DNA from: a virus
Taxonomy: Duplodnaviria; Caudoviricetes
Reading direction: 5' to 3' (one strand)
IMG/VR virus record: IMGVR_UViG_3300044714_000125
Location: 1 to 58,644 of that record
DNA length: 58,644 nt
Shown: positions 1-58,644 of the stretch, piece after piece
Layout of the letters: every line of letters begins with the position of its first letter
How positions within the stretch are numbered: position 1 is the stretch's first letter
The notes under the pieces: model-generated
What the model saw: only the letters and a program-made list of their open reading frames with translations
Database searches by the model: none
What the model was told of the DNA's origin: nothing
Program-made: the position numbers and the translations under genes

Positions 1-32
1 AGGCAAAGGAATACGAGCGTCGTCTGGGGGAA

Positions 33-245
33 TTGAATAATGAAAATGATAGGATAAAGGAAATTCTGAAGCAATCGTTACCAAGGGAATTATTTGATCG
101 GCTGCACGAGGCCATTATGAGCCGCGTCTCCGCAGTTGAGGCGGCCCAGATCAAAGCCGATGGGCGCCATCAATTGCTGCAATATATTCCATGGTTACTG
201 ACCGCAATTTCTCTTATTTTTATGTACCTGATGTGGAAAAAATAA
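33..245 (+). CDS. hypothetical protein with C-terminal transmembrane helix
   Basis: ORF track; hydrophobic C-terminus YIPWLLTAISLIFMYLMWKK; TTG start uncertain, gene may begin upstream of the window. Confidence 0.6.
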   Translation: MNNENDRIKEILKQSLPRELFDRLHEAIMSRVSAVEAAQIKADGRHQLLQYIPWLLTAISLIFMYLMWKK

Positions 246-277
246 ACCGGGGGACAGCGATCTGAACACAATATTTT

Positions 278-493
278 ATGGGCTGGTTAATAAAAGACAC
301 GGCAAGCGAGATGATGCTCATGGGCGTCGACAGTGAAGGCTATGGCCAGTTCTCGGCTAATCCCAATACGCAGTGGTGGTGGTCGCAGCAGTCGGATGCC
401 GAAGCATTCATAGCAGCCAACAATCTAACGGATGTAGAAACGGAGGATGCCGGGAGTAACCCGCCTGGCAACGGCCAGCCTGGGCAGCCATGA
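278..493 (+). CDS. small acidic protein with Gly/Pro-rich C-terminal tail
   Basis: AT-rich leader then ATG; ATGA overlap with next gene; ends GSNPPGNGQPGQP. Confidence 0.75.
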   Translation: MGWLIKDTASEMMLMGVDSEGYGQFSANPNTQWWWSQQSDAEAFIAANNLTDVETEDAGSNPPGNGQPGQP

Positions 494-861
494 GGAACAG
501 GGTGGCCGCGATCCTCCTTTGGCTTACATGGCCTGTCTGCTTGGTCAATCGGATTTGGAATAATGCCCCATTTAAGCCCGTGAAATGGATTATCTTTGAT
601 AAGACGGTTGATCAGGATTGGCGATGGTACCTTGTCTATAACGAACTATGGTTGTCCGCCTTCTTCGTCATCCTGGCGATGCTGATCATGAAGTACCGTA
701 CCCATACGATTATCCTATTACTTTGGGCCTTGTTTTTTGTTGCAATAGTTGATATCGTAAATTATTGGTTATGGTTCCGACGAAACGAGATAGCTCTGGG
801 CCTCGAAGGTCTGATTATGGTAGCGTTTTCAGCTATTATCTTCACAAAATCACAGAAATGA
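490..861 (+). CDS. multi-pass membrane protein (~4 TM)
   Basis: four hydrophobic segments; ATGA-coupled on both sides. Confidence 0.8.
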   Translation: MRNRVAAILLWLTWPVCLVNRIWNNAPFKPVKWIIFDKTVDQDWRWYLVYNELWLSAFFVILAMLIMKYRTHTIILLLWALFFVAIVDIVNYWLWFRRNEIALGLEGLIMVAFSAIIFTKSQK

Positions 862-1106
862 AAAAGCAGGTTGAAATCTGGCATTTGATCATTTACGGGG
901 CTATCTTTATCGGATCATGCCTGACGGCCTTAATCAATCAGTCTAACCGGATCACACGGGACGAATCGGAAATCTTGACCCTTGAAAAAAGCAATGACAA
1001 AACCGATCAGCAGTTCAATAAGGTGAATGACAACCTGGATAAAGTCAACAGCCGGTTGACGGACATCCTTATCGAATTGCAGAACAAAAAAGACCGCGAC
1101 AAGTAA
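858..1106 (+). CDS. single-TM coiled-coil protein, holin/anti-holin-like
   Basis: start re-called at ATGA overlap (MKKQVEIWHLIIYGAIFIG); N-terminal TM plus heptad-like tail; lies in lysis region. Confidence 0.65.
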   Translation: MKKQVEIWHLIIYGAIFIGSCLTALINQSNRITRDESEILTLEKSNDKTDQQFNKVNDNLDKVNSRLTDILIELQNKKDRDK

Positions 1107-1134
1107 TTTTCTTAACTTCTAAACACAATAATTT

Positions 1135-1542
1135 ATGCAAAAATTTCTCATGGCCAACAAGGTCCTACTCTTTGGGCTTGCAGGGGCCATTGCGATGACG
1201 GTCCAGCAATACACAAGTTCCGGCCCCGTGGATTACAAGGTTCTGGCCCTTGCTGCACTTGTTGCCGGTATCGGCTTCCTCGCTAAGAACCTCCGCGGTC
1301 AGTGGGCTACCATCCTGGGGTCGCTATTGCCGGTGTTAGGCGTTCTATTTACAAATGTTCAGGGCCACACGGCTATTTCCTGGTCATATGTTTTTTCCAG
1401 TGCAGCACTGGCCATTGCCGGAGTATTTGCGCCGCCGACAAAATCTCTTTCCTATGAGCAATCCCCGGCGATCGTGCAGGCTAAACAGCAGGCTGCTGTT
1501 ACGGATGCCGCACAATCCAAAACGCCCCCTGTAGGAAAATGA
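1135..1542 (+). CDS. putative holin (4 TM, internal two-hairpin repeat)
   Basis: four hydrophobic helices; upstream of endolysin. Confidence 0.55.
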   Translation: MQKFLMANKVLLFGLAGAIAMTVQQYTSSGPVDYKVLALAALVAGIGFLAKNLRGQWATILGSLLPVLGVLFTNVQGHTAISWSYVFSSAALAIAGVFAPPTKSLSYEQSPAIVQAKQQAAVTDAAQSKTPPVGK

Positions 1543-1637
1543 CCCGCCGGGACCGCAGCCACCTATTGACGGCGATGGCTGTATATGCCCTGTTTTTGAT
1601 CGCTGTCCTTATTTTATCACCTTTGCGATGCCGCTAA
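1539..1637 (+). CDS. 32-aa membrane peptide
   Basis: hand-translated MTRRDRSHLLTAMAVYALFLIAVLILSPLRCR; ATGA-coupled to previous gene; below ORF-track cutoff. Confidence 0.45.
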   Translation: MTRRDRSHLLTAMAVYALFLIAVLILSPLRCR

Positions 1638-1747
1638 ATGATCACGATAAAAGAGTAGTTACCATTGTAATTTGGTGTTGCGTCGCCATCATCCTCGTAG
1701 GTCTTATCATCGGCTGGGCCTGCGGGGCACATTTTCAGCCGATTTAA
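1628..1747 (+). CDS. 39-aa membrane peptide
   Basis: hand-translated MPLNDHDKRVVTIVIWCCVAIILVGLIIGWACGAHFQPI; fills the gap between genes. Confidence 0.45.
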   Translation: MPLNDHDKRVVTIVIWCCVAIILVGLIIGWACGAHFQPI

Positions 1748-1764
1748 CTGTAAAATTTATCACC

Positions 1765-2130
1765 ATGAAATCGTTATTGTTTTTAGCCATTACGGCAATT
1801 TTTATGAGTTCCGCCACTGCGCAGGAAGGATGTAATGTCCCTAACCCGGCAGATTCCGCAAAGTATATAGCCTCCGGGGTTTGGCGGTTATCTATCCCTG
1901 AATTGAAAGAGGCAGCAAAGGAGAGTTATTTTAAACTCTTGGACATGATCAACAATAAAGTGCCATACACAAGGGGAGCATTCGACACAGCACTAAGCCA
2001 ATATGATTATTTGCGGACGGCGGTAGACTTGAAACTATCCACCAAAAAAGAGCGGGATGAGTTTTATGCCTGGATCGTAGGTGAAGCCAGAGCGGCAGGG
2101 AAACTAACCTATGAGGCCAAGAAAAGTTAA
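1765..2130 (+). CDS. secreted protein with Sec signal peptide
   Basis: MKSLLFLAITAIFMSSATA-Q cleavage site; start re-called within track ORF 1672..2130. Confidence 0.7.
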   Translation: MKSLLFLAITAIFMSSATAQEGCNVPNPADSAKYIASGVWRLSIPELKEAAKESYFKLLDMINNKVPYTRGAFDTALSQYDYLRTAVDLKLSTKKERDEFYAWIVGEARAAGKLTYEAKKS

Positions 2131-2163
2131 ACGCAATTCATTAACCAATTAAATTCAAAACAA

Positions 2164-2697
2164 ATGTCTTTCAATGTAGGCAACATTTTAAAAGCGATCG
2201 GCAACGAGATCAGTAAAATCCTCGATGGTGCCGAATACGAACTAAAAACGGTGATCCTGCCGGCTGTCACCGCGGTGGGGAACGCCTTAAAAGCCGTCAT
2301 CGACGCCGACACCTCCGATCTGATCGGCCTTTTGGCTGGTAAGGCCGGGCAGGCCATGGAGGATAAGGTCAGGACGGCCCTTGACAGCCTGATTCCGAAG
2401 CTGCAGCTCGCCCAGCAATTCCTAAACAGCGGGGCCACATCGGCGACCATCCTCGCCAACATCGCTAAATTGATCAGTACAGCCCCCGCAGCCACACAGG
2501 CCGCGTTCTACATCGAATTTACCGGTTTACTCGCCTCCGATCTGGCTGGTGGGTTGACGGTCGGAGAAGCGGTAACAATCGAACAATGGTGGTATGCAAA
2601 TGATCCGGCTTGGCTGGCTTCTCAGCAGGGAACCGCAACGCCTCCGGCTACACCCCCAACCACCCCTCCCGCAACCCCAACAACCCCCGCCACATGA
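2164..2697 (+). CDS. hypothetical Ala-rich protein with Pro/Thr-repeat tail
   Basis: A-rich leader; ends TATPPATPPTTPPATPTTPAT; ATGA-coupled to endolysin. Confidence 0.8.
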   Translation: MSFNVGNILKAIGNEISKILDGAEYELKTVILPAVTAVGNALKAVIDADTSDLIGLLAGKAGQAMEDKVRTALDSLIPKLQLAQQFLNSGATSATILANIAKLISTAPAATQAAFYIEFTGLLASDLAGGLTVGEAVTIEQWWYANDPAWLASQQGTATPPATPPTTPPATPTTPAT

Positions 2698-3326
2698 CAG
2701 TAAAACCCGCTCAACCCGGTAACGGCTTCGATTGCAATACCCCGCTCACCCCCGCCAGCGCCAAAGTCTTCCGCGACCAGGGAATGGAGTTTGCCATCCG
2801 CTACCTTCCCCGGACGCCGGCGCTGATCCCTGGTTGCCTTACCAAAGCGGAGAGGGATATCATCCTGGCGGCCGGTCTCGCATTGTCGGCCGTCCAGCAC
2901 TGCCCACTCCCTGGTTTTACCCCCTCTGGCGCCCTCGGGCTCGAATACGGCCAATACGCGGGCAAATACGGGGGTGAAATAGAACTCGGCATGTTTATGA
3001 ACATCTGGTTGGATCTCGAAGGGGTGGCCTCCGGGACGCCCGCACAGGACGTTATAGACTACTGTACGCAGTGGTTCGATCAGGTGCAGGCGGCAGACTT
3101 CGTTCCGGGGCTATATGTGGGATACGGGTCCGGCCTGACCCCGAAGCAGATTTATGACCTCCCATTTCAGCATTACTGGAAGGCGTATAACTATGACGAC
3201 GGGGTTCCGGAAAGGGGCTTCCAGCTGATACAGCACCCGGCCAAAGTACTCAGCGGGATCAGTTATGACCCAAATACCTGTGCCGCCGATCTGAAGGGCG
3301 ATATGCCGATTTTCCTTTTTCCATAG
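2694..3326 (+). CDS. putative endolysin, DUF1906 / GH25-like glycoside hydrolase
   Basis: GFDC...FAIRYL...LTKAE...IWLDLEG...PGLYVG motifs typical of Rv2525c/DUF1906-like peptidoglycan hydrolases; last gene of membrane cassette. Confidence 0.8.
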   Translation: MTVKPAQPGNGFDCNTPLTPASAKVFRDQGMEFAIRYLPRTPALIPGCLTKAERDIILAAGLALSAVQHCPLPGFTPSGALGLEYGQYAGKYGGEIELGMFMNIWLDLEGVASGTPAQDVIDYCTQWFDQVQAADFVPGLYVGYGSGLTPKQIYDLPFQHYWKAYNYDDGVPERGFQLIQHPAKVLSGISYDPNTCAADLKGDMPIFLFP

Positions 3327-3358
3327 TCTTCTCATAGCAATTGTCATAGATTTTAAGT

Positions 3359-3391
3359 AAAGGCGGTCCTTTTCCAGGGATTGCCTTTTTT
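3359..3391 (+). terminator. intrinsic terminator after lysis cassette
   Basis: AAGGCGGTCC / GGATTGCCTT stem followed by T run. Confidence 0.7.
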
Positions 3392-3625
3392 GTATAATCC
3401 TTTGAAATTTTGCAAATAATATTTTGTATAAATGCAAAGGATTTTGCAGATATTCATAGTCCTTTCGATGGGACAAGGCGGCACGAAGTTTAAGTACAGC
3501 CGGGCAGGAGGACGAATACGCGAGTTCCCGATAATCCTGCTGTCAGGGCCGCAACAGAACCGCTGCATGGGGTTCATACTCCGTTAACATCCCGAGCGCA
3601 CATATCTACCATCAATGAAAGGAAT

Positions 3626-3653
3626 GAGGATCGTCGGCCGGCGGTCCTTTTTT
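3626..3653 (+). terminator. intrinsic terminator
   Basis: AGGATCGTC / GGCGGTCCT stem plus T run. Confidence 0.55.
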
Positions 3654-3701
3654 CGTATCTTTAACCTTGTACTTTACTAATCAGCGTCCATTTATTGAAG
3701 T

Positions 3702-3733
3702 CGGCCTGCCTTTTTATGTGGGCCTTTTCTTTT
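3702..3733 (+). terminator. intrinsic terminator, possible end of a short RNA
   Basis: GGCCTGC / GTGGGCC stem plus TTTTCTTTT; TATCTTTA -7-like box at 3656-3663. Confidence 0.5.
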
Positions 3734-4101
3734 CCCCTCTTACATATTCAGGGTCTCTATCCCTTTGTAGTTCAAAGTCTCTAAGAATAAAAGGGGAGAA
3801 CGTAAATGATTGAGGGAGGAGGAGGGAGCAAGAGAGACCCTGTTTGCCTCGGCATAACTTCGCTAAGGAAACAGGGCCACAAAAAGACACAAATGACGTC
3901 GGTCGTTATCGGTCGTTTTGAGAGGCGCCCATCGCTGGTGACGGCGTCCGTAAAGGTTGCTTTAAAGGGTTTCCAGCCCCTTCCTGGTACTCGCGCTCCT
4001 TCATTGCCCTCGCGATGGCTTTGTGCCCAGGCGCCCGTCTAAGCCCCCATAATCGCCGCCCGGACTGTAGATCATTCCCGACAGGTGGCTGGGATAGACG
4101 G

Positions 4102-4314
4102 TTACTTCGGGAAGTCTCGCTTGTTTAACGGGGCATTTTCAGATTTAACAATACGGTACCCGCTTTCTGGGTCCAAGCGGTTATCGATTACCCATTGATC
4201 AATTTGCTGTAAGGTCGTGTCGGGATAAACATTCAGCACCATTTTTTGGCGCTCCCATGAATCTTCGCTGACCTGAACGGTCTTTTTGGCGATAATGACG
4301 TAGCTATTAAGCAT
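4102..4314 (-). CDS. hypothetical protein
   Basis: ATG at 4314 within track ORF; has its own minus-strand promoter. Confidence 0.6.
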   Translation of the reverse strand: MLNSYVIIAKKTVQVSEDSWERQKMVLNVYPDTTLQQIDQWVIDNRLDPESGYRIVKSENAPLNKRDFPK

Positions 4315-4403
4315 GAAGTTCCCTGAATGAAGAAACCCTCCAAAGTCGGCGAATGAGGCACCGCCCTTGAAAGGCTTCAAACTATTTCAGAAATGAGTTT
4401 CAG

Positions 4404-4433
4404 CAAAAGTAACACCCCTCATTGATATTACAA
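4404..4433 (-). promoter_or_regulatory. Bacteroidota-type promoter (leftward)
   Basis: minus strand TTG-N19-TACTTTTG. Confidence 0.6.
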
Positions 4434-4513
4434 TGCTTTGATCTGCTAAATAAATGATTTTCTGCCGACTATCCAAATTTTTCCAGATGATAACTAATTT
4501 TATCAAAAATAAC

Positions 4514-4543
4514 TTGTTTAAATCAAAACATTCCCTATCTTTA
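4514..4543 (+). promoter_or_regulatory. Bacteroidota-type promoter (rightward, early operon)
   Basis: TTG-N19-TATCTTTA upstream of the long + strand operon. Confidence 0.6.
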
Positions 4544-4572
4544 CCTAACAATTCACCAAAAAACTAAGCAAA

Positions 4573-4722
4573 ATGGAAACCAAGACAGTTACTATCTCGA
4601 AATGGAATCGCCGTTCTCTCGATGGCAAGATGTTGAAGCAAGTCGTTATAAAGACCCCGGCCGGCAGGAACCGGAAGGGTAAGAATATTTTTCGCTCTCA
4701 GACCATGCACATTCCTGTCTAA
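4573..4722 (+). CDS. 49-aa basic protein
   Basis: hand-translated METKTVTISKWNRRSLDGKMLKQVVIKTPAGRNRKGKNIFRSQTMHIPV; A-rich leader. Confidence 0.6.
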   Translation: METKTVTISKWNRRSLDGKMLKQVVIKTPAGRNRKGKNIFRSQTMHIPV

Positions 4723-4791
4723 ATGCGCTTGGTTTTAAGCCGGATGCCCGCTACCTTAACCGGAGCGGGCTTTGGCGGCAAAAGACGTTTC

Positions 4792-5031
4792 ATGCAGATA
4801 CCGATGGAGCTTTTAAACAAATGGAAGGGGCTTCGCAGCCGGGGCGATAACGAAAAAATAAACGCTCTTTTGGACAAGCCGCTTACCGACCCTGTGGCTA
4901 TGAGTATTTTCTCGCGGGCGTTCAATCGCGGTCGGTGCCCTGACCATATTTTCAAAGTTCTCTATCAATTTTATACACAAAAGGAGGCGGACCTTTTCCC
5001 TCCCGCAAAATCCACATCAAATGAACACTAA
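4792..5031 (+). CDS. small helical protein, possible Cro-like regulator
   Basis: start re-called (MQIPMELL); near the head of the early operon; HTH not proven. Confidence 0.5.
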   Translation: MQIPMELLNKWKGLRSRGDNEKINALLDKPLTDPVAMSIFSRAFNRGRCPDHIFKVLYQFYTQKEADLFPPAKSTSNEH

Positions 5032-5314
5032 CATCGAAATCCAGCCCCAGGACCTTGCCATGGAAAAATTCCGCGCCCTCTTTCAGGCCCCCCTCCCGGT
5101 CTGCCATGTTTTCAAGGATGGCCGGGTCATGCGCTACCGCATCCGTAATGAGCGTTTAGCGCTCGAATACCATGCGATGGCCCTGCGGATCATTGACCAA
5201 AACAGTCTGCCTCTTGAGGCTACAATTGACAACTGGAAGGTTGGGGATGTGGTTTTTGATCGGTGGCTGGTTCTGGAATACGTCGCCATAAAGGAGGTCT
5301 TATCATGCTACTGA
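5021..5314 (+). CDS. hypothetical protein
   Basis: ORF track; overlapping operon organisation. Confidence 0.7.
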   Translation: MNTNIEIQPQDLAMEKFRALFQAPLPVCHVFKDGRVMRYRIRNERLALEYHAMALRIIDQNSLPLEATIDNWKVGDVVFDRWLVLEYVAIKEVLSCY

Positions 5315-5550
5315 CCGATGAAATGCAAAAGGTCTGCTACATCCTATACCAAGCCAAGCCGACGACGCTTTTAGGAAAGGGAATTTTGGTGGTCATGCAG
5401 GGCGGCAATAAGGACGAACTCATTACCCTACTGATGGAACTGAAGGATTTACTGACCGACTGGCCGGAGGTCTTACGAACGACTTTTGAGCCGGCGCAGG
5501 TGGAGGAATTGAAAGGTTTATTAACAAAAATATTCTTGAATAGTCTGTAG
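5305..5550 (+). CDS. hypothetical protein
   Basis: start re-called at MLLTDEMQK. Confidence 0.65.
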   Translation: MLLTDEMQKVCYILYQAKPTTLLGKGILVVMQGGNKDELITLLMELKDLLTDWPEVLRTTFEPAQVEELKGLLTKIFLNSL

Positions 5551-5791
5551 CGGCGAACATAACGCCGTGGAGTGGCCATCCGTTGCGGCTTCCCAAAGTA
5601 CACGGGACGTTAGAAATAATCCGGCTCAAACGGCTTTGAGTGAGTCGGCGTCTATCTGCTCCTGCAAAAATGTAGGAGACGGCGCCCAGGGGCTTAAAGT
5701 TTGAACGAGAGACAACATGCAGGACGTATAAACTCGCAACCTGCCAGATTATTCAAGATACTTTTTTCGGATAAGGAATGGTTATGGACAC

Positions 5792-5817
5792 CCGGCGGTT
5801 TGGCCGCCGGATTTTTT
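5792..5817 (+). terminator. intrinsic terminator
   Basis: CCGGCGG / CCGCCGG stem plus T6. Confidence 0.65.
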
Positions 5818-5831
5818 CAAAAGGTAAAAAA

Positions 5832-6056
5832 ATGTCAATGAAATTTTTCTTTTTGTATAGCCCGAGCGCCGCAACGGCTGAAATTTTAGATTCTCTTGAA
5901 ATGACAAAAGAGGATGCGGTCAGTGCCAATATCCGCTTAAGGGAGCAAGGTAGCGATAACCGGTGGATTGGTGCTGATCTGTGGGATGACGAGGTGGAAT
6001 ATGCTAACGGTCCTGCGGATGAATATTACCATGATGATCCAAGCGATTGTTACTGA
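5832..6056 (+). CDS. hypothetical acidic protein
   Basis: A-rich leader before ATG; track ORF 5778..6056. Confidence 0.6.
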   Translation: MSMKFFFLYSPSAATAEILDSLEMTKEDAVSANIRLREQGSDNRWIGADLWDDEVEYANGPADEYYHDDPSDCY

Positions 6057-6111
6057 TCAGCGCCAGTTTTTTCTCTCTATCCTATTCACCGCTAAAAAAT
6101 CCATTGATAAA

Positions 6112-6852
6112 ATGCAAACTAAAGAAGAAGTTTTACAAGCCTGCACGATTCACGGAACCATAATCAAACTTCCGGAAACGCAGTTAGATCGCAAGTTATA
6201 CCTTGAAGTCGCCAAAGCCTTAGAGTTGATTGGAGGTAAATGGAAAGGGGGCAAAACGGCTGGTTTTGTTTTCAATGAGGACCCGACGGAATTGCTTGAG
6301 CAAATAGCCAATGGGGGAAAACGAAATCTTAAAAAGGAATTTCAGTTTTTTGCTACTCCTGATCACTTGGCGGATAGGCTTGTAGAATTGGCTGACATAA
6401 AACCTACCGACAGTATCTTGGAGCCCTCTGCAGGACAGGGAGCGATCATTAAAGCCATACATCGGAAGCATCCTGCAATGTCAGTCCATTATTACGAAAT
6501 CATGGATATTAACAGGACTTTCTTGAAGAAAATTTCCATGGCAGTAGATGCCGGAATGGATTTTCTCAATGATGAAGATCAACACGAATTCGATAAAATC
6601 ATTGCTAACCCTCCGTTTTCAAAGAATCAGGACATTGACCACATTTATCAAATGTATGCGCACTTAGCAAATGATGGTCGGATGGTCACCATTGCCGGGA
6701 AGCACTGGCAAATTTCTTCAAATAAGGTAGAGAAGAAATTTCGGGAATGGCTTGATGCCGTAAACGCCGAGATTATTGATATTGAAGGCGGCGAGTTCAA
6801 AGAAAGCGGGACAACCATAGCAACCGTAATTATTGTTATCGATAAACCTTAA
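6112..6852 (+). CDS. DNA amino-methyltransferase (N6-adenine type)
   Basis: QFFATP, motif I LEPSAGQG, motif IV IIANPPF, FKESGT. Confidence 0.9.
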   Translation: MQTKEEVLQACTIHGTIIKLPETQLDRKLYLEVAKALELIGGKWKGGKTAGFVFNEDPTELLEQIANGGKRNLKKEFQFFATPDHLADRLVELADIKPTDSILEPSAGQGAIIKAIHRKHPAMSVHYYEIMDINRTFLKKISMAVDAGMDFLNDEDQHEFDKIIANPPFSKNQDIDHIYQMYAHLANDGRMVTIAGKHWQISSNKVEKKFREWLDAVNAEIIDIEGGEFKESGTTIATVIIVIDKP

Positions 6853-6856
6853 CGCC

Positions 6857-7039
6857 ATGCACCTACTCATGTCCGCCACTGCTAATACCTTGCTCTCCGG
6901 ATTCGGAGGGATGATCATAGGGGGCATTCTTATGGCTTGGTGGTATGGAGCCCACAGCAGCAGTCGTAAAGAGGAAAGGGACTTCGACGAGCGGAATATC
7001 TATAGTGACCCGAGGAAAAGAAAATTTATAAGCAAATGA
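6857..7039 (+). CDS. small membrane protein
   Basis: TM segment LLSGFGGMIIGGILMAWWY; ATGA-coupled to next gene. Confidence 0.55.
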   Translation: MHLLMSATANTLLSGFGGMIIGGILMAWWYGAHSSSRKEERDFDERNIYSDPRKRKFISK

Positions 7040-7566
7040 GAGATTTATTGTTAAGAGAATATTCGAATCGCTTTCCGGATAGAAGCATTTCTGGCGCTGT
7101 CCTTTCATTCCCCGAATTGCCGCATCCGATGGCACTGACTAACTACTCAGGCGGAATGGCTTGGTTTTCGGAGCCGGACCAATGGCCGGGCGGCAAACTG
7201 AAAATAATCACTATAGGGCCCGAAGAATTGCTAAACGCCAAAGTTCAGAAATGGGCAGGGAACAAAACTCCCCTTATGGAAGGAGATTGGGTTTGGGTGG
7301 GCGATAACCGGGAAAAGGTCAAATTCATCAAAGAAGGCGATGGCAGTTCATACCCAATTGTTACCGAACATAATGGCCGGCAATATCAATACAAATGGTC
7401 TGAGATTTCCATGGTCACGAAGGCTGAATTAGGTGAGATCATTAAGGACGAGCAGAAAAAAAGAGAAGATGCCTGTCCGGATCATGAATATAGAAATGCC
7501 TCTTACAAATGGGGTTCCGTTAACCGAATGGAGTGCATTCATTGTGGCAAAATTATTAACGATTGA
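7036..7566 (+). CDS. hypothetical protein with C-terminal Cys/His motif
   Basis: CPDHEY...CIHCGK. Confidence 0.7.
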   Translation: MRDLLLREYSNRFPDRSISGAVLSFPELPHPMALTNYSGGMAWFSEPDQWPGGKLKIITIGPEELLNAKVQKWAGNKTPLMEGDWVWVGDNREKVKFIKEGDGSSYPIVTEHNGRQYQYKWSEISMVTKAELGEIIKDEQKKREDACPDHEYRNASYKWGSVNRMECIHCGKIIND

Positions 7567-7638
7567 TCGCAATAGCTGAATATGAATAAAAACCCCCGGC
7601 GTGAACCGGGGATCGTCTACTCAAAAAACCCATAAAAA

Positions 7639-8001
7639 ATGTCAAGGTCAAAGATAATCGAATTTGTCATAGAAATCCCCGTTACATCCTTAGAAAAAAG
7701 TAAGGGCCTCTTTTCCTCCCAGAAGGTCGGGGATCTTCAGGTCTGCGGGAAAGGAAGGATATTGGGTGAGCCCATTGATTCCCCTTATGCGTTGATGAAG
7801 GAACCGGAAAGAAAGTGGATCGACATAACGATCAGCGGCATCTACTGGAAATTACAAACTACCGGCGTGGGAATGTATGAATCGGACATCACCCTCCTAT
7901 TGCGCCACATGAAGGAGGCCAGGGAGATCAACCGGGCAATACTGGAAGCCTCCGCGGATTATTGCAGGGTGGTTTACGAGGAAAATTATTCAAAACAATA
8001 A
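7639..8001 (+). CDS. hypothetical protein
   Basis: A-rich leader; ORF track. Confidence 0.7.
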   Translation: MSRSKIIEFVIEIPVTSLEKSKGLFSSQKVGDLQVCGKGRILGEPIDSPYALMKEPERKWIDITISGIYWKLQTTGVGMYESDITLLLRHMKEAREINRAILEASADYCRVVYEENYSKQ

Positions 8002-8012
8002 ATCTTTTTTTT

Positions 8013-8321
8013 ATGTCCGAACAAGCAAAGCTCGAAGGCTGGGATGTAGCCCATGTCATTATCAATCGCGATCCATATACTGCCGGAAAACCATGGAGAG
8101 GAAAGATTGCCTTTCAGAACAAAGGAGGCGAAGAGGTTTCCTTCAATATTCCGGCAGATAAGATGCAGGCTATTATCGCACTGGTAGCCGAAAGCACTAT
8201 GGATGCGGCAAAGAGGATCGGCATCGATATTTCAAAGATCATTCCGCAGGTTCTTATGCAAACTGCCCTGCCGCCTGCCGAGCCTATTGAGGAAGAAAAA
8301 GCTGAAGATTTAGCCTTCTGA
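8013..8321 (+). CDS. hypothetical protein
   Basis: start re-called at MSEQAKLEG. Confidence 0.7.
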   Translation: MSEQAKLEGWDVAHVIINRDPYTAGKPWRGKIAFQNKGGEEVSFNIPADKMQAIIALVAESTMDAAKRIGIDISKIIPQVLMQTALPPAEPIEEEKAEDLAF

Positions 8322-8379
8322 AAGCTAGGCCGGACGCGGATTTTATCGTAAATTACTCCAATCAAAAAGCCATTAAAAA

Positions 8380-9123
8380 ATGTCGAACCTTCCAGCCCAA
8401 CAGGGCAAGTTTCAGCTTCCCAAATTACAGGATTTATACGAACAGCAGGAAATAGAACTCCTTTCGAAGTTTAACGACTTCAATAAGCTACTGAACGCCC
8501 CACCGAGGAAGGAATGGCTTTTCCCACATCCGACTGCCACAAAAGAAATTATCAACGCCCAGGGGCTGAAGGAAAAGGTGCCGGTAGAATACATTCCAAT
8601 CGGGATCATTGAATACCTCCTGACCTCCCTTTACATCAAATGGAAGCCTGAGATCATAAAGTCGGAGGTCATGGCTAATTCCATTGTTCTGACCGTTCGG
8701 GTTCACGTTCTCAACCCTATCACGATGGAATGGGAATGGGCTGACGGTATTGGCGCCGCCCCGATCAGAACGAACAAAGGGGCCAGCGCCACCGACTTCT
8801 CGCAGGTGCAAAGCTCAGCCGTTCAGACCGGCGCACCCGCGGCCAAAAGTTTTGCCATCAAGGATGCATGCGAATGCTTCGGTAAAATCTTCGGAAAGGA
8901 CCTCAATCGCAATGTCGAAATGGATTATCAGTCTATGCAGGAGGCGAAGTTTAAGGACATAGGCCCAAAGGAGATTCCGGTTGAACTCGCTATCGTTATT
9001 TCGGAGGCCGATGCCGAGGGCCTGGAAGCGATCATCAACGGCAACCCCGAATACCACAATCTGCCCTCCTTCAAGGAGGCTGTTCTAAACCGTCGTTCCT
9101 TACTCAAAAAATTCGCCGTATAA
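8380..9123 (+). CDS. single-strand annealing protein, Rad52/Sak-like
   Basis: YIPIGIIE...VTVRV-like strand, DGIGA, A-KSFAIKDA...FGKIFGKDLNR; adjacent to exonuclease. Confidence 0.7.
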   Translation: MSNLPAQQGKFQLPKLQDLYEQQEIELLSKFNDFNKLLNAPPRKEWLFPHPTATKEIINAQGLKEKVPVEYIPIGIIEYLLTSLYIKWKPEIIKSEVMANSIVLTVRVHVLNPITMEWEWADGIGAAPIRTNKGASATDFSQVQSSAVQTGAPAAKSFAIKDACECFGKIFGKDLNRNVEMDYQSMQEAKFKDIGPKEIPVELAIVISEADAEGLEAIINGNPEYHNLPSFKEAVLNRRSLLKKFAV

Positions 9124-10037
9124 TGGAAACGGTAGAAGAACTAAAACCCGGCGTCGAGCCAATGCCTTCCCGGTTAAACCTGATGGTCCCCATCATCGAA
9201 AAGATCATGCGGGGGGAAATGCGGCTTTCCTATACGGCGCTGAGCAACTTCATGGATAGCCCGAAGGACTTCGCAGATTACAAACTTCAGCGCAAGGAAC
9301 CCACTCCGGCGATGATCTACGGCGGGATGCTCCATTGTCTCGTCCTGGAGCCTGCCAAATTCGAGGACCGTTATTTTGCCTTCGATGATTCAGACAAGGT
9401 CGAGGAACTCAGACAGGGCGGGGCGAAAAACTCACGGGCGACGAAAGCCTATAAGGAATGGAAATTCATAGCCTGCGGTAAGGCCGGTGACCGGACGATC
9501 GTTTCCCCAAAGGACTACGCTCACGCCAAGATCGTCGCCCTGAACGTTATTCACAACCGGGCATCCTCAAAGATCATGCGTGCCTGCCCACGCCATGAGA
9601 TCCCGATCGATTGGGAGGATTTCAATTTCAACTTTCACGGCTTTATCGACCTCTTAGGAGACAAGGATATTGCCGACATAAAGAGCATGCCGGACGCCAA
9701 CCAGGATAAGGTCCAGCGGGAAATATGGTACAGGAAACTGTACATTCAGGCTGTTTTGTATCTTACCGGCATCCGGCAGGTGGAACAGCTGGCAGGGTTG
9801 CCCGAGAAGCAAAGGAATTACCATATCATTGCCGTGGACAAGCTCGGAGGGATCAGCGTCCATACCCTCAATGAGCGCCTTTTACGGCATGGCATTCAGG
9901 AATACGGGTATTACATGAAGCGGTTCAATTACGCGATCCTGACGGAAGCCTGGGATCAATCCTATGACTTTTGGAGCGATCAATGGGATGGGCTATTCCA
10001 ATGCGATAAAGCAGGTTGGATGTATGATAAAGAGTGA
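9123..10037 (+). CDS. PD-(D/E)XK exonuclease (exonuclease VIII / DUF3799-like)
   Basis: LSYTAL, TPAMIYGGMLHCLVLEP, GFIDL...IADIKS, YIQAVLY. Confidence 0.85.
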   Translation: METVEELKPGVEPMPSRLNLMVPIIEKIMRGEMRLSYTALSNFMDSPKDFADYKLQRKEPTPAMIYGGMLHCLVLEPAKFEDRYFAFDDSDKVEELRQGGAKNSRATKAYKEWKFIACGKAGDRTIVSPKDYAHAKIVALNVIHNRASSKIMRACPRHEIPIDWEDFNFNFHGFIDLLGDKDIADIKSMPDANQDKVQREIWYRKLYIQAVLYLTGIRQVEQLAGLPEKQRNYHIIAVDKLGGISVHTLNERLLRHGIQEYGYYMKRFNYAILTEAWDQSYDFWSDQWDGLFQCDKAGWMYDKE

Positions 10038-10040
10038 GCC

Positions 10041-10469
10041 ATGGTTAAGGTCGAGACCTTTGGGAAGATAGAGGGCGGAAAGCTATCGCTTCATGGGCGC
10101 CAACGATTCGAGCAGGAGATCGCCCAGTGTAAAAACTGCGAGGTAACGATCATCGTCAAAAAGCGCGGGCGCCGATCAAATCAGCAAAACCGATACCTAT
10201 TCGGGGTGGTGTACGCCAATTGCCGCCATGCTTTTCTGGACCTGGGCTACCGGATGGACATCGACAAGGTACACAGCTTCTTTAAGCGAATGTTTCTTCC
10301 GGAGCGGATAGTGGATAAAAATGGAACCGTCATCGGAGAGTGGGAGGGAAGTACGGCAGAACTCAATAAAGACGAGTTTTCTGAGTATATTGAGCGGATC
10401 AGGGAGTGGGCGGCGGATAATCTTTCGATAGACATTCCCGATGCCGACAAGACTTTATCGATCTTTTAA
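10041..10469 (+). CDS. NinB-like recombination accessory protein
   Basis: RRSNQQNRYLFGVVY...STAELNKDEFSEYIERIREWA. Confidence 0.65.
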   Translation: MVKVETFGKIEGGKLSLHGRQRFEQEIAQCKNCEVTIIVKKRGRRSNQQNRYLFGVVYANCRHAFLDLGYRMDIDKVHSFFKRMFLPERIVDKNGTVIGEWEGSTAELNKDEFSEYIERIREWAADNLSIDIPDADKTLSIF

Positions 10470-10489
10470 ACAACAAAAACCCAAATAAA

Positions 10490-10789
10490 ATGGAAAAAAG
10501 CCAGTTTCACATTGTCAGGGCCGAGAAAGCCGGAGTATTTTTATGCAAGATCGTCTCAAAGGATGGCGATACTTATACCGTCAATTCCTTTCGTCGGTTA
10601 TATTATTGGTCTGGGGCGTTGGATGTTTCTATGCTTGCGAAGGATGGCGTTACCAATCCCCGTGCCTGTAAATTTTCCGTCCAGATGGGCGAGGATGATG
10701 TGTCTACAATTCTCAATGTGATCGAAGTACATCCGGTCTCTGAAAAAGCATTATCAATAATCAACAACGTGCCGGTATGGAAGCAATAA
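10490..10789 (+). CDS. conserved phage protein (DUF6948-like)
   Basis: IVRAEKAGVF...RRLYYWSGA..SMLA..GV; family recalled to precede Gly-rich repeat genes. Confidence 0.7.
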   Translation: MEKSQFHIVRAEKAGVFLCKIVSKDGDTYTVNSFRRLYYWSGALDVSMLAKDGVTNPRACKFSVQMGEDDVSTILNVIEVHPVSEKALSIINNVPVWKQ

Positions 10790-11598
10790 AAATTAAGAAA
10801 TTCCTATCCGGTTCCGGTTCCGGTTACGGTTCCGGTTCCGGTTACGGTTCCGGTTACGGTTCCGGTTACGGTTCCGGTTACGGTTCCGGTTCCGGTTCCG
10901 GTTCCGGTTACGGTTCCGGTTACGGTGACGGTGACGGTTCCGGTTCCGGTTCCGGTTCCGGTTCCGGTGACGGTTCCGGTGACGGTTCCGGTTCCGGTGA
11001 CGGTTCCGGTTACGGTTCCGGTGACGGTTCCGGTGACGGTGACGGTTACGGTTCCGGTTCCGGTTACGGTTCCGGTTCCGGTTACGGTGACGGTGACGGT
11101 TCCGGTTCCGGTGACGGTTCCGGTTACGGTGACGGTGACGGCTTAAAAATACAGTCTTTCAAAGGCGAGGCCGTTCATTACATTGATGGCATTCCCTGCA
11201 TTTTTTCTTCCATAAAAGACGAATATGCCCTGATCGAGGTTATTGATGTAAAAGACTTCGGACGGACTAAAATGTACGTCGCCAAAAAGGAGGGGCTTTT
11301 CGCGCATGGAGTTACACTTAAAGAGGCTACTGATCAGGTAAATCAAAAATGGATTGCCTCCCAAACCGTGGAGGAAAAGATTCAGCGGTTTAAAGAGACC
11401 TTCAAAAAAGGAATAGCCTATAAGGCCACGCTCTTTTACGAATGGCATTCGCTGCTGACGGGTTCCTGTAAGGCAGGAAAGGATTTATGGATTTCACAGC
11501 ACGATATCAACCTGGAATCGGATATGACGGTTGAGAGATTCATAGAACTGACCAGGTCGGCCTATGGTGGTGAAATTATCCGGAGATTGAGCGAATAA
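10777..11598 (+). CDS. Gly-X repeat protein (GS/GY/GD) with globular C-terminal domain
   Basis: 110-aa GX repeat followed by IDGIP...FAHG...WHSLLTGSC domain. Confidence 0.85.
   Translation: MEAIKIKKFLSGSGSGYGSGSGYGSGYGSGYGSGYGSGSGSGSGYGSGYGDGDGSGSGSGSGSGDGSGDGSGSGDGSGYGSGDGSGDGDGYGSGSGYGSGSGYGDGDGSGSGDGSGYGDGDGLKIQSFKGEAVHYIDGIPCIFSSIKDEYALIEVIDVKDFGRTKMYVAKKEGLFAHGVTLKEATDQVNQKWIASQTVEEKIQRFKETFKKGIAYKATLFYEWHSLLTGSCKAGKDLWISQHDINLESDMTVERFIELTRSAYGGEIIRRLSE
10810..11139 (+). repeat. 55 tandem hexamers GGT(TCC|TAC|GAC)
   Basis: read directly; 330 bp built from only three hexamers. Confidence 0.95.
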
Positions 11599-11642
11599 TT
11601 TGAATGGTCAGCCGGGCCCTGATTGCGGGGTGGGCTCTTTTA

Positions 11643-11653
11643 AAGTTCTTTGA
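11643..11653 (+). promoter_or_regulatory. boxA-like antitermination motif
   Basis: AAGTTCTTTGA at the start of a non-coding, tRNA-containing segment; same motif at 13923-13933. Confidence 0.35.
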
Positions 11654-11659
11654 TCAAAA

Positions 11660-12085
11660 TATTGCGGGAGGATTGCATTGGGAGGCGCCGGCGGCCTACG
11701 GGCGAGTAACGCGGTTCTGTTCCCTGTAATGGAACGACACGATTCGTTAAAACAAGTGGCGTGGGTACTGAAAATACGTAACCAATCGTATACCACTACG
11801 ATGATGCAAAGACAGGGACCGCAATCTTCTTAAGTGCTGGCGGGTAAGCCGCGGGAGCCGCAATCCTTCCCAACTCCTTCGGGTGGCTGGACAAACTGCG
11901 GTGGCGACGTGGAAAATTAGAAAAAGCGGACACGTACGGTCGGTTGCTCGGACACAGAAAGCAAAGTCGCATTGAGACTTAAAACGATGATCGGAGCAAA
12001 ACCGTCCGCCTGTATGCAGGAAAAACCGTGGCAAGCAGTTATCATCGTGTAACCGGTAAGATAGCGGGATTGCCTTTTTGCTCCG
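11660..12085 (+). ncRNA. candidate structured ncRNA upstream of tRNA
   Basis: no credible ORF; cUACGg and cUUCGg tetraloop hairpins and long-range helices. Confidence 0.45.
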
Positions 12086-12089
12086 TTTT

Positions 12090-12161
12090 GGACGAATAGC
12101 TCAGCGGTAGAGCTTCTGGTTGTTAACCAGGCGGTCGCGGGTTCAATCCCCGCTTCGTCCT
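12090..12161 (+). tRNA. tRNA-Asn (GUU)
   Basis: complete cloverleaf: GGACGAA/TTCGTCC, GCTC/GAGC, TCTGG-TTGTTAA-CCAGG, GCGGG-TTCAATC-CCCGC; CCA not encoded. Confidence 0.9.
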
Positions 12162-12326
12162 CACCGGCGATATTGCCGGCAATCTCGATTTGATGAAATG
12201 GGTTTTAATCGGTAACGGTTGGAATCTGGGGATTCAAAAAGGGACGGGTAAGACCAAGGTAAGAGGGTGGGTTATTCTTAATCCGCTTTTTGGTCTGAAC
12301 GTATTAGTAATATTGGATTTCAGTTC

Positions 12327-12358
12327 GGGCGGTGGTATTCCTGCCGCTGCCCTTCTTT
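12327..12358 (+). terminator. intrinsic terminator
   Basis: GGGCGGTGGTA / TGCCGCTGCCC imperfect stem plus TTCTTT. Confidence 0.55.
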
Positions 12359-12389
12359 AAAATCATTACATTCACTCAAAATAAATTCC

Positions 12390-13070
12390 ATGACAGAAAA
12401 TCAATCTCAGCTCGAAATAAGGGCGGTAAAGCTCAAAAGAAAAGGCGATGAAGGATTCATTCCGGAGATTATCGTTCACGATCCGGAGGCCAAACTCAAC
12501 CGGACCTACAGCGATTGCGAGAACCTTTGCCACTCCGATTTTACAAAAGCGGTCAGCCGCCTAAACCACCATATCGCGGTCCTTACCGACAAGATCACCA
12601 CCGACCGCTTCGAGGATGATAAGGACATCGACGAGATCATGGTCGCCAGGGGTTTCAGCTATTCCGGGGCTGAGATGGAGCTCCGGGTAACCTTGAAGGG
12701 ATACCAGAAGACCTCCCGCGGCGGCACCTTCCAGATCAATACCCCTGTAGTTTACATGGAAACGGAGGATGAGGACAAACAGTACTATTTCATTGATGAC
12801 CTGAAGGAAAAGCTCAAACGAATCGCCTTGGAGGCCCGGCTTTACATCTTCTCGGGCAAGAAATTCGAAGATCCCCAGCTGAGCCTGACACTTCCCGATC
12901 CGCCGGATGACAAGAAAAAGGTTACCAACGCCAAAATAGCCGATCCAATAGGAAAGGTAGCGGCTGAAATCGTAGCCGGCGTCAATGGGGCCAAAGACAG
13001 CAAAAAGAAGGGAGGAAAGAAACGCGTGGCTCAGACACCTGAAAATAAAAGCGGGGAGGCAGAGGAATAA
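12390..13070 (+). CDS. hypothetical protein
   Basis: 226-aa ORF with A-rich leader. Confidence 0.8.
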   Translation: MTENQSQLEIRAVKLKRKGDEGFIPEIIVHDPEAKLNRTYSDCENLCHSDFTKAVSRLNHHIAVLTDKITTDRFEDDKDIDEIMVARGFSYSGAEMELRVTLKGYQKTSRGGTFQINTPVVYMETEDEDKQYYFIDDLKEKLKRIALEARLYIFSGKKFEDPQLSLTLPDPPDDKKKVTNAKIADPIGKVAAEIVAGVNGAKDSKKKGGKKRVAQTPENKSGEAEE

Positions 13071-13567
13071 TGGGCTCTCACGAAACTTATAGCATCGAAA
13101 GCGAATGGTATACGCCGAAGTACGTTTTTGACGCGCTGAGCTGTTCCTTCGACATGGATGTTGCTGCCGCACCAGATCCGAGCCTTACCTTTGTCCCTGC
13201 AGCCCATTTTATCTCACAGGGCTCGTTAGAAAAAGAATGGAGGGGATTTGTTTGGTGCAATCCTCCATGGGCAGGAAGGGGCTCTAAACAACCGTGGATC
13301 GATAAAATGGCCGGGCATGTAAATGGGCTCCTTCTCACACCAGATCGTACGTCGGCACCCTGGTGGCGGAACGTAGCAAAAAATGCTGATGCGGTTTTAT
13401 TCGTCTCCGGTAAGATAAAGTTCATTCCGGGCCCCGGAAACTTATCGAATTGGAAGCAGCCCGGAACGGGAACGTGCTTATTTGCATGGGGAGCTTTGGG
13501 GGTATTCGGGCTGTTAAATGCACAAAAAAATGGATTTGGGCTTGTTTTTTCGCCCCTGATCGCCTAA
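13070..13567 (+). CDS. phage N6-adenine DNA methyltransferase (lambdoid Dam-like)
   Basis: EWYTP, FDMDVAA, VWCNPPW, DRTSAPWW, GKIKFI. Confidence 0.85.
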   Translation: MGSHETYSIESEWYTPKYVFDALSCSFDMDVAAAPDPSLTFVPAAHFISQGSLEKEWRGFVWCNPPWAGRGSKQPWIDKMAGHVNGLLLTPDRTSAPWWRNVAKNADAVLFVSGKIKFIPGPGNLSNWKQPGTGTCLFAWGALGVFGLLNAQKNGFGLVFSPLIA

Positions 13568-13928
13568 AATAGAGCCATGCCAAGAAAAAGGTAAAATTAC
13601 CTATATAGGATTGTGCTGATTATCAATGCGGTCATTCGACTCATTTGAGCAGTCTGGGTAAAATTACACAGCTTTTTTACAAACTGAATAAAAAGCTTGA
13701 CTATGGAAGGATCGCTCGTAAAACCGATTTGCATCGGGTGCAACATGCTATATCGAGGCCGGGATGCCCGCGGTCCCTCACCCCGGCAGATGGATCGCGC
13801 CATGAGGCTCAAAATGCTTGACAGAATCAGGGGTCCTACCAGGGGAAGCGGATAGCCTGCCGGCCGGGATTATCCAGTTGATGAAGATGATTTCGCCCCG
13901 GCTGGCGGGTATCACGTGAAAAAAGTTC

Positions 13929-13959
13929 TTTGAAGATTTGAATAAAGGAAGTATTTTTG
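13929..13959 (+). promoter_or_regulatory. Bacteroidota consensus promoter
   Basis: TTTG-N19-TATTTTTG, exact consensus match. Confidence 0.75.
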
Positions 13960-14090
13960 ACGGCATTCTCACCAAACCAACCAATGATCTTATTAAACAC
14001 GAATATCCCTGAAGGGGAAAGGCATCTCGCCGGGTGGTTCCGGGGTGAGAAAATATTGAGATGCTTACCTCTGCAGGGATTTTTGTTTTT

Positions 14091-14795
14091 ATGCGGGTTA
14101 CAGTCTTCCTTCCGATAAGCCTCATAAGGTGGGCTCAAGCGGAAGGCTGGCTCCGCTCCCTGGCGTACTTCGTCCGGCTCAAAAGCCTCTATAAGAACAA
14201 TACCCACTACAATTTCACCCTCCGTTCCTTATCCGGCCGTATAGGCTGTTCCCCGGCCTGTTTGGCGCATCATCTGAAAGTACTCGAATCCGAGGGCCTT
14301 ATCCGCTACCACGGCAATAATGTGACCTTTGTAGGTTTTAAGAAGCTATCGGCGAAATACGGGGAAAAGAACATCGGCGTACCGGTGGATCCCAAAAATC
14401 AATTGGAGGTCCTGCGGGCTCAATTAATCAGACTGAATCTGGGCAACCAAGCCTACCACATACATAAGATCGGAACACAAAAACGCAGCACGAGGTATAT
14501 CCCGTGGACCAAAACTGAAAGATTTTATAGCTGCTACGTTGGTTTGTCATGCATCGGGTTCGGTAAGATTTTGGGGTTGTCGGCGGCGTCAGGTCAAAGG
14601 ATCAGGCGAAAGTTAGTAAGACGGGGTATTCTGGATCAGAAGCGGGTGTATTCAGTGATCATGACAGGAATAGCCGAAGGAGATATGCGAAGGATGAAGG
14701 TAGCCGGGGTCATCCCCATTTTTAGTAAATTAGTGAATGGGAAGGTGCTGGTGGAAAGGAGATCGGAACTCAGGTACAATAGGGCAACTCCCTAA
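14091..14795 (+). CDS. HTH DNA-binding protein, possible replication initiator
   Basis: two wHTH-like segments (LRSLSGRIGCSPACLAHHLKVLESEGLI; FGKILGLSAASGQRIRRKLVRRGIL); very basic. Confidence 0.55.
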   Translation: MRVTVFLPISLIRWAQAEGWLRSLAYFVRLKSLYKNNTHYNFTLRSLSGRIGCSPACLAHHLKVLESEGLIRYHGNNVTFVGFKKLSAKYGEKNIGVPVDPKNQLEVLRAQLIRLNLGNQAYHIHKIGTQKRSTRYIPWTKTERFYSCYVGLSCIGFGKILGLSAASGQRIRRKLVRRGILDQKRVYSVIMTGIAEGDMRRMKVAGVIPIFSKLVNGKVLVERRSELRYNRATP

Positions 14796-14827
14796 CCAGC
14801 GTCAGTTACTACCAAAAATTAAACAAG

Positions 14828-15088
14828 ATGGATGGCAGACAGCGTAAGCGCAATATTCAGAAGATTCTCCGAAGTTATAGCGGCACCCTGAGACACATGG
14901 ACAATATGGAGGCGCCGATCATGCCTTTTGGAATTTATAAGGGCAAACGGGCATCTTCCGTGCCTGCGGAATATTTAATTTGGCTCTACGATAACGATAA
15001 GGTTTTCGGTCGGGTGCTGAAATATATCCATGATCACGAAGACGAACTGAGGCACAAGGCCGCGAAAAGTCAACCCCGGAACCGATGA
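14828..15088 (+). CDS. DUF3820-like protein
   Basis: MPFGIYKG...VPAEYLIWL motif. Confidence 0.75.
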   Translation: MDGRQRKRNIQKILRSYSGTLRHMDNMEAPIMPFGIYKGKRASSVPAEYLIWLYDNDKVFGRVLKYIHDHEDELRHKAAKSQPRNR

Positions 15089-15387
15089 CTCCCCACGCTG
15101 CCATGTTCCTTGATATCGCCCGCCAGGAAGCAAAGGAGTGCTACCGTAACCCCGAGGTCTTTATTCAGTGCCTTGTGAAGTTAAAGGGAACGAGAGACCT
15201 TTTAATGTGGGTATATTGTGTACTGATAGGGGCCGGGGTGATCATCCCTATAGAGCAGGCCAGCGAGGAAAAGAAGTGGGAATTGTGGAATATGGCGATA
15301 GCCGACGCCGGCGGGAGGTTGAGACGGGAGGAAGTGAAGAGGTTGGCGAGGGTGCTTTTTATGATCGAGCAAATTCTAAATCAATAA
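15085..15387 (+). CDS. hypothetical protein
   Basis: ATGA-coupled. Confidence 0.7.
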   Translation: MTPHAAMFLDIARQEAKECYRNPEVFIQCLVKLKGTRDLLMWVYCVLIGAGVIIPIEQASEEKKWELWNMAIADAGGRLRREEVKRLARVLFMIEQILNQ

Positions 15388-15397
15388 ACTCTACAAA

Positions 15398-15769
15398 ATG
15401 AATGCGGTACTCAAAAAGATGAAGGCAGACTTCGAGAAGAAAAAAAGGGAATTTTATGCCCTTCAGCAGAAAATATCTGATAAAGAGGACGAGCTCGCTG
15501 TGCCTGGACTGAAGGAGAAATTCGAAGGGAAGTACTTTCGCTATCACAACACGCAAGGCGGGGACGAAAAATGGTTTATATATTCTCATGTCAGGCAGGT
15601 TGTTTCGGCCAACCGGGGGATTATAGACACTTTCCAAATCGCCCCCTTGTCCGCGGAATTTAGCGTTTGCCGAAATATGGGCTTCGTGGTATTGGGTGAG
15701 GAAATTTCCGAACTGGAATACAAAAATGCGGCAATAGAATTTATAAAACACGTTCAAAAGCTTCTTTAA
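15398..15769 (+). CDS. hypothetical protein
   Basis: ORF track; TAATG coupling to next gene. Confidence 0.7.
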   Translation: MNAVLKKMKADFEKKKREFYALQQKISDKEDELAVPGLKEKFEGKYFRYHNTQGGDEKWFIYSHVRQVVSANRGIIDTFQIAPLSAEFSVCRNMGFVVLGEEISELEYKNAAIEFIKHVQKLL

Positions 15770-16197
15770 TGCCAATCCTCAACTATACCACCAAGGTAAA
15801 TCCATGGACCACAGTAAATGAGATTCAAAAGATTCTCGCCAAAAATAAGGCCACCCATTGCTCGATTAAAAATGAAGGATCATGGCCGGTGGCTATCTCG
15901 TTTACGATGACGGTCAACAATACCCCGCTCAATTTTTTGCTTCCGTGCAATCATGAGGGGGTTTTTAATGCGCTGAAGCGGAATAAGGACGTCCCTGCAA
16001 AAAGCAAGAACCTCGAACACGCCTTGGCAGTAAGTTGGCGCATCTTAAAGACTTGGATTGATGTGCAAATGGCGGTTGTTGAAAGTGGTCTTATTTCCGC
16101 GCCGGAGGTCTTCCTGAGTCACCTGATCGTGAACAATGCCGGGGATACCCTTTCGAAGAAAATATTGCAGGACGGCGGAATGAAGCTATTAAACTAA
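15769..16197 (+). CDS. conserved phage hypothetical protein
   Basis: MPILNYTT...EIQKIL...AVSWRILKTWI..QMA motifs. Confidence 0.75.
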   Translation: MPILNYTTKVNPWTTVNEIQKILAKNKATHCSIKNEGSWPVAISFTMTVNNTPLNFLLPCNHEGVFNALKRNKDVPAKSKNLEHALAVSWRILKTWIDVQMAVVESGLISAPEVFLSHLIVNNAGDTLSKKILQDGGMKLLN

Positions 16198-16201
16198 GAC
16201 C

Positions 16202-16831
16202 TTGGCCAAATCCATTAAACGCCCAAAAGCCTTCCAGATTCCTACTATAGAGGAAGTGGAAAAGTTTATGAATGAGGCGAAGCCGGACTGGCCTGCCGCG
16301 TTCTGTGCGAGGATGGCCCGCAAGTTCTGGTTTGCAAACCAGGGAAAAGGCTGGCAATACGGCGGCAGGCTCATGAAAGATTGGCATGCGGTTTTTTGGA
16401 ATAATTGGCATGAGCTAAAGTACCCGGAGGACGTGAAGGCATTGGAGGAAGCCCTGAAATCATGGCAGCACAAAGTTCTCCAAGATGAACGGCGCCGCAA
16501 ATCCGCGGGCCTGTTCGCTGTTGCCGAGGGGCCCGGGCCTTCTCCTTTCGACCGCTGGCTGGAACAAATGGACGCCATTTACGCCGCCTGGATGGTGGGG
16601 AATGCAAAGGATAGCCAATTAAGGGAGGCAGCGGATTGGCTGAGATCCGAAAAGCTCCTTCTCTTACCAAAGGTTCAGCAGGAACAGATCATAGCGGATG
16701 CCGGGAACAATGGCGACCTTCGCGTCCTTCTCGCCATCCGGCAGTTTTTCTGCAATTTAAAGGCAAAGGATTTGACCCCTTCCTCTTTTGTAAGATCAAG
16801 GATAGAGACCGCTAAAAGTAAAACAGCTTAA
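16202..16831 (+). CDS. replication-associated protein (initiator C-terminal-like domain)
   Basis: F.IPTIEEV..F...KFW...GW.YG..MKDW motif; TTG start. Confidence 0.6.
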   Translation: MAKSIKRPKAFQIPTIEEVEKFMNEAKPDWPAAFCARMARKFWFANQGKGWQYGGRLMKDWHAVFWNNWHELKYPEDVKALEEALKSWQHKVLQDERRRKSAGLFAVAEGPGPSPFDRWLEQMDAIYAAWMVGNAKDSQLREAADWLRSEKLLLLPKVQQEQIIADAGNNGDLRVLLAIRQFFCNLKAKDLTPSSFVRSRIETAKSKTA

Positions 16832-17295
16832 TGCAACCGCTGATAGAAAAATATCCATTCAAAAAGTTCTGGGAAGTGTTTACCCGGCAAGACCGATGTG
16901 TGAGCAAGTGGGATGACAAGCGGACTGATCAGGATGTTTTTATCCGGCGGACGCTGTCAAGGTGGTTTGAGGGGAAATGCTTTCAGGTGATCTTCGATGA
17001 ATACATTCCGGGCGATCCCTTCCCGTTGGCAGGACGAGAGGGTAAAAGAGAACCATACCGGATCAGATATACCCGTTACATGGCCATCATAGACATTTAT
17101 TTCACCTTCGCAGCATATCATGATCAAATTACCTTCCGATACGTTGAGCCGCATTCGAGAAAAATAGAGAAGATGTGCATCAAAGGCAGTGATTGGTATA
17201 ATCTCTCGGTCGAGGAAGACAAGGAAAGTTTCACAATACTGAGAAGGTTTTATCCGGTAGAGAAAATTGAGATCAAATTACCCAAGATAGCATGA
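16831..17295 (+). CDS. hypothetical protein
   Basis: coupled on both sides. Confidence 0.7.
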   Translation: MQPLIEKYPFKKFWEVFTRQDRCVSKWDDKRTDQDVFIRRTLSRWFEGKCFQVIFDEYIPGDPFPLAGREGKREPYRIRYTRYMAIIDIYFTFAAYHDQITFRYVEPHSRKIEKMCIKGSDWYNLSVEEDKESFTILRRFYPVEKIEIKLPKIA

Positions 17296-17717
17296 GACCA
17301 ACCGCAAAAGATATTGAACGCTTCAAAAAGCATGGGAAGTTTACCCCGAAGGAAAACCGCCTGCAGGATCAAATCTGTCGTTATCTGAAGATGCAATACC
17401 CAAACTGCCTGTTCCGTGTCGACTTTGGTGCTGGAGCGGTTTTAACGGGTATTCAAGCGGCTCAACAGACCAGACAACAAAAGAGCCGGGGATGGCCGGA
17501 CCTATTCATCTATGAGCCCCGGAAGGGCTTCGCAGGCCTTTTTATAGAACTGAAGCGGGAGGGCGAGACAATTTACAATTCGAAGGGTCTTTTCCGGTCG
17601 GAGCATCTGCACGAACAAAACGAGGTCCACGTCATGCTCCGGGAGCGGGGCTTCACCGGGGGGTTCGCAAAAGGTTTCGACCAGGCGAGAGAATTAATCG
17701 ATCAATACCTGAAATAA
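17292..17717 (+). CDS. VRR-NUC-like nuclease / Holliday junction resolvase
   Basis: E..LQ..I..YL, GWPDLFI, LFIELK. Confidence 0.85.
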   Translation: MRPTAKDIERFKKHGKFTPKENRLQDQICRYLKMQYPNCLFRVDFGAGAVLTGIQAAQQTRQQKSRGWPDLFIYEPRKGFAGLFIELKREGETIYNSKGLFRSEHLHEQNEVHVMLRERGFTGGFAKGFDQARELIDQYLK

Positions 17718-18565
17718 TGAAAATCAGCAGCGTTTCGCAATTAGGTCTTCGAATGGAGGATATAAGAGTGCAGGTCGATTTTATGACCTTGCTGAAAGAC
17801 GATATTGATTGGACCATCAATTGGCTCACCGATATTACCGGAGAGAAAAATAGGGTTGATGATCAACACGTGAGGGTACAGGTGGAAGACGAAACGCAAG
17901 CCAATCTCATAGAGAATATTTTTAAAGGGGATAATGTCATCGGCAGGATCAAAGAGGCAATAGGCGCGATAAATTGCGTTGATAATAAGGGGGCAAAATT
18001 CTTTTTTATTTGTGAGACAGTCTACCGAGCCGCGGAACTGATAAAGGTAAATACCGGTTTTACTGGGCGAACGATGAAGGATATCCATCCGGGTAAATAC
18101 GTATACCTGATGGGAAAAAACAAAACAGTCAAATTCACTTGCAACAAGGGGGCGATTCTTGGATTTTATTATGATGATTTGAATAAAATAGCATTTGAAT
18201 TTGGACTTGAGATACAATCCGGCGGCTATTATTTTTCTCCCAAACATCAGAAGATTTTCACCGATATAATGCAAGTGTTGATTTTCGTTGAGCTTGGGGA
18301 TATCGAGGTAAAAATGATCGAAGCCGGTCGGGATAACGGCAGGACTCGCAAGGACGGGAAGCTGTTAAATTGCTCGAATAATACTGTCTATGTTGTGGAT
18401 TCAACCTGGAATCAAATTATCATCCGGACTGAAGGTTTTGCAGTGCGAGGTCATTTCAGGTTGCAGCCCTGCGGAGTCGGGATGGCGGACCGTAAACTTA
18501 TTTGGATAAGCGCTTTCGAGAAGCATGGCTACCAACGGAGACCAAAGGGAGAAATAGTAGATTGA
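17717..18565 (+). CDS. hypothetical protein with C-terminal VRGHFR motif
   Basis: VRGHFRLQPCG...KLIWI motif common in phage proteins. Confidence 0.75.
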   Translation: MKISSVSQLGLRMEDIRVQVDFMTLLKDDIDWTINWLTDITGEKNRVDDQHVRVQVEDETQANLIENIFKGDNVIGRIKEAIGAINCVDNKGAKFFFICETVYRAAELIKVNTGFTGRTMKDIHPGKYVYLMGKNKTVKFTCNKGAILGFYYDDLNKIAFEFGLEIQSGGYYFSPKHQKIFTDIMQVLIFVELGDIEVKMIEAGRDNGRTRKDGKLLNCSNNTVYVVDSTWNQIIIRTEGFAVRGHFRLQPCGVGMADRKLIWISAFEKHGYQRRPKGEIVD

Positions 18566-18588
18566 CTTTGTCACTAAACTTTACAAAT

Positions 18589-18876
18589 ATGGCCTATCAT
18601 TACCAGCAGGAGGACTTAGAATGGATCATGGCAAACTCCAAAAGATATACGGTCCAAGAAATGGCCTTCGAGCTCGCCCTGCCGAAGAACTGCATTTACA
18701 ACATCTGCTCTCGCTACGGCTTGGAATTCAAAAGCGAGTGGGCCGCCAAGCACGAAAGGCAGTTGATTCAGGAACCGGCGCAAAGGGTATTCGATAAAGA
18801 GCCAGCCCTGTGCCTTCCTATTTCTCATAACAATGTAGTACCGGAAAGGTATCATAAATCTGGAATAACGATATAA
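18589..18876 (+). CDS. HTH-like protein
   Basis: TVQEMAFELALPKNCIYNICSRYGL; start re-called. Confidence 0.6.
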   Translation: MAYHYQQEDLEWIMANSKRYTVQEMAFELALPKNCIYNICSRYGLEFKSEWAAKHERQLIQEPAQRVFDKEPALCLPISHNNVVPERYHKSGITI

Positions 18877-19277
18877 TGCCGATAGATTATTCAAAATATC
18901 CGCCGAATTGGAAAAGCGAAATTGTCCCGGCCGTTTTGGCGCGGGCCGACAATCGGTGCGAATGCTGTGGCCTTCATAACCATACTTTTGTGTGGGCGAT
19001 AAAACTTTGTGTAAAGAGTGATGATGGCAAATACAGGCTCCGGGGTATCTGGTTCAGGGACCTGCGGGACGCCGAGCGGGAAGCGGATGGCCCGATCCGA
19101 AGGATAGAGGTCGTTCTTACGATCAGCCATACCGACCATGACGAGGGGAACCACAATGTGCAGCTAGACCGTCTGAAGGCTCTTTGTCAGATGTGTCACC
19201 TCAGATATGATGCAAAGGAGAAATACCGGCGCTTGCTCGAAAAATGGGACAATAACCGGCTAAAATTACCGCTTTGA
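18876..19277 (+). CDS. HNH-like Zn-binding nuclease family protein
   Basis: YPPNW, RCECCG, VLTISHTDHD..N, LKALCQMCHLRYD. Confidence 0.8.
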   Translation: MPIDYSKYPPNWKSEIVPAVLARADNRCECCGLHNHTFVWAIKLCVKSDDGKYRLRGIWFRDLRDAEREADGPIRRIEVVLTISHTDHDEGNHNVQLDRLKALCQMCHLRYDAKEKYRRLLEKWDNNRLKLPL

Positions 19278-19690
19278 GCGACTACCTCAAGTACCGCCAG
19301 CAGCTCAAATTAGGGATCAAACCAGCCCCACAGGCCCAGGGGAAGGCTAAGAAGGATTCTGACGGGGAAAAGGGCGGCGGGAAAGATAAGGGCGGGAAGG
19401 TGGCAAAGAAGAGCTTTAAGCCGAAGATCAAAACAGCGACCAAAAAGCGGGCAAAGCAGAACCGGGCCTATACCAAGGTCAAAAAGAAGTTTTTACAAGA
19501 TAACCCCACCTGCAGTGCCCAGTTGGAAGGCTGTACCGGCGTGAGTACTGACCTACATCATATCGGCGGTCGAACTGGGGATAATCTGCTGAAGGTAGAG
19601 GACTTCGCCGCCCTGTGCCGGAATTGTCACAACATTATCCATAGAAAAATGTCGGCAGAACAGGCAAAAAAATTGGGACTTAAGAAATAA
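19274..19690 (+). CDS. HNH endonuclease-like protein with basic N-terminus
   Basis: C..QLEGCTG...DLHHIGGR...LCRNCH. Confidence 0.75.
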   Translation: MSDYLKYRQQLKLGIKPAPQAQGKAKKDSDGEKGGGKDKGGKVAKKSFKPKIKTATKKRAKQNRAYTKVKKKFLQDNPTCSAQLEGCTGVSTDLHHIGGRTGDNLLKVEDFAALCRNCHNIIHRKMSAEQAKKLGLKK

Positions 19691-19834
19691 TTGGCTTATC
19701 TTCATTTTGCTTATCACATACGGTTTTTATGAAATTATTCACCTTCACAAGCTCGGCGCCGTCTGCACTTCCTTCCTCAAAAGATCGTTGTGATAAGCCT
19801 TTCGACGCCGGGCTTATGAAATCAAATACGAGCG

Positions 19835-20038
19835 ATGGAGAAAAATTGTATCATCCACATGCGCATTGGCAGAGGCAACTATTGGCTATCCTTTGATAGA
19901 AAGTTTGAAGAGGGCATAGCGGAAGGATTGCGGGATAATGCGACAAGGATGACGGAAGTCAAGGCGGAAGAGATTTTAACCACCTTTGAAAGCGAATGGC
20001 CGTTAAAGATCGAAAAAATCGAAAACCCAACATCATGA
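19835..20038 (+). CDS. hypothetical protein
   Basis: ORF track. Confidence 0.55.
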   Translation: MEKNCIIHMRIGRGNYWLSFDRKFEEGIAEGLRDNATRMTEVKAEEILTTFESEWPLKIEKIENPTS

Positions 20039-20135
20039 CCTACAACGACGACAACTTAAACCGGCTCCGCGAAATAATGGCTTTGATGGGCTATGGGTCA
20101 ACAAATAGTGTTTCGGTACTTTTAAACGCCAAACC

Positions 20136-20591
20136 ATGATACCTAATTTGAACGAGGAAGAAAAAGAGTGGTGGGACGACGAGATGGACCGTTACAACCG
20201 GCGCCTCGCCCGGGCGAGACTTGCCGGCCCGTTAAAGTTCGGGTTCCTGTTCATCGCCTTGGTATTTTTCTGTTTTGTACTGGCGAGTAAATGCCATGCC
20301 CAGAGCAGGGTGGTAGGGGTGCCGGATTCGGCGAAGCCTTGTACGCGATGCTGGCCGAAGATACATTACGAACCAGTGGATTCAATACTGGCAGGGAGGA
20401 TAGATAGTTTGAGGGAAGAAATTGAAAACCTGAAAAGGATTTGGTATTTGCCGTCTGTATATATAACGGTTGATACGGCAGGACATTCGGAAACCCATCA
20501 ATTCCCGTCACTACAGCAAATGTACGCCCGCATCGACTCCCTTTCCACCAGGATAAGGGTATTGGAAGAGAAATTAAATGTGAAGAAATGA
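20136..20591 (+). CDS. exported or membrane-anchored coiled-coil protein
   Basis: hydrophobic segment then CHA-Q cleavage-like site; five D(S/T)(A/I/L) sequons. Confidence 0.7.
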   Translation: MIPNLNEEEKEWWDDEMDRYNRRLARARLAGPLKFGFLFIALVFFCFVLASKCHAQSRVVGVPDSAKPCTRCWPKIHYEPVDSILAGRIDSLREEIENLKRIWYLPSVYITVDTAGHSETHQFPSLQQMYARIDSLSTRIRVLEEKLNVKK

Positions 20592-20902
20592 GAACAGACA
20601 CGCAACTACTCGACGAACTTGACAAATGGAAGGATGAATATGATTTCAATTTTCAGGTATGGCACTCTGGCTGCGTCAATTGCTTTATCACAAAGGGCGA
20701 TATCCATATAGCAACATTCGCTCAAAACGATACTTTCCGTGAAGGTTTGGAAAAATGTATTGAGTGGGTCAACCTTGAGAACCCAAGCGGAATTGTCCAT
20801 TCTGAGAGGGAGGTATACAGATGCATGTCCTGCGGCTGCCGGATAGCGAAAGGAGACGATCTCTGCGGCGAATGTGCCTATGAGGACGACATGGATATTT
20901 GA
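20588..20902 (+). CDS. hypothetical protein with C-terminal Zn finger
   Basis: CMSCG...CGEC. Confidence 0.7.
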   Translation: MRTDTQLLDELDKWKDEYDFNFQVWHSGCVNCFITKGDIHIATFAQNDTFREGLEKCIEWVNLENPSGIVHSEREVYRCMSCGCRIAKGDDLCGECAYEDDMDI

Positions 20903-20939
20903 TTATTGGAACACAAACTTGATAATAAAAAATAGAGTT

Positions 20940-22181
20940 ATGAGCAAGATAGAAGATTTCAAAAAAGAACAGTGGGGCCACGCCAAGATGGCAGAATCGC
21001 TTTTACAGTGTCAAAATCTGCCCCCTTATCATGATCCCAGCCGAGATAAGTATGGCGTGGAACTTGGTAGCAAATGGCATGATAACGGGCAAGATATGGG
21101 ATTCCTTACCGCCTATCAAGGCTTTTATGGCAGTTCCAGTTGTTCGGCCTATGACAGCGAAAGGAGGCAATTATCACTTATTAGGGACAAGATTTATTGG
21201 CCGCTCAGCTACAGGGTGCTCTTTCAAAAAAACATTCGCGGCGCTATCGCTAAGATCGACTATATCATTATGGATTCTGTTTGGGATATAATACCCGCTA
21301 GGCAAAATTCTATAACAAAAGATAGATTTTTCTATTGTATGTTTGACTATATCTCTAAAATAGAGTTCTCCATAAATATATACCGCCTTCGTGCCATTAT
21401 ATATAGGCTGTATCTCTTCCTGAGTATGAGGGACCGCAATCTCAATATCTGTGGTTTCTCCGGGGGTCAAAACCTTATTTACTTCTATCAAAATTCGTGG
21501 CGAGTATATAAAATCAGTAAACACACCAACTGTGTTTTTTACTTTCCCGTCGCAAATTTCGGAATATATGTATGCAGGCACCTTGCCATAATTTTGAAAT
21601 CGAATCGTGATTTGCTGTATAAACATCTTATCAATCTTCGATGTAATCAATTCTTTTACAAGGACATATGGTCTATTTTCCGTTTGGAATTCGTCTATTT
21701 GCGCTGTAAGAGCTTCTTTAGCCAATTGGTAGTTAGTTTCTCCCGTATGCTCCCACTCAATCAATGCATTTGCAGCAGCAGAAGCCGCATCGGCAGATTT
21801 GGTCGCACGATCAAGAAAAGCCCTATTTACAGCACTAGAAGAATCAATGTTCCGTTCTGTCAAGTCAACGTTTCTTTTGGTTTGATAACAGATAATAGCA
21901 GTAGCGAAAAGAATTGCTACCTGAACAATGCCAGCTCCAAGAGATATGTAGTTTGCTCTAACTTGTGGATTTTTTGTCTTTGTGAAAATCAAATTCCATT
22001 TTGGACCCTGCTGGGGTTGGTCGGTTCTTTCTTGCTCGGGGGGTGGGGAACTGTCATGTTGGGGGATAGTCTCTTCTCCTTCTACGCGAGAAGAAGCGTT
22101 CTCAGAAGGGTTCTCTGCGGGTTGCTCGGGATCGGTGGTTTGATTGTCTGCCATTATGTAGTAAATAGACTATTAAAGTAA
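20940..22181 (+). CDS. phage hypothetical gene, probably truncated, reading through antisense to 21174..22154
   Basis: first ~78 aa look protein-like; remainder has antisense-like composition. Confidence 0.3.
   Translation: MSKIEDFKKEQWGHAKMAESLLQCQNLPPYHDPSRDKYGVELGSKWHDNGQDMGFLTAYQGFYGSSSCSAYDSERRQLSLIRDKIYWPLSYRVLFQKNIRGAIAKIDYIIMDSVWDIIPARQNSITKDRFFYCMFDYISKIEFSINIYRLRAIIYRLYLFLSMRDRNLNICGFSGGQNLIYFYQNSWRVYKISKHTNCVFYFPVANFGIYVCRHLAIILKSNRDLLYKHLINLRCNQFFYKDIWSIFRLEFVYLRCKSFFSQLVVSFSRMLPLNQCICSSRSRIGRFGRTIKKSPIYSTRRINVPFCQVNVSFGLITDNSSSEKNCYLNNASSKRYVVCSNLWIFCLCENQIPFWTLLGLVGSFLLGGWGTVMLGDSLFSFYARRSVLRRVLCGLLGIGGLIVCHYVVNRLLK
21174..22154 (-). CDS. single-TM membrane protein (moron-like insertion)
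   Basis: disordered N-terminus, TM ISLGAGIVQVAILFATAIICY, helical linker, beta-rich domain (RPYV...I.FQNYGKVPA...G.LYFRD); opposite strand, AT-rich. Confidence 0.75.
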   Translation of the reverse strand: MADNQTTDPEQPAENPSENASSRVEGEETIPQHDSSPPPEQERTDQPQQGPKWNLIFTKTKNPQVRANYISLGAGIVQVAILFATAIICYQTKRNVDLTERNIDSSSAVNRAFLDRATKSADAASAAANALIEWEHTGETNYQLAKEALTAQIDEFQTENRPYVLVKELITSKIDKMFIQQITIRFQNYGKVPAYIYSEICDGKVKNTVGVFTDFIYSPRILIEVNKVLTPGETTDIEIAVPHTQEEIQPIYNGTKAVYIYGELYFRDIVKHTIEKSIFCYRILPSGYYIPNRIHNDIVDLSDSAANVFLKEHPVAERPINLVPNK

Positions 22182-22260
22182 TAATATGCGATCGGGGCGG
22201 CGATTGGATAAAATATAAAGGCAGTAAAGGCGAATACAAAAATCCTAAAAATTAATACGC

Positions 22261-22452
22261 ATGACCACTAATACACCCGATCCATCGATACCGCCGGATA
22301 AGCATGGGAAGCCACAGCATTATTATAAAGTGACGCGGGTAGTCCGGGAGGTTTATCAGGTAATCGCCAGAGACAAGGATGAGGCGCGGCTAATGATCCA
22401 GAACCCCAACGAGGTAACTGTTATCAAAGAAACGATTACAAAAAGCAAATAA
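22261..22452 (+). CDS. hypothetical protein
   Basis: ORF track. Confidence 0.6.
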   Translation: MTTNTPDPSIPPDKHGKPQHYYKVTRVVREVYQVIARDKDEARLMIQNPNEVTVIKETITKSK

Positions 22453-22462
22453 AACTCATTCC

Positions 22463-22741
22463 ATGACCAGCACATCATTGATACCGCCGTTAGAGATGGA
22501 GAGAATAGAGAAGGAGGCTGAAGCTGAGATGATAAAAATTTTTATTAATTCGCCGGCATTTTCAAGCGATGCGATATCGTGGAAACTTGGTTATATTGCT
22601 GGGCGCAAAGAAGAGCGCGACACGGCGATAAGATTTGCAATGTACATCTTCAAATACCCGTATGAGGGCCTCACCTATGACGAACTTTGGGAATCGTTCT
22701 GCAAAAATCCTGGCGTTTGGGGTAAACAATCTAAAATTTAA
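22463..22741 (+). CDS. hypothetical protein
   Basis: ORF track. Confidence 0.6.
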   Translation: MTSTSLIPPLEMERIEKEAEAEMIKIFINSPAFSSDAISWKLGYIAGRKEERDTAIRFAMYIFKYPYEGLTYDELWESFCKNPGVWGKQSKI

Positions 22742-22746
22742 AATAT

Positions 22747-23217
22747 ATGCCCAAAAAGAGTCTTTCGGAATCCGTTTTGCATGATTGGGTACACGAGTTA
22801 CCCTTCCAGCAACAGGCACTCTTGATGACTGCAATGCGAGGTCCTGATGGATCGGCAAAGCACAATCACGCAAAGGTTATTGTCCGGTTCCTGCGCGGCG
22901 CTATCTGCAAACCAGCAGGCAATTGGAGCGGTTATAATGATAATGATTTCATGTGGGGCGACTACACGGTATTCAAGCATTGCGATAAGGCTTTTTGGGA
23001 TGACCATGACGAATACGCACATCATTTCATCATGCATCTTGTCCATTCCGCACAGGTCATTGCATACAAGCACCCTGTTAATGAAGTTGCCTATTGCTGG
23101 CTAACATTTTATTCCCATGCCTGCGAGGCATTCCATATGCGACATGAAACAAAAAGCCAAATGGATGCCAGGCTAAGTGATTTTGGTGTCGGTGTTCATA
23201 ATATTCAGGCAATCTAA
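22747..23217 (+). CDS. conserved His-rich phage protein
   Basis: SVL.DWV..L...QQ..L.TA.RGPDG...HHF.MHL.H...YKHP. Confidence 0.75.
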   Translation: MPKKSLSESVLHDWVHELPFQQQALLMTAMRGPDGSAKHNHAKVIVRFLRGAICKPAGNWSGYNDNDFMWGDYTVFKHCDKAFWDDHDEYAHHFIMHLVHSAQVIAYKHPVNEVAYCWLTFYSHACEAFHMRHETKSQMDARLSDFGVGVHNIQAI

Positions 23218-23229
23218 AACCACCACACC

Positions 23230-23529
23230 ATGACACCACCCGAGCAGATAGAGGGGAAGAAAGAACAGCAATGGGAGTTCCTGAATGACCCAAGTAAGCA
23301 TTATTTTGTTAGCTTTACTGTTATTGGCGGCAGGACGCAAGAGGGTCACTATTATTGGGTTCCATCGCATGCGGTTATCAATTGCCATCCGTTTGACTTT
23401 ATCAAAAGACAGCGTCGCAGCATCACGAATGATTCGATATTATTAAGCTGGCAAGAAATAACCGAAGATGAATATTTCCTATTCGCGGCAACTTTCAATT
23501 ACCCAATTTATAAATCTCAACCTCAATGA
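23230..23529 (+). CDS. hypothetical protein
   Basis: ORF track; ATGA coupling. Confidence 0.65.
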   Translation: MTPPEQIEGKKEQQWEFLNDPSKHYFVSFTVIGGRTQEGHYYWVPSHAVINCHPFDFIKRQRRSITNDSILLSWQEITEDEYFLFAATFNYPIYKSQPQ

Positions 23530-24077
23530 CTAACGATACAACAAGCAGCACTCCATCTAAGGAGGACATTCCGATCAAAATAATTGCGGTTGTAAAGTTC
23601 AACGATGGGGAAGCGTTTGTTTTGGATCACGCACCAGAGTTGAAGTACAATATGGTCGCCCGGTCAATAGTAGGAAAGGCGCTGCCATTTTGCAGATGTT
23701 ATTTTTACGAAGCGCCCGGGTATAAGTCTTACGCATTCGCCGGGGCAAAGTTTGATATTACCCTTGAGGATGGGACCGTTGTTCATTGCTTTGGTCAATA
23801 TTGGGATGGCTGGACAAAGGCTGCGCTTCAGGATATTGGCGGATCGGTTGAACGGGTAACGATCAGTACAAATGACGAATTGAAAAAATGCTACGTCTAT
23901 TATGGCATGTATGGAATCCCGGCAGGCATCAAAGAATTGAGAACCGCATATAAAGGCCCCGTCTTTGATTATTGGGATTACGAAAAAATTCTTCATGGTA
24001 AAATGTCCCTTCATGGGCTGCGAAAATATAAGATTCATCCATCCAAACGCCTTCACAATCTAAATCATTCACTATGA
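23526..24077 (+). CDS. hypothetical protein
   Basis: AFAG.KF.I.L.DG....C.GQYWD motif; coupled. Confidence 0.7.
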   Translation: MTNDTTSSTPSKEDIPIKIIAVVKFNDGEAFVLDHAPELKYNMVARSIVGKALPFCRCYFYEAPGYKSYAFAGAKFDITLEDGTVVHCFGQYWDGWTKAALQDIGGSVERVTISTNDELKKCYVYYGMYGIPAGIKELRTAYKGPVFDYWDYEKILHGKMSLHGLRKYKIHPSKRLHNLNHSL

Positions 24078-25057
24078 GCACTCCATCTACACTAGAGATA
24101 CGGATACCGGAAGATATAGCGGCTTACATCAAATCAATTTCCAGCGGTTATGGCGGCGATTGTTACATCATCGCTGCTTGCGAAAAACTTTATCGCCGTC
24201 TATCGGCCCATCCAGCTAAGGGGTTAAGATGGATTTCCGTAGCCGATAGAAAGCCGGATATTATTGAGGGCATGGATTATTCCAAAAATGTGCTCGTGAT
24301 CTGCGAGGACAAATTGGAGGTAATGCGCTATTGCTGGGTTAACGGCGGCGATGAAGAAAATTCCGGATTTATATGGGCTAACTGTTATGGCGACATACAC
24401 GCCGAGGGCGAATTCGATGACGAATATCACCCTGCCTATTGGATGCCGCTCCCGGAAATCCCCGCCGCATCCCCCTTAGAGGCTCCCTTCAAAGAAGAGA
24501 CGCCTTTTCCAGATCATGTTCACGTGGCTTTGCCGAGCGGCGGAGTGGCTAATGTTTCGCCGGATGCTTCCCCGGAACTTCTTGACGCGCTTGACAAAAT
24601 GGTCGAATTGGCAAAAGAGACGCCCGATTCTCCCTCCATGTTAGGGGAGAAGGAGGCTGCCAAGTTTGAAAATGTTACAAGCATTTATCCTGCTGGCGTA
24701 AATATTACCAGCGGCGAATATTATCCTCCCGCCGATCTTATGAAGTGGATTAAAGATAATGCAAAGGATTTTTGCCGGCTTCCGGAGACAAAGCCGGACA
24801 TCGTAATCACGAGTAATAAACATTCGCTTGCGGGACTTTTTGCTTGGCACGATGGGGCTAAAGCGATGTATAACAAATTACTCACTGAAAAATACGGAGA
24901 CTTACTTTCCGCCGCCAACGCCAAAATAGCATCCCTGGAAAAGGAAAGGGATGATTACCAGAAGGCCCTGGAGGAATACGCGGGGACGAAAATGGAAGGT
25001 ATTGCAAAGCGGGTGCTGGCTAAATATCCTCCGAATAACCAAAAAATAGCAAAGTAA
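24074..25057 (+). CDS. DUF551-domain mosaic protein
   Basis: WISVADRKP...YWMPLPE.P. Confidence 0.75.
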   Translation: MSTPSTLEIRIPEDIAAYIKSISSGYGGDCYIIAACEKLYRRLSAHPAKGLRWISVADRKPDIIEGMDYSKNVLVICEDKLEVMRYCWVNGGDEENSGFIWANCYGDIHAEGEFDDEYHPAYWMPLPEIPAASPLEAPFKEETPFPDHVHVALPSGGVANVSPDASPELLDALDKMVELAKETPDSPSMLGEKEAAKFENVTSIYPAGVNITSGEYYPPADLMKWIKDNAKDFCRLPETKPDIVITSNKHSLAGLFAWHDGAKAMYNKLLTEKYGDLLSAANAKIASLEKERDDYQKALEEYAGTKMEGIAKRVLAKYPPNNQKIAK

Positions 25058-25087
25058 ACCGGTCAAAACCTCGTAAATTACAGTCTC

Positions 25088-25612
25088 ATGTTTCATAAAC
25101 TCATCGCAGAACTAAAACGCCTGGAGCACCATTTGAAGGAAGACTTCGAAGAACTGGAAATCGAGCTCGGTCAGATATTCAGGCGAAAGATGCGCCCGGT
25201 ATTGGTTTTCAATATTTTCGAAAATAATAAAAATTACAATTTTATGGCAGTAGTAACAAATTTAACGCTCACCTCGACGGCGCCGGTCCAGCTTTTCATG
25301 ACGGTTTTGGACTCCGCAAACGGAAACACGCCCATCGCGGGCGTTCTCTCGGGCCTGGCATATGCCCCAACGGACCCGACCCAGGATATTGCGGTCGTAG
25401 ATCCTACGACGCCCACGGATGTCGACATCCACGCCGTGACGCCCACCGGAGGCACCATTGTAGTGGCCAATGGTAACTTCGTGAGCACGCTGCAGAAAGC
25501 TGATGGAAGCGGCCCCGTCTTCAGCGGTGCCCTGCCCCCTGCGAGCCTGACGGTCGTGAACAACGTCGTGGTAGCTGTGACTATGGTGCCGGTCCTGGCC
25601 TTCAATCAATAG
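25088..25612 (+). CDS. beta-rich (Ig-like?) protein; second in-frame start at 25244
   Basis: Val/Thr-rich C-terminal 122 aa; own promoter-like box and terminator. Confidence 0.7.
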   Translation: MFHKLIAELKRLEHHLKEDFEELEIELGQIFRRKMRPVLVFNIFENNKNYNFMAVVTNLTLTSTAPVQLFMTVLDSANGNTPIAGVLSGLAYAPTDPTQDIAVVDPTTPTDVDIHAVTPTGGTIVVANGNFVSTLQKADGSGPVFSGALPPASLTVVNNVVVAVTMVPVLAFNQ

Positions 25613-25636
25613 GCAAAAACATCATGCGCGCGCAAG

Positions 25637-25664
25637 AGCCCGGTCTAAAAAGCCGGGTTTTTTT
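25637..25664 (+). terminator. intrinsic terminator
   Basis: AGCCCGGT / GCCGGGTT stem plus T run. Confidence 0.75.
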
Positions 25665-25699
25665 ATTGAAAGTCACAAAAGTTGCCTAAATTCGACACA

Positions 25700-26899
25700 A
25701 TGGTGAAACTATCCTCCATAAAGCCGAACCCCAACAATCCCCGCTTGATCAAAGATGATCGGTTCGTGAAACTGGTAAAATCGATACAGGAGTTTCCTAA
25801 AATGATGGAATTGAGGCCAATGGTCATAGACAAGACCAGGATCATCATCGGAGGAAACATGAGGCTCAAGGCGCTGCGGGAGCTCGGCTATAAGGAAATA
25901 CCGAACGAATGGATCAAAAAGGCCGAAGACCTTACCGAGGAAGAGAGGCGCCGATTCATCATCGCCGATAATGTTTCCTTCGGAGAAAATGACTGGGAGG
26001 CCCTCGGCGCCGATTGGGATATCAAGGAATTGGAAGAGTGGGGGCTCGACATCAACGGGTTCGCCAAGCCCGACGAATCCCTGGAGGAAGATGATTTTGA
26101 GAACAACGAGGAAATTGAGACCGATATCGTGCAGGGGGATTTGTTTGAGATAGGACCGCACCGGTTGCTATGCGGGGATAGTACCCAGATAATAGATATC
26201 GAAAATGTCACATGTGGGCAAATACCAGAGTTAGTATTTGCTGATCCGCCTTACGGTGTGGATATTGTTCAGGGCTCAAGCGTTGGTGGGGGCGGCCCCA
26301 CCAAATTCGGAGGGAAGATTGGGAAAACGGTAAAGAGTACAAAAGGATTTAATCGGGTTATAGGCGATAAAACAACGGATGCGGCGAAAAGATTCTATAA
26401 TGCATGCAAAAAATTAGCTTTCAATAATTTGATTATATGGGGCGGCAATTATTTTACCGACTTTCTTCCGCCTTCAATGTGCTGGATTGTTTGGTACAAA
26501 AAGAATACTGGCAATTTTGCTGACTTCGAAATGGCATGGACCTCTTTCAATCAGGCCGCAAAACTCTATGAATATCTTTGGAATGGTTTAAGCCGCGAAG
26601 GTGAACGTAGGCTGGAGCTAAAACGTCGGGCGCATCCTACGCAGAAAGCCGTCGGGGTTTGCGGGATGATATTCAATGATTTTCAATTTGAGCTATGCTT
26701 CGATGGTTTTGGTGGATCCGGCACTACAATGGTGGCTTGTCATGAAATGAAAAGACGTTGCGCAATGATCGAGATAGACCCTAAATATTGCCAAATCATC
26801 GTCGATCGCATGAGAAACCTCGATCCTTCGATAATTATCAAGAAAAATGGCGTATTTTTAGAAAATGCAGGGAAAAATCCCGATCAAGCAGGTAAATAG
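25700..26899 (+). CDS. ParB-N-terminal domain / DNA N4-N6 methyltransferase fusion
   Basis: IKPNPNNPR...GGNMRL..IADN; HRLLCGDS, DPPYG, HPTQK, DGFGGSGTT. Confidence 0.9.
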   Translation: MVKLSSIKPNPNNPRLIKDDRFVKLVKSIQEFPKMMELRPMVIDKTRIIIGGNMRLKALRELGYKEIPNEWIKKAEDLTEEERRRFIIADNVSFGENDWEALGADWDIKELEEWGLDINGFAKPDESLEEDDFENNEEIETDIVQGDLFEIGPHRLLCGDSTQIIDIENVTCGQIPELVFADPPYGVDIVQGSSVGGGGPTKFGGKIGKTVKSTKGFNRVIGDKTTDAAKRFYNACKKLAFNNLIIWGGNYFTDFLPPSMCWIVWYKKNTGNFADFEMAWTSFNQAAKLYEYLWNGLSREGERRLELKRRAHPTQKAVGVCGMIFNDFQFELCFDGFGGSGTTMVACHEMKRRCAMIEIDPKYCQIIVDRMRNLDPSIIIKKNGVFLENAGKNPDQAGK

Positions 26900-26905
26900 C
26901 AGGTA

Positions 26906-27256
26906 ATGGCTTATAAGAATCCTCCAAAAGAACACCAATTCAAAAAAGGGCAAAGCGGAAACCCCAAGGGCGCAGCCAGGAAACTTCCGGAACTTGATAT
27001 AATCATAGCCGAGGTAATGGGCGAAGAAAAGGAAGGGATAACTGCCGCACAGGCCATCCTTGCTGCAATGCGAGCCAAGGCCGCTAAAGGTGACGTACGG
27101 GCCGCTGAAATGCTCATGGACCGGGCCTATGGTAAGCCCAAGCAGCGAACGGAAGTCACTGGCCTGGATGGAGCCCCCATTCAAACCGACCTGACCATCA
27201 AGCAACACACGGTCGTATTCAAGAAATTTGGCGATGGAGATCATCCAAACGTTTAA
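26906..27256 (+). CDS. terS: terminase small subunit (DUF5681-like)
   Basis: QFKKGQSGNPKG...DRAYGKP..EVTG.DG; directly upstream of TerL. Confidence 0.75.
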   Translation: MAYKNPPKEHQFKKGQSGNPKGAARKLPELDIIIAEVMGEEKEGITAAQAILAAMRAKAAKGDVRAAEMLMDRAYGKPKQRTEVTGLDGAPIQTDLTIKQHTVVFKKFGDGDHPNV

Positions 27257-28547
27257 TGAGGTCTATGAACCGGTTTTCACCTCCAGCGCCAGATATATCG
27301 ATGTATGGGGCGGCCGCGGGCGCGGGGGCTCTCACTTCGGAACTGAGTATTTTCTGCACCTGATCACCAAGCCGGACTATTTCCGCGGTTATTTCATCCG
27401 CCAAGCGTTCAAGGACATCCGGGATTCCCTGTTTCGAGATTTCAAGGATCGGATCATCGATAATCCAACCGTCAGATTGGAGGATTTCCACATCAATGAC
27501 AATGAGATGCGGATTCAATACAAACCCACCGGTAACATCATCAGCAGCAAGGGGGTTAAGGCGGATAATGAACGGACAGCCAAAATGAAGTCCCTGGCCG
27601 GCGCCACGCACGTCCTGATCGAAGAAGCGGATGAGGTTGGCGAAATGGACTTCGATCAGCTGGATTTATCGCTCAGGACCATCAAAAGCAGTCAGATACA
27701 GATCATCCGGATATTCAACCCGCCAGGGAAAACGCACTGGATATGGCGGGATTACGTGCTGACCGACGCGCGCCTGGTTGACGAAAAAGGGCAGATGATA
27801 AAAGGCTATTTCACCGCTCAGCCTAAAAAGGACGCCAACCTGATCAGCATGTTCTCCAATTACCATGATAACCGAATCAACCTGCAGGACTCCACGGTAG
27901 AGAAATTCGAGTCGTTCAAAGCTAAAAAGCCGGAATACTATTATACGATAATTAGAGGCTTAATAAGCGAGGGCATGCGCGGGAGGATATTCTCTGGCTG
28001 GAAATCGATAACCAACCAGGAATTCAACGAGGTTGAAGCACGGAGCATTTTTGGGCAGGACTTCGGGAACCCGTCGCCGGCGGCGTTGGTAGAGGCCAAA
28101 ATGGTGAATAATCGGATCTATGTGCGGGAGCAGAACTACCAGGGCATGACGGAGAAGCAATTGGCGCTGCTTTATTGCCGCCTGGGGCTGACCGAACAGG
28201 TGATCATCGCGGATTCGGCGGAGCCCATGGCCATCCACCACCTTAGGAACGGTTGGCGTTCGAATGAGCTGGCGGAAGGTGAAGCAAAGACTTATCCACA
28301 ATTGTTGAAAGGTTGGGCGATCTACCCGGCATTTAAAGGCCCCGGGTCGATCATCACCGGGATCAAGAAAGTGATGGACTTTGAAGTTTTCGTGACTGAA
28401 GAAAGTTCAAACATCTGGATGGAATTCCGGGAATACAGGTGGGCATTGGATCGCAATAAAAACCCCTTGGACGAACCGGAAGACGCTAATAATCACGCGT
28501 GTGACGCTATACGGATGATCATCGCCGGGAAGGGCCGCTATTACTAA
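27234..28547 (+). CDS. terL: terminase large subunit, PBSX family
   Basis: Walker A GGRGRGGS, Walker B LIEEADE, FNPP, nuclease DFG, ADSAEP, NNHACDAIR. Confidence 0.95.
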   Translation: MEIIQTFNEVYEPVFTSSARYIDVWGGRGRGGSHFGTEYFLHLITKPDYFRGYFIRQAFKDIRDSLFRDFKDRIIDNPTVRLEDFHINDNEMRIQYKPTGNIISSKGVKADNERTAKMKSLAGATHVLIEEADEVGEMDFDQLDLSLRTIKSSQIQIIRIFNPPGKTHWIWRDYVLTDARLVDEKGQMIKGYFTAQPKKDANLISMFSNYHDNRINLQDSTVEKFESFKAKKPEYYYTIIRGLISEGMRGRIFSGWKSITNQEFNEVEARSIFGQDFGNPSPAALVEAKMVNNRIYVREQNYQGMTEKQLALLYCRLGLTEQVIIADSAEPMAIHHLRNGWRSNELAEGEAKTYPQLLKGWAIYPAFKGPGSIITGIKKVMDFEVFVTEESSNIWMEFREYRWALDRNKNPLDEPEDANNHACDAIRMIIAGKGRYY

Positions 28548-28858
28548 TTCCGCCCAAATTCCGGAAATTCCGATAATTCCGGTCGTTCTTTCTGCCACAA
28601 CATGCAATCCGCATGCGGCCGGAACCGTTTGACGTCAAACCACCAGGCCCCGTCGTCATAGACCGCCTGGCAGCCGCAAACGACCTGAAACCGCTCCCGA
28701 TCGAGAGTTATCCCCACATCCACGAAGATTGCCCCGCAGCGGCATTGTTTGAGCCCCTGGACGCGGTATTCCGTTCCAACCCGCAGCGGGCAGCGGAGAA
28801 TGTCCGTCCGAAGGGTGCGGTTGTTGATGCAAAGGATGGTTTGGCCGAGCTGGATCAT
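28544..28858 (-). CDS. Cys-rich hypothetical protein
   Basis: CRCG / CGC motifs; ATG a few nt downstream of a TACTTTCG box. Confidence 0.65.
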   Translation of the reverse strand: MIQLGQTILCINNRTLRTDILRCPLRVGTEYRVQGLKQCRCGAIFVDVGITLDRERFQVVCGCQAVYDDGAWWFDVKRFRPHADCMLWQKERPELSEFPEFGRN

Positions 28859-28923
28859 GGGCCGAAAGTAAATTAAAATGCCAAAAAACACGGGCTTTTG
28901 TCTTTTTTGTCGCATTTACGATT

Positions 28924-28931
28924 TACCTTTA
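28924..28931 (+). promoter_or_regulatory. -7-like promoter box for the coiled-coil gene/ncRNA unit
   Basis: TACCTTTA; divergent TACTTTCG at 28870-28863. Confidence 0.5.
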
Positions 28932-28961
28932 CAACTCACAATTAAAAACTCAAAATTCAAC

Positions 28962-29585
28962 ATGGACAAAATGACCATTCACCGCGCACTCAGCGAGCTA
29001 AAGCTGATTGACGCCAAGATTGAAAAGGCCACGGCCCAGGTAAACCCGTCGGGCATTTATCAAAAAGGACGGCACATCAACGGCTCAATTCCCGAGGAAG
29101 ATTTCAAGACGCTGGCGCAATCCACCTACGATTCCTGTATTGATCTGATGGCCCGCAAAACTGCCATCAAATCGGCGATCGTTCAAAGTAACGGGCGAAC
29201 GACTGTGAAGATCGGCGACAAGGTGATGACCGTCGCGGACGCCATCACAGCCAAGGCCATCATCAAGTTCAAAAAGGCGTTCATCGCCAACCTAACGAAC
29301 CGGCATCGCGCCCAGGTGGCAGCATTGAATACCAACAACTCGGTGGTGATGCAGAACGCCCAAAAGCTACTGGAAGCCGCTATGGGGAAAGACAACACCA
29401 AAGTGACCAAAGAGGACGTCGAGGCCATCCGAAAGCCGTTCATCGACAACAACGAGTTTCATCTGTTCGATCCCCTGAAGATCGAAGACAAGATTAAGGT
29501 CCTGGAAAAAGAGGTCGGCGACTTCGAGGCGGATGTCGATGCAGTCCTTTCCGAATCTAATGCCGTAACATTCATAGAATTCTAA
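28962..29585 (+). CDS. alpha-helical coiled-coil protein (DIP1984/DUF6847-like by recollection)
   Basis: MTIHRALSELKLIDAKI...K.AI..SN..T.V.I....MTVADAI...F...VD..LSESNA.T.I. Confidence 0.85.
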   Translation: MDKMTIHRALSELKLIDAKIEKATAQVNPSGIYQKGRHINGSIPEEDFKTLAQSTYDSCIDLMARKTAIKSAIVQSNGRTTVKIGDKVMTVADAITAKAIIKFKKAFIANLTNRHRAQVAALNTNNSVVMQNAQKLLEAAMGKDNTKVTKEDVEAIRKPFIDNNEFHLFDPLKIEDKIKVLEKEVGDFEADVDAVLSESNAVTFIEF

Positions 29586-29589
29586 ACAA

Positions 29590-29929
29590 TATTGGCCGGT
29601 CATACGAAAACGGTAAATTCTATTCCCGTCGCTCCTTCTGGGTTAACAATGGAGTACCAAATTGCTAATTTTGGACAATCTTTGTATTCTAGGTTCGAAT
29701 CCTGGCGTGTCGATGAAAATCGGCGTGTGGCGGAACGGTAAACGCAAAAGACAAACAAACCCTAAAAGCTTACGGCTCAAAGGTTAAAGGTCAAACCTCA
29801 CCGCTCAAAGTTCTTTCCGATCAAAGATGAAACCTAAAAACGCAAAGCTCTTTCAAACCCTGTATAAATTTTCATGGGGACTAATAGACCACCCCTGCCG
29901 TTTGATCCAGGCTGTATGGCCGGCCAATA
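29590..29929 (+). ncRNA. ~340-nt end-paired structured RNA with permuted tRNA-like domain and 7-nt repeats
   Basis: 16-bp terminal helix 29590-29605/29914-29929; 8-bp helix 29608-29615/29896-29903; T-arm, capped acceptor stem, D-arm; no ORF. Confidence 0.8.
29765..29850 (+). repeat. 7-nt-period array, consensus AAAGNTC
   Basis: AAAGCTT ACGGCTC AAAGGTT AAAGGTC AAACCTC ACCGCTC AAAGTTC [9 nt] AAAGATG AAACCTA AAAACGC AAAGCTC. Confidence 0.8.
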
Positions 29930-29947
29930 CTTTTAAAAGATATCAAC

Positions 29948-30253
29948 ATGAACTGTCTGAATTGTGGAGAACCACTTGAACAAACCCCTGGAAAGAAGGA
30001 GAAGCAGTTCTGCAATGTCTCCTGCCGGTCGAGCTTCCACCAAAAGAAAAAGCGGGCTGAAGCGAAGACCGCCCCCTTCCAGGAACGCGTAGTCGAGCAG
30101 AAGAAGACCGATCCGGTCACCCTGCCGCCGTCGCCTCGGCAACTAATCAGACGCGAGCCTCCGCCGGTAATGCCGGCCGGGTTGACTCCTTTGCAGCAGC
30201 AGGCCTGGAAGGCGAAACAGCGGAAAAAGTTACAGGAAAATCGACTCAAATGA
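29948..30253 (+). CDS. Zn-finger hypothetical protein
   Basis: CLNCG...FCNVSCR. Confidence 0.7.
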   Translation: MNCLNCGEPLEQTPGKKEKQFCNVSCRSSFHQKKKRAEAKTAPFQERVVEQKKTDPVTLPPSPRQLIRREPPPVMPAGLTPLQQQAWKAKQRKKLQENRLK

Positions 30254-30663
30254 TAAAGGCAAGCGAATTGAGGATCGGCAACAAGATCAACGCCATTTCA
30301 TCGTTAGAGGGGGCCCCTGTTGGCATTATCGAGGTGATGGAAATATACCGCAATGGCGTTGATTCTACAAAGTACATGGAATATGCTCCGGATTATCCGT
30401 TTGGATACCCCTGCTATCCTTTTGAAGGGTTGGAGGGCATTCCCCTGACGCCGGAGATTCTCGAAAAGTGCGGGTTTGTATTCAATCACTATTGGCAAAG
30501 CAAGATGGTGGACCTTAGTCAGGACAAAGACGGATTTTTTCTTTGCGCCGAAGACCCTCATGAAGGAGATATCTATAGACTCAGCAAAGGATTCCATTTC
30601 TTCCACCAGCTGCAGAACCTTTTCTTCGCGCTGACCGGTGAGGAGCTAATTGTAAAGCTATGA
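30250..30663 (+). CDS. Bacteroidota-phage hypothetical family protein
   Basis: ELRIGN...IPLTPEILEKCGF...HQLQNLFFALTGEEL; paralog at 37131..37580. Confidence 0.8.
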   Translation: MIKASELRIGNKINAISSLEGAPVGIIEVMEIYRNGVDSTKYMEYAPDYPFGYPCYPFEGLEGIPLTPEILEKCGFVFNHYWQSKMVDLSQDKDGFFLCAEDPHEGDIYRLSKGFHFFHQLQNLFFALTGEELIVKL

Positions 30664-30893
30664 GTAGAATACCATTGGGAGTTTTGGATATGAGCAGCGA
30701 CCAACCGCATGTGAATAACGAATGCCCGTTTTGCGATCACGTCTGGATGGATAAAGTAAAACCATCAGGCCAATGCCCGAACTGCGGACATGCCTACGCC
30801 ATGAAAGAGACGCCGGACGGTGCCGTTTCGATCAGTTGGACCGCAACCGCCGAAGAAGTTGCCATTTTTAAGGCCAGAACAGGCCGAACTTAA
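30660..30893 (+). CDS. Zn-ribbon protein
   Basis: CPFC...CPNC. Confidence 0.65.
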   Translation: MSRIPLGVLDMSSDQPHVNNECPFCDHVWMDKVKPSGQCPNCGHAYAMKETPDGAVSISWTATAEEVAIFKARTGRT

Positions 30894-30905
30894 ACCCCTT
30901 CAACA

Positions 30906-31001
30906 ATGAAAAATTACCAGCATCTCATTATTGTCATCGTCCGCTCCCTGGTTATCGGCGCGGCCCTGGCTTATGCTCTTTATGTCTTAACGCAGGGATA
31001 G
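30906..31001 (+). CDS. 31-aa membrane peptide
   Basis: hand-translated MKNYQHLIIVIVRSLVIGAALAYALYVLTQG. Confidence 0.4.
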   Translation: MKNYQHLIIVIVRSLVIGAALAYALYVLTQG

Positions 31002-31288
31002 ACTCGCTCCCAATAAAAACCGTAGGCAACTATACCCATTTACACGCAAACAGCAAAAAATGAAAAAAATCACTTTCGGATTGAGGATTTTCCGGAATCC
31101 ATGGGACAAAGATATATTTGTCGCGCGTTTAATTGCTGCGGCTGCGATTGCTTATATTTCTCTTGTCCTATTGCTTGTTTTCGCAACTCTTGCATTTGCA
31201 ATTTATTTAATTTGTAATTCTCTTCCGTTATAAACAATGCAACCAGCGACACAGCATATTTTCATGTAACGGTCTGTCACAATGATGG

Positions 31289-31513
31289 TCATACAAAGAC
31301 AAGAGCAACAAACCTGTGGACCTTTCGGGAAACAGCTTTGCGATTAATGGTCGGAAGTGAGAATTGTAAATATCCGTGAGGATCTTTGCTCAGTTTTAAA
31401 ATCCTCACCGACGACCTGTAATTTTCTCTGGGGAGAGACTTTATGCGGCCGTGAGAACTGATCATGTATTTGCCGTCCTGACCAGGAAAATCTTTCCAAA
31501 TTTCTTGTTCCAT
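31289..31513 (-). pseudogene. truncated NUMOD4 homing-endonuclease gene (no HNH core)
   Basis: EIWKDFPG...Y.ISSHGRIKSL...GYL...KVHRFVA.VF then stop. Confidence 0.7.
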
Positions 31514-31623
31514 AAAAAAATAAGCCAGCATGCGATTGCGGCACACACTGACCTATTTTTGGCTAACTAATTAACCGGGTTCATCCGCAATATGTACCCG
31601 ATTATGATTGCCTTAAAGGTAAA

Positions 31624-32256
31624 CTATTTGCGTTTAAATCCACAGCTTAAAATATTCCAATCCGTCTCGCGACGCCGAACAATGTCTTCATGCTTTGATG
31701 ATGCGAAAAGCCTCCATCCCATCTTCCACATCCATTTTTGAAGCGAATCCAGGGTATAATAGTGAAGGTGTTCGTCCTTTTTTTTGTGACACCATGTCGC
31801 GAACTTTTCAATGCCTGGATAGAATGGAAGGCTGATGATCACCGTGGTGCATCTCATATCCTTTATAAACTGGGTGTTGGGGTAGTGCTCTAGCGAATCA
31901 AAAAAGCACGCAACATCGACGACAATGTTGATATCCTGGGTAAAATCACACCCCGCCGGCACCGGGACGCCGGAAATATCGTGTCCGTAGACGACCGGGA
32001 TCTGTTTCTTGGCGAACTTCATAAAAGCGCCGTTTCCGAAACCTATGTCCAGGATGGACTGGATCGGCCGCCCGTGCACCCCCGTGGCGAAAGCCAGCCG
32101 CATGCCCTGCAGGAGTTCGTTCTGTCGGGTATATTCCGGCGTGTCGTAGGTCGCGCAATAGTTTCCATCATACAAAAACGGCTGCGGATCGACCTGGTGG
32201 ATTACACCGTACCTGTCTGTCTTATATTCGGCTCCGTCAATCTTGAACTTTCTCAT
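31624..32256 (-). CDS. class I SAM-dependent methyltransferase (glycan/small-molecule type)
   Basis: ILDIGFGNG, FFDSLEH, EHLHYY. Confidence 0.85.
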   Translation of the reverse strand: MRKFKIDGAEYKTDRYGVIHQVDPQPFLYDGNYCATYDTPEYTRQNELLQGMRLAFATGVHGRPIQSILDIGFGNGAFMKFAKKQIPVVYGHDISGVPVPAGCDFTQDINIVVDVACFFDSLEHYPNTQFIKDMRCTTVIISLPFYPGIEKFATWCHKKKDEHLHYYTLDSLQKWMWKMGWRLFASSKHEDIVRRRETDWNILSCGFKRK

Positions 32257-32432
32257 TGCAAATTGCCCTTTATTATGATCTGGATTAATTTATCTTCATC
32301 GCCTGCAAATTCGGTAAACTGACGAATCGCTTCCATAATGGAATCGGCTTTCGTTTTGAAATACCAGATTAAAGGCGCTGTATACCCATTAACCTCCAAA
32401 GTATCATGGTAATAAAAAAGGTATTCGTTCAT
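32253..32432 (-). CDS. hypothetical protein
   Basis: MNEYLFYY start at ATGA overlap within track ORF 32253..32561. Confidence 0.5.
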   Translation of the reverse strand: MNEYLFYYHDTLEVNGYTAPLIWYFKTKADSIMEAIRQFTEFAGDEDKLIQIIIKGNLQ

Positions 32433-33154
32433 ATTGAATGATCCCATTTTGTATACGTTCGACAATTTGTTTTCGTGCTCTTGTAGGCGCAATAGTGGTC
32501 TTTGCCAATCCCTTGCGCGATCGCTAACGCAATTCCCTGGTTGCAATACAAGGCCGTGCAACCGTGGATCATAACGGCCAATTCCAGGAAATCGGGCGTG
32601 TGCAGATGTGGAACTTCATCATCGCCGACAAGGGACCGGAATTCCTGCCAATCCGAGTCGAACCCCACGAAGTAGCCTTTATGCCGTCCATGATCCCACC
32701 AAGCCGTCTTCCAATCGAACGCGTTTTCCCTCCAACGCGGGGTCAGCGACCAAATCGTATATGGCTGCGAGAAGCTATGAAACCGGCTTTTCCATCCTTC
32801 GGTCCGGAGCCATGGCGTCCGCGGTGTGCAGCCTCTCAGATGCCAGTAATTAGCCATGCTCGCCATTATATGCCATCTTCCCCGCATCTTGCAGGCGCGC
32901 CATTCGTCCATGTTGACGTCATATTTGGCATCCGGGGGAAAGTTGTGGAACTGGGCTTTGCCATCGTCAACGCATGGGTCCACGGCAAACCCTTGGCTTT
33001 CGAGGAGGGGCTTAATGCTGCTGTAAAGGCTGCCAAATCCAGGCGGATAGAACGATTCTTTGACGATGACCCGGTCCACCCCCATCGCCCTAAAGATCGG
33101 GATCGAGAACACCAGGTCCCCCCCACCCCCACTCGATATGGCTGTTCTGCTCAT
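32429..33154 (-). CDS. GT-B glycosyltransferase, family 9-like
   Basis: N-terminal GGGGDLVFSIP; C-terminal DFLELAVMIHGC...CNQG.ALAIAQG. Confidence 0.7.
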   Translation of the reverse strand: MSRTAISSGGGGDLVFSIPIFRAMGVDRVIVKESFYPPGFGSLYSSIKPLLESQGFAVDPCVDDGKAQFHNFPPDAKYDVNMDEWRACKMRGRWHIMASMANYWHLRGCTPRTPWLRTEGWKSRFHSFSQPYTIWSLTPRWRENAFDWKTAWWDHGRHKGYFVGFDSDWQEFRSLVGDDEVPHLHTPDFLELAVMIHGCTALYCNQGIALAIAQGIGKDHYCAYKSTKTNCRTYTKWDHSI

Positions 33155-33399
33155 TCGGTCACTGGATTATCTCTGTAAACATGGATTTTGTAGCTTTCTT
33201 CGCCGAGGAAGTGAAAAAACTTCATCACGTTGTCGCAGGTGCCGATGACCTGGTAATCCGCCCATCCTCGATATGATGAGCCTTCCGGGATAAACACATG
33301 CACATTTGTCTCAGCGCCTTCCTCCAATGTGTCCTTATTGGCAAGGAAAGTCTCAAACCGTGCAACTTGGTCACGCCAAATGGAGAATCTTATTGTCAT
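33151..33399 (-). CDS. hypothetical protein
   Basis: ATGA-coupled on both sides. Confidence 0.65.
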   Translation of the reverse strand: MTIRFSIWRDQVARFETFLANKDTLEEGAETNVHVFIPEGSSYRGWADYQVIGTCDNVMKFFHFLGEESYKIHVYRDNPVTE

Positions 33400-33932
33400 A
33401 AATGAGCGATTAAAATTCCGTCAATAATAGGGTTTGCGGCCATGGTGAACTTGTACGCCGGGTTGATCTGAAGGATGGCGTTTTTAACGTCGTTCTTCGA
33501 ATAGCCGACGCGATCCCGGTAGAAGATGTGCCAATCATCCACAATCAGCGTATGGGTCTTTATAGGGTGCCGGCCGATCTGTTCCAACTCTTTCAACAGC
33601 GGGAACGGATTGGCGCCGGGCTCTTCGTTTTCAAAGAATTGCCAGTGTGCATCTAAAAAAACCGTCATCGGTTCATGGATGTCCTTGATCATCTCCCAAA
33701 GCATCTCGGCGCTGTCCCCTGTGAAGCACTTGATGTCCAGGTGCGTGTTCTTCGTCAGCCAGAACCGGTTGGAGCAGAAGATCGCGGCCTCCGGGTCGAT
33801 GTCAATGGTGCGGATGTGCTCGAAGCCGGCATCGAGGGCGGCGGCAACGGCATCGCTACGATATGTTCCCGTCTCCACAAAATAGGCGTTCAGGTATTTG
33901 GCCAGGAGGTTATATGAAGGGGGCAAACTCAT
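33396..33932 (-). CDS. class I SAM-dependent methyltransferase (Methyltransf_24-like)
   Basis: FVETGTY, TIDID, GDS..ML, FLDAH, LIVDD. Confidence 0.8.
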   Translation of the reverse strand: MSLPPSYNLLAKYLNAYFVETGTYRSDAVAAALDAGFEHIRTIDIDPEAAIFCSNRFWLTKNTHLDIKCFTGDSAEMLWEMIKDIHEPMTVFLDAHWQFFENEEPGANPFPLLKELEQIGRHPIKTHTLIVDDWHIFYRDRVGYSKNDVKNAILQINPAYKFTMAANPIIDGILIAHL

Positions 33933-34177
33933 GTTACTTTGATTAAAGTTTTATCGTCCATTGCTTTACGAATCCAGCGCATAAAGGTCAGTGCCTTTTC
34001 AGTGGCCGGAAGCGTTGTTGATTTCACGTCTTCCAGCGGCACCGGGAAAGTGAAGAATCGCTTTCCATTGCTGACCAGAAAATAGTAAAAAACGCCATTG
34101 CGAAAATGGTCAAACTCAACGGAGTTGCCTTTCACTAATGCTTTGATTTCGAGCGGCAATTCTGCCATATCAGTCAT
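33929..34177 (-). CDS. conserved phage hypothetical protein
   Basis: F.VP.ED....T....EKA..FMRWIRKA; start re-called. Confidence 0.7.
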   Translation of the reverse strand: MTDMAELPLEIKALVKGNSVEFDHFRNGVFYYFLVSNGKRFFTFPVPLEDVKSTTLPATEKALTFMRWIRKAMDDKTLIKVT

Positions 34178-34353
34178 TTGCAGGGACAATTTAAGCGGAT
34201 GAAGAAATGCCAAGCCAACAGTGAAAAAGCCATAATGCCGATCAAAATCAGGCATAATTTAAAGGAAGGCCAGAATAAGCCGCCGTCCTCTTTGATAAGA
34301 TGCGGATGGGATGGGATAATATCATCATCCTCAATTCCCGGAAGTTTGCTCAT
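34174..34353 (-). CDS. 59-aa membrane protein
   Basis: hand-translated MSKLPGIEDDD...LCLILIGIMAFSLLAWHFF; ATGA-coupled on both sides. Confidence 0.6.
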   Translation of the reverse strand: MSKLPGIEDDDIIPSHPHLIKEDGGLFWPSFKLCLILIGIMAFSLLAWHFFIRLNCPCK

Positions 34354-34601
34354 ACCTTCACCATTTTTTCAAATTCTTCAATCGTTTCGACCTTGAACAT
34401 CGCCGCCCAGAAGTACACCCAGAAGTAGGCTCCATCGTATAAAACCGCTATTTCCCCCTTCCAGTAAGCGTTCCCGTCGTTCTCGTAGCCCTCCCGCTTT
34501 AGGTAGGCACTGTTCATCGGGCGGGGCAGCGGATCGGGAGGTTCATGGAGATATTCCACAAGGACAGGTGTTTCGCCGCGATATTCTATCTTACGCCTCA
34601 T
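34350..34601 (-). CDS. hypothetical protein
   Basis: start re-called at ATGA overlap. Confidence 0.6.
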   Translation of the reverse strand: MRRKIEYRGETPVLVEYLHEPPDPLPRPMNSAYLKREGYENDGNAYWKGEIAVLYDGAYFWVYFWAAMFKVETIEEFEKMVKV

Positions 34602-34972
34602 AACAGGGTAAGCATTTGCAGTCCTTTGAAGATGGAGCCAGTAAGCTGAATGTCCACCGTCGCCGGCTCCCCTTTGCAACATCGTAAATATTGAGCCCAT
34701 ACGACGCCGTTCTTTATGTAGCCATACTGGACTGTAAAAAGATTAGGATTGCCATATTGCTTTAATTCACTGGATTGGCGTTCGATTATGTCTGGTCGTT
34801 GATATTGACCCTCCAACAAGGTACCGAAGGCATACTTAATCAAATGGCGATCCCTTACGCCATGCTGATTGACGCAGCCCCTACAAGCACACGGCCCTCC
34901 AGCGGCGCAAAATCGAAGAAACTCGATTGGCAATCCGTCAAGATATTGCTTCATTTTCTCGTGGTGGTTCAT
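34598..34972 (-). CDS. hypothetical protein with Cys cluster
   Basis: C...GPCACRGC. Confidence 0.65.
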   Translation of the reverse strand: MNHHEKMKQYLDGLPIEFLRFCAAGGPCACRGCVNQHGVRDRHLIKYAFGTLLEGQYQRPDIIERQSSELKQYGNPNLFTVQYGYIKNGVVWAQYLRCCKGEPATVDIQLTGSIFKGLQMLTLL

Positions 34973-35262
34973 TTTGAATATTCGATTATGGTCCTATATG
35001 GATTGATCCGTGTTTTTTTTCCATCTTCATCGATTGTATAAATGCACATTCCCACTAATATTTTATCTATCTTAAGTTGATCTTCAACCGTTCTTTCTTT
35101 TCCGGGCGGATGCTGGGCGAGAAATTCCAGATCGGGGGGCAATTTATTCCAATGCTCTTTTTTCTTTTTCTCTCTGCTATTACCGGCCCAGATCACAAGG
35201 CACAAAAATGAGCACAATAAAAAAAGTAATACAATTATAGCGGGCAGCAATATGGTTTTCAT
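34969..35262 (-). CDS. N-terminally anchored membrane protein
   Basis: MKTILLPAIIVLLFLLCSFLCLVIW; ATGA-coupled. Confidence 0.65.
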   Translation of the reverse strand: MKTILLPAIIVLLFLLCSFLCLVIWAGNSREKKKKEHWNKLPPDLEFLAQHPPGKERTVEDQLKIDKILVGMCIYTIDEDGKKTRINPYRTIIEYSK

Positions 35263-36119
35263 AGCTTGCTTTTTAGCTGATAAACATCTTTGACCCAATC
35301 GGCTATCTGTTTCGGGGTGCAGAAAAAACACTCCTTGAACGTACTGGATCCGATCAATTCCGGATCGCACCAGGTGCGCGGCAGCTTCGGCAAGCTCTTT
35401 TCGGGATAAAACATAACAGAGGGCCGCGCCAATAATCCGGACAGAATCCCGAGCCCTGAGGGGAAATAGAACCCGTAGGTGAGGCGCTTCATCATTTCGA
35501 TGACGTAGCCCAGCGGTTTGCCAATCGTTGAAATAAAGGGGACGTGGTCGGCGACCATGAGCGCCCTGATCTCATCGGCGACGCCAATATCCCAGTCGGC
35601 CCCAATTTGCACAAAGGTTGCCTCCGGAATATATTGATGCATTTCCCAAATCAGATCGAACCAACCCGTCGACCCCCAAAAACCCCATGCCCGCGCTGTA
35701 CTATATGCACTTGCATAAATCCCGATGTACGGCCCTTCCGGGAAGTCCGTTTTTACCACTTCCTCCCACTCTGCCGTCTGAAAGGGCAAAGAATAGCTGG
35801 TTGGCAGGTCCGGCAGGAAGGTCTCGATCCGCTGACCGGATTCCAGGTACTCGTTGGCCGACAGGAAGAATTCCTGTTCCTGGATCAGCCGCCAGTACTT
35901 CTTTTGCCGCTGGATGTTCCGCGGGCCGACGACCGAGTAGGGCAAGCCGGGGACGTATTCGCAGGAGGCGGCGATCTGCGGCAGGAGGTCGAATATCTGC
36001 TTTCCCCGTTGGGGACTGCCCGCATGAATCTGAAAGTTAAAGCGTTCTTTCGCGTTCACGAGCTTTTGCAATACCCACGCTGCGTCACCTAAACCCTGGC
36101 AAGTTTTAATGATTCTCAT
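35259..36119 (-). CDS. GT-B glycosyltransferase, family 9-like
   Basis: QGLGDAAW, YIGIY...WG.W....W..LI, V.IG..WD, GK.L...SGL.IL...PSVMFYP. Confidence 0.7.
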   Translation of the reverse strand: MRIIKTCQGLGDAAWVLQKLVNAKERFNFQIHAGSPQRGKQIFDLLPQIAASCEYVPGLPYSVVGPRNIQRQKKYWRLIQEQEFFLSANEYLESGQRIETFLPDLPTSYSLPFQTAEWEEVVKTDFPEGPYIGIYASAYSTARAWGFWGSTGWFDLIWEMHQYIPEATFVQIGADWDIGVADEIRALMVADHVPFISTIGKPLGYVIEMMKRLTYGFYFPSGLGILSGLLARPSVMFYPEKSLPKLPRTWCDPELIGSSTFKECFFCTPKQIADWVKDVYQLKSKL

Positions 36120-36672
36120 GGTCTTTTCTGTACTTTTCTAAAATGCCGCTTGCTGTAAGGTCTTTTATTTCCCTCCCCATTACAATAACTTCTCTCATAT
36201 CTCGGTCCGTCCAGTCAACTTCCCTGTTACCCTTGAAAATACGAAAGCCATGGGGGACGTTCATTTTACAATTGGGGGCATATTTGGAGTCTTCGGTATT
36301 GTAAAAAACGGCTTCTATCGCCGTCTTCGGATTTGATGCGTGGGCTTTCGTGTTAACTATAAAAACGTCGTCGTTCTGGCTGGCGGCAGGCATGCCTTCA
36401 AAATCTGACCCTTTCAGGGAAGGTTTGCCGTGTTCGAGCTCAACCAGCTTTTTGCATATTTGATCATAGCGTTCGTGCAAATCCTTGATCTGCTCATAAA
36501 CCTTATCGAATCTTGCCGCTATTTCGTCAAATGGATCATGCACGGGTCGGGCTTTTACCATGCCAGTTTCTAATCGGAATAACATTTCATTATTAGCCCT
36601 TTCCTGAATTGAATGAGGGACATTTGAATTTGTGATCAGGGTCACAAGTTGATCATTTGTTAGCGGTTCCAT
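36106..36672 (-). CDS. hypothetical protein
   Basis: ORF track; operon context. Confidence 0.65.
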   Translation of the reverse strand: MEPLTNDQLVTLITNSNVPHSIQERANNEMLFRLETGMVKARPVHDPFDEIAARFDKVYEQIKDLHERYDQICKKLVELEHGKPSLKGSDFEGMPAASQNDDVFIVNTKAHASNPKTAIEAVFYNTEDSKYAPNCKMNVPHGFRIFKGNREVDWTDRDMREVIVMGREIKDLTASGILEKYRKDHENH

Positions 36673-36901
36673 TATCTACAGTTTTTGTTTTCTCCTTAAA
36701 AATTCGTTTGCCGGCCGCCCAGACTCCCCAGCCAATCAGCACCCCCGGCCAGAACAGCGCCACCCCGATATTGCGGACGTCGAAGTAGGCATCCTTTCTG
36801 ATCTCCAAAGGATTATCTCTTTCTTCCGCCGAACAGATTAAGTGTAGCGCAATAGCGCATGTGATGGCGTAGAGGACGGCGGCGAGGATGGGCCAGATCA
36901 T
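36653..36901 (-). CDS. two-TM membrane protein
   Basis: two hydrophobic segments; LFWP motif. Confidence 0.6.
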   Translation of the reverse strand: MIWPILAAVLYAITCAIALHLICSAEERDNPLEIRKDAYFDVRNIGVALFWPGVLIGWGVWAAGKRIFKEKTKTVDNGTANK

Positions 36902-37134
36902 AGCGTTTCCTCCTGCGTTTCTGCCCACGGGCTTATTTTGAATGGAATGCGGCCTAAAAGCCTGACACCTTCATATATCCAAAAATCCGCGTCGCAACCT
37001 TCCTTCGCGCTGGGCTTGATTTTAAGGGTCAGGCCGTCTTTCTCAAATTGATGACCGTGAATCATCTCGTGGCCCTTGAAATTGAATTCAACGCCGGTTC
37101 CGTCGAGCTTTATTGCATAAACGTTGATATTCAT
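36898..37134 (-). CDS. hypothetical protein
   Basis: ATGA-coupled. Confidence 0.6.
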   Translation of the reverse strand: MNINVYAIKLDGTGVEFNFKGHEMIHGHQFEKDGLTLKIKPSAKEGCDADFWIYEGVRLLGRIPFKISPWAETQEETL

Positions 37135-37580
37135 AGATTCACCTCCAATTCTTTACCCCTCAAACAATAAGTGATATTTTGCAGTTGGTGTAAATATTCC
37201 AGCGGGATATAGCCGAATTCGTTAAGAAACCATCTTCCATCGTCTTCATGCCAGACGGTCATATATTCCCGGTGATGCTCGGTATCATCATAGGTCAGAG
37301 TATAATCCATCGGCCCATATCCGGGAGAAGGATTTTCCAATGCTGGCTCAAATCCGCACCTCTTGAGAATGTCTATGGTCAGAGGAACGCCGAAAACATT
37401 CTCCTGAGCCGTAAAAAAAGGAACATTAACCTGTTGATCAGATACAAATTCGTTACCGTCAATAAAATCTTCCATTTCTTCCAGACAAATACCTTCACGG
37501 TGAATCCACAGGACCGGTAGGATGCGGCCCTTATTGTCGCGGACCATATTGCCAATTCTCAATTCCGACATTTGTATCAT
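37131..37580 (-). CDS. Bacteroidota-phage hypothetical family protein (paralog of 30250..30663)
   Basis: ELRIGN...VPLT.DIL..CGF...HQLQN....L.G.EL.V.L. Confidence 0.8.
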   Translation of the reverse strand: MIQMSELRIGNMVRDNKGRILPVLWIHREGICLEEMEDFIDGNEFVSDQQVNVPFFTAQENVFGVPLTIDILKRCGFEPALENPSPGYGPMDYTLTYDDTEHHREYMTVWHEDDGRWFLNEFGYIPLEYLHQLQNITYCLRGKELEVNL

Positions 37581-38239
37581 GCCTCATATTTTGACTTGTG
37601 ACTGTAAAGTTTATCAAAAAGCGGCACCATCTTTTCCACCACCCCGTCCGCCGTGCTAAACCATGACCGTCCTTTTAGCTCCTTTGCCGTGAAGGGAGCC
37701 CGGAACTTGCAGTCCTCCATCTGGACGCCGGTGACGCGCGCATACATGGCATATGCGCTGTGAATACAAATTCCAAACGGGTCAGCCCAGCGAAAGACGC
37801 GCATCTTTTGGAGAATTGCCCGCTGCATCAAAATGGGCCGGTGAATATCGAAGTTATTGCCTTTCGGGGCTATTCTGAGCGTATTGGCGACCGTCTTTTT
37901 GTAGTTTGAGTTCCGGGATAGGCTATAGAACTTATTAAGGAGGGTCATGTCCCAGGCATATTGTTCCTGCCAGGGATATAGGAGGTAGTGATCGTCGTGG
38001 GCCACAATAAACTCATCCGCCGGGCATAAGAGCAACTTTTCGAACATATTCCGTTCCCGCTGGTGCGGCTCTGGCCGATCCTTCGCCGGGATGTGCTCAA
38101 CCCCTTGAATCCAGTCCGGCAAGCCCCCGATAACGTAAATTTTCTCCGGCTTAATATAAAGCTCAAATCCTCTCAAAGCATATCGTAAATCGAGATATCC
38201 ATTGGGCGAAGCCGATGCAAGGGGAATGGCGATAGTCAT
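37577..38239 (-). CDS. Stealth-like (GT-A) sugar/sugar-phosphate transferase
   Basis: DLRYALRG, IYVIGG.PDWI..V.HI, FIVAHDDHY, FDIHRP. Confidence 0.65.
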   Translation of the reverse strand: MTIAIPLASASPNGYLDLRYALRGFELYIKPEKIYVIGGLPDWIQGVEHIPAKDRPEPHQRERNMFEKLLLCPADEFIVAHDDHYLLYPWQEQYAWDMTLLNKFYSLSRNSNYKKTVANTLRIAPKGNNFDIHRPILMQRAILQKMRVFRWADPFGICIHSAYAMYARVTGVQMEDCKFRAPFTAKELKGRSWFSTADGVVEKMVPLFDKLYSHKSKYEA

Positions 38240-38598
38240 GCTATTTCCCATTTTGCGCATTTCTTACTCGACCATTCAAGATTTGAGGCCTTTACGTTAA
38301 GCGGATTCCCATCTAAATGCCTGATGAATTGATAATTATATGGATTGGGAAGGAATGCGCCAGCGACCAAGTAAGCAACGGAGAAATATTTCGGACCTCC
38401 CAATGTTCTGAAACCTATCGAAATTATTTGTTTCCCCCTTCGCGGCTTGAGAATCTTTTCCCTCAAAATTCTGGGGGGTTTTCCTGTTTGAGCGATATAT
38501 CGTTCAGTAGATTTGACGCCTCCCAAATTACTCACCTGATAGGCATATTGAAAATCGTCAACATGAACCGGATGCCAGATTTCCGAATTTATCTCCAT
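38236..38598 (-). CDS. NUMOD4-HNH homing endonuclease, C-terminally short or degenerate
   Basis: EIW.P..., YQVSNLG.VKS, LVA.AFLPNP...HLDGNPLN...NLEW. Confidence 0.75.
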   Translation of the reverse strand: MEINSEIWHPVHVDDFQYAYQVSNLGGVKSTERYIAQTGKPPRILREKILKPRRGKQIISIGFRTLGGPKYFSVAYLVAGAFLPNPYNYQFIRHLDGNPLNVKASNLEWSSKKCAKWEIA

Positions 38599-38688
38599 AA
38601 AAAGGGGTTGAAAGACACAATATAGGCTCAAAAATGACGAAATGATTCAATCTTTTGAAAAAAATTTACGCTTGACTTTTGAACATTC

Positions 38689-38696
38689 TAAATTTA
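38689..38696 (+). promoter_or_regulatory. candidate promoter box for head/tail operon
   Basis: TAAATTTA in the AT-rich divergent gap before the portal. Confidence 0.35.
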
Positions 38697-38806
38697 GAAT
38701 GTGGAATCGCCTAAGAATCAAAAGACTAAAGCAGCCAAGAAAAAAATCCCCGTTGTCCAAGCCTATCAGGACCGCTTATCCCTCCGACTGAAAAAGCCAA
38801 TTGTGC

Positions 38807-40279
38807 ATGGGAAATAGCCTCGCCATAGCCAGCCAGAAACTTATTCGCGGGCTCTCCACGAAATGGATTGGCGACCCCTACATTGCGGAAGCGGCTGTCC
38901 TGGTTCCCTCCCAGTTCCGGGACAACACGGGCGGTCCAAACTGGTTCTTTGGCCCCAATGGGATCGATTACCGGTTCATCTTCGACGGGGCGACATCAGC
39001 CACCAAAGCCTACAACAAATGCCCGCCGCTGGCTGCCATCATCAACAGAAAGGCCCAGGCGTACATCAACGGACGGACCGAGATCATCAACACCCAGGGA
39101 AAAGCCAATGGCAAGCCGGCAACCAATGAGAAGGCAGTAAAGATCATGGCCTTGATGAACAATCCCAACCCGCTTTGTTCCGCCAATGACTTCGAGGCCC
39201 AAATGTTCCTGTATATCCAGTTGTTTGGATATTGCCCCATTCTACCCATATACCCGGCCGGTTTCGAGGTCCTGAAAGACTTATCTGAGGCGACGTCCTT
39301 ATGGATCATTCCTCCATACATGCTTGATTGGAAAGAGAATAAGACGAGCATGTGGTATAATGCGAAAACCCAAGCTGATATCGTCCCGAAGCTGATTATC
39401 AAGTACAAAGACCTCAAAACCGAGATCGACATCAACGATCTTGTCATCTTCAAGGACTTCACCCCCAGTTTCGAAAGTTTCGTCTTCCCGGGCTCCCGCA
39501 TTCGTCCCCTGGCGATGCCGATCAACAACATTATAGGGGCATACGAGGCCCGGGGAGAGCTGATCAATTACGCCGGTAGCCAGGGCATCCTTACCCCAGA
39601 AATGGACTCCATGGGCGCCATACCGCTCCGGGAATCGGAAAAGGATCAGATACAAGCCGACTTCAAGAGACAATATGGGATCAAGTCCGGACAGTCCCGG
39701 TATATCATCTCCCCGGCGCCGATGAAGTGGCAGGGAATGGGTCGCGCGACCAAAGAACTTGAACTCTTTTCGGAAGTCGTCGACGACATCATGCGGATAT
39801 GCGATAGCTACAATTATCCCTCTCCGCTGCTGAATACTGAAAAAGGGCCGAACGTCGCAAATACGCAGGAGTACAAAAAAATGGTCTATGAGGAGGCAAT
39901 TATCCCCGAAAGCCTCAGCATTTACGCCCAGTGGAACAAGGCTTTCAAACTCGATGATCAGCCGATGAAGATCCAAAAGACCTACGATCACTTGCCCATC
40001 TTGCAGCAGGACCAGGTTCTGGAGGGGCAGGCTCGGCTACAAATGAATCAAGCGCTTGAAATAGAATGGAGAAACAATAACATCACCTTGAATAGATGGA
40101 GGGCCATAAATGGCGAGGAGCCCACCGATGACGGGGATATTTACTATTATCAAACTCAAGGCAAAACATCACTCCTTGATCAAGCGCCAGAGCCAGCTAT
40201 TCATGAACCTCAATACGAACCCGGAGCTCCCCCTGCAAAATATTTCAGTCGAAACGGCAAATCAAAAATCTTCAACTAA
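38807..40279 (+). CDS. portal protein (HK97-like)
   Basis: L..NPNP...F......L.G..., ~490 aa, IT.N.WR...G..P..DGD; precedes protease and capsid. Confidence 0.9.
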   Translation: MGNSLAIASQKLIRGLSTKWIGDPYIAEAAVLVPSQFRDNTGGPNWFFGPNGIDYRFIFDGATSATKAYNKCPPLAAIINRKAQAYINGRTEIINTQGKANGKPATNEKAVKIMALMNNPNPLCSANDFEAQMFLYIQLFGYCPILPIYPAGFEVLKDLSEATSLWIIPPYMLDWKENKTSMWYNAKTQADIVPKLIIKYKDLKTEIDINDLVIFKDFTPSFESFVFPGSRIRPLAMPINNIIGAYEARGELINYAGSQGILTPEMDSMGAIPLRESEKDQIQADFKRQYGIKSGQSRYIISPAPMKWQGMGRATKELELFSEVVDDIMRICDSYNYPSPLLNTEKGPNVANTQEYKKMVYEEAIIPESLSIYAQWNKAFKLDDQPMKIQKTYDHLPILQQDQVLEGQARLQMNQALEIEWRNNNITLNRWRAINGEEPTDDGDIYYYQTQGKTSLLDQAPEPAIHEPQYEPGAPPAKYFSRNGKSKIFN

Positions 40280-40285
40280 TACGCC

Positions 40286-41278
40286 ATGCAAACCAAGAAA
40301 AGCAAATATAGCCGCCCGGCGCTCCCGGTGAACTACAAAAGCCTGCATGAATATAAGTACACCTTCGACGAAAACAGCCTGACTGTCAGCGGCTACCTAT
40401 CTATCTTCAATGTCGTCGACAGCGATATGGATATGATCGTCAAGGGCGCTTTTGCCAAGTCAATCACCGAACGAGGCCCCGATAGCAGCACGCATCGAAA
40501 GATTGCCTTTCTGTGGCAGCATAAAATGGATCAGCCCATCGGCAAAATGAAAGTTCTGAAGGAGGACAATATCGGCCTTTATTTCGAAGCGGTCCTCGAT
40601 GACCCCGAGAGTGTCCCGCTGGCAAAGCAGGCATTGGCGCAGTTGAAATCGGGCACCCTGGATCAATTTTCAATCGGCTACTCCTACGTCTGGGACAAAA
40701 TGGAATACGACGAAGCCCTGGACGCTTTCGTCTGCAAAGAGATCAACTTATTCGAGGGAAGCGTGGTAACCCTTGGCGCGAACGAATACACATTTTTTGA
40801 CGGCATGAAATCTTCTGATATGAAAAATGCAAAACAACTCCTGCTGAAGGAAACCGAGAGTTTCATCAAATCCCTGCCGGCGGACCAGCAGTACGCATGC
40901 CGGCAAATCATCACCAAAAACATTCAGTTGGCGATGACCCGGCTGAAAGGCGACACCGTGCCGAAGGATCCAGAACAGGACCCGCCGGATGAATCGGAAG
41001 ACCCCAACATGGATTACATCCATAAATGTCTGGGCGTCCACGCCAAGGGGCTGGGCCTGATCGATGACTACTCGGACGCCGTCGATAACGATGAGTTGAC
41101 CGATTGTATGAAAGAGTTCAAGGATGTGCATACGGATTGTATGCAAAAAGTCCTCGACATAAAAGCAGATATCCAAGGGGATGGAAAATCACTCCGCCAG
41201 CCGCGACAAAAAGCACTGCCCGAGCCGATCACAGACCTGAAAGCTGCGTTAGAATCAACCAATTTTTTCACCAGCTAA
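40286..41278 (+). CDS. HK97-family prohead protease with C-terminal extension
   Basis: GYLSIFNVVDSD.D.I.KGAF, LWQH, ED..GLYF, FSIG, L.EGS.VT.GAN. Confidence 0.92.
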   Translation: MQTKKSKYSRPALPVNYKSLHEYKYTFDENSLTVSGYLSIFNVVDSDMDMIVKGAFAKSITERGPDSSTHRKIAFLWQHKMDQPIGKMKVLKEDNIGLYFEAVLDDPESVPLAKQALAQLKSGTLDQFSIGYSYVWDKMEYDEALDAFVCKEINLFEGSVVTLGANEYTFFDGMKSSDMKNAKQLLLKETESFIKSLPADQQYACRQIITKNIQLAMTRLKGDTVPKDPEQDPPDESEDPNMDYIHKCLGVHAKGLGLIDDYSDAVDNDELTDCMKEFKDVHTDCMQKVLDIKADIQGDGKSLRQPRQKALPEPITDLKAALESTNFFTS

Positions 41279-41287
41279 TTTAACATT

Positions 41288-42595
41288 ATGGCACTGACAG
41301 CAGATGAATTAAAGGCCATCAAGGACAAGATAGCCTCGGAATTCGCGCTAAAAGACGCGGAATTCCAAAAAAGTGTCCAGGCGCTGGTCGATGCAGCCGT
41401 TACAAAGCTCAGCGCGGGGGCGATCAAAAAAGAAGAGTTCGACGGACTCTTGCAGGCTGCCCTGGCTGACTACGGCACCAAAGCCACCAACCTGGAAAAA
41501 GTTCTCCGCGAACAAGGGGAAATCCTCAATGGACTGAAAAACGTTATTGAGGTCAAAGGGGAGCAGCAGACCACCCTGCAGGAGATTTTGAAACCGCACA
41601 TGGACGACATCGCCAAAATGCGCAAGGATGGCACCGGCTTCATCCGGATCGATTTCAAGGATGTCAAGAATCTCAAAACAGTCACCTCCATCGGCAATAG
41701 CGTGACGCCCATGGCGGCCCCTCCGGGATCGCCTTACGCGCCGGGGATCTCGACCGAACCGCTCAGCCTGTACGACATCATCCGCAACCCGCTCTTTGTG
41801 AGCAATTACGTGGATACGGCGAGTACGGACCTGTCGAGAATGGCGTGGATCAATGAAACTTCCCTGGTGGGTCTTCCTGCCCTCGTGTTGGAAGGAGCGC
41901 CGAAGCCGAGCTCTTACCGGACGTTTCAGGTCATGTATAGCCAAGCCAAAAAGGTGGCTGATTACATCCAGATCACCGAAGAGTTCGACAAGGACCTGAA
42001 CTATCTGGCGAACCTGGTGAAGAGCCTGCTCCAGATGGACGTCGCCCGTGCGTATGACTTGCAGATCCAGGCCGACCTGATTGCTGCCGCTACACAGTTG
42101 AACTTCACGACTCCGCTGGGACCGAATGGATTGACCATCGCCCCCTATAAAGGTCAAATTCTCGACGCAACGATCTGGGATGCACTCTTCGCGATGGGTA
42201 CCGCGGTCCGACTGGCCAACTTCGTGCCGAACGTGAGCCTGCTCAACCCGATCACCTACGGCAAGATGGTGATGACCAAAGACCTCTATGGTCGTTATAA
42301 CGTCCCTCCGGAGGAAATGGTAGCACAGGTCAATCCCAAACAGGGTAACAACGTCTTCGCGGACTACGCCCTGGTAGGCGATCTGAAGCAGTTCAAGGTC
42401 TTCATCTATGAGGATTTCAGCCTGAAGATCGGCTGGATCAATGACGACCTGATCCGCAATCAGTACACCATCGTTTCGGAAGTTCGTTTCCATGACTTCA
42501 TCTCGACGGCCCGGCAGAACGCGATTGTGTACGCTGACGCGAAATACATTGCTGAACAAATGAATACCAACTCCGCACCGATCATCGGCAGCTAA
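41288..42595 (+). CDS. major capsid protein (HK97 fold)
   Basis: N-terminal helical delta-like domain; EGAPKP, KKVA.YI.ITEE, VGD.K, D...N.YT...E.R. Confidence 0.92.
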   Translation: MALTADELKAIKDKIASEFALKDAEFQKSVQALVDAAVTKLSAGAIKKEEFDGLLQAALADYGTKATNLEKVLREQGEILNGLKNVIEVKGEQQTTLQEILKPHMDDIAKMRKDGTGFIRIDFKDVKNLKTVTSIGNSVTPMAAPPGSPYAPGISTEPLSLYDIIRNPLFVSNYVDTASTDLSRMAWINETSLVGLPALVLEGAPKPSSYRTFQVMYSQAKKVADYIQITEEFDKDLNYLANLVKSLLQMDVARAYDLQIQADLIAAATQLNFTTPLGPNGLTIAPYKGQILDATIWDALFAMGTAVRLANFVPNVSLLNPITYGKMVMTKDLYGRYNVPPEEMVAQVNPKQGNNVFADYALVGDLKQFKVFIYEDFSLKIGWINDDLIRNQYTIVSEVRFHDFISTARQNAIVYADAKYIAEQMNTNSAPIIGS

Positions 42596-42600
42596 AAGTC

Positions 42601-43524
42601 ATGAGCCTGATCGATTCGTCATATTTCATTGGCCCATTAACGGTGGCGCAACTGGGACAGCAGTCCGTACAGAACAATTTAAACCTGTTCATCGCGCGGG
42701 CGGAACCGCAATTCCTGGAAGCGGCCCTGGGGTACGACTTATGGCAGGACTTTATCACGGGGCTCGCCCAGCCGGTTATCGACCCGCGTTGGCTGGCCCT
42801 GCTGAACGGGGTGCAGTTTAAGTCAGTTTCGAACTGGCCGAACTGGTACATGGGTTTCAATATGTACAATTGGTACTACTGGCTGAATTCTCAACGGGAC
42901 ATGTATTTTCCAGGTTTTGCGACTCAAACGACGTTTGTCTCTCCGACTCCGCTATCTCCGACGGTCACCCTGATCGCCGGGAACGCGACGGGGAATCCGA
43001 CCCCGAACTGGCCTAACCCGGTCGTGGGGGCGAATTTCTATACATATTCCGGGTTGGCTAATGCGATCTACACTATCAACCGGAGGGGAGTGGGTCCGCT
43101 GATCAATGGAATAGACTATGCTCTATCCAACAACAACCAGACGTTTACACTGCTGGCGGTTGGGGACAAATGGGGTGCTCAGGATGTACTGATTTTGACG
43201 ATCACGACGGCTAACAATGTCGGGGCGCCGTCAAATCAATATGTAAGCCCGATTGCGGGGTACGTCTACTACCTGTGGGTCAGGGACCAGATCAGCATGA
43301 ACACGGGAGCGGGCATCGTTCAACCCAACCCGGAGAACGCGGAGCGGGCGAACCCGTCATGGAGAATGGTGGACGCCTGGAACCAAATGGTGCTGGACGT
43401 CTTCAAGCTCTGGCAATATCTGGAGGCGATGTACGTGCAGCAGGGGCCGACCTATTACGTCAGCTATGACCGGACGAAGATCAATTATCCGTTTTTTCAA
43501 CCCATTAATCCTTTCAACATATGA
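42601..43524 (+). CDS. head-tail adaptor with inserted beta-rich domain
   Basis: MSLID.SYF.G...FI...EP.FL..ALG...SPIA.YVYY...AWN.MV...IN.FNI; follows capsid gene. Confidence 0.7.
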   Translation: MSLIDSSYFIGPLTVAQLGQQSVQNNLNLFIARAEPQFLEAALGYDLWQDFITGLAQPVIDPRWLALLNGVQFKSVSNWPNWYMGFNMYNWYYWLNSQRDMYFPGFATQTTFVSPTPLSPTVTLIAGNATGNPTPNWPNPVVGANFYTYSGLANAIYTINRRGVGPLINGIDYALSNNNQTFTLLAVGDKWGAQDVLILTITTANNVGAPSNQYVSPIAGYVYYLWVRDQISMNTGAGIVQPNPENAERANPSWRMVDAWNQMVLDVFKLWQYLEAMYVQQGPTYYVSYDRTKINYPFFQPINPFNI

Positions 43525-44108
43525 CGACGACGAAGCCGGTCTATATTGTTGATCTGATTGGGACGGTGGTCCAGGCGGTCATCGCGGAGGTACTCGCGCA
43601 GATTCAGGCGGCGGAACTCGCCGCATTGGGGTCGACGAACATCACGACGATCAACTACCAATACGGACACTTTCGGGAATTGATCGTCACCCTTGGTCAA
43701 TGGGATACCGACCCCACGCTGCGCATGGGGAAATACCCGATGATCTACGTCGTCCAGGATTTTGTCGAACACCGGGGGAAACTGGCCGGAGTATACGCCG
43801 ATCTGTCTTTACAGGTCATTATCTGCCATCAAACGGAAAGCGATTACAAGATCACCGACAGGTATGCCAATGTATTCAAGCCCGTGCTTTACCCGATTTA
43901 TTACTCCTTCATGAAAAACGTCGCCCTGAGTAACATGACTTTTCCTTCGAGCCCCGATCTGATCGCTCATGATAAGTGGGACCGGTCTTTTTGGGGAATG
44001 AGCAAGGTAGTGGGATCAGGCGGCACGGACCGATCAGTGCTCAATGACTTTGTCGACGCGATCGATATTCAGAACCTTCAGCTCAAAATTGATTATCAAC
44101 CCTGCTAA
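43521..44108 (+). CDS. neck / tail-terminator-like protein
   Basis: position between adaptor and tail tube; KYP.I, R....FKP.L.PIY..F, D..DAI.I.NL.L. Confidence 0.6.
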   Translation: MTTTKPVYIVDLIGTVVQAVIAEVLAQIQAAELAALGSTNITTINYQYGHFRELIVTLGQWDTDPTLRMGKYPMIYVVQDFVEHRGKLAGVYADLSLQVIICHQTESDYKITDRYANVFKPVLYPIYYSFMKNVALSNMTFPSSPDLIAHDKWDRSFWGMSKVVGSGGTDRSVLNDFVDAIDIQNLQLKIDYQPC

Positions 44109-44130
44109 CAAGCAGTAAAACAACATTTTT

Positions 44131-45096
44131 ATGGCACTCATTCACGAATTAAACTGCGCTTCAACCCGGAAAAACACCGGATTCGGCGCGGGGTGTCCGC
44201 TGGATTGGAAGCTCTTCGCCGGGGCCATCATCTGGGATCAACCCATGATCTTTGAAGCGGCATGGTTGGCCAACCTTCCGGTCTTTCTGCAAGCCAATGC
44301 CTGGCAGAACCTTCCCGGAGGCGTGCTCGGGGGCGCTCCCCGCGGATACCCCATTGGTAATTTCCTCAACCCGGAGGACGCCACGGAAAAACCGACGATC
44401 CAGACCTTTAGCGATGGCTCCAAGGCCAAGGTAAGGGACGGGACGTATGACTGGACCTTTGATTTCACCAGCGGCGGATTTCCGCTCCTGCAGGCCTTAC
44501 AGACCCATGACGGAAACAGCACGGAATACGCGATTTTTTACGACAAGAACAACAATGTGCTGGGCTATAACAACAACGGCAAGTTTGCGGCTATTCCGCT
44601 GCAAATCTTCGACGCGCTGCCCTGGATGATGAATGATGGGTCCAAGACGGCTAAATATTCGGTGCATTTCGTCTTCGCCAAACAGTACGCGAATGACTTC
44701 GCCGAGTACTTTAATGCCGGGTTCAATATGGGTCAGATCGTCGGTCTTCAGGACATTCGTATCGTGGTTAACGGCTGGAATCAGTCGACAGGTCTGGCCA
44801 ATGTTACTTTCCTCACGGAAAACGGCGGCACGAACCTGTATAGCCTATACAGTGCGGAATTCAACACGACCACGCTGGGTGCCACCAATGGCGACACGGG
44901 GGCCGTTCTTCCGATCACTTCAATCACGCCGATTGTCTCTAACCAGACGTTCAACATTCAGTTTCCCACCGGGAATGCGAATTATCCGACCGACGGCAAT
45001 ATCGTACTGGCCTTCGCGCTGCCTTCTGTTCTCGCAGCCAATGGCCTCGTAGGCTTCGCCGGCGAATCCGCTATCATGGATGTAACCTCTTCATAA
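44131..45096 (+). CDS. major tail (tube) protein
   Basis: 321 aa, beta-rich, followed by a terminator-like hairpin; no sheath gene seen. Confidence 0.7.
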   Translation: MALIHELNCASTRKNTGFGAGCPLDWKLFAGAIIWDQPMIFEAAWLANLPVFLQANAWQNLPGGVLGGAPRGYPIGNFLNPEDATEKPTIQTFSDGSKAKVRDGTYDWTFDFTSGGFPLLQALQTHDGNSTEYAIFYDKNNNVLGYNNNGKFAAIPLQIFDALPWMMNDGSKTAKYSVHFVFAKQYANDFAEYFNAGFNMGQIVGLQDIRIVVNGWNQSTGLANVTFLTENGGTNLYSLYSAEFNTTTLGATNGDTGAVLPITSITPIVSNQTFNIQFPTGNANYPTDGNIVLAFALPSVLAANGLVGFAGESAIMDVTSS

Positions 45097-45105
45097 CCAT
45101 TAAAC

Positions 45106-45131
45106 GGGGCCCCGTAAGGCCCCTCCTTTTT
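45106..45131 (+). terminator. terminator/attenuator hairpin after tail tube gene
   Basis: GGGGCC / GGCCCC stem plus TCCTTTTT. Confidence 0.55.
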
Positions 45132-45133
45132 CT

Positions 45134-45613
45134 ATGAGCAACATCACCTATTGCGGGATTCATTTCCATGTAGAGTCGATCCTGGAGCAGACGGAGGAGG
45201 AATTCATTAACGCGCCGGAAAATGCCAATCACTGGAAACAGCCTGGATTTACTATCCCGGACAAAGCCCGCAAGGAACGGCTTAGGGAACTGTACCGATT
45301 GGTCACCCAAAATGAAGAGTATGAGAACGTTAAACAGTCTGACAGCAGCGATGGAAAATCTCAATCTGGACAATCTGATCTTGGAAAGCATGGATCAAGC
45401 GTCACCGACCTACCTGGAGCAGCAGAAGGAGCAGATGAGCTACGCCGTGAACGAAAAGGGGCAGACGATCGGGAAGTACCGGAGCGCGAGTTACGCGAGA
45501 AAAAAGAACCAGATGAATCCGAACGCCGGCTACGGGAACGTGGATTTAAAGCTGACAGGGTCATTCTACGAGGCCATGGAAGCCAAGGCGGACCCGGCGG
45601 GGATGAACATTGA
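45134..45613 (+). CDS. hypothetical tail-region protein (C-terminal part overlaps next gene)
   Basis: first ~62 aa unique; 293-nt out-of-frame overlap. Confidence 0.55.
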   Translation: MSNITYCGIHFHVESILEQTEEEFINAPENANHWKQPGFTIPDKARKERLRELYRLVTQNEEYENVKQSDSSDGKSQSGQSDLGKHGSSVTDLPGAAEGADELRRERKGADDREVPERELREKKEPDESERRLRERGFKADRVILRGHGSQGGPGGDEH

Positions 45614-45755
45614 CAGTACGGACCAGAAATCGCAGATGCTCCAGCAAAAGTACGGGTCGGACATTTTCGGGTTGTTCGGGGAATGGAAGGAGCCATTCAT
45701 TGAAAAGCTACAGACGGTGGTCACTGAATTGTTAACCGAACAACTTAATGGCTAA
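45321..45755 (+). CDS. tail completion / neck protein
   Basis: Y...YA..K...VDLKLTGSFY...L..KYG..IFGL motif; start re-called. Confidence 0.7.
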   Translation: MRTLNSLTAAMENLNLDNLILESMDQASPTYLEQQKEQMSYAVNEKGQTIGKYRSASYARKKNQMNPNAGYGNVDLKLTGSFYEAMEAKADPAGMNIDSTDQKSQMLQQKYGSDIFGLFGEWKEPFIEKLQTVVTELLTEQLNG

Positions 45756-45958
45756 TGGAATACCAGGAATTGCGGGAAAAGTTTAAGGCCCTCCATGCGG
45801 AATTTATGGAATTTTCGGAATCCGATCGGAATAGTGAGGATGGTGAAAAATGTCTGGAAATGCTTCAGTCGTATGAAAATCAGTTGAAACAAATTGAAAA
45901 ATCGATTGACATCATGCATCGACCGATAGGAAATTATAAAGCCGCCTTTATACCATGA
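45755..45958 (+). CDS. hypothetical protein
   Basis: coupled on both sides. Confidence 0.6.
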   Translation: MEYQELREKFKALHAEFMEFSESDRNSEDGEKCLEMLQSYENQLKQIEKSIDIMHRPIGNYKAAFIP

Positions 45959-46158
45959 GTTGTGAGAACTGCAAGGATAAGATGATCGGCCTGGAAAACG
46001 CTAAACTACTGGCTAAAAAGACAGCGATTGAAAAAAAACAGGCGCAAGCCATTTGTAAAGAAGCAGACGGGACGGTCTTCACCGTTGACGCCGTTCACGC
46101 CTTCCAGGAACATTTCCATATCCTCGACGTGGTATCGGGACTTGCGACTGGAGCTTGA
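45955..46158 (+). CDS. small protein, candidate tail assembly chaperone (G-like)
   Basis: MSCENC start; two genes upstream of the tape measure gene. Confidence 0.5.
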   Translation: MSCENCKDKMIGLENAKLLAKKTAIEKKQAQAICKEADGTVFTVDAVHAFQEHFHILDVVSGLATGA

Positions 46159-46726
46159 TCGGTTTTTGGACGTCCTTTTTGATAAGGATTACAGCCGGCT
46201 GATCATCAAAGGCGAACCGCCGGAGGAGGTATTGAAAGAAGCATGGACTAGCATTTATCTTCAATATTGCGATCTGGCCGGCGAGGGGACCTATAACGAG
46301 CTCTTCGAAAAGACGAAACAGATCCAGGAGATGAATGGGAAGATCACCCTCCTGGACGGGATCGTCCAATATCTCCAGATGTGCCACGATTCCGACATGG
46401 TGGCGATCGTCAATGAGATGGGGATCGGGCTCGAGCTTACCCAGCAGGACGATGCCCCCAAAAAATTAAAGATCGTCCAGGGATATATCAAGCGCATGAT
46501 TCTGGACATGGAGGAGCTCAAAAAGGACGTGCTGAGAATTGAGGGTGAACGAAAAGAGGGGGCAGACATGGCCTATTATGAGGACTGGCTGACCGTGATG
46601 AGCAAAACCTATCAATACGCCGTCCGGGCGAAAGACATTAGCGTCATGCAGTTCGTCCGGCAGCAAAAGAGAATTAACGAACAGAACGCAAAGCAACAAC
46701 GACATGCCGTTAGACCGGGTGGATAG
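46028..46726 (+). CDS. candidate tail assembly chaperone (T-like), start unresolved
   Basis: helical; directly upstream of TMP; no in-frame ATG for ~100 codons. Confidence 0.6.
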   Translation: MKKNRRKPFVKKQTGRSSPLTPFTPSRNISISSTWYRDLRLELDRFLDVLFDKDYSRLIIKGEPPEEVLKEAWTSIYLQYCDLAGEGTYNELFEKTKQIQEMNGKITLLDGIVQYLQMCHDSDMVAIVNEMGIGLELTQQDDAPKKLKIVQGYIKRMILDMEELKKDVLRIEGERKEGADMAYYEDWLTVMSKTYQYAVRAKDISVMQFVRQQKRINEQNAKQQRHAVRPGG

Positions 46727-49700
46727 CTTTTTTGATAAAGCGGCCATACAAGCCGAAATCGATGCGATACGCAGCGGCCTGGCCGACGTAAAAAGCGAAT
46801 TCACGGGGCTATATGAGACCATCAAGTCGTTCAAAAATACTTCCATCAGCACCCTGGCCGCGAATACTGATCAGCTCAGCACGGCAATAAACGGATCGGT
46901 CCAATCGGTAACAAAGGCCAAAACGGGCTATGACGAGCTCACCCAGAAGATCACCGCCCAGGTGAAGGCTGTGAACGAAAGTATTACCTCCATCACCGAA
47001 AATTCAGAGGCCTATGATCAACTGATAAAACAGGCCGTCAAAAATAAAATCGCCAACGATGAACTGGCCGCATCTGCCAATGCCCTGAAAAAGGCATACC
47101 AGGGAGGCCAGACGTCTCTCGACCAATACCAGCAATCTCTGGCCGACATCAAAGAGGCCCAGATAAGTCTTAAGACCTCTAATACTGACGTTACGCGGGC
47201 GCTGAACAACATGGAAAAGCAGGCGCAATCCTCATCCGGTTCCCTGGACCAACTTCGCGCCAAGCTGGGCGAGCTGAATATGGCCTATGACAAACTCAGC
47301 GAGACGGAACGGGGGTCCACTCAGGGCCAGGGGTTATTAAAGACCATCCAGACCACGGATCAGGCCCTTAAACAGTTAGAGGGTTCTACCGGTCGCTTCC
47401 GGATGAATGTCGGAAATTATGAGGGCGCTTTCGCTACTCTGCGGGAAGAATTGATAAGCGTGAACAAGGAACTCGCTGAAATGGCCGCGAAAGGGAAGGG
47501 CGTTCAGAATATGGGCGCCATTGGCTTTAAAACCGCCGCACAGCAGCAGCAGGAGGGATTATCGGGTCACGCCGGATCGGGCCCTACCAATTTTGCCGGA
47601 GGAATTGGTTTTGATCCGGCGCGCTATAAAGAACTGTCCAGTCAAGCGCAAGCCCTGAATGTGATATTGGAGCAACAAGACAAAGGATTTGCGTCGGTGA
47701 CCATGGCCACCCGGGCGGCAGAACGGGCATTGCAGACGATGGCAGCCGTCGGGCTCGAAGGTTCAGAAGGATTTGAGAAGCTCCGGGAATCGACTATTTC
47801 CGCCGCGCAGGCTCAAAAGGAATTCCTCCGCCAGGAAAAGCTCCTGGAATCGGAAGCTCCGGTCCTTGGGGCCATTACCCTTGCCGCTAAAGGTTTAGCA
47901 GGAGCATATGCGGTGGGGGCCGGTTCGGTCGCCCTGTTCGCTGAAGGGAACGAAAAGGTCGAAAAAGAACTGAACAAACTCGTGGCGATCATGACCATCT
48001 TGCAAGGTCTGAATGAAGCCTATGAACTCATCAATAAGTCCGGCGCCGGTGCCCAAGCCATCAAAATGGCACTTACCCGGGCGACAAATAGCCTGATTGG
48101 GGAACAAGTGGTAAAGACGGAAGCTGCAGCCGTCGCTGATACCGAACTCGCCGGCGCCGAAACAGAAGTTGCGGCCACTTCCGAGGCCCAGGCTGCAGCC
48201 ACCACCGAACTTGCCGCGGCGACCGATGGCGTGGTAGTGGCCGAAGAAGCCGCAACTGCGGCGACCATCACGCTCGGACGCGCCCTGATCATGACCGGCA
48301 TTGGGGCGGCCATTGCGGCCGTCGCTGTGGCTATTGGGTACCTGATCAGCAAAATACCAGATTGGATACAGGGTAGCAAGCTTACGATCAAAGAGCAGGA
48401 GAATCTGGCGGATGCCATGAAGAAGGTCAACGATATCATGGTTCAGCAAGCGGACATGATCACGGACCTGGATAGTACCGACCGCCGTTATTACGAAAAT
48501 CAATTAGCGCTATCCAGTGCGGCCGGCGAAAATGCCTATAAGCAGTTTGCCATCAAAAAGCAAATCGCCGCCGAAGAAAAGAGACTGGCCAAGGAACAAA
48601 TGGATCTTCTCGGTGCAGATAACGCCGCACAATCTCAGCGGGCCGCGACTATCCAGAATCTTCGCGATAACCAGCAGGAGGCTTTGAGAATTCAAAAGGA
48701 GATGATGCTGGCCCAAAGAAATCTGGGCCCCCGAGCTGGCGAATTCAGCAAATCGGAGGCAAAGGAGCAGGAAGAGGCCGCGGCCAAAAATGTCGAATTC
48801 TACCAGAAACAAATCGACATTCAGCAGGGGGTTTATGACGCTGCCAAGAAAGCCCGGGAAGAATATTATGCGGCCATTCAGAAGGGCGGTCAACTTGAAT
48901 ATGAGCAGGAAAAGTTCACCGCCGATGAACAACGGAAATTAGCCCTTGAAACGGCCAATCTCGAAGTAGAGGCGGTCAAAGACCGAAATAGCCGCATCCT
49001 TGAACTGGAAACCAGCAGCCGGGCCCAGCAGCTCGCCGCGCTCCGCAGTAATCGGAATGCTGATCTTAAAGCGGCTCAAGCCGAATTCGAGAATGTCAAA
49101 AATGATCCGTCGACGACGCCGGCGGCTCTTGAACTCGCCCAGCGGCAATTGAATGCCAAACGCCTAAAAGCTAATGAGGAATATCACAATGCGAAGACCG
49201 ACCGGAACCGGAAATTCTATGAGCAGGACCGCGACGCCAACCTGGAAGCCCTCAAAACCGAACTACAGGATCGCATTGCGGCCGATGAGGATATTGAACA
49301 AGGCAAGAACCAGAATAACCCCGATCCGCTTCAACCTCAGAAGAAGGCAGACCTATCCGTGCGACTGAACGCCCTATCTGATGAATATGCGGCCAGAAGG
49401 GATATTATCACCGCCGAACGCCAAAAGGAACTCGATGCCGAACGGATCGATGGCACGGAGTCTCTGGCGCTCGCTGAAGACAAACAGGCCAAAATCAAGG
49501 AGATCAACGCAAAGTATACCAGCCAGATTATCGAACTGAACAAAACCCAGCAGAAAACCTATCTCGAGCTCGAGGCCGAAGCGCGCGATGAATCTATCAA
49601 GCAATGGGAGCTTTATTACAGCAAGCGTAAAGAGCAGATCGACGAAAATCTGGATCAACATCTCGTGTCCCTGAATATGAGCCATGAGGGCAATAAAAAT

Positions 49701-50717
49701 TACAACCAGGACCGGACTCGGCTGGAGGATCAGGGTGCCGTGACCAGTGCTCAGAATACCGTACAGCAGGCCGAAGCCGACCGCAACTCCACCAAGGATG
49801 GAACGCAGGCACGGATCGACGCCGACGAGAAATTGACAAAATCGGCCGAAGCACTGTCGGAGGCCAAGCACAAGCAGAATGAAGATCAGCAGGAGCAGAC
49901 CAAAAAACAGGTCGAGGAAGACTTGCAGAACTTACAGACCGTCGGCAATGCGGGGATCGAAATAGAGGAAATTGGGTATAATCGCCAAGTGATCGACCTG
50001 CAGAATCTGGAAAAGCGTGAAGCCCGCGCCTTCGAACTGCAGACCAAGCAAATCCAAGATTCCAGCGCCAGCCAGGAGCAAAAAGCTCTTCGGATGAAGA
50101 TCCTCGATGATCAGCAGACCGCTCAGAATGAGAAGAATGCCAGAAAGCAGCGGCAACTCGATATCGAGAAGGCGAAGTACGACAAGGCGAAGGCCATCAT
50201 GGATATTATCCTGAATACCGCCGTGGCCGTCACGAAGGCCCTGGATGATCCCTTCCTGGAAGCGGCCATCATCATCGCCGGCGCCGCGGAACTTGCCACA
50301 GCCATCGCAACACCGCTCCCGAAGTACAAGCAAGGGGCAGGCGTTGCGGGTCGCCCGGTGCACAAGGGCGGCTTTGGGGTCGTTGGTGACGCGTTCGTCC
50401 CCGAACTGATCGCAGAGCCAGGGAGGGCCCCTTTCTGGTCGCCTGCGGTGCCTACTGTTCTCGATATGGCACCAGGAGCGAGAATCTATCCACCGGAAGA
50501 GATCAACCGGATGATCAGTAGCGGAATGTTCGTCAACCAGTTTGGGATCATCCAGCAAAAGGAGACGAACCGGGATATGATGGAGATCAAACAGGCGATC
50601 GTCTGGCAAACCGGGAGAATAGAGCGGGCTTTGGCCAAAAACAAGCCTAAAGTGGTCAATAACATCAAATTAGACGCAAAATTCGGTACTCATATTCATA
50701 AATCAGTGTTTCAGTAA
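46704..50717 (+). CDS. tail tape measure protein
   Basis: 1337 aa, Ala/Gln/Glu-rich helical; R.NVGNY, LIMTGIGA, C-terminal IATPLPKY..G...VG...PELI. Confidence 0.93.
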   Translation: MPLDRVDSFFDKAAIQAEIDAIRSGLADVKSEFTGLYETIKSFKNTSISTLAANTDQLSTAINGSVQSVTKAKTGYDELTQKITAQVKAVNESITSITENSEAYDQLIKQAVKNKIANDELAASANALKKAYQGGQTSLDQYQQSLADIKEAQISLKTSNTDVTRALNNMEKQAQSSSGSLDQLRAKLGELNMAYDKLSETERGSTQGQGLLKTIQTTDQALKQLEGSTGRFRMNVGNYEGAFATLREELISVNKELAEMAAKGKGVQNMGAIGFKTAAQQQQEGLSGHAGSGPTNFAGGIGFDPARYKELSSQAQALNVILEQQDKGFASVTMATRAAERALQTMAAVGLEGSEGFEKLRESTISAAQAQKEFLRQEKLLESEAPVLGAITLAAKGLAGAYAVGAGSVALFAEGNEKVEKELNKLVAIMTILQGLNEAYELINKSGAGAQAIKMALTRATNSLIGEQVVKTEAAAVADTELAGAETEVAATSEAQAAATTELAAATDGVVVAEEAATAATITLGRALIMTGIGAAIAAVAVAIGYLISKIPDWIQGSKLTIKEQENLADAMKKVNDIMVQQADMITDLDSTDRRYYENQLALSSAAGENAYKQFAIKKQIAAEEKRLAKEQMDLLGADNAAQSQRAATIQNLRDNQQEALRIQKEMMLAQRNLGPRAGEFSKSEAKEQEEAAAKNVEFYQKQIDIQQGVYDAAKKAREEYYAAIQKGGQLEYEQEKFTADEQRKLALETANLEVEAVKDRNSRILELETSSRAQQLAALRSNRNADLKAAQAEFENVKNDPSTTPAALELAQRQLNAKRLKANEEYHNAKTDRNRKFYEQDRDANLEALKTELQDRIAADEDIEQGKNQNNPDPLQPQKKADLSVRLNALSDEYAARRDIITAERQKELDAERIDGTESLALAEDKQAKIKEINAKYTSQIIELNKTQQKTYLELEAEARDESIKQWELYYSKRKEQIDENLDQHLVSLNMSHEGNKNYNQDRTRLEDQGAVTSAQNTVQQAEADRNSTKDGTQARIDADEKLTKSAEALSEAKHKQNEDQQEQTKKQVEEDLQNLQTVGNAGIEIEEIGYNRQVIDLQNLEKREARAFELQTKQIQDSSASQEQKALRMKILDDQQTAQNEKNARKQRQLDIEKAKYDKAKAIMDIILNTAVAVTKALDDPFLEAAIIIAGAAELATAIATPLPKYKQGAGVAGRPVHKGGFGVVGDAFVPELIAEPGRAPFWSPAVPTVLDMAPGARIYPPEEINRMISSGMFVNQFGIIQQKETNRDMMEIKQAIVWQTGRIERALAKNKPKVVNNIKLDAKFGTHIHKSVFQ

Positions 50718-53700
50718 TGCCCATAAGTCGCCGTTATTTCCTTCATTTTCTCACCAATCCAGCCATGGCAAATTCGGCATGGTACTGCGACGCAATGGGC
50801 AATCCTCAACTGGGTAACGTCACTTCCGGCGTTGACTACTCACTGCCTCAATCTCCCGATGGTTGGGCCGATATCCAGATCAGCTTCGGGCGGAATTCGC
50901 ATTATTGGGGGCTGAGTCGCACATTTACCCTTCCAATGAAGTTCGTCGGCGACGGGGCCAAAATCGTACGCAAAGCCCTGTACACTGGCCGCGGGATAGA
51001 ATCCCCCATGGGATATATCGTCCTGAAATGGAATGAGAATACCGGAATTTTCGAGCTTTATTATACCGGGCTCCTGGATCTCAGCCAAGCCAGCGACCAG
51101 GTAGAAGAAGGAGTAACAGTGAATATCATGGAGGGGGGCGCGGCTCAGTTTATCAAGGCTTATGAAAATACGATGATCCCCATTCCCTGTAATGGATCGA
51201 TCAAGGAAAACGTGAAGATATTGGCTGACGGTATCGAGTTTACCGATACCTTCCTTTATCAGATTCTAACCGTACAATCTCCCTATGCTGGTGATCAACC
51301 CCTTCCCTGTGCGTTTGTAAGCAATACTGGGGATAACATCGGAGTTACCCACAGCGACCAGCAACTGGACAACCCTTACGCCGGGTACTATCAATTGTCG
51401 ACGAACTTCCTATTTACCAGCGTGGAAGCTATCAACGGAATGGTGATAGAAGGCCAAATCACCATCCTTTCTGACTTCAGGGTCACTAATACGTCTTTTT
51501 ACATGCATACGGCGACAAGCCTGAGTCAGCCCAACGCCGAGGGTGGCGCGACCCATGCTGTCGGATTGGTTCTTCCTTCTATAGGAATCGGCAATCCTCA
51601 GACACCAAATACCTGGGCGCCGGTCCAGAGCCAGACAGGTATCAACGGGCAGGTGACCTATTCTTTCCGAGCAACGATCAACTTGGCCGCGAACGAAAAC
51701 CTGTTTATTTTCTTCTTCAATAATTTTGCTGCCAATCCCATAACCATACAGGGCGGTCAATTCACGATGACCTTCAATTCTCGCTATCAGGCTTCCCGGG
51801 TGTGGGCGATGAGTCTTTTTGATGTGGGAACCTATCTTATCAATGCTCTCAATACTCTATCGAGCAATTTTCTGCAAGTCTTCAATTTCGGCTTCAACAG
51901 CACTTTTTTACAGGGAAAATTAAACTGGCTGGTAACTTCCGGGGATGCTATCCGGGCCTCAACGGACCCGGAATATTTTCAGTATTTCAACCAGGCGACG
52001 ATCAACCCCGCCAACCCCGCCAATCAATTTTATGAACAATTTTCTTTCCAGGGTCCAGCATTAAAGACTTCCTTATCCGATTTCTTCGATGCGGTGAATG
52101 CCATTGGATGTTGCGCCCTCGGTAATCAACTGCTCCCGGGGTCTCCGGAAAGCATCTTCCTTGAAGCCAAAAACTACGTTCTGGATTCATCGGTCATCAC
52201 CATGTCGCTGGATAAGATCGCCAATTTCCGGGTTTCCATCGCTTTAGAATATTATTTCAACTGGCTGGAGGTAGGGTACCCAGGGCAGCAATATGACGAA
52301 AAAGCCGGGAAGTACGAATACAACTGCAAATTCTCCTGGCAGGCGCCGATCAAAACGATTGTCCAAAAACTGTCCCTGATCAGTAAATACCGGGCCGATA
52401 GTTACGGCTTTGAATATACCAGGTGGAATACGCAAGGGGGAAAATCCACTACGTTCAACGACAGCGATAATGACGTCTTTCTGGCCAACGTGGATCTCAA
52501 TAGCACATCCTTCGACTTTTACATGGCGACCTTCATTTCAGGGGTCCCGCTACCGACGAGCCCGACGAATACCGACCAAAAGCTCATCGTCAACAAAGCC
52601 TATCAGCCCCTTTATATGGCGACATTGAACGGGGAATATTTCACGCAAAGCAATGATTTCGCCATCTTTATAGTGAATTATCTGGTCAATTCTTCGCCGG
52701 TCATCTATACTGTCAACGCGACAATACTATTGAATGGACTGATAGGAGACTCCCTGATGGTCACAATGTGGATAAACGGAGTTATTCCACCAGGGGGTCA
52801 ATGGTCACAAAACATCACCGGGATCAATACGCCGCTTACGATTGCCTTCTCGAGCTCCAGGGTATGGGCCAAAGGAGATTGCGTCTACTTCACCATAGAT
52901 ACGGTCAAGACATGCACCGGAACGATACAATCCTTTCAGTTTAATGTCAGCGGATATTTTACTGCATATTCCACCGGTGGTGATACGATCAACGCCGGGC
53001 AATCTCAGCAACTTCTCAATTTACCGGTGATCACCGCGACTACCGAAGATATTGACGGCGTAGCCGTTCCTGTCGTTTCCTATGGTTTTCAATATTTTCA
53101 ATTTCTCTCTCAAGTGCAGGACACGAGTTTTACGACTTCCTTCACTGTGGCCGGGTATTATCAGGGCGGTAGTGGAGATACCACAAATTTCAACCTGTGG
53201 CGGCAGGGGCAGATCATCGGGAGTTCGCCGGTTTACACAGCTACCGGATCGGGTGCGGCCATTCCATTCAACCAAGGAGCTAACCCGGGTCAGGATGCCG
53301 CCTCCATCTTTTACGAGCAACTGCTGACCTTCAGCAGCCCGCAGCCAAACATTCCAGGGACCGCCCCTGACCTGGTGTGGATAACTGGTTCAGTCACGAA
53401 CATGTCTTCGTGGATTTCCTATATCAACCTGACCATGCAGTCCGGGACGATCAAAGCCTATGGGTTCAACCGGCCGGCATTCAGCAATGTATCGGGTATC
53501 CCGAACCCTGCCAGTGCCTTCAATATTCCTGATTTCACTCCGAAGCAAATGCTTCTGGCCAATGGATCAATTCTGTCGCCAGCCCTTTATACCCTGTCTC
53601 CCTCGGTGCTTTCCTTTCAAACCACAGACAGAAATCAATTTCTAAGCACTACCCTGAACGACGTCACGACCACGGAGAATGCCAATGTCAACATTCACGA

Positions 53701-54907
53701 TCTTGCCGCGCCGGCCTTCCTGCCATGGATATTTGAATTCGACACGGAAGTTCCCATTAATTTCGCTGACCTCCTCAATTACACGGCGAACGGTCATATC
53801 GAGTTTACCTACAACGGCGTACAACTTTATGGCTTTCCGATAGAGGTCAGCAGCAAACCCGCTTTCAATGAGTCGCAGACCTGGAAATTACTTTGCTCAC
53901 TCGCCACGAACCTCGCCGATCTGGTTGATCTGGAATCGACGGGACTGGTTCAATTAACGCTTATGGACGCCTCCATCCCGCTGATCTGCCCGCTGCACTT
54001 TGTGCCATTGGGCTATACCAAAGCGGCTCAGTATAAGAATTATACCATGGATCAGGACTGGTATAAGAACCGCGTGACCCAGTGGATCGATCAGTCGAAT
54101 TATTATGCCCCCTGGGAAAACGACGACGTCATTCAGTTGCAGTGTCAGACGTACGGTCTGAGTCCGGTCAATGTCCAGATCATCAACCAACTGGGACAAA
54201 ATATAGGCAGCCTGATCAATATCCCGGCCGATACGTCACCTTCTATTCCAGCTGGCCAATCGCTTTATACGGGCTCTGTGAGCCTTTCCTTGCTGCCAGC
54301 AGGAATCTACTATCTGATCTGGACGATGGGAACAGGACCCGGGACGGCTACCTTTATCAGCGAGGGGATCAACGTGCAGCCCTCCTGGGACAATAATACG
54401 ATCCGGTTCGACTATTCGAACAGCCGGAACAAACTGGCGGCGATCTTTAATTCTACAACCGGATATCTGCCCTGCTTGAGAATCCCTGGCCAGATCAACC
54501 GGTATGTCCCCAAGAGCAAATTTACCACGTTCGTTGATCAACCACAGGACATCGACCTGTTGAACGCAATCCCATACGATACCTGGACGCTGGAGGTGGG
54601 ACGGGGTTCGGGTCTTCCGGATTACTTGATGCGCAAGATTGACCGCATCATGCTGCTAGACACGGTGCTGATCGACGGAGATCAATATTCAAGAGATGCG
54701 GACGCCCAATGGGAGGTCCAGACGTTCCCGGGTCAGGCAAAAACCTATATGACGCTGGCTATCAGAAGGGCGAAGAATGAGGATGCGATCACGCTCAATA
54801 CGGCTGGACAACTGGATCAGTCGCCATTCGGAGGATATACTTTAGACGCAAGCGCCTTTGGTACAAGCAATTCGGGGCAAAATTTAATACAAGTGGAGGG
54901 ATCATAA
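50717..54907 (+). CDS. large tail tip / hub protein
   Basis: 1396 aa beta-rich; P.GW..I...R...Y.G..R.F N-terminus; directly after TMP. Confidence 0.8.
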   Translation: MPISRRYFLHFLTNPAMANSAWYCDAMGNPQLGNVTSGVDYSLPQSPDGWADIQISFGRNSHYWGLSRTFTLPMKFVGDGAKIVRKALYTGRGIESPMGYIVLKWNENTGIFELYYTGLLDLSQASDQVEEGVTVNIMEGGAAQFIKAYENTMIPIPCNGSIKENVKILADGIEFTDTFLYQILTVQSPYAGDQPLPCAFVSNTGDNIGVTHSDQQLDNPYAGYYQLSTNFLFTSVEAINGMVIEGQITILSDFRVTNTSFYMHTATSLSQPNAEGGATHAVGLVLPSIGIGNPQTPNTWAPVQSQTGINGQVTYSFRATINLAANENLFIFFFNNFAANPITIQGGQFTMTFNSRYQASRVWAMSLFDVGTYLINALNTLSSNFLQVFNFGFNSTFLQGKLNWLVTSGDAIRASTDPEYFQYFNQATINPANPANQFYEQFSFQGPALKTSLSDFFDAVNAIGCCALGNQLLPGSPESIFLEAKNYVLDSSVITMSLDKIANFRVSIALEYYFNWLEVGYPGQQYDEKAGKYEYNCKFSWQAPIKTIVQKLSLISKYRADSYGFEYTRWNTQGGKSTTFNDSDNDVFLANVDLNSTSFDFYMATFISGVPLPTSPTNTDQKLIVNKAYQPLYMATLNGEYFTQSNDFAIFIVNYLVNSSPVIYTVNATILLNGLIGDSLMVTMWINGVIPPGGQWSQNITGINTPLTIAFSSSRVWAKGDCVYFTIDTVKTCTGTIQSFQFNVSGYFTAYSTGGDTINAGQSQQLLNLPVITATTEDIDGVAVPVVSYGFQYFQFLSQVQDTSFTTSFTVAGYYQGGSGDTTNFNLWRQGQIIGSSPVYTATGSGAAIPFNQGANPGQDAASIFYEQLLTFSSPQPNIPGTAPDLVWITGSVTNMSSWISYINLTMQSGTIKAYGFNRPAFSNVSGIPNPASAFNIPDFTPKQMLLANGSILSPALYTLSPSVLSFQTTDRNQFLSTTLNDVTTTENANVNIHDLAAPAFLPWIFEFDTEVPINFADLLNYTANGHIEFTYNGVQLYGFPIEVSSKPAFNESQTWKLLCSLATNLADLVDLESTGLVQLTLMDASIPLICPLHFVPLGYTKAAQYKNYTMDQDWYKNRVTQWIDQSNYYAPWENDDVIQLQCQTYGLSPVNVQIINQLGQNIGSLINIPADTSPSIPAGQSLYTGSVSLSLLPAGIYYLIWTMGTGPGTATFISEGINVQPSWDNNTIRFDYSNSRNKLAAIFNSTTGYLPCLRIPGQINRYVPKSKFTTFVDQPQDIDLLNAIPYDTWTLEVGRGSGLPDYLMRKIDRIMLLDTVLIDGDQYSRDADAQWEVQTFPGQAKTYMTLAIRRAKNEDAITLNTAGQLDQSPFGGYTLDASAFGTSNSGQNLIQVEGS

Positions 54908-54908
54908 T

Positions 54909-56399
54909 ATGAATCTTGATTTGTACCAGCAGACTTTTCCAGTAAGCGCCGGCAATACGCTGGTGATGGCAATCTACAAGGCATCCGCGCCAAGCGTGCT
55001 GATTGCCTCCTATCAACTACCGGGCCCATATGTGGGTCAAACTCAACTGCATACATTCACCGGGCTCGTGGCTGTTGTTTATGACTACATCCTTTATGAA
55101 TCGCCCGACGGGGGTGCTGATGGCACGCAACTCAACAGCTTCAGCATCCAACCCAACATCAGCAGCTTCAACACCCGTGATCCGCTCACCCTCATCGCCA
55201 ACACATCGCCCTATTTTGCAAGTGGCACCAATTTTTACGGACCAGATCCGTCTCTCGTAGGATGGAACTGGTATCCCGATATTCCCGGCCAAGGCATCCT
55301 GCAATACGGTGTCGACTATGTGAAAACGGTGAATGGAACGCCGACAACGCAGGACGATCTGACTGCAAACGGTTATCAATATCTGGCAAGCGGGTATTCT
55401 ATTGGAGACGGGGAGAAGGCGGTCCTTGTATTCCTACCGCAGCTGGCGGCCTCCACAAGCGTCAGCGGGACGATCGTAAGCGGGACAACTCAGCTGACCG
55501 CCAATACCACACTGACGAATTCCGCAGCCGGCCAGGCATTTCTCTTGCAGGGAGGAGCCCCGGCGCTGAGTATTACCCTCCCAGCAACCTCCACGATGCC
55601 CGACAATGAACCGCTTTTCATCAACTCCGCGGGTGGCTCTCATGTCAATGCCGGGCTCCTGGCCCAAGGTGCTGACGTCTTCGAGTGGTACAATAATGCC
55701 AGTTTGCTGGGATCAGTGACCCGGGCGACCGCTCTTTATCTCGGACAATGCGAATCGATCGGACTCTACAAATGGACCTATCCGGACAGCACCCGAAAAT
55801 GGCTGATCTTTCAGGGTGGGGAGGGCATGCGCATGGTAGGGGAGATCATTTACGATTATTCGCTCATTCCACTCAATACCATTTTTTGTAATGGACAACT
55901 CCTTTCCCGGACGGCATATGCCAGGTTATGGAACTGGGTAAATACCAGCGGCGTGATCATAGTGGCGGACTCCGCATGGAATAATACGACAACATCTAAT
56001 GGAGTGACCTATCAATCGAATTGGGGCTATTTCAGCAGCGGCGATGGTTCTACTACCTTCAGAGTTCCTAAACTGTGGGCGTACAGTTATTTGCTGTGCA
56101 AATCAGGAATAAGGGGAATAGGGTTGTATGCAAATGGCTTTTCCGGGGATTTCAATCCTCCTAATGTTCAACCGCATATACATCCGATGCATGGCGCGGG
56201 TACGATCAGCGGCGGAGCGGGCAATCTTTATCTTGCGCGAACAGGCGGGGGCGGTCGGTATTCGGGGGGAGGCGGCGATCAATTCGGGGGTACGACATCG
56301 CCGGATCTAACTATGACGACAGGAGCAGCCAGTACCGCTAGTTCGACCGGCGAAAATATTACGGCTGGATTCGGTGTATATGCATTGATTAGAACCTAA
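54909..56399 (+). CDS. tail fibre protein with tail-collar domain
   Basis: VGEII...CNGQLLSRTAYARLW...GDGSTTFRVP...H.H motifs. Confidence 0.85.
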   Translation: MNLDLYQQTFPVSAGNTLVMAIYKASAPSVLIASYQLPGPYVGQTQLHTFTGLVAVVYDYILYESPDGGADGTQLNSFSIQPNISSFNTRDPLTLIANTSPYFASGTNFYGPDPSLVGWNWYPDIPGQGILQYGVDYVKTVNGTPTTQDDLTANGYQYLASGYSIGDGEKAVLVFLPQLAASTSVSGTIVSGTTQLTANTTLTNSAAGQAFLLQGGAPALSITLPATSTMPDNEPLFINSAGGSHVNAGLLAQGADVFEWYNNASLLGSVTRATALYLGQCESIGLYKWTYPDSTRKWLIFQGGEGMRMVGEIIYDYSLIPLNTIFCNGQLLSRTAYARLWNWVNTSGVIIVADSAWNNTTTSNGVTYQSNWGYFSSGDGSTTFRVPKLWAYSYLLCKSGIRGIGLYANGFSGDFNPPNVQPHIHPMHGAGTISGGAGNLYLARTGGGGRYSGGGGDQFGGTTSPDLTMTTGAASTASSTGENITAGFGVYALIRT

Positions 56400-56491
56400 A
56401 TTTTGCACTTTTAAGGTGCTAAAACGACATAATGTATCAGAGATGAACAAGTATATTAACCTTTTTTTCACAATAGTCTAATTTTATTGGT

Positions 56492-58644
56492 ATGAGGTTC
56501 AAAATTCTATTATTGGCACTCATCTTTCTTTCCTTGCGGGGATATGGCCAGATCATCGTATACCCCAATTCGGGGATTTATGGGGTAGGGTACAACCGCG
56601 GGGCCTTCCCTTATACATTGTGGTTTCCGACAGGTTGCGGTGCCCCGGTGGGCAAAGCATCATTAAACAGCATAGCGGTCAATAATCCCAGACAATGCGC
56701 GATTTATGGGGATACCTGCGGGCATCATATTTACTGGTATCATCCAAATGACTCGGCTTGGTCTCGAATCGACACGGGGAGCGGTGGGGGCGGCTCAGGG
56801 ACGGTGACGGCCATTTTAATCAGCAACGATAGTTTGTATTATGCCACCTCCTCGGGCAACACATTCGTTTCCCTACTCATTATCCAGGCGGACAGCACGG
56901 TCAAGTATGTGACACCGACGCAACTCGCGGCAGGACTCGCTCCAAAACTCAGCTCTATTTCCACACAATTTTCAGTCACAGGAGCGGGGACGCCGGGAAG
57001 TCCGGTGCAATTGGTCGGAGATTTGGCGACTCCAGGTAATTCGTATTATTACGGCACCAATAGCAGCGGTGCTAAAGGATATACTGCATTGCCTTCTGGC
57101 GTGGCCGGTGCAAATCCCACCCAGACAATCAGCGGGAGCGTGGTCAATGGTTCGGCCAGCACTTTCATGCGTTCCGATGCCGCCCCCGCCATAGCGACGA
57201 ATGCTGTTACCAATACGCTGCTCGCCCAAGCCCCAGACAGTACGATAAAGGGCAATCCTACGAGCGGGACGGCAAACGAGCAGGATATAACTATTGCGCA
57301 GCTGGTGACGCTGCTGTCGAATTACCCGACGGCATTCTGGCCGGTGCAGGGGCTTGCGTCTGTAGGAACGCACCTGGACAGTTTTAAAATGGGGGGCAAT
57401 CCATTTTTCCAGCCGGATACTATTCCGACAGCTGGCTATCCTTTTCTGATCACCGGCCTGCCCAGTAAATCAACAGCCCTTTCAACGGATAGCGTAATGA
57501 TCGAAACCCTTGCAGGACAGTTGTATAAACTTCCAGTTCCTTCTGGGGGCGGCGGTCTAACGCAGTTATATACCAAGAACCAAGGCATATCAATCCTTGG
57601 AACAGATACTACACGGCAAAATAATCTGGCGTTTGTAGATACTACCAATAACGGAGTATTAGGGGTTCTTTACGATAGCTTAACGTGGAATAGCCCTCTT
57701 GGATATCTTCAGCAAAGCGGTAGTGGAGTGACGGTGCCGTCGAATCAAATACAACTTGTTGAGGGGGATAATAATGGAACGGTTTATGTCCGATTGCCTA
57801 CAAATACTTGCCTAGATCAACAAAATTGGGCTGCAAACTATGTAATAAAGGCAACCAATTCTGGCGACAGTGGAGCGACTGTCGGATTGATAAGCGTCAA
57901 TACTCATTCTGTTTCTAGCATAATGGCGCGCTTTAACACGACTACTAGAAAAATAGAATTATTAACTAACCAGAATGGGACGACTACAATCATTCCATCG
58001 ACTGCGACGCTCCCATCTTCGGCTACGACTGGGGATAGCCTGACAGTGATTATTATCAACAATTATCAGGTCATCACAGCGCAAGCAACGGACAGAACGA
58101 CCAGCAATACGATATCCGTTAGCGTTCCAAACACATTTGTATATGGGTCACCTTTGTACATTGACAATACAGGACAGGCAACATTTCAATGCGGTAATGG
58201 AACCTATCTTGTAAATCGACTGACATATTCAAGCAATCTCCCAAAGAATCAAAATATCGGAGTCGTTGGCTATAGCATTACCGAGGGGGGTTATGCTGGT
58301 TCGATTTCAAATACGTGGGCTAGAAACATCGGTGCGGTAGTATCAGCAGGTTCGGCTGATTTTACAAGTTCCATTTTACTTCCTGGGCGTTTGCAAGAAA
58401 TGCATGCACTCAATTGCAGAAACTGGATCATTGGCGGGTTGGCCGGTAATGATATTCAGTATGGTATTTCATCTGCCACATGGGAAGCCAATCTCTTACA
58501 GATATATGATAGTATTATTTCGTGGGGGTCTAACTGTTATTTTACGCTTGAAACTCCAAGGAACGCCGTTAACATTACGGCTGCAAATACTTATATTATT
58601 GCAACATGCCAACCCTATATATTGATCTTTATACTCCCTTGTGG
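56492..58644 (+). CDS. signal-peptide-bearing fibre-like protein with C-terminal SGNH/GDSL-like domain (runs off the window)
   Basis: hand-translated open frame of >700 codons, absent from ORF track; MRFKILLLALIFLSLRGYG-Q; GGGSGTVT linker, FMRSDAAPA, VTNT.LAQ....TIKGN; IGVVGYSITEG...GND. Confidence 0.85.
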   Translation, partial: MRFKILLLALIFLSLRGYGQIIVYPNSGIYGVGYNRGAFPYTLWFPTGCGAPVGKASLNSIAVNNPRQCAIYGDTCGHHIYWYHPNDSAWSRIDTGSGGGGSGTVTAILISNDSLYYATSSGNTFVSLLIIQADSTVKYVTPTQLAAGLAPKLSSISTQFSVTGAGTPGSPVQLVGDLATPGNSYYYGTNSSGAKGYTALPSGVAGANPTQTISGSVVNGSASTFMRSDAAPAIATNAVTNTLLAQAPDSTIKGNPTSGTANEQDITIAQLVTLLSNYPTAFWPVQGLASVGTHLDSFKMGGNPFFQPDTIPTAGYPFLITGLPSKSTALSTDSVMIETLAGQLYKLPVPSGGGGLTQLYTKNQGISILGTDTTRQNNLAFVDTTNNGVLGVLYDSLTWNSPLGYLQQSGSGVTVPSNQIQLVEGDNNGTVYVRLPTNTCLDQQNWAANYVIKATNSGDSGATVGLISVNTHSVSSIMARFNTTTRKIELLTNQNGTTTIIPSTATLPSSATTGDSLTVIIINNYQVITAQATDRTTSNTISVSVPNTFVYGSPLYIDNTGQATFQCGNGTYLVNRLTYSSNLPKNQNIGVVGYSITEGGYAGSISNTWARNIGAVVSAGSADFTSSILLPGRLQEMHALNCRNWIIGGLAGNDIQYGISSATWEANLLQIYDSIISWGSNCYFTLETPRNAVNITAANTYIIATCQPYILIFILPC

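Follow-up and report, generated by a model that had tools for sequence, protein, structure and literature searches.

Circularly permuted tRNA genes, whose 3' half comes before the 5' half, occur in red and green algae and in Thermofilum, where they mature through a circular intermediate with the help of a splicing-endonuclease motif; to our knowledge, this route of maturation is lacking in bacteria. Such genes would be expected to have a conserved, canonical anticodon arm fixing the identity of the tRNA. Mimics of tRNA of another kind, YrlA and b7a-tRNA, are thought to be RNA cofactors of repair and decay, with poorly known partners and roles. In YrlA, an anticodon-stem strand is followed by the variable loop, the T arm, a closed acceptor-like hairpin, two nucleotides, the D arm and a second anticodon-stem strand; the RNA has no CCA end, its overall termini can pair, and it has also been reported in phages (PMC4201824; 10.1101/312249), where the published Y RNA-like RNAs adjoin Ro60 genes (PMC4201824). 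The b7a-tRNA, short for 'band 7-associated tRNA' and located beside Band-7/SPFH and often RtcB genes, was predicted by Burroughs and Aravind in 2016 according to 10.1101/312249, and is described in that source as lacking experimental validation.

The window, i.e., the whole stretch of 58,644 nucleotides analysed here, is a phage record estimated as 97% complete, and it holds a single element with the same order of parts. Its topology is that of YrlA Y RNAs and of the tRNA-like RNAs upstream of Band-7/SPFH (-RtcB) operons, and the domain is probably a non-chargeable tRNA mimic of this YrlA/b7a kind, orphaned in the phage. The original prediction had considered a permuted tRNA as something not known from phages, which was too strong a statement given that phage YrlA RNAs mimicking tRNA were reported beside Ro60 genes in 2014 (PMC4201824). 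In the literature covered, to which the supplements of Chen et al. (2014) with the list of phage YrlA RNAs do not belong, no description of such elements in phages without Ro60 was found.

A capped and permuted tRNA-like domain

The tRNA-like domain extends over positions 29679-29751 of the plus strand and lies in a 362-nt gap between the plus-strand ORFs 28878-29585 and 29948-30253. Its parts, with a spacing exactly as in tRNA, are the following:

29679-29683, plus strand: TCTTT, counterpart of the anticodon stem's 3' strand (tRNA positions 39-43), forming 5/5 pairs with 29747-29751
29684-29688, plus strand: variable loop GTATT of 5 nt (G44...T48), with RNA-contig variants at 29685-29687 and none at 29684 and 29688
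29689-29705, plus strand: T arm CTAGG-TTCGAAT-CCTGG with canonical loop; the T stem has 5/5 pairs in 83/83 family members, with many pair types
29706-29727, plus strand: acceptor-stem equivalent of 9 pairs closed by a GAAA loop (29715-29718), immediately adjoining the T stem and U8
29728-29729, plus strand: TG, corresponding to U8-G9 (window letters)
29730-29745, plus strand: D arm of the Leu/Ser type with a 3-bp stem and a loop bearing A14, A15, G18-G19 and A21; pairing of the D stem amounts to 99.5% in alignment A4
29746, plus strand: A26; this position is A in 66/81 family members
29747-29751, plus strand: AAAGA, counterpart of the anticodon stem's 5' strand (positions 27-31), complementary to 29679-29683

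All of the stretches named in the original prediction were found in the window letters where it had placed them, and its proposal that AAAGA and TCTTT form an anticodon-stem equivalent agrees with the complete pairing and the exact tRNA spacing. The conserved nucleotides of the elbow are all present (U8, A14, A15, G18-G19, A21, A26, T48, T54-T55-C56 and A58). The layout reads as a tRNA chain opened in the anticodon loop and resealed at the acceptor end, and the domain corresponds to the upper part of a tRNA, with T and D arms forming the elbow and an acceptor-like helix of 7-9 bp stacked on the T arm. A loop closes this helix, which leaves no 3' CCA end for charging, and by analogy with the known mimics the element is probably not charged. 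G.U pairs make up three of the nine in the hairpin, so that only plus-strand RNA can adopt the capped fold.

The permuted arrangement is more than a chance occurrence. The window contains a single match to a pattern combining T loop and D arm, and 0/100 shuffled sequences contain one. ARAGORN called a tRNA in 10/10 re-permuted constructs and in 0/1 constructs in native order, so that the check proposed in the original prediction favours the observation; in native order, ARAGORN and Rfam at curated thresholds report only a tRNA-Asn (12090-12162) in the window, and ARAGORN found no second tRNA half near the element. Acceptance of the re-permuted form is shared with the circularly permuted tRNA genes, as is the order of the halves. 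A covariance model (R1) built from 13 bacterial elements only finds positions 29679-29751 as its sole match in the window (66.1 bits, E about 1e-19, runner-up at 7.4 bits; the score is partly circular in that the 13 elements were collected with a window-derived pattern) and does not match the real tRNA-Asn. These results bear out the circularly permuted tRNA-like domain with tetraloop-capped acceptor stem as originally proposed. Counting against this reading, thermodynamic folding compared with shuffled sequences gave no signal (z of -0.41 and +0.39). Folds of the tRNA-like type often slip past minimum-free-energy tests.

Neither the window element nor any of the 20 related loci scanned reached the threshold of an Rfam family, and the family described below thus represents a concrete model to be added to Rfam as well as a tractable RNA. 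In a relaxed Rfam search of 29400-30000, the top match was YrlA (RF02553) over the full model length, at 14.9 bits (E of 4.1) far under the gathering score of 69; none of the 20 related loci contains YrlA at gathering score.

RNA-library contigs and the surrounding RNA

Part or all of a 1001-nt stretch around the element is contained in 24 runs, 17 of which are RNA libraries, each with about 7-10% of the sampled words. Contigs were examined from four RNA libraries, one from each of four studies; the small shares of words in 13 further RNA runs and in 6 DNA runs do not count as evidence. Among them are contigs of 286 nt (29605-29895) and 291 nt (29606-29900), a combination of 110/113 nt (29605-29717) with 207 nt (29688-29896), and further ones covering 29737-29878 and 29849-29927. 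Starts at 29605 or 29606 in three studies and ends at 29895-29900 suggest a discrete RNA of about 300 nt with termini able to pair, the agreement of contig ends across studies being a weak hint only; such contigs show neither strand, exact ends nor level, and the RNA libraries may include carried-over DNA. The flanking ORFs are not covered by contigs from the four studies, although uncovered stretches alone prove nothing. Since the breaks at 29717 and 29688 lie 30 nt from the last variant, they are attributed to the assembly rather than to ends of the RNA. From the window letters, these contigs and comparison with a close relative, the locus L001, the following features can be added, with RNA ends given as approximate because the contigs are assembled:

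29588-29599, no strand assigned: left arm of a 12-nt inverted repeat bracketing the RNA gene, 11/12 complementary to 29920-29931
29605-29903, plus strand: approximate extent of the non-coding RNA, from RNA-library contigs of four studies
29608-29615, plus strand: 5' strand of a predicted terminal stem pairing with 29896-29903 (RNAalifold, 8 pairs, two sequences, window and L001)
29631-29655, plus strand: hairpin 1 with variable stem and conserved loop CTGGGTTAA (window versus L001)
29657-29674, plus strand: hairpin 2, CCAAA/TTTGG, the 'anticodon arm' of the original prediction; the stem is also present in L001, in shifted register
29752-29875, plus strand: A-rich 3' region with four CAAAG repeats, covered by RNA contigs
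29876-29895, plus strand: 3' hairpin GGGG...CCCC; three RNA contigs stop at 29895-29900
29896-29903, plus strand: 3' strand of the terminal stem, partner of 29608-29615

Within the RNA, the tRNA-like core is constant, with zero listed differences between RNA contigs and window at 29688-29758, while the flanks differ by 3-8%. The occurrence of variants at 29685-29687 but not at 29684 or 29688 fits a variable loop engaged in tertiary pairs at its ends. The relative L001, an IMG/VR contig (its sequence is the same as in L013, L033 and L081), is 93% identical over the gap. It does not differ from the window in the T arm, the D arm or the two anticodon-stem strands, whereas its capped hairpin has another sequence and still pairs at 6/7 anchored positions. 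In hairpin 1, one pair is altered on both sides (C-G to A-U) and another on one side, and in the terminal stem a C>U change in L001 leaves the pair intact as U.G in the two-sequence RNAalifold prediction. Similarity between window and L001 stops about 10 nt past the right repeat arm (29920-29931), and the downstream gene differs between the two though the RNA is retained.

Comparison with these sequences is less favourable to hairpin 2 as a canonical Ser(GCU) anticodon arm. The CCAAA/TTTGG loop comprises 8 nt in the window instead of the canonical 7, whereas in L001 and the RNA contigs the loop has 7 nt and carries GTT in place of GCT. Because of this replacement in L001, Ser(GCU) identity is not conserved, and the alternative class II permuted tRNA-Ser fold is not supported either: in addition to the 8-nt loop and the change to GTT, its proposed variable-arm stem is affected by variants at 29685 and a deletion at 29675. 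The competing folds are nearly equal in energy (-23.5 versus -24.9 kcal/mol), which leaves some probability to the alternative fold. Of the two alternatives put forward originally, the evidence favours the non-chargeable elbow mimic.

The A-rich 3' region carries natural variants which are mostly transitions and confirm no helix there; accordingly, helices proposed by RNAalifold in the 3' half, which have no support from the variants, were rejected. Small ORFs in the RNA region were likewise discarded: contigs of all four RNA runs carry 29829 G>T, which removes the ATG at 29827 of a 50-codon ORF, and the variants include indels of 1-2 nt. With an unstructured A-rich stretch behind a permuted tRNA-like domain, and with its presence in RNA libraries, the RNA resembles two-piece tmRNA, from which the window element differs by its complete D arm. 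As a tmRNA proper, however, it was dismissed, with no call by ARAGORN, Rfam tmRNA fragments of 5-6 bits only, a G3.U70 pair that is not conserved, and a tag frame broken by a 2-nt indel at 29759.

Given its position between same-strand genes, with only weak promoter-like and weak terminator-like sites near the RNA gene, the element might alternatively serve as a processing or stabilising signal in a long phage transcript, recruiting RNase P or stopping exonucleases between gene blocks. Bacterial relatives, which precede Band-7 genes of the same strand by 40-460 nt, have a leader-like position that would agree with such a role. We nevertheless regard it as quite improbable: the RNA contigs of the four studies span the 300-nt region and not the flanking ORFs, window and L001 have different downstream genes despite the retained RNA, and simple punctuation would not need a closed acceptor stem.

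A covarying family with two permutation types

A scan with an initial fixed-gap pattern found no loci. A degenerate pattern derived from the T loop and D arm of the window retrieved loci from viruses (19), genomes (29) and metagenomes (81), which together with the window gave 131 matches, 106 of them distinct. As tandem tRNAs are a source of false positives, about which Chen et al. warn (PMC4201824), the distinct matches were sorted by running ARAGORN on each with 250 nt of flank. In this way, 83 had neither side assigned to a called tRNA, 18 were true tandem tRNAs, subsequently used as control, and 5 were mixed. Among the 83 members, the acceptor stem anchored on the T stem forms 7/7 pairs in 57, six in 10, five in 13, four in 2 and three in 1. 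Complete pairing of the seven positions was reached by 0.2% of shuffled sequences and by none of the 18 tandem-tRNA controls.

The latter comparison bears directly on the idea that the element is a functionless remnant of decayed tandem tRNAs or an attP-type tRNA fragment. Tandem tRNAs do yield the same succession of T arm and D arm, as the 18 of the 106 distinct matches illustrate. Against this, an anchored stem with 7/7 pairs is missing in all the controls, the hairpin of L001 has been replaced in a compensatory way, and the core is invariant in the RNA contigs while its flanks vary. Moreover, the phage record has no tyrosine integrase and no other tRNA half is located nearby. This explanation is therefore rejected as close to refuted (0/18 controls, no integrase, no second half), and we give it hardly any credence.

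Sequence diversity within the family supports the pairing scheme. Among 73 distinct hairpins, each stem position shows at least four standard pair types. Application of model R1 to 85 sources yielded 136 matches, in whose alignment 96.5% of the cells pair versus 65.7% in shuffled versions (the alignment used for counting pairs was fitted to the covariance model) and changes on both sides occur at 15/15 pairs. The covariation score is 0.724, compared to 0.172 after shuffling and 0.05-0.15 with slid partners, and was reached by 0/500 shuffles. Scores for membership are partly circular because the recruiting pattern derives from the T loop and D arm of the window. Outside the stems, position 48 is T in 75/81 members. 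Common to all members are the elbow and the closed acceptor/T helix.

The site of permutation, on the other hand, is variable, and the family contains elements permuted at the anticodon loop as well as at the variable region, a distinction added here. The D arm of 30/83 members is succeeded by a normal anticodon arm of 5 bp with a 7-nt loop; in these, it is the variable region through which the chain passes in and out, often via a long outer stem which covaries between L003 and L009. In the window and L001, the anticodon-stem equivalent is instead closed by the flanking strands. Closure of the latter kind with at least 4/5 pairs was found in 24/81 members, mainly from Myxococcota, versus 38/404 shifted controls. 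An anticodon arm after the D arm would have only 2/5 pairs in both window and L001, and the best fold is without anticodon loop. In this respect, and in its 4-nt capping loop, the window element differs from circularly permuted tRNA genes. No joints of the kind expected from maturation through joined ends were reported in the RNA contigs, which cannot show rare or processed forms.

The members with intact anticodon arms, many of which are from phages, are at the same time an argument for considering a two-piece and possibly chargeable tRNA-like precursor. RNase P would cut before 29721, trimming would proceed to the discriminator A29713 and CCA would be added, with acceptor stem and tertiary contacts keeping the two pieces together, comparable to two-piece tmRNA and the YrlA of M. 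smegmatis. The latter, with its acceptor stem of 7 bp, is an RNase P substrate in vitro, and it was found cut and CCA-tailed in vivo, as described in PMC4201824. In 50 of the 73 distinct hairpins, the stem anchored on the T stem has 7 or 8 bp, which may reflect the action of RNase P or of a CCA-adding enzyme, and it is because of this strong preference that such a precursor keeps some weight. Acceptance of the re-permuted form by ARAGORN and the presence of both G3.U70 and A73 in the window hairpin point in the same direction. However, G3.U70 is missing in L001 and present in only 10/73 hairpins of the family, anticodon-like loops vary between members, and the favoured fold of window and L001 does not offer such a loop. 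The capping loop is most often of 4 nt, and since the loops are short there is little space for an encoded CCA. In addition, the RNA contigs of X10, X19 and X6 pass unbroken through the capping loop, and an untemplated CCA, for which contigs are poor evidence, was not seen. Taken together, we consider the two-piece precursor unlikely.

Searches for further close relatives returned little. A 24-mer from the 3' region has L001 as its sole further match, and the protein of the 235-aa upstream ORF led to one locus, while that of the 137-aa ORF at 30250-30663 led to none. Comparison of the RNA by blastn with 50,697 phage records gave only two matches of 41 nt, from Campylobacter phages, and BLAST in 401 genomes (class of G008) a single partial one of 40 nt.

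Gene context and possible partners

The bacterial members are linked to a particular neighbourhood. In loci from Chitinophagaceae and Kofleriaceae, Pfam identifies a Band-7/SPFH domain in the gene directly downstream. With a Band-7 profile built from four proteins encoded downstream of elements, and counting genes at most 700 nt downstream on the same strand, the association was found in 15/24 judgeable genome loci and 17/33 metagenome loci (32/57 together), compared to 0/10 viral loci. In a Longitalea locus, the element is followed by genes for Band-7, DinB_2 and RtcB, the last of these being a single case. One of the elements linked to Band-7 (L026) is an ordinary open tRNA-like gene. This setting, upstream of Band-7/SPFH and RtcB, is the one given for b7a-tRNA in 10.1101/312249, and the Band-7-linked elements share with the window element the Leu-type D arm, the G...T variable loop and the capped stem.

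In contrast, the phage record encodes neither Band-7 (PF01145, 0/1) nor RtcB (PF01139, 0/1) nor the TROVE/Ro60 protein (PF05731, 0/1) that YrlA adjoins. PF05731 is also absent from five bacterial genomes carrying the element (0/5) and from five other complete phage records with it (0/5); the latter have no RtcB either, and the Band-7 gene present in one of the five is located elsewhere in the genome. The motif of YrlA for Ro60 binding, GNCGAAN0-1G according to PMC4201824, is not found in the phage RNA, where only a remnant CGAA occurs at 29605-29608, preceded by TA and followed by AAC. Furthermore, the phage RNA is unlike YrlA in its length of about 300 nt, its additional hairpins and its long 3' part rich in A. 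As score, Ro60 neighbour, binding motif and Band-7 neighbourhood all fail, the element was not filed as a member of YrlA or b7a-tRNA. New with respect to these known mimics are a family of 83 distinct elements with strong covariation, its division into bacterial copies linked to Band-7 and phage copies that are not, and a phage copy without a gene for a partner protein, pointing to host proteins as partners.

Under the favoured reading of an orphaned mimic, the RNA chain would run in and out through the 5-bp anticodon-stem equivalent and present a tRNA-shaped surface on which host proteins recognising the shape of tRNA may dock. By analogy with YrlA and b7a-tRNA, the likeliest partners would be proteins of RNA repair and turnover, i.e., RtcB and Band-7 or Ro60 and PNPase, while the remainder of the RNA might have another function or partner. 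The phage would thus contribute the RNA alone and the host the proteins. Docking of host repair or decay proteins is suggested by this analogy, and the partner is a guess because the phage has no gene for Ro60/TROVE, Band-7 or RtcB.

The same absence of partner genes, combined with a tRNA mimic devoid of an anticodon loop, would also suit a decoy that binds host anti-phage nucleases or defence proteins sensing the shape of tRNA and thereby spares the real tRNAs. Phage tRNAs can counteract tRNA-cutting defences, and in large phages related elements are found within tRNA arrays, sometimes as chained units. The window element, however, is solitary and has no linked gene for defence or counter-defence, the adjoining proteins being uninformative; the bacterial relatives are tied to Band-7 and RtcB and not to nucleases. 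The decoy function appears doubtful on this basis.

Two further-reaching interpretations of the mimic are rather speculative. The elements might belong to a large unrecognised phage class of capped-acceptor permuted tRNA-like genes, often in tRNA arrays and with anticodon arms intact, or they might plug into the Band-7/RtcB repair of the host. Were the latter true, the phage would steer tRNA repair during infection by means of RNA alone.

Regarding the host, similarity of the terminase gave no indication. The contig bearing L001 is contained in a metagenome-assembled genome of Chitinophagaceae, a hint from binning only. In the first 4,000 bases of the contig of this genome that includes the RtcB gene and all of the 1.8 kb upstream, neither a Band-7 gene nor the T-loop motif is present; the genome does encode RtcB. 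As far as the RNA libraries hint, the RNA is found in several soils.

Borders and surroundings of the RNA gene in the window

The RNA gene of the window is bracketed by a 12-nt inverted repeat, the arms of which are complementary at 11 of 12 positions. Likeness between the window and its close relative, the IMG/VR contig L001, stops about 10 nt past the right arm, and the gene downstream of the RNA gene is not the same in the two sequences, which places the RNA gene at a mosaic junction. The 3' part of this RNA is rich in A and contains the motif CAAAG four times, with CTTTG/CTTTC at positions 29680, 29813 and 29850 as possible pairing partners.

Features in the window
25682-26899 (+), 405-aa ORF with a ParB-like nuclease N-terminus and a DNA methyltransferase
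27228-28547, large terminase, just downstream of the 405-aa ORF
29588-29599 and 29920-29931, arms of the inverted repeat
29775-29848, four CAAAG copies: GCTCAAAGG, GCTCAAAGT, ATCAAAGAT, CGCAAAGCT

tRNA-like RNAs of other phages

A chain of permuted tRNA-like units is present in the 179-kb phage L003, running in the order T arm, capped hairpin, D arm, anticodon arm and an insert of about 80 nt, after which the whole is repeated. One of these units is spanned by the Rfam tRNA model over 153 nt, and the Rfam model of the Y RNA family YrlA scores 26.7 bits on an adjacent one. L003 and the 283-kb phage L005 also have Rfam tRNA matches that are 100-115 nt long, suggestive of tRNA genes that carry insertions of 30-40 nt. 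In L005, a GOLLD RNA (194.9 bits) lies a few kb away from the capped tRNA-like element and tRNA genes.

Within the tRNA arrays of five phage loci, genes of 82-86 nt are called tRNA-Asn(GTT) by ARAGORN. Their variable arm is long, and their D arm is of the same Leu/Ser type as that of the window element. An Asn anticodon on a class II tRNA body is uncommon in bacteria, and these genes may be tRNA-like RNAs of the kind associated with Band-7/SPFH genes (b7a) and not decoders.

RNAs in L003 and L005
L003 about 5715-6002 (-), chain of permuted units
L003 9135-9244, Rfam tRNA match
L003 10048-10162, Rfam tRNA match
L005 7508-7607, Rfam tRNA match
L005 2958-3395 (-), GOLLD RNA

tRNA-Asn(GTT) calls
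L004 6126-6208 (-)
L006 174-255 (-)
L012 10463-10548 (-)
L017 512-596 (-)
L020 5280-5365 (-)

Tandem and open forms of Band-7-linked RNAs

Two tandem permuted tRNA-like modules are found in the Band-7-linked RNAs of Chitinophagaceae (L034, L038, L047, L062 and L113; element plus about 100 nt 5' of it). Module 1 has an ordinary D arm, GCTC...GAGC, and its closure resembles that of the window element. The Band-7-linked RNA of a gammaproteobacterial MAG (L026) takes the form of a normal, open tRNA-like gene of 84 nt (272-355 of the extracted segment), called as tRNA-Ile(TAT) with a long variable arm and followed by the Band-7 gene 332 nt downstream. Hence, Band-7 is accompanied by open as well as capped forms.
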